From an uncultured archaeon (GTDB taxonomy: Archaea > Asgardarchaeota > Heimdallarchaeia > Heimdallarchaeales > Heimdallarchaeaceae): 18,911 bases of DNA. This document shows, in pieces, positions 1 to 18,911 of the stretch (position 1 is the first letter of the stretch; every line of letters starts with the position of its first letter). The notes under the pieces are model-generated. The model was given only the letters and a program-made list of their open reading frames with translations. It was not told where the DNA came from and searched no databases. The DNA is taken from positions 56,246 to 75,156 of the forward strand of contig CAZJUB010000007.1 in the NCBI GenBank assembly GCA_964549075.1, read 5' to 3'. The position numbers and the translations under genes were made by a program.

Positions 1-372
1 TCTGGTTTAGATGAAACTATTGATGCGGTGACAGAAGAGCCATTAGCTGAAGAAGTAATCACAGAAGAGCCATTAGCTGAAGAAGCTGTAATAGAGGAAG
101 TTGTTCCTGAAACTAAAGTGGAAGCCTCGGAAAAGATTGAAGGTCTTGATGAGGAAGCTGTTCAGAGAAGGCAAAATATTATTGAACAAATGCTTGCAGA
201 TACTAAGCAACGTGAACAAGAAGAAGGTTTCAAAGTACGAGAATTGGGAGAAACAGCTGGAAGGTCATATTCAGCAGTTGTATTTGGTAATGAATCTACT
301 AAAAATGTCAAGAAATGGAAAAAATGGGAAAAACGACGATTGCGTCAAGTAAGGAAGAAAAAAGAGAAATAA
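1..372 (+). CDS. 5'-truncated hypothetical protein; Glu-rich low-complexity region, short coiled coil, very basic C-terminal tail
   Basis: Frame 1 is open from base 1 (SGLDETIDAVTEEPLAEE...) to TAA at 370-372, so the GTG at 28 is probably internal. The protein ends KKWKKWEKRRLRQVRKKKEK. Confidence 0.8.
   Translation, partial: SGLDETIDAVTEEPLAEEVITEEPLAEEAVIEEVVPETKVEASEKIEGLDEEAVQRRQNIIEQMLADTKQREQEEGFKVRELGETAGRSYSAVVFGNESTKNVKKWKKWEKRRLRQVRKKKEK
31..85 (+). repeat. In-frame tandem repeat with 30-bp period (TEEPLAEE x2)
   Basis: acagaagagccattagctgaagaag is identical at 31-55 and 61-85. Confidence 0.95.
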
Positions 373-397
373 TTTAATGTGAATATCACAATAAATT
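371..397. promoter_or_regulatory. Imperfect inverted repeat directly after the first stop codon (hairpin or operator)
   Basis: aatttaatgtga-ata-tcacaataaatt; 11 of 12 positions pair. Function is unknown. Confidence 0.4.
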
Positions 398-467
398 CAT
401 ATAGTATTATAAATGCTGGTTAGTAGTGATTATAAGAAAACTCACATAACAATGTGAGGAATCAAAA

Positions 468-1553
468 ATGAGTGACTTTGACTTGGATTGGAATAAATTT
501 GTAGGATTTAGTTTATTTACATTAGATGAAGATATGGTTTTTGATAAAGTTATTAACACTAAAACAGCTTTTTCTACAGTATTTCAAATCATTGATACAA
601 GTACAAAAACTAGGGAAGAGTTGAAAAAATCACAATCCATCTCCTTAATTAATGAAGTTTTCCGAGTGGATTATCATTTGTACTATAATATCGTACTTGC
701 ATGTATGTTTCTTCCTGATACTGAAGAAAATTTAGCTGGACGAATTATTCAAATCATAAAAAATAAGCTTCACGAACAACTTAAAGATTATGGTACTATT
801 GATAAAATGGAACCGAGATCACAGACAGCTTTAATTAAACGATTAGGCAGTTTGATTTCTGAAAGAGCTGCAAGTCAGATCAAATATGACTATTTTCCAG
901 CTAAGAAACCAAAAGTTGTAGAATCTGAGCCAATAACTCCAAAGGTTGAACAGCCTACTTCTACACAAAAAACTGAAACAATCACTTCAGAATCCACATA
1001 TCCTCCTACACAATCTGAAGCAGTTTCCTCGTACTCTCCAACTACTACAACACAACCTGTAGGTAGTTCAGATTCTGGTGGAGTTGAGGACCTACTTGAG
1101 CATATTGGACAAAAGAAAGGTCCACATACAACTTTTATTGAAAATAATAAAAAAGTTGAACTTACTCAGCAACTTCTTGAAGATACAAAACGAACCTCAA
1201 TAGAACGTGTTCTATCTTCAGTAATAAAGGGATTATCTTCAAAAACTGGTGTTTGTTTTGTTTTCACAGGAGACAAAGGAGCTTTAGAAACTATTACTCA
1301 TGGTATGTCTGAAAAACATGCAGAATTTGTCTTAGGAATACTTTCTAAATATCCTGAAGTTGTAAAACAAACTCTTGAAGCACCGGGAGATGATAAGACT
1401 CTCGATGCAGGTGATGGTGTTGTTATATTAGAAGAAACAGAAGGTGGAATGTTAGTTAGTATAACGAAAAATCGAGAAGAAATACCTATTATATCTAAAA
1501 GAATGAAACTTGTAAAAACAATGATTGGAGAATTTCTGAAATCATCTTTCTAA
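468..1553 (+). CDS. Putative longin-like + roadblock-like two-domain protein with Ser/Thr/Pro-rich linker
   Basis: 361-aa ORF with GAGGA RBS at 456-460. The N-terminal pattern (VGFSLFTLD...FRVDYHLYYNIVLACMF...helix) is longin-like. The C-terminal ~120 aa align by eye with the ORFs at 2264 and 3003. The fold is inferred. Confidence 0.65.
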   Translation: MSDFDLDWNKFVGFSLFTLDEDMVFDKVINTKTAFSTVFQIIDTSTKTREELKKSQSISLINEVFRVDYHLYYNIVLACMFLPDTEENLAGRIIQIIKNKLHEQLKDYGTIDKMEPRSQTALIKRLGSLISERAASQIKYDYFPAKKPKVVESEPITPKVEQPTSTQKTETITSESTYPPTQSEAVSSYSPTTTTQPVGSSDSGGVEDLLEHIGQKKGPHTTFIENNKKVELTQQLLEDTKRTSIERVLSSVIKGLSSKTGVCFVFTGDKGALETITHGMSEKHAEFVLGILSKYPEVVKQTLEAPGDDKTLDAGDGVVILEETEGGMLVSITKNREEIPIISKRMKLVKTMIGEFLKSSF

Positions 1554-1588
1554 TGAACTTATGACCACCTTAGAATTGATTAAAGGTT

Positions 1589-2254
1589 ATGGGGACGAGA
1601 ACAATTTGGAATAAAAATCAGACTAAAAGAGTAATTATTACCAAAGAAATCCGTAGCAGTGTGAAAGACACTTTTTCTTTATTTCAGTTTTTAGAAAACA
1701 ACTTAAAACATGAAGAGATTGAAGTAAACACAATAGACAATACAAAATTTACATTTGTCAAGAAAATGGGTAGTAAAAAAATAAATATAGAAATTAGAGA
1801 TACGGATAGAGAAAATTTCTTGGAAATTAATGCATATAATTCAAAATTGAATTATCTAAATGGAGTTTATAATTGGTCAAATAAGCAGATATTTGGTCTC
1901 AAATACAGTTTATGGATAATTTTGATAATTGTTGCAATCTCAATTATTCCGTTAGCTGTATTGTTAGCAATTCAAGAGACCATATCTTCAGAAGCTCAAA
2001 CCGCACTCAGAGTTGGAGGAATAGTGTTGATTTCAATTGGAGGAGGAGTTTTTGTTTTGTTCTTGATATTTACGCAATTATCTTCAGGAAGACAAATTAA
2101 GCTACGAGATAATGTGAGTAATTTTGTTCAGATAATAATAAATTTCATCGAAAATTATCGAGAGGATTCAAAGGGAAAAAAAGTATGTTGGAATTGTTAT
2201 AAAGAAATTACAAATGAAAGTTCAAAATGCCCACATTGTGAGACACAATTATAA
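1589..2254 (+). CDS. Membrane protein with two TM helices and a C-terminal zinc ribbon
   Basis: Hydrophobic LWIILIIVAISIIPLAVLLAI and VGGIVLISIGGGVFVLFLIF segments; C-terminal CWNC-x10-CPHC. Confidence 0.8.
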   Translation: MGTRTIWNKNQTKRVIITKEIRSSVKDTFSLFQFLENNLKHEEIEVNTIDNTKFTFVKKMGSKKINIEIRDTDRENFLEINAYNSKLNYLNGVYNWSNKQIFGLKYSLWIILIIVAISIIPLAVLLAIQETISSEAQTALRVGGIVLISIGGGVFVLFLIFTQLSSGRQIKLRDNVSNFVQIIINFIENYREDSKGKKVCWNCYKEITNESSKCPHCETQL

Positions 2255-2263
2255 ACGCATGAT

Positions 2264-2845
2264 TTAAAGCTCGTCTAATAGCAAAGTGTTCTTTGTTACA
2301 ACATTTTGAACATGTTTTAATCTTCTAGATAATTCATCAACATCTTCCTGATTTTGTGTGATACCTATTAGGTAGTTGTCTTTTTGGCAATTTTCAAGTA
2401 CAACATAACCAATTCCAGTATCTAATACCTTAACTTCTTCATCAGACCCAAGCAAATCGTTAATAACAGGAGGATATTTTTGGAAAATTTCAAGAATCTT
2501 TATTACAACTTCCTTACTTAATGGACCTCGTATTATAGCTCTCTTATCATCACTTTCTGGATGTGGTACTAATGAAGCAGCTGATAACGAATGTAAATCA
2601 CCAGATATGCTATCCAATAGTGCATCAATTGTAACTCTTATAGCTTCTTGCACCTCATCAGGAGATGATGTTTGATTAAGAAATTCTCTTAGATATTGAC
2701 CTGATTTAAGTTTTCTCTTTGAGATATTCAAAGTTTCATATGCAACTTCTTCCATCTCAACAAAAATATCCTTTTGTGAGGGTTTTCTTTTTCTTGAAGT
2801 AATTTTGGTTGAAGGAGATTCTTTAGAAGGTTCTTTAGTATTCAT
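2264..2845 (-). CDS. Roadblock-like domain protein, paralog of the flanking 468 and 3003 proteins
   Basis: The ATG at 2845 follows a GAGGA RBS and is preferred over the TTG at 2857. ILEIFQKYPPVI...EEVKVLDTGIGYVVLEN...LIGITQNQEDV matches the neighbours. Confidence 0.7.
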   Translation of the reverse strand: MNTKEPSKESPSTKITSRKRKPSQKDIFVEMEEVAYETLNISKRKLKSGQYLREFLNQTSSPDEVQEAIRVTIDALLDSISGDLHSLSAASLVPHPESDDKRAIIRGPLSKEVVIKILEIFQKYPPVINDLLGSDEEVKVLDTGIGYVVLENCQKDNYLIGITQNQEDVDELSRRLKHVQNVVTKNTLLLDEL

Positions 2846-3002
2846 TGCTATCCTCAAAAATATTTACTTCATAAAGCCCTAAAAATATTTCCTTACTATT
2901 AATGCAAATGTAGAAACACTTGAATATGATTTATGATTTTAATGGACAGTTGAGATATCTTTATTAGCAAATACTAATATAATAAATACTAGTTGAGGTC
3001 AA

Positions 3003-3968
3003 ATGCCTTTTCCTAGAACTAACATCAATCCGTTGGTAGCTGTTATAATCTATGATTTAAAAGGGAATAATATTTTTGAATTAGAAAATGCTAAAAATGA
3101 GGTTGAAAAGGCTGAAATTCACAGTTATTTTATCCATCCTATTGAATTCTATCAGTGGGTTAGACGTTATAACGAGATAACAATTTTCAGAGGTAAATTT
3201 AGAGCCACATATATTACTTTTATTGATTTGACTCTTCTCTTTGTATCAAGAGTAGAAAATATAGCTGCTGAAATACGTCCTGTTATATTAAATTATGTAA
3301 AAGTATTAAGTCAAGAAATTTTAAGGAATCTAACAACTCGGCAAAATGAAGATTTGCTTGTCAAAACCTGCGGATATTCATATGACCAAAATATAAATCA
3401 ATTCCAGAATCAAATTGATAAGATTTATTCTCGATTAGGAATCGAAAGAATAGAACTAGAACCGCTCACTCTAGAAATTTCAGAAGAAGAGACCAAACTA
3501 TCAAAAGCTGAATCAAAAGTTGAAGTATTTGAAGAAAGTCGTCCGTTCGAATCAGTGCCAAAAATCCAAGCTAGTGAGATGACACAAGAAATACTTGATG
3601 AAGCTAATAAAAGAGCTATCACATCTTTATTATTTTCTTCTATAAGAGGTTGTGAATCTCCAGCAGCTGCAGCATACATCTATACTAAAATTGATGGAGC
3701 AATAGGAGAATTATATGCTGGTAATTTAGAGGAAAGAAAAATAATTTACGTTTTAGAAACAATAACTCAATTTCCAAGAGTAATTTATGAAATGATCAAT
3801 TCAGATGACGAAATAAAAGCTTTGAATGCTGAAGTGGTTCAAATTATAGTTGAAGAGAGTGCTGATGGAAAAATCCTTGTTGGGATGACAACAAATGTGA
3901 ATGACGTAATAAATGTAGGCTATAAATTCAAAATCATTAAACACATTCTAAATACTATGGGATTTTAG
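3003..3968 (+). CDS. Putative longin-like + roadblock-like two-domain protein
   Basis: 321 aa with GAGGT RBS. N-terminal VAVIIYDLKGNNIFE resembles the first longin beta-hairpin. C-terminal VLETITQFPRVI...DEIKALNA...IIVEE...LVGMTTNVNDV is paralogous to the 468 and 2264 proteins. Confidence 0.7.
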   Translation: MPFPRTNINPLVAVIIYDLKGNNIFELENAKNEVEKAEIHSYFIHPIEFYQWVRRYNEITIFRGKFRATYITFIDLTLLFVSRVENIAAEIRPVILNYVKVLSQEILRNLTTRQNEDLLVKTCGYSYDQNINQFQNQIDKIYSRLGIERIELEPLTLEISEEETKLSKAESKVEVFEESRPFESVPKIQASEMTQEILDEANKRAITSLLFSSIRGCESPAAAAYIYTKIDGAIGELYAGNLEERKIIYVLETITQFPRVIYEMINSDDEIKALNAEVVQIIVEESADGKILVGMTTNVNDVINVGYKFKIIKHILNTMGF

Positions 3969-4021
3969 AAATATCACATCATTGAGAAAACTTTAGAAAT
4001 CTATCTTCTTTACTAATTGTA

Positions 4022-5068
4022 ATGGACGAAGGTAAACTAGATATTGAGCTTCTTCACGAAATCTTAAGTAAAAAAGGTTCTAAAAATGAAGGAGTTATAA
4101 AATCAGGAGAAGTTGGGTTAGATGTTGCTACCTTAGATATCTCTGCAGCTCGAAAGAAAGCTCAGGAATTTTACAATACCACTTCAGAAACATATCTTAT
4201 CGTGAAATCTGATCCAGTTACCTTTCCAACCTCAGAACCTGGAAGATATGCAGTTATTGTAAATGCAAATGACGTAGTATGTAGTGGAGCGCTTCCTTAT
4301 GGTTTTTTAGCGACTATTATTGTTCCTCCCAAAACAAAGTTTGAAGAAATTAAAGAAATACAAAATCAAATCCATCAACAATGTCATGACTTAGGTATAA
4401 GTTTATTAGGAGGGCACACAGAAATTTCTAAATCAGTTAGAGATATTATTATTTCAGGACATATGATTGGTTTTGTTCCAGAAGATTTCTATGTTACTAA
4501 TGAATTATCTGAAGGTGAGTCAATTATAATAGTGGGTGAAATTGGTGCTGAAGGTATAGGTATTCTAATATCTGAAGCTGACGGATACATTCAAAAGATT
4601 TTAGATCCAGCAGAACTAGAAAATGGAATTTTAATTGGCAAAAGATTAAGTTTAGGGGACATTGCCAATATTATTAATAAAAAATTTCGCCCTTCCCTTA
4701 TTCATGATGCTACAGAAGGGGGATTATATGGTGCATTAAGCGAGATATTATATAATAGAGATGTTGGAATTCAGCTTTTTCAAGAACCTTCTATCAATCC
4801 AATAATGAAAAAACTCTCAGACTGGTTGAGCTTTGATCCTTTTAGGATTATATCCTCGGGTTTAATTATATTTTCTGTAGCTAAGAATAAAACCAATGAT
4901 TTTCTTAATTTCCTTAAAGAATATCAAATTCCAGGTTCATTAATAGGTTCTGTTACTAATGAAAAAGGAATATTAAGACTTGGAGATAACATACTCGAAA
5001 AACCAATAAGCGATGAAATTATCATCGCTCTTGAAAATCTTGAAAGGCTAAAGAATGAAAAAGTATAA
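4022..5068 (+). CDS. AIR synthase-related (PurM-like/HypE-like superfamily) protein
   Basis: Family motifs KSDPVT, AVIVNANDVVCSGA, LLGGHTE and HDATEGGL, plus the C-terminal ISSG. Confidence 0.88.
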   Translation: MDEGKLDIELLHEILSKKGSKNEGVIKSGEVGLDVATLDISAARKKAQEFYNTTSETYLIVKSDPVTFPTSEPGRYAVIVNANDVVCSGALPYGFLATIIVPPKTKFEEIKEIQNQIHQQCHDLGISLLGGHTEISKSVRDIIISGHMIGFVPEDFYVTNELSEGESIIIVGEIGAEGIGILISEADGYIQKILDPAELENGILIGKRLSLGDIANIINKKFRPSLIHDATEGGLYGALSEILYNRDVGIQLFQEPSINPIMKKLSDWLSFDPFRIISSGLIIFSVAKNKTNDFLNFLKEYQIPGSLIGSVTNEKGILRLGDNILEKPISDEIIIALENLERLKNEKV

Positions 5069-5744
5069 CTCAAAGTCTCAATATTCTGACAATCATGATA
5101 TTTGGGGAGCGGAAGCTTTTCTCTATAAAGAGAGATGGTTTGGATACAATGTAATTAAAAAAATAAGATCTCCAAAAAAATACAGAATAGATGAAATCGA
5201 TTTGGAACTTAGAACCAGTAGAACAATTACAGAATCAAGATTAATGATAGCAGCTAAGAAATTAGGAGTACATACTCCAACAATTTTCGAAATCGATCTT
5301 GAAAATACAAGTATAGTAATGGAAGACATTGATGGAATTAGCGTAAAAGAATGGTTGAACGAAACATCTGACTTAGAGAAACAGAAGCAGTTTGTTAAGT
5401 TAATTGGTGAAAATGTTGGGATTCTACACACAAATAATATCATTCATGGGGATCTAACTACAAGCAATATGATTAAAAAAAAGGAGAAATTACATTTCAT
5501 TGATTTTGGATTAGGAAAATTTTCACAGGCAATTGAAGATAAAGCTGTGGACATATTATTAATGAAAAAATGTTTTACAAGCACCCACACATATTGTGAA
5601 AAGGAATTTTTCTTTTCATTTCAAGAAGGATATTTATCTAGTATGCAACAAGCTAATAGTATTTTTAGAAGAGCAGCAAAAGTAGAAGCTAGGGCTAGAC
5701 ATTTAAAGGAAAATCAAATTATTAACGATTATCTTATCTCGTGA
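5055..5744 (+). CDS. bud32: KEOPS complex kinase/ATPase Bud32 (Kae1-associated)
   Basis: GAEA loop, KIRSPKKYR, RTITESR, HGDLTTSN catalytic loop, DFGLG, EDKAVD and STH motifs. Confidence 0.95.
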   Translation: MKKYNSKSQYSDNHDIWGAEAFLYKERWFGYNVIKKIRSPKKYRIDEIDLELRTSRTITESRLMIAAKKLGVHTPTIFEIDLENTSIVMEDIDGISVKEWLNETSDLEKQKQFVKLIGENVGILHTNNIIHGDLTTSNMIKKKEKLHFIDFGLGKFSQAIEDKAVDILLMKKCFTSTHTYCEKEFFFSFQEGYLSSMQQANSIFRRAAKVEARARHLKENQIINDYLIS

Positions 5745-7029
5745 TAGCAGGATATTTTAATAATTTCTGTCCTGTTTCCCAAGCTGTCTTAGCATAGATT
5801 TCTTGATTCGACCAGTTACCTTCAATTTTTCCTTGAGAACTTAATTTTCCCAATATTTTCCTTATTGATGGATAAACAGGTTTGAAAGGAGTACTTTCAA
5901 GTTTTGTGCCAGGCAATGGCATAAAAACATGAGCTCGAATCACAGTTTCTTTTTTTGTCAATTCTTTAATAACTTTGATAGTCTTTAATTCATCTTCCTT
6001 TGTAGCTTTAGGAAGTCCTATAATGATATCTACTATTGGTATAAAACCTGTTTCTAATAGAACATTAATTGCTTCAATACCTTCTTCTACTGTATGTCCT
6101 CTATGAATTTCTCGCAATACATCATTACTTCCAGATTGCAATCCTATTGATATTCGTGAATTTGAGAGAAATGGTTTAATATCTTTCATGAGTTCTAAAG
6201 ATACAGTTTCTGGACGAACTTCACCAGGAAATGTTCCAAAATAAACACTTCGTATCCCTTCAATTGTACGTATAGATGATAGTAACTTTACTATTGCTTC
6301 ATGATTAACTTCATGTGGTTTTGACGACATATATCCAAATGAATTAGGAGTTATGAAACGTATATCATTAAGTTTCCTTTTTGCCATCCATTTAATTGTA
6401 TTAAGAATTATTTCAGGTGACCTGTGTCTAGTTCGATGTTCAAATAAGGTTGGCACTTGGCAAAATGTACAACCAAATGCACATCCCCTTGATATTTCTA
6501 AAGGAGGAAACAGACCTCTTGTTTGTGACATAAAGGGATAATCATCAAGATTAATAGGTTCAGGTTTAGTTGTTATATTAACCTGATCTTTACCTTCAAG
6601 ATATGCCATCCCTGGAGTTTTATATTCATCATCTTCTAAAATTAATTTTTCAAGGAAAAGAGATAATGAGTATTCAGCTTCTCCAATAAAAGCAAAATCA
6701 AATCCGGTCTTTAAAGTTGTTTGAGGACTTCCTGATGCATGACTTCCTCCCGCAATAAATATGATCCGATTTAATTCTGAAGGAAGAAGTGCTTTGTAAA
6801 TCTTTGCCATTCTATCATAAATTTCAGGTAGTTGAGCTGTTCGAAAAGAAAATCCTACAACTAAACGGTCATATTTTTTTAAGAGAGACTTTAATACAAT
6901 ATGATCTATATTTTCTTCTAATATCACAACTACATCATTTAGATTAATATCTGCATCAATTGTAGCGATAAGGGGTGTAAGACTATAGAAATTTTTCTTA
7001 GAAAAATCAAATACTATTGCAAGAGACAT
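5734..7029 (-). CDS. B12-binding domain radical SAM protein (MJ_1487/TIGR04013-like)
   Basis: N-terminal B12-binding-type VGFSF...IAGGSHAS...GEAE; EISRGCAFGCTFCQ (CxxxCxxC); DIRFITPNSFGY; GTFPGEVRPE; FMPLPGT. The ATG at 7029 follows a GGTGA RBS (the ORF track starts at TTG 7041). Confidence 0.9.
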   Translation of the reverse strand: MSLAIVFDFSKKNFYSLTPLIATIDADINLNDVVVILEENIDHIVLKSLLKKYDRLVVGFSFRTAQLPEIYDRMAKIYKALLPSELNRIIFIAGGSHASGSPQTTLKTGFDFAFIGEAEYSLSLFLEKLILEDDEYKTPGMAYLEGKDQVNITTKPEPINLDDYPFMSQTRGLFPPLEISRGCAFGCTFCQVPTLFEHRTRHRSPEIILNTIKWMAKRKLNDIRFITPNSFGYMSSKPHEVNHEAIVKLLSSIRTIEGIRSVYFGTFPGEVRPETVSLELMKDIKPFLSNSRISIGLQSGSNDVLREIHRGHTVEEGIEAINVLLETGFIPIVDIIIGLPKATKEDELKTIKVIKELTKKETVIRAHVFMPLPGTKLESTPFKPVYPSIRKILGKLSSQGKIEGNWSNQEIYAKTAWETGQKLLKYPAITR

Positions 7030-7042
7030 AGATTTCACCAAA

Positions 7043-8038
7043 TTATCTCCAAGTGACTGTCACTTCTTCAGGTCTAAAATGCTGATCCACGACAGTATCT
7101 ACCATTTTAGCTCTTATACCTGAATTATACATCAATATACCGAGCCAAGCAATCATAACACCATTATCTAGAGCTAAATTTGCATCTAGACCTTTGAAAG
7201 TAGCATTATGAGATATTGCCATTTCAGAGAGCATTTCTTTAAGACGAGTATTTGCAGCTACACCACCACATACAAGAATTTCCTTTTTTCTTGTATGAGC
7301 TAAAGCGCGTTCTGTAACCTCAACTAGCATTGAGAAAACTGTCTCTTGAAGACTATATGCTAAATCAGGTAATTCATATTTCTTTGATTGAAATAACTTT
7401 GTAATGTGAGTTAAAATACCAGAAAATGAAACATCCATCCCTTTTATAACATAAGGAATATTGATATAATTAGAACCTCTAAGAGCTTCATCTTCTATTA
7501 CTTTACCCATTGGTTGTTCCTTATCGCTTAATCCCGCATTCCTACCAAAAACATCCAAGCAGTTTCCTACAGGAATATCAAGTGTTTCTCCAAAAACGCG
7601 ATATCGGCCTTCAGAGTATGCAATAACCTGAGTATTACCACCAGATACATAAAGCACGACAGGATCTGCCAATTGACCTTCTAAACGTCCAATTTCAACA
7701 TGGGCTATTGGATGATTAACTGGCATAATGGGTTTATTTAAAGCTAAAGCAAGAGTCCTAGCAGCGATAACACCTATTCTCAAACATGGGCCTAAACCTG
7801 GACCTTTCGTAAATGAAATTAAGTCTATATCATCAGGTTGAACACCAGATTCTTGAAATGCTCTATTAATTACCTTAGGCATGTTTATACTATGAAATTC
7901 AGAAGCTTCTCTAGGATGTATTCCACTACCAAAAGGAGGTTTATAGGTCATTCGTATGTTTGACAGGATTTTGCCATCACTATCGATTATACCAACACCT
8001 AGCTTATCTGCAGAACTTTCGATTCCTAGAGAGATCAT
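7043..8038 (-). CDS. kae1: KEOPS N6-L-threonylcarbamoyladenine (t6A) synthase Kae1
   Basis: LGIESSA, GIHPREA, GPGLGPCL, VNHPIAHVEIG (metal-binding HxxxH), LYVSGGNTQ, ETLDIPVGNCLD, GGVAAN and DNGVMIA motifs; archaeal C-terminus FRPEEVTVTWR. Confidence 0.97.
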   Translation of the reverse strand: MISLGIESSADKLGVGIIDSDGKILSNIRMTYKPPFGSGIHPREASEFHSINMPKVINRAFQESGVQPDDIDLISFTKGPGLGPCLRIGVIAARTLALALNKPIMPVNHPIAHVEIGRLEGQLADPVVLYVSGGNTQVIAYSEGRYRVFGETLDIPVGNCLDVFGRNAGLSDKEQPMGKVIEDEALRGSNYINIPYVIKGMDVSFSGILTHITKLFQSKKYELPDLAYSLQETVFSMLVEVTERALAHTRKKEILVCGGVAANTRLKEMLSEMAISHNATFKGLDANLALDNGVMIAWLGILMYNSGIRAKMVDTVVDQHFRPEEVTVTWR

Positions 8039-8063
8039 CAGTATCTCAAGTTTAGAAGATTGG

Positions 8064-8080
8064 TTTAAAAGTTCTTTTTT
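8064..8080 (-). promoter_or_regulatory. Putative BRE-TATA promoter of kae1 and the radical SAM gene
   Basis: The minus strand reads AAAAAAGAAC-TTTTAAA, with the TATA-like box about 26-32 nt upstream of the kae1 ATG. Confidence 0.5.
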
Positions 8081-8116
8081 CTAAACTAAATATAATAATG
8101 TTTAATATTAGAAGCG

Positions 8117-9034
8117 ATGTATCTAATATCAATGTCTAATCTCATTCAACCTTTATATCCGTGGAGTAAACCAGAATCGTCTATTAAAAACCGAAATCAG
8201 GGATTAGGAAGTATAATTTCTTTGAATTTCATTTTTTTATATTTTTTATTATTCATCTATGTATCTTCAGGAAAGATATATCCTGCTTTAAGACTTGCAG
8301 ACATAAATTTACTCGGACATCTAAGTGCTCTTGTAATTGGTTTGAGATATTTGGTTTTTAATTGGTGGCTGAGTATAGTTCTTTTTTTCGCTTCTTTAGC
8401 AATAACAATTACCTTTACTTCTTTAATAACTAAGACAAAACCATCTTTATTCAAAACTTATATTGAATATATAAAACTTGACACTAAAAATCTGAAAAAA
8501 AACGAGGTAGTTAAACAAATTTTTATTGACCTTTTAGAAATTGCTGGATTTTCAATTATTAGTTTTTTATTCCTTGAATTAATTACATTTGCTATCTCTT
8601 CTCTTGCAACTGCTATCATTCTTCCAGCTATTGTAAATATCACTGAAGTCTCATTAAGTTATGTCTTTCTTACGATATTGATATCCCACATACTATTTTT
8701 TCCTCTGTTAATTTTCTTTTATAATAGAATGATAATGAAAAAATTAGTAAAAACGGATAAGATTAATCTGAAAAGGTTCCTTACTGAAGATGGAGAGATT
8801 GATATGGATAAATGGAAAAATGAAACTTGGGGAAAAAAACCTTATACATTTGATTGGGAGGAGGAGGTTTTTCCAATTACATGCTTTTCATGTGGTTCTA
8901 TCATATCCAGTGATTTAACAGTATGCCCTATTTGTGATGCTGATTTAATTAAAGAGATAGAAATTATCGAAGATGAGACAACAGATGATTCTGGAAGAGA
9001 AAATTCTGAAGAAAGCGAAAATAATAGTGATTAA
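8117..9034 (+). CDS. Multi-pass membrane protein with C-terminal zinc ribbon and acidic tail
   Basis: About 4-5 hydrophobic segments; CFSC-x10-CPIC; C-terminal EDETTDDSGRENSEESENNSD. Confidence 0.8.
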   Translation: MYLISMSNLIQPLYPWSKPESSIKNRNQGLGSIISLNFIFLYFLLFIYVSSGKIYPALRLADINLLGHLSALVIGLRYLVFNWWLSIVLFFASLAITITFTSLITKTKPSLFKTYIEYIKLDTKNLKKNEVVKQIFIDLLEIAGFSIISFLFLELITFAISSLATAIILPAIVNITEVSLSYVFLTILISHILFFPLLIFFYNRMIMKKLVKTDKINLKRFLTEDGEIDMDKWKNETWGKKPYTFDWEEEVFPITCFSCGSIISSDLTVCPICDADLIKEIEIIEDETTDDSGRENSEESENNSD

Positions 9035-9071
9035 GACGAGTAAAAATAACTTAAGTAATTAATATTTTTCT

Positions 9072-9353
9072 TTAAGTTGCTGCTGAGAAGATAAAAAAAG
9101 CAATCATTCCTAATATAAGTATTAACATGAAACCAGTAATTAATCCATTACGAATACGTGTAGTTTTTAAGCAACTCTTACATAAAAATAATTCTTGCTC
9201 TTCTCTTTTTTGAGGTTGGAACATTGCTGAAATAGCATTAGTGTGCCAATAAGTACTAGCGCAATCATCACAAATAGGATAACCACATCTATCACAATGT
9301 TTGGTTGCTATATGTCCTTTATGAATGTAACAATATTGTGTTGTAGTGGTCAT
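9072..9353 (-). CDS. Small B-box-like zinc-finger protein with C-terminal membrane anchor
   Basis: C-x2-H-x8-C-x2-C-x4-C-x2-C plus a later CKSC, then a basic stretch and the hydrophobic tail GLITGFMLILILGMIAFFIF. The ATG at 9353 is preferred over the GTG at 9362. Confidence 0.8.
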   Translation of the reverse strand: MTTTTQYCYIHKGHIATKHCDRCGYPICDDCASTYWHTNAISAMFQPQKREEQELFLCKSCLKTTRIRNGLITGFMLILILGMIAFFIFSAAT

Positions 9354-9458
9354 TTCAATCACATGTATTGCCTCAGCAAAAAGTCGATCATCAAGTATCA
9401 GGTCGTTGCAACTACATCATCGGCAATTCAAAATAAGTAATATAACTTTAAAGAATTG

Positions 9459-10352
9459 CTATTGAGAGGAAATTAATGAAACTATTCTATCAACCACTAA
9501 TTTTCTCACTATATTGGTAGTATTCTCTCCTTTTCTTGATTCAACAAGAGGTAATTTTCTAATTAATGTCTCATTTACTAAATGTTCTTGGATTTTCCTA
9601 ATATTATCAAAATTAGATAATAATTCTTCTTTTTCTTTCGTGTATTGTGAACTTAAATTTTCTCTGTGTAAATCAGGATCAGGCACACATATTGTGATAT
9701 AAATTACATTTGGTTTTGATAATAATGCTTCATCAAAAAACGCAGGTAGAAGATGCTCACCTTCAATAACAATAGAAACATTTTCCTTTTCAGCTCGGGA
9801 CAATACTGCGTCCACTCCTAAATTCACATATTTAGAATGGTTTTCAAAACCGAGTATAACTTCATCAAATCTGCTACTATAAATAGGTCTTAAGCTTTTA
9901 TAGGCTTGATATGACTTTGAATGGAGTTCTGGGACAATATCTTTAGAAAGAATTCTTCTCAATATATCTGCTACAACATCAGTTCCTATAACATGCTGAA
10001 TTCCAAGATCACCTGCTATTTTCCTTGATAAAGTACTTTTTCCAGCACCTATTGCCCCCGCTATCAATATCCAGATTGGGATTCTAGAATCTCTCCATTT
10101 TTCAATCTTCAAATATTGTTCTGCTAATTTTTCATTATAGGCTTTAGACAAATGTGTTGAGATAATTTCATCAATTTTCGATTTTGGAACAACTTCTTGA
10201 TTTAAATTTAGTATATCATTATAAACATCTATAAGAAACTCATAGCCTTCTGTGAAGGAGATACCAAATAAAGTTAATTTATTAGCAAGAATACCTCTAG
10301 ATATCAATTGTTTGGCCCTTCCTTGTATGAAAACATGAGGTTCTTTGTCCAT
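9459..10352 (-). CDS. 2-phosphoglycerate kinase-like P-loop kinase, paralog A
   Basis: ATP-cone-like SRGILANKL; Walker A GAIGAGKST; IGTD; PELHSKSYQAY; IVIEGEHL; NFDNIRKIQEHL. Confidence 0.85.
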   Translation of the reverse strand: MDKEPHVFIQGRAKQLISRGILANKLTLFGISFTEGYEFLIDVYNDILNLNQEVVPKSKIDEIISTHLSKAYNEKLAEQYLKIEKWRDSRIPIWILIAGAIGAGKSTLSRKIAGDLGIQHVIGTDVVADILRRILSKDIVPELHSKSYQAYKSLRPIYSSRFDEVILGFENHSKYVNLGVDAVLSRAEKENVSIVIEGEHLLPAFFDEALLSKPNVIYITICVPDPDLHRENLSSQYTKEKEELLSNFDNIRKIQEHLVNETLIRKLPLVESRKGENTTNIVRKLVVDRIVSLISSQ

Positions 10353-10376
10353 TTAAGTATCACAAGCTAAATTTCG

Positions 10377-10414
10377 CTATATAGGTTTTGCATCATGGAG
10401 TAAAAAAGTTATCT
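10377..10414. promoter_or_regulatory. Back-to-back BRE/TATA-like elements of the divergent kinase pair
   Basis: Minus strand AAAACCTATATAG (10377-10389) and plus strand AAAAAAGTTATCT (10402-10414), each about 25-40 nt upstream of its ATG. Confidence 0.4.
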
Positions 10415-10444
10415 TTTTAGATATGTAACAAATACATATAAATA

Positions 10445-11368
10445 ATGAGTAATTACCGCTCTGAAAAATATCTTCGTATAAAGTCCACTTCAGATAACTA
10501 TGAGTATTTCTCAAAAGGGATACTAGCTGAATCACTTTTTTCTATAGGTATGAGTTCTGATCAAGCTCAAGGTATTGCTAACCAAGTCGCAGATAAAGTA
10601 AGTACTTTAACCGAAACTCAAACAAAGAAGAAACTTGTTCAGATTATTACATCAGCTATTCAAGAAGTAGATAAAAGATTAGCAGAAAGATATGTAGTCT
10701 TTGAAGGAGATCACGAATACAAACCTATTATAATTCTTCTAGCTGGTGTTCCAGGAATTGGTAAAAGTACTTTAGCATCAGATCTATCAGATAGATTAGA
10801 AATTACAAATATTATAGGAACCGATATGATTAGAGAGATTCTAAGAAAAACAATATCTTCAAAATTGATACCTGAAATTCATAGCAGCAGTTATGAAGCC
10901 TATAAATATTTAAAACAAAATCTAAATCCTATATTGCGTCGTTCTATAGTTGGATATGAGGAACAGAGTAGACATATTGTCGTTGGCGTTGAAGCTGCAA
11001 TTCAATCTGCTTTATATTCAAGAGAAAATACAATAATAGAAGGAGTTCATTTAGCTCCAAATATTCTCAAACCAGAAATTTTGAACGAAAACCATGTGGT
11101 TATGATTTTACTTTGCCTTGAAGATGAATCAGAACATATTAAAAGAATAAAATCAAGAGGTTCTCAAATTGAAAAGAGATCTTCCGATAGATATATTGAA
11201 GCATTTCCTGAAATCAGAAACATTCAAACATATTTAGTAGAAGAAGCTTCCAAAGCAGGAGTACCTATAATCGAAACTTCTGATAGTTCAAAAGCAATCA
11301 AGAAGATGATGGATATTATCTGGGACAAAATTTTACTTCTAGATCGAAAAAAAAGGTCAGAGAACTAG
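10445..11368 (+). CDS. pgk2: 2-phosphoglycerate kinase-like P-loop kinase, paralog B (closer to the canonical motifs)
   Basis: FSKGILAESL ATP-cone motif; PIIILLAGVPGIGKST; IGTDMIREILR; PEIHSSSYEAY; IIEGVHL; FPEIRNIQTYL. Confidence 0.8.
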   Translation: MSNYRSEKYLRIKSTSDNYEYFSKGILAESLFSIGMSSDQAQGIANQVADKVSTLTETQTKKKLVQIITSAIQEVDKRLAERYVVFEGDHEYKPIIILLAGVPGIGKSTLASDLSDRLEITNIIGTDMIREILRKTISSKLIPEIHSSSYEAYKYLKQNLNPILRRSIVGYEEQSRHIVVGVEAAIQSALYSRENTIIEGVHLAPNILKPEILNENHVVMILLCLEDESEHIKRIKSRGSQIEKRSSDRYIEAFPEIRNIQTYLVEEASKAGVPIIETSDSSKAIKKMMDIIWDKILLLDRKKRSEN

Positions 11369-13059
11369 TAAGTCTCTTTAACCTTGCAAACCAGAGAAGG
11401 TATCAAAGGTAATTCAATCTCAAAACCAACGATAGGAACCCATATTTGGTTTTCTTCTAACACTTCTGGAGCAATTTCGCCTATAATTCCACACTCTTTC
11501 TTGTTTACAATTATCTTTCCACATCGTCCTTCTATAAATGAAGGATGGTCCGATTTTTCGATTTTATAAGAAGTCTGTAATATTCTGAATAAGAAATCCA
11601 ACCATTTATGAGCATCTTCAAAACTTGCATCAGCATCTGCATGAAGAAATGCTGCATTAGTTTGTGTAATTACTGAATTCTCAGTTATTTTTGCTATTTC
11701 TCCAACCTCGAAGATTGTTTGTGGATAAGCTTCATGTGTATTTTTGGAGAGTACATTGATTAGGAGCGGGTAAATTTGATCTCGCAGAACACTATAGGTT
11801 TGACTCACTGGATTCTCAATTCTAATTAACTTTCTATCTTGCAAATTAACATTTTTAGTTAAAATTTCAGGATCTGTCAGAGTAAATGTTAAGAGTTCTG
11901 TTCCACCTGTACCTAATAAGATATCTCTAACTATGTTTTCACTTTCTGTTTCAGGGAGTAAGCTACCTGTAGTGAGGACTTTCCATTTTGTTGCCCCTAT
12001 CTTATTCAAATCCATTGCTATAGCAATTTCTTCTGCAACATCTACCCAGTGAAGAATGTCTTTTCTATATGGAGGAATTGCAACTCTTAACAAAGGTTTA
12101 TTTTGAGATACACAATTAAATCGCCTTTTTTCCACGAGTTCAGTTGCATCTTTCATAGATATTTCAGTTCCTAGATATTTATTGACAACATCTATATCGA
12201 TATCAAGTTCCTCAATATTCAGATTAGGATTAATATCATTTTCTTCTCTTATTTCTGGAGGATATTCAATCTCAACACTATAAATCTGGGAACCGTGGTC
12301 TACCATTGTTTGACATAGAATATTTAAAATTACATTTACAGTTTCATAATTTGTTCCTGTCACTTCTATTAAACATTCAGTTGTTTTTTCTGTAATTCTT
12401 CCTACATCATTACTATTTATAACTGGAGGTAAAGAAAGGGTTAGACCATCAGCTGACAAAAGTATTGGATAATGTCGGTAACCTTTTACGATATCACCAA
12501 ACTCTTGTCCTTTTTCATGTTTTTCAAGGATTTCTGGCAATGTCATTTTCTCTTCATAGCCTAAAGGTACAAATTCGTGAGATTCATCAATTACCTTATA
12601 TTGAATTGGACTTTTTATCATTGATAAATTGTACATACCAATAGAAGATCTCTTCCTTTTTCTTCCATATGATTGATCTATTTTTTCTGCTAATTGCATT
12701 AGCTGCTTAATATGATAATCAGTAAGATTGATGTTCTTAGCAACAGCACAAGCGATATAGGGTCGTGTAGAAGCTAATTTAGGATCGACAACTACTTTAT
12801 AATTACTAGATTTAACTTCATAAGTAGGAATTTTTTTCTCTTTTCCCAATATTCCTTTAATCTCTCTTGCCATACCTTCAGCACACCAAAGATCTGGACG
12901 ATTGCTAGTTTTGATATCCAGAACAAGCATGTCTTCTTCTTCAACATACTCAGCAATTTCTGACTTAGCAAAAGCTAATAGATAACCTAACTCTTCTATC
13001 GTGACCTTTTTCCCTAACATTTCTTGCATTTTTGTGAAACTTGTTTTTATGCTTACCAT
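11365..13059 (-). CDS. pheT: Phenylalanine--tRNA ligase beta subunit (archaeal type)
   Basis: SNRPDLWCAEG, RPYIACAV, GRKRKRSSIG, LPPVINS, PPYRKDILHWVDVAEE, IENPVS and FEVGE motifs. A GAGGTG RBS at 13068-13073 favours the ATG at 13059. Confidence 0.97.
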   Translation of the reverse strand: MVSIKTSFTKMQEMLGKKVTIEELGYLLAFAKSEIAEYVEEEDMLVLDIKTSNRPDLWCAEGMAREIKGILGKEKKIPTYEVKSSNYKVVVDPKLASTRPYIACAVAKNINLTDYHIKQLMQLAEKIDQSYGRKRKRSSIGMYNLSMIKSPIQYKVIDESHEFVPLGYEEKMTLPEILEKHEKGQEFGDIVKGYRHYPILLSADGLTLSLPPVINSNDVGRITEKTTECLIEVTGTNYETVNVILNILCQTMVDHGSQIYSVEIEYPPEIREENDINPNLNIEELDIDIDVVNKYLGTEISMKDATELVEKRRFNCVSQNKPLLRVAIPPYRKDILHWVDVAEEIAIAMDLNKIGATKWKVLTTGSLLPETESENIVRDILLGTGGTELLTFTLTDPEILTKNVNLQDRKLIRIENPVSQTYSVLRDQIYPLLINVLSKNTHEAYPQTIFEVGEIAKITENSVITQTNAAFLHADADASFEDAHKWLDFLFRILQTSYKIEKSDHPSFIEGRCGKIIVNKKECGIIGEIAPEVLEENQIWVPIVGFEIELPLIPSLVCKVKETY

Positions 13060-13071
13060 TTTCAATACACC

Positions 13072-14562
13072 TCAAGCTAATCCAGCTGAACGTAGCCATT
13101 CCAGTTTATGGCTAAATAATTCTCTAATATCTGTAATCCTATTCTTAACCATGTATAACCTATCTATTCCTAATCCCCAAGCAATTACAGGGGTTTCAAT
13201 ACCAAATGGTCTAGTTACTTCTGGACGGAATATTCCAGCACCTCCAAACTCGATAAAACCTAAATCTGGATCTCTGACGCTAAGTTCTACTGAAGGTTCG
13301 GTAAATGGATAATAATCGGGTTTAAACATGTAATCTTCTGTTTCAGCTACATCTGTTGCAAATGTTGAAAGAATCCCCAATAAATCCCTGAAAGTTATAG
13401 AAGGATCAGTAACTATCCCTTCAACTTGGTTGAACTCTGCTAGATGTGTTGCATCAACAGTATCAGGTCTGTAACATCTAGATATACTGAAGTATTTAGA
13501 TGGTATTGGAAGATTCACTAATGTTCTTGCACTCACAGAGGTTCCATGAGCACGTAGTACCAACCTAGCACTTTTCTCTGGAGACCACTGGTACCTCCAT
13601 CCTTTACTACCTGTATCATATCCGTCTTCATGTACTTTCTGAACCAAAGAAACATAATCTTCTTTAGGCAACCTTCCTTGAGCTGGATTTGCTACTCTAT
13701 AGACATCCGACCATTCTCTAGCTGAATGATCTTGTGCTTGAAATAATGCATCGAAATTCCAGAATTCAAGCTCCACCATTGGACCCCTCATTTCATGGAA
13801 TCCAAGCCCTATAAGTTTTCTTTTTACCCAATCAAGAAAATGTGCATAAGGTTGTTTTCTTCCACCGTAAAAAGCGGGTGGAGAGACTTTGAGATTGTAT
13901 TCTTTTAATTTGTAATCCTTCCAGGTACCATTTCGTATCATTGTAGGAGTTAATCTGCTAATTTCAGATGCTTGTTTAATTTTCGATTTGATATCTTCAT
14001 AAGGAACCAGCATTTCTAGAATTGTATCCTTTACTTCTACTAACTCAACTAGATTTCTTTCTAATAGAATTGGCTCGAATTCTTTTGAATCTACTTTTTC
14101 ATTCTTTGAAAGATTTTCTAACACCTTTTGTAAATCAGCATTTATTTCAACATCATTTTTAGTAAGAATTATTGTACCCTTGTCAATTGTAATCAAATCT
14201 TCTTTCTTTAGAAGTCCAATTCCAGCATTCATTTCTTTTTTATCACAACCAATTAAGTTTGCAAGATTAGCGAAATGAACATCTTTGTTCTTCTTCAGGA
14301 TCTCAACAATTCTTCTTTCTATAAGTTGTTTTTTTACTGCTTCTTTTCCTTCTTTTGTCAGCAATATACGATGACTAACTAATGACTGACGAGATATCAA
14401 CTTATTAGATACAAGAAAATCAAGATAATACTCTAATTTTCCTCTATCCAAAGCTGATGTTTTCTCAATTTCCTTAATTGAAATTTTCTTTACCTTATTA
14501 ATAGTCTTATAAATCTCAACAGCTTCAGTTGGTAATAATATATGCTTCTCTAGTTTACTCAT
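13072..14562 (-). CDS. pheS: Phenylalanine--tRNA ligase alpha subunit (archaeal type, N-terminal winged helices)
   Basis: FWNFDALFQAQDHSARE, YRPDTVDATHLAEFNQVEG, YYPFTEPS, GAGIFRPEV and AWGLGIDRL motifs. Confidence 0.98.
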   Translation of the reverse strand: MSKLEKHILLPTEAVEIYKTINKVKKISIKEIEKTSALDRGKLEYYLDFLVSNKLISRQSLVSHRILLTKEGKEAVKKQLIERRIVEILKKNKDVHFANLANLIGCDKKEMNAGIGLLKKEDLITIDKGTIILTKNDVEINADLQKVLENLSKNEKVDSKEFEPILLERNLVELVEVKDTILEMLVPYEDIKSKIKQASEISRLTPTMIRNGTWKDYKLKEYNLKVSPPAFYGGRKQPYAHFLDWVKRKLIGLGFHEMRGPMVELEFWNFDALFQAQDHSAREWSDVYRVANPAQGRLPKEDYVSLVQKVHEDGYDTGSKGWRYQWSPEKSARLVLRAHGTSVSARTLVNLPIPSKYFSISRCYRPDTVDATHLAEFNQVEGIVTDPSITFRDLLGILSTFATDVAETEDYMFKPDYYPFTEPSVELSVRDPDLGFIEFGGAGIFRPEVTRPFGIETPVIAWGLGIDRLYMVKNRITDIRELFSHKLEWLRSAGLA

Positions 14563-14739
14563 TGTTCTACATTCCTAACATAATAGTTTAAAAAAATAGT
14601 TACCACTAACTTATTGATTTTCAGGCATTTGGTTTTTAGTATCGAAATTCCAAGGTACGTTACGCCCCAGTAAATTAAATTATGGTGTTACTAGAAAGAA
14701 AAAAGAGTTATTTAAGAGTTTCGAGGTGAAACACACAGT

Positions 14740-15237
14740 TTAGAAATCAGATAAGTTATCACTGTATTCATATCCAGATTCTTCATCGAAATTATCAGAT
14801 TCTTCTTCTTCTTCGTCATCTTCAAAATCTTCATCTTCAATTTCCTCATGAAAAGCATCCAGAACCTCATTGGAATCCATTAATTGATCAAGGTCGTCTT
14901 CTGATTCAATTTCAATTTCTAAAATCCATCCTTCCCTATATGGACTTTCATTTAATAACTCAGGAGATTGTATTAATATATCATTAATTTCTGTTATTAT
15001 TCCACTTATTGGAGCATTTATCACAAGAGTGTCTTCTATTGAATCAATTGTTGCGATTTCTTCATCTTTTTCGACCAAAATTCCTGTTTCAGGTAGTGTA
15101 ATTGAGATAATATCGTCAAGAACATATTGTCCAAAATCTGTAATCCCAACTCTATAAATCCCTCTTTTTAAATCTTCTACCCAAACATAAGTAGAGTAGT
15201 ATAAACATTTATCTGGAAATTTAAATTGACGTTTCAT
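14740..15237 (-). CDS. Glycine-cleavage H-protein-like (GcvH fold) protein lacking the lipoyl-lysine, with a long acidic tail
   Basis: RVGITDFGQYVLDDI, APISGIITEIN and PELLNESPYREGWI are GcvH motifs. The lipoylation motif ESVK reads DSIE. Confidence 0.85.
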   Translation of the reverse strand: MKRQFKFPDKCLYYSTYVWVEDLKRGIYRVGITDFGQYVLDDIISITLPETGILVEKDEEIATIDSIEDTLVINAPISGIITEINDILIQSPELLNESPYREGWILEIEIESEDDLDQLMDSNEVLDAFHEEIEDEDFEDDEEEEESDNFDEESGYEYSDNLSDF

Positions 15238-15326
15238 TTCAATCTACTCAACCGTTCGTAAGGTATTTTTGAAGTTTTCCTTATTAATCTTTTTTTAAAA
15301 AAAACCTATAAACACATAAATTGTTG

Positions 15327-15359
15327 AAAAAACGGAAAAAATGGAAAAAATGGAAAAAT
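15327..15359 (-). terminator. Oligo-T tract array downstream of the large membrane-protein gene (putative archaeal terminator)
   Basis: The plus strand has ggaaaaaat-like units three times, giving repeated T5-T6 runs on the minus strand that begin about 13 nt after the TAA at 15372. Confidence 0.5.
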
Positions 15360-15371
15360 AGATGTGAGAGA

Positions 15372-18300
15372 TTATCTCAATCTCTTTCTTAGAAGGAATT
15401 GTTCATCTGATAAGTTGAAAAGAGTAGAAAGTGTTTCTTCAATAGGTGTCTTATTAAAGTATTCTAGTGCAACACTGATAGTTACTTCTTTGTAATCTTT
15501 GATAAACTTAAAGATTCTTTGGCTCAAAGGACTTAATTTAGGAACTTCCTTCTCTTTCATTGGATTAATTGACAAAGGATGAAGAGTCCAAACAAACAAT
15601 TCTTCACTTAATGTATCCATAATCTGATGTGAGTTCTTTTGGAATTCATCTGTAATTCCATTCCAGTCATGAAGTACTGTTTGGAATCTTTTTTCAAACC
15701 AGACAACAAAATTCGATAATCCAGTTTCTACATCAACAGAGACATCAGAAGTACTAAACAGATATGCACAAATGCAATCTTTAGCTGAACTTGATACAAC
15801 AAACTGTCCATAATCTAATTTTCTTACTGTTCCAGCTTGTCCACCACTAATCTCACTTCCCATACCTGCTACAGCTTGTAGAAATCCTGTAACCAAAGAA
15901 GAATCAACAGTTATTTCTCCTCCAAGATCCCATTCGTAAATTGGTAATCCCGTTTCTTGGTGTACAATGATTACTTTTCTCATTGCTAAAACACTTGTAA
16001 GTATCTTGGAAATTTTATCAAGATATCTTCTCTTAGTTGCCTTTTTCTTCTGCTTCTTAGGGCGAATTACAGCAAAGTAAATTGTGAGAACGATGAAAAT
16101 AACTGCTAAAGCAGCCAATCCTCCAACCATGTAATAAGTATATTCTCTAAACAAGAATGAAAGTAAAGAAAGGAATGCAGCTGAAGCTGTAGCAAAAGTT
16201 AAACTCTCTTCAGTTGTTTTGGAGTTTAGAACATATTGATTCGCAGTACTTGGGAGATATTCAGCATGATAACTTATTCCTGTTACCTGCCATGGGATTT
16301 CTATAGCACCACTTTCACCAGCATATATACCTGCAGAACCTGATAGGATAATAGTTTCGTTATATTCTTCAGTATGACCATCCTTGAAATAAAATGTATA
16401 ATATACTCTTACAGAATCTCCATTTGGATTTGGAGCTAGATGTATAGGATAGTTTCCTTGAAGTGGGAAGAGAATTTGGGTAGTATTTTCTATTATTACT
16501 CTAAATTGAAAAGTATCTAGTTGTCTCAACTCTCCTACAGTTTCTACTGCCATATCGTAATCTACAGGCGGATAGAAACTCAGTTGAATAATAATAGTCT
16601 TAGTAACATAACCATATTCCTCAAAAGTTAATTCAATGATACATATTGTTCCAACAGTAACGGCTGTATTTGGATTAAAAGTAACTTGAATATAGTCAAC
16701 ACCTACTGTAGCATAACTGATAAGATCAAAGTAATCATTGATATCAAGAGAACTATTAGCTAATGCGAATTCTGCTGTTACTGTTGCAGTTAAAATACTA
16801 GCATTTCCTGCTATACCATCCTGGTATTCAAATAATATTGGAATATCCTCGCTTGCATAGTCAGTAACTTCAGTTTCTCCATAAGCGTCTAGATAAGTCG
16901 TACGCTCATTTACAGTGATGAAAATTTGTAGCATCTGAGGAGCGTAACCTGGATCAATCATGATAATGTTTAGATAGAAGTAACCTAAAGTTCCTATAGG
17001 ATCAATAGTGATAATTATTGTATCACCAAGGCTGGAATTAGTAAAAGTGACTGATATATTACCCACAATTGTAATATTGTCAGGTTGGGGGATATATTCT
17101 ATCAAAGTTGCATCCCAGTATAGTAATCCTACAGTTACTCCTTGATTATAATATATATCAATATCAGGAGAATAACCAATATCAAAACCTGCATCTGTAG
17201 CTTTAGATATAACTATAAATTCTAAAGTTATTGAAGCATTTGCATAACCATTCTTTCCCAACGTTATAGTTATTGATAGTGCATTCGAAGAAGCATCATT
17301 GTTAATAAAGGTAAAATTATATCTTCCAGCACTAATCGGAACCAAGCTAACAAAAGAACAACCACTTGAATTCCAAGTAAAATCTTTTGTAACAGCATCA
17401 GTAATTAATTGAAGATGATCTATATCATTGAACATAAGTACTACAGTGACTTCATATCCCACATAAGTAATATTCCAGTCAGACTCCAGAAAAGATTCTG
17501 ATATATTCACTAGTTCTGTATTTATGATTACTACTTCTAAATCTCCAAGAACAAAATCAATCTGAGACTCATAATTATTTAGAGTTACAGTTATAGAGAT
17601 TTGAATTGCTGTTACAGCATCATTATTGTTTGTTACAGTTAGTTTATAGCCTTCACCATATGCTGTACAATTAAGATTTATATTAGAAACGTTTGCTAAA
17701 GGTGTTATCACTGCTCCAGAAAGATTCAGACCATGAGTTGTATCATAATATCTGAAATAAAATACTGCATCATGATAAACCTGAATAGTTGTAGGTGCAG
17801 TATCAATTTGTATTTCTGTTTCTGCAGCTAAAATCTCAAACGAATAAACATCAGAAACATAGGAATGTGTATAATTTGCTTGGTAATCTCCTAATAAGAT
17901 TTCAATATAAACATCGTACCAACCAATATCTAAATTGTTTGTTGAGGTACTAATATCTAATACCCATTCTTCTGGAGCTCCAGCATAAGTAAAATTGTAA
18001 TCTTTTGGCGATTCTAGGAAATAGGAGTAACCATCATATAAGGTAACATTCAAATCAGAAATGGTCATAGCATCAGTTAGATTTTTATCTCCTGTTACAT
18101 CATACAATGCTAAGTTGAAAACAACATTATCAGTGTAATACGTGGAAGTTGAAGTATATTCTGGTACAAGTGCTAACTCATAAAAAACTGAAACATTGAA
18201 AGAAACTGATTGTTCTTCCAGAAATGCTCCTGTTAATTGAACATCAACAATATAGTCACCTACGGCAAAATCAACTAAAATTGAAGAATTATAGAAAGGT

Positions 18301-18911
18301 GCATAATCATCAAAGTTTCCATTTTTGTTCCACGTTGCGTTTGAAACGGTATACGACACTTGAGCATCAGGAATTAGTTCTCCTACAGATGTAAAGAATG
18401 GTTCACTAACATTATAATAATAACCTTGTACTATAAAAGAGTCATCTCCTTTTCTTGTGATATCAGTTTGAACCCATGTATCACTATTTGGGATTATTTC
18501 CCACTCAAAATCTGAATCAGTCTGTGATTGGACAATTATTCGTTGGGAGTAATAACCAATCTCAGTTCCATTCTTCCAAGTAACTTCAGCTGTCCAGAAA
18601 CCTGGTTTGTCTGATCCATATACTGAAGGATCAAAAGTAATATACTCGTTAAAATAACCTCCAGCAATATTAGAGATATCAGTTATAGTATATGATGATG
18701 TATCAGTATAACTTAAATTGCCACTAACAGATTTGACAGAGACTATATTTCCATCAGGGTCATACAATGTATAATCGAGTGTTCCTGTTGTATCATTAGT
18801 AAGAATTCCTACATCATATTTTACATCTGCTTCTACATATACAGAAGAACCTTCATGACCATATGCATCGACTGTATCAGTATCCCAATAACCTAAATAA
18901 AATCTTTCAGT
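15372..18911 (-). CDS. 5'-truncated very large single-pass membrane protein: Ig-like/beta-sandwich glycosylated ectodomain, TM helix, cytoplasmic longin-like domain, winged-helix-like C-terminus
   Basis: The frame stays open from the TTG at 18767 to the window edge (TERFYLGYWDTDTVDAYG...). It has more than 20 N-x-S/T sequons, a TM helix MVGGLAALAVIFIVLTIYFAVI followed by RPKKQKKK, and a cytoplasmic VIIVHQETGLPIY...DSSLVTGFLQAV motif. Confidence 0.88.
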   Translation of the reverse strand, partial: TERFYLGYWDTDTVDAYGHEGSSVYVEADVKYDVGILTNDTTGTLDYTLYDPDGNIVSVKSVSGNLSYTDTSSYTITDISNIAGGYFNEYITFDPSVYGSDKPGFWTAEVTWKNGTEIGYYSQRIIVQSQTDSDFEWEIIPNSDTWVQTDITRKGDDSFIVQGYYYNVSEPFFTSVGELIPDAQVSYTVSNATWNKNGNFDDYAPFYNSSILVDFAVGDYIVDVQLTGAFLEEQSVSFNVSVFYELALVPEYTSTSTYYTDNVVFNLALYDVTGDKNLTDAMTISDLNVTLYDGYSYFLESPKDYNFTYAGAPEEWVLDISTSTNNLDIGWYDVYIEILLGDYQANYTHSYVSDVYSFEILAAETEIQIDTAPTTIQVYHDAVFYFRYYDTTHGLNLSGAVITPLANVSNINLNCTAYGEGYKLTVTNNNDAVTAIQISITVTLNNYESQIDFVLGDLEVVIINTELVNISESFLESDWNITYVGYEVTVVLMFNDIDHLQLITDAVTKDFTWNSSGCSFVSLVPISAGRYNFTFINNDASSNALSITITLGKNGYANASITLEFIVISKATDAGFDIGYSPDIDIYYNQGVTVGLLYWDATLIEYIPQPDNITIVGNISVTFTNSSLGDTIIITIDPIGTLGYFYLNIIMIDPGYAPQMLQIFITVNERTTYLDAYGETEVTDYASEDIPILFEYQDGIAGNASILTATVTAEFALANSSLDINDYFDLISYATVGVDYIQVTFNPNTAVTVGTICIIELTFEEYGYVTKTIIIQLSFYPPVDYDMAVETVGELRQLDTFQFRVIIENTTQILFPLQGNYPIHLAPNPNGDSVRVYYTFYFKDGHTEEYNETIILSGSAGIYAGESGAIEIPWQVTGISYHAEYLPSTANQYVLNSKTTEESLTFATASAAFLSLLSFLFREYTYYMVGGLAALAVIFIVLTIYFAVIRPKKQKKKATKRRYLDKISKILTSVLAMRKVIIVHQETGLPIYEWDLGGEITVDSSLVTGFLQAVAGMGSEISGGQAGTVRKLDYGQFVVSSSAKDCICAYLFSTSDVSVDVETGLSNFVVWFEKRFQTVLHDWNGITDEFQKNSHQIMDTLSEELFVWTLHPLSINPMKEKEVPKLSPLSQRIFKFIKDYKEVTISVALEYFNKTPIEETLSTLFNLSDEQFLLRKRLR

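Follow-up and report, generated by a model that had tools for sequence, protein, structure and literature searches.

In one family of Heimdall-group archaea, the gene for a B12-binding-domain radical SAM protein lies between kae1 and bud32, the KEOPS core genes for t6A, a universal tRNA modification. The gene has operon-like spacing and probably shares a transcript with kae1. The protein belongs to TIGR04013, a widespread family whose presumed chemistry fits the conversion of t6A into hn6A, which is larger by one carbon, and whose distribution tracks the reported producers of hn6A. Joined to kae1 in one archaeal lineage, this family is put forward as a candidate for hn6A formation. That the gene encodes a Cγ-methylase of the t6A threonyl group, with hn6A as its product, is a tentative, testable proposal. 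The broader proposal, that TIGR04013 proteins are the missing hn6A synthase and C-methylate the threonyl side chain of t6A37 on tRNA, is somewhat doubtful.

Locus architecture

The stretch of DNA analysed (the window) comprises 18,911 nt of contig CAZJUB010000007.1 (GCA_964549075.1; positions 56,246-75,156, forward strand) from the Heimdallarchaeaceae. The following features are relevant:

4022..5068, plus strand: PurM-superfamily (AIRS / distant HypE-like) gene; Pfam AIRS and AIRS_C; overlaps the bud32 start by 14 nt
5055..5744, plus strand: bud32, gene of the KEOPS kinase/ATPase, running towards the radical SAM gene (convergent); TIGR03724, 207.9 bits (cut-off 125)
5734..5744, no strand: 11 bp over which the radical SAM gene and bud32 overlap at their 3' ends; from stop codons and ORF coordinates
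5734..7041, minus strand: B12-binding-domain radical SAM gene of TIGR04013 (MJ_1487 family); 400.1 bits (cut-off 251)
7035..7039, minus strand: GGTGA, a Shine-Dalgarno-like word 5 nt 5' of ATG 7029, within the 13-nt spacer between kae1 and the radical SAM gene
7043..8038, minus strand: kae1, KEOPS N6-threonylcarbamoyladenine synthase; TIGR03722, 450 bits (cut-off 375); Pfam TsaD, 264 bits
8117..9034, plus strand: gene divergent from kae1, for a hydrophobic multi-pass protein that has a zinc-ribbon-like CxxC...CxxC at its C-terminus; weak DZR_2 and Zn_ribbon_3 matches below cut-off

An earlier note on this DNA had placed the radical SAM gene between the two KEOPS core genes, about 13 nt from the kae1 stop on the same strand, with its 3' end overlapping the convergent bud32 by 11 bp. 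The coordinates bear this out in full. Base-by-base inspection puts the kae1 stop (TAA) at 7045-7043, and ATG 7029 begins 13 nt past it; the stop codons of the radical SAM gene (5734-5736) and of bud32 (5742-5744) give the convergent overlap. The gene identities and the family assignment are equally sound, as all three NCBIfam scores exceed their cut-offs, which for Kae1 and Bud32 are equivalog cut-offs. Among the possible starts of the radical SAM gene (TTG 7041, GTG 7038 and ATG 7029), ATG 7029 is the likely one, with the other two as alternatives. The ESM Atlas entry for the protein begins at residue 5, which corresponds to this ATG, and the GGTGA word upstream is a putative ribosome-binding site.

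Protein family and predicted fold

The radical SAM protein matches TIGR04013 (B12_SAM_MJ_1487) over the whole profile (positions 1-382 of 382; E 8e-120). The Pfam Radical_SAM model PF04055 scores 81 bits against 29.5, and the B12-binding model PF02310 reaches 30.4 bits, slightly below its gathering score of 32.1. Its only three cysteines, C187, C191 and C194, form the CxxxCxxC motif and are invariant in 60 of 60 aligned family members, among which a GG-x-H motif at 98-101 is also conserved. The AF2 model (pLDDT 96, pTM 0.92) matches MgmA, CysS, OxsB, TsrM and TokK in Foldseek, both in its N-terminal alpha/beta domain and in the whole fold. The predicted fold is that of a class B (cobalamin-dependent) radical SAM enzyme, with MgmA as the nearest solved relative. 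The window's protein sits in a divergent clade, with 33-41% identity to every member outside its own GTDB family, whereas other members share up to 58% identity across domains.

Nucleic-acid-binding proteins are often basic, and the members of TIGR04013 have a median pI of 8.8 (pI > 8 in 50 of 60). The radical SAM core lies closest to the tRNA- and protein-modifying MiaB/MtaB/RimO/MgmA group, as judged from NCBIfam, a PDB profile and Foldseek. Taken together, basic pI and core relationship may count in favour of a tRNA-directed hn6A methylase. Against it stand the Pfam search of the protein, which detected neither TRAM nor any other RNA-binding domain, and the fact that MgmA, the nearest relative with a characterised function, is a protein methylase.

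MiaB, MtaB, e-MtaB and RimO have a related radical SAM core, and MiaB and MtaB models are among the top Foldseek matches. MtaB/e-MtaB also act on the same nucleoside, t6A/hn6A37 (PMC10702137). Membership of these methylthiotransferases was nevertheless rejected: the protein has neither the UPF0004 three-cysteine auxiliary cluster nor a TRAM match, and its scores fall far under the cut-offs (TIGR00089, 83.5 vs 251; TIGR01578, 42.8 vs 314.7).

M. jannaschii MJ1487 is also a member of the family, as is the T. maritima protein of PDB 4Q37, which we take to be TM0182. This structure comprises only the N-terminal domain and is matched by the family profile at positions 6-127 (E 7e-21). The description of TIGR04013 in the earlier note as a family with no assigned function agrees with its NCBIfam status ('hypoth_equivalog'), with generic NCBI product names and with the literature search. 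A 2026 review places 4Q37, the sole family-like structure, under 'other or unknown transformations'. Literature searches on hn6A found no established hn6A-forming enzyme, again as the earlier note had held.

Extent and origin of the linkage to kae1

The linkage of kae1 and the radical SAM gene is present in 15 of 15 loci of the window's GTDB family, in one of which (L043) the contig ends before bud32; two identical rows (L001 and L132) were counted as one locus. Since the arrangement recurs throughout this family, at 52-65% identity between the radical SAM proteins, it is not due to chance in this lineage. The 13-nt spacer with its internal GGTGA is kept in at least four genera, a sequence feature that may speak for the hn6A methylase.

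Outside the family the linkage disappears. It is missing from all 17 loci surveyed in sister families within the class, from all 30 other Asgard loci (within 1.5 kb on either side), from all 70 loci of named archaea and bacteria (within 4 kb) and from a further 89 of 89 loci, many of them from contigs already sampled. In the tree, the kae1-linked genes form one clade (SH-aLRT 100), which points to a single evolutionary event with one origin. The earlier note had considered that the linkage might be unique to this genome; it is instead common to at least four genera, but they belong to a single clade and all other loci surveyed lack it. Because of this, gene neighbourhood constitutes weak evidence of function. 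In both loci of one sister family (f5), bud32 directly follows kae1, so that the locus of the window's family is a rearranged kae1-bud32 operon.

Other lineages have different conserved neighbours, which, along with the single-event linkage, counts against the hn6A methylase. In Methanosarcinaceae, the radical SAM gene lies downstream of the mevalonate-pathway genes AcnX (10 loci) and UbiD-like (8 loci), and in Loki-type Asgards the conserved neighbours are FGase-like, GNAT, HhH-GPD and TatD genes. Among 25 bacterial loci no recurrent partner was found; lysS, a TtuA-like gene and ileS occur as single cases, about the level of chance, and cobA and BtuF-like genes were found once each in bacterial loci. 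The neighbour clusters of the surveyed lineages contain no ThiC-like bza genes.

Proposed reaction

The interpretation in the earlier note, in which the enzyme may C-methylate the threonyl group of t6A or make hydroxynorvaline, is partly supported. For the TIGR04013 enzyme, we infer cobalamin use, methyl transfer and the substrate as follows. A class B radical SAM C-methyltransferase would act on t6A37 of ANN-decoding tRNAs and place one methyl group on the terminal (gamma) carbon of the threonyl group, giving hn6A. The [4Fe-4S] cluster bound by CxxxCxxC would cleave SAM to the 5'-deoxyadenosyl radical, which would take a hydrogen atom from the threonyl CH3. Methylcobalamin held in the N-terminal Rossmann domain would pass its CH3 to the carbon radical, and cob(I)alamin would be re-methylated by a second SAM.

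TokK/ThnK and CysS build ethyl from methyl groups, chemistry that fits a threonyl to hydroxynorvalyl conversion. By analogy with TokK and CysS, solved neighbours of the protein, extension of methyl to ethyl on an unactivated sp3 carbon may count for the hn6A methylase. The N-terminal cobalamin domains match that of the window's protein (CysS, E 8e-16; TokK, E 2e-14), and the fold match is TM ~0.61-0.64 (query-normalised) at 16-17% identity. TokK/ThnK and CysS are, however, larger (~625-680 aa), carry additional C-terminal domains and modify substrates that are small molecules or are bound to a carrier. TrmO (m6t6A), TcdA (ct6A) and MtaB (ms2t6A) resemble the proposed enzyme in that they modify some of the ANN-decoding tRNAs once t6A has been made, but they belong to unrelated protein families, use different chemistry, and none of them extends the amino-acid side chain by a carbon.

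Biosynthesis and distribution of hn6A

The nucleosides hn6A and ms2hn6A were described in 1992. Papers from 2018, 2020 and 2023 describe the hn6A pathway or the origin of hydroxynorvaline as unknown (together PMC10702137, PMC6313347 and PMC7430679; for the metabolic origin of hydroxynorvaline, PMC7430679 and PMC3561968). According to the published view, which counts against the methylase, hn6A is made from hydroxynorvaline by the t6A pathway (2026 review; PMC7430679), and the 2026 review ascribes it to TsaC/TsaD specificity. The t6A enzymes of E. coli, T. maritima and P. abyssi do accept hydroxynorvaline (PMC7430679; PMC3561968). The E. coli system, from an organism with no hn6A in vivo, forms hn6A from supplied hydroxynorvaline just as that of T. 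maritima does (PMC7430679). As the t6A enzymes of a non-producer make hn6A as readily as those of a producer, a separate genetic determinant must exist. A determinant outside the t6A enzymes supports the hn6A methylase.

The distribution of the family also supports this reading, since it fits the reported producers. Of 14 named control genomes, just three, those of T. maritima, M. jannaschii and M. acetivorans, have a TIGR04013 match above cut-off, and the family is absent from the other 11, including H. volcanii, S. acidocaldarius, E. coli and B. subtilis; to our knowledge, the first two of these lack hn6A. The earlier note had asked whether hn6A producers lack the family, and among the organisms tested no such case emerged: the three named producers are all positive (3/3), with T. 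commune, M. burtonii, M. kandleri, S. hydrogenophila and mesophilic Methanococcus outside the set. The three positive controls are all strict anaerobes, and of the four anaerobic control genomes three carry the family; anaerobiosis or B12 use could therefore also lie behind the pattern.

More broadly, the family occurs in Asgards (229 of 301 genomes sampled), Bathyarchaeia, Desulfurococcales (four MAG loci) and many bacteria. It is present in 121 of 124 Methanosarcinaceae, to which M. burtonii should belong; Stetteria, with ms2hn6A and methyl-hn6A, should fall within the Desulfurococcales. In Thermodesulfobacterium, two cultured species (T. thermophilum DSM 1276 and T. hveragerdense DSM 12571) are positive, and a survey of the genus found the family in 17 of 22 genomes; in the phylum around it, which is largely anaerobic, the figure is 39 of 301. 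According to a review, no eubacteria other than T. maritima and Thermodesulfobacterium commune are known to contain hn6A (PMC6313347). For archaea, PMC10702137 confirms hn6A in M. acetivorans and cites it for M. jannaschii, and the review reports it for psychrophilic archaea in general.

Alternative functions

The enzyme might instead be a class B methylase of an unrelated macromolecule, in the simplest case of a protein residue as in MgmA/QCMT (methyl-coenzyme M reductase glutamine C-methyltransferase; TIGR04014; PDB 9CCB), with the kae1 adjacency as a by-product of one rearrangement. This explanation is unlikely but deserves serious consideration. MgmA is the best match in both sequence and structure (profile E 4e-38; Foldseek E 1.5e-22, TM 0.68-0.71), and TIGR04014 is the second-best NCBIfam match. 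Both proteins combine an N-terminal Rossmann cobalamin-type domain with a radical SAM core and have CxxxCxxC followed by R-x-R-S, and MgmA methylates an unactivated sp3 carbon. The single origin of the kae1 linkage, its absence elsewhere and the rearranged operon also suit such a history, as unrelated genes can become adjacent by rearrangement. On the other hand, identity to MgmA is 19% in the Foldseek alignment, and the score of 100.4 bits against TIGR04014, below the cut-off of 360, shows that the protein is not MgmA. MgmA is tied to MCR-bearing methanogens, whereas TIGR04013 extends to non-methanogens and to bacteria lacking MCR. No candidate protein substrate adjoins the gene in any surveyed lineage, and protein methylation leaves unexplained why the family is present in precisely those two bacterial lineages from which hn6A is known.

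Modification of an isoprenoid or other membrane lipid, or of a small cofactor, is improbable; it includes a role of MJ1487 as a BzaE-like 5,6-dimethylbenzimidazole synthase. T. maritima and Thermodesulfobacterium are classic ether-lipid bacteria, and UbiD-like and AcnX neighbours, from the archaeal mevalonate route, count for this reading, as do the isolated cobA and BtuF-like neighbours. However, the mevalonate neighbours are confined to one lineage, and we know of no archaeal isoprenoid lipids in the bacteria that carry TIGR04013. GDGT synthase and similar radical SAM enzymes of lipids carry auxiliary-cluster cysteines, whereas the window's protein has no cysteines beyond its three. MjCyc assigns MJ1487 to BzaE at 29% identity (PMC11742838), but this assignment is purely computational, and no Bza model is among the best 25 of 44 NCBIfam matches.

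Synthesis of free 3-hydroxynorvaline (or methylation of threonylcarbamoyl-AMP) before Sua5/KEOPS, with hn6A then arising by the ordinary t6A route, shares the phyletic evidence and draws on the acceptance of hydroxynorvaline described above, but is very improbable: ThrRS mis-activates free hydroxynorvaline and requires editing (PMC13206607), making a free pool costly and favouring methylation once the residue is on the tRNA; threonine is preferred about fourfold by TsaC2 of T. maritima (PMC7430679); no recurrent amino-acid metabolism partner lies beside the gene in the surveyed loci; and, as a weak point, the family is basic.

Implications and flanking genes

We know of no precedent for a class B radical SAM enzyme with tRNA as its substrate or for carbon extension of an RNA-attached amino acid. 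If the hn6A methylase proposal is true, cobalamin radical SAM chemistry extends to tRNA, a family found in most sampled Asgard genomes gains a function, and iterative action could account for the 'methyl-hn6A' of M. kandleri and Stetteria. If it is wrong, TIGR04013 still counts as one of the most widely distributed B12 radical SAM groups of uncharacterised function. The hn6A question can now be approached genetically, as organisms such as M. acetivorans offer both genetic tools and an established hn6A assay (PMC10702137).

Both outer genes of the locus are conserved in the window's family. The PurM-superfamily gene is syntenic with the locus there; its top PDB matches are HypE proteins (E 5e-15), and its hypE HMM score of 91.5 bits is far under the cut-off of 251.6. 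The gene at 8117-9034 is a conserved flank, with tblastn identities of 28-59% in syntenic loci.

Arrangement of the locus

The stretch (contig C7:56246-75156) comes from a 3.2-Mb Asgard MAG with a completeness of 89.7%, and its GC content is about 31%. Relatives of its kae1-radical SAM-bud32 locus carry the label Heimdallarchaeota. The genes of the locus are the following.

4022-5068, + strand: PurM-superfamily gene, distantly HypE-like, with a 14-nt overlap with the bud32 start
5055-5744, + strand: bud32 (TIGR03724, 207.9 bits versus a cut-off of 125)
5734-7041, - strand: radical SAM gene, 435 aa (TIGR04013 'B12_SAM_MJ_1487', 400.1 bits versus 251)
7043-8038, - strand: kae1 (TIGR03722, 450 bits versus 375)
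8117-9034, + strand: membrane protein gene with a zinc-ribbon-like motif, divergent to kae1

The spacing and overlap of kae1, the radical SAM gene and bud32 described in the earlier note proved exact on the basis of ORF calls, HMM scores and base-by-base reading. The last of these places the kae1 stop at 7045-7043. The most plausible start of the radical SAM gene is the ATG at 7029, 13 nt 3' of that stop and with GGTGA five bases ahead, and the convergent stops of the radical SAM gene and bud32 produce an 11-bp overlap (5734-5744). Scans of the window for sigma-70-type promoters and terminators, models that are inapplicable to archaea, gave results at or below the shuffled expectation.

Kind of enzyme

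The radical SAM protein contains only three cysteines, C187, C191 and C194, which form a CxxxCxxC motif and are invariant in all 60 aligned family members. Pfam recognizes a Radical_SAM domain (81 bits) and a B12-binding domain at 30.4 bits, slightly below the threshold of 32.1, while the ESM Atlas returns only generic B12/radical SAM clusters. The AlphaFold2 model obtained from the 60-member alignment is confident (pLDDT 96.0, pTM 0.92). Its top Foldseek match is MgmA, or QCMT, the glutamine C-methylase of MCR (9ccb; E 1.5e-22, TM 0.68-0.71), followed by an MtaB model, CysS, OxsB, MiaB, TsrM and TokK. By sequence, the family profile recovers the same structures and also 4Q37, a 128-residue N-terminal domain (E 7e-21). 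The available portion of a 2026 review places OxsB, TsrM, TokK and QCMT together in a single structural class and files 4Q37 under other or unknown transformations (PMC12931638). The family is basic, with a median pI of 8.8 and a pI above 8 in 50 of 60 members.

Two more specific identities were ruled out. The protein reaches 100 bits versus 360 for MgmA, and as a methylthiotransferase it lacks both the auxiliary-cluster cysteines and the TRAM domain, with scores far below the cut-off. In NCBIfam, TIGR04013 is of the type 'hypoth_equivalog', and NCBI product names are generic. The only paper found to name MJ1487 proposes, in the excerpt available, a BzaE-like role from 29% identity alone (PMC11742838).

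Reach of the kae1 linkage

The order of membrane gene, kae1, radical SAM gene, bud32 and AIRS-like gene, with kae1 and the radical SAM gene running in one direction, bud32 and the AIRS-like gene in the other and the membrane gene divergent to kae1, is present in 15/15 loci of the window's own GTDB family (L001, L002, L034-L043 and L130-L132, where L132 is identical to L001 and L043 ends at the contig edge ahead of bud32). These loci span at least four genera, with 52-65% identity among their radical SAM proteins. The linkage was found in none of the 30 top-scoring loci from the rest of the phylum (±1.5 kb searched) and in none of 70 other named loci (±4 kb), which cover the Loki, Thor, Hod, Hermod, Njord and Odin groups, Bathyarchaeia, Desulfurococcales, Methanosarcinaceae, Methanocella, Micrarchaeia, Woesearchaeota and about 20 bacterial lineages. 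It was likewise found in 0/17 loci of four other families of the same class (f2 six, f5 six, f6 four, f7 one) and in 0/89 further loci, many of them contigs already counted. L003, a 25%-identity partial match in a Roseivirgaceae MAG outside the family, was left out of all counts.

In a quick ML tree of 80 members, the kae1-linked genes form one clade (SH-aLRT 100, stem 0.56) whose sister group is family f5 (support 98), and archaeal and bacterial members are intermixed in the rest of the tree. In f5, bud32 lies directly behind kae1 on the same strand in 2/2 loci; a search to 4 kb from kae1 turned up no bud32 in f2 (2 loci) or f6 (1 locus). The locus of the window is therefore a kae1-bud32 operon that has undergone rearrangement, the place behind kae1 having been taken, on one occasion, by the radical SAM gene. 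The arrangement is conserved but has no independent repeat, and as functional evidence it is weak. The neighbourhood argument of the earlier note is weaker than that note hoped, because it reflects a single event in one family.

No recurrent bacterial partner was found among 90 flanking ORFs from 25 loci. The genes lysS, a TtuA-like gene and ileS were considered as operon partners and rejected, since each occurs once, at about chance level. The TtuA-like tRNA sulfurtransferase gene (1243-2163 of L046, an Anaerolineae MAG) ends 2 nt ahead of the radical SAM gene, and ileS-lspA (702-3943 of L086, a Thermodesulfovibrio MAG) lies directly upstream of it. The AIRS-like gene was also rejected as a second independent link: two Bathyarchaeota loci have an AIRS-domain neighbour, but at 24% identity to the window's it is a different gene.

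Distribution of the family and of hn6A

Of 14 named genomes scored with the same HMM, only three have a match above the TIGR04013 cut-off: T. maritima, M. jannaschii and M. acetivorans. All three are strict anaerobes, and a fourth anaerobic control, B. thetaiotaomicron, is negative. To our knowledge, hn6A is absent from H. volcanii and S. acidocaldarius. As far as the available part of a 2018 review extends, T. maritima was the first source of hn6A and is, with Thermodesulfobacterium commune, the only eubacterium to contain it; psychrophilic archaea have hn6A, ms2hn6A occurs in Stetteria, and methyl-hn6A in both Stetteria and M. kandleri (PMC6313347). Excerpts of a 2023 paper report t6A, hn6A and ms2hn6A in M. 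acetivorans and hn6A and ms2hn6A in M. jannaschii (PMC10702137). By LC-MS, hn6A has an m/z of 427.157 and gives unmethylated adenine fragments at 136.06 and 162.04. The earlier note held that producers without the family would speak against its idea; all three producers among the 14 named genomes carry it.

Genomes carrying the TIGR04013 family
Thermodesulfobacterium genus (centred on Ca. T. syntrophicum): 17/22
Class containing Thermodesulfobacterium: 30/63
Phylum containing Thermodesulfobacterium: 39/301
Methanosarcinaceae: 121/124
Asgard genomes sampled: 229/301
Window's own class: 67/83

The family is also present in cultured T. thermophilum DSM 1276 and T. hveragerdense DSM 12571, and in at least four Desulfurococcales MAGs among the matches listed. 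The phyletic argument is stronger than the earlier note could know.

Proposed function and alternatives

No hn6A-forming enzyme was found in the literature on hn6A or hydroxynorvaline, searched alone or together with radical SAM or cobalamin. In the portions available, a 2018 review states that the hn6A pathway is unknown (PMC6313347), papers from 2020 and 2023 state the same of the origin of hydroxynorvaline (PMC7430679, PMC10702137), and a 2026 review attributes hn6A to TsaC/TsaD specificity. According to excerpts of Swinehart et al., the t6A systems of E. coli, an organism with t6A but no hn6A, and of T. maritima both yield hn6A when fed hydroxynorvaline, with T. maritima TsaC2 favouring threonine about fourfold (PMC7430679). 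Since both systems accept the analogue, what separates hn6A-containing organisms from the others lies outside the Tsa enzymes. The step from threonyl to hydroxynorvalyl turns a methyl into an ethyl group at an unactivated carbon, a type of reaction carried out by class B radical SAM methylases. The most probable of the readings considered, though a tentative one, is that the radical SAM enzyme may methylate t6A on tRNA to give hn6A; this requires no binding of the protein to Kae1. The candidate t6A-hypermodifying methylase of the earlier note is supported in part: the hn6A producers examined carry the family, but the kae1 linkage amounts to one event in one family.

The conserved neighbours of lineages outside the window's family point elsewhere than t6A. 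In Loki-type Asgard archaea they are FGase-like (18), GNAT (17), HhH-GPD with winged helix (16) and TatD (10) genes. Action on some other macromolecule, such as an unrelated protein, is a rather unlikely but serious alternative. In Methanosarcinaceae, the radical SAM gene lies behind co-directional genes of the archaeal mevalonate route, UbiD-like in 8 loci and AcnX in 10, which are located about 940-3420 upstream in L084, L091 and other loci. This lineage-specific link points away from tRNA. A lipid or cofactor substrate is improbable for the enzyme. Production of free hydroxynorvaline, which both t6A systems could use, is the least probable, and methylation on tRNA is favoured over it because the free analogue is a ThrRS substrate in need of editing, as stated in part of a further paper (PMC13206607).

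Other genes of the window and genome

No e-MtaB (TIGR01578) match exceeds the cut-off in the window's genome (89.7% complete), where the sole match is the TIGR04013 gene at 41.8 bits. Any hn6A made there would probably not be processed further to ms2hn6A. In one genome of the window's genus, a second TIGR04013 copy (L069, G193:C104) lies on a 3.2 kb contig; it resembles the family-f6 type, with 36% identity to the kae1-linked copy, and may be either a paralogue or a contaminant introduced in binning.

The PurM-superfamily gene (4022-5068, +) is syntenic across the window's own family. Its product scores 91.5 bits versus a hypE cut-off of 251.6, has HypE as its best PDB matches (E 5e-15) and lacks a C-terminal cysteine. 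It is conceivable that it acts on a carbamoyl-type group, because HypE acts on the carbamoyl group supplied by HypF, a protein with Sua5- and Kae1-like domains.

The genes at 9459-10352 (-) and 10445-11368 (+) are divergently oriented paralogues encoding 2-phosphoglycerate kinase-like P-loop proteins, whose scores of 223.7 and 258.1 bits fall short of the equivalog cut-off of 343. A C-terminal domain of about 115 aa is common to the products of 468-1553 (+), 2264-2857 (-) and 3003-3968 (+), at 26-30% identity (E 3e-12 and 2e-11), for which Pfam gave no significant match and one sub-threshold match only. The C-terminus of a 1131-aa protein (15372-18767) looks similar to it by eye, and the domain may represent a lineage-specific paralogous family.
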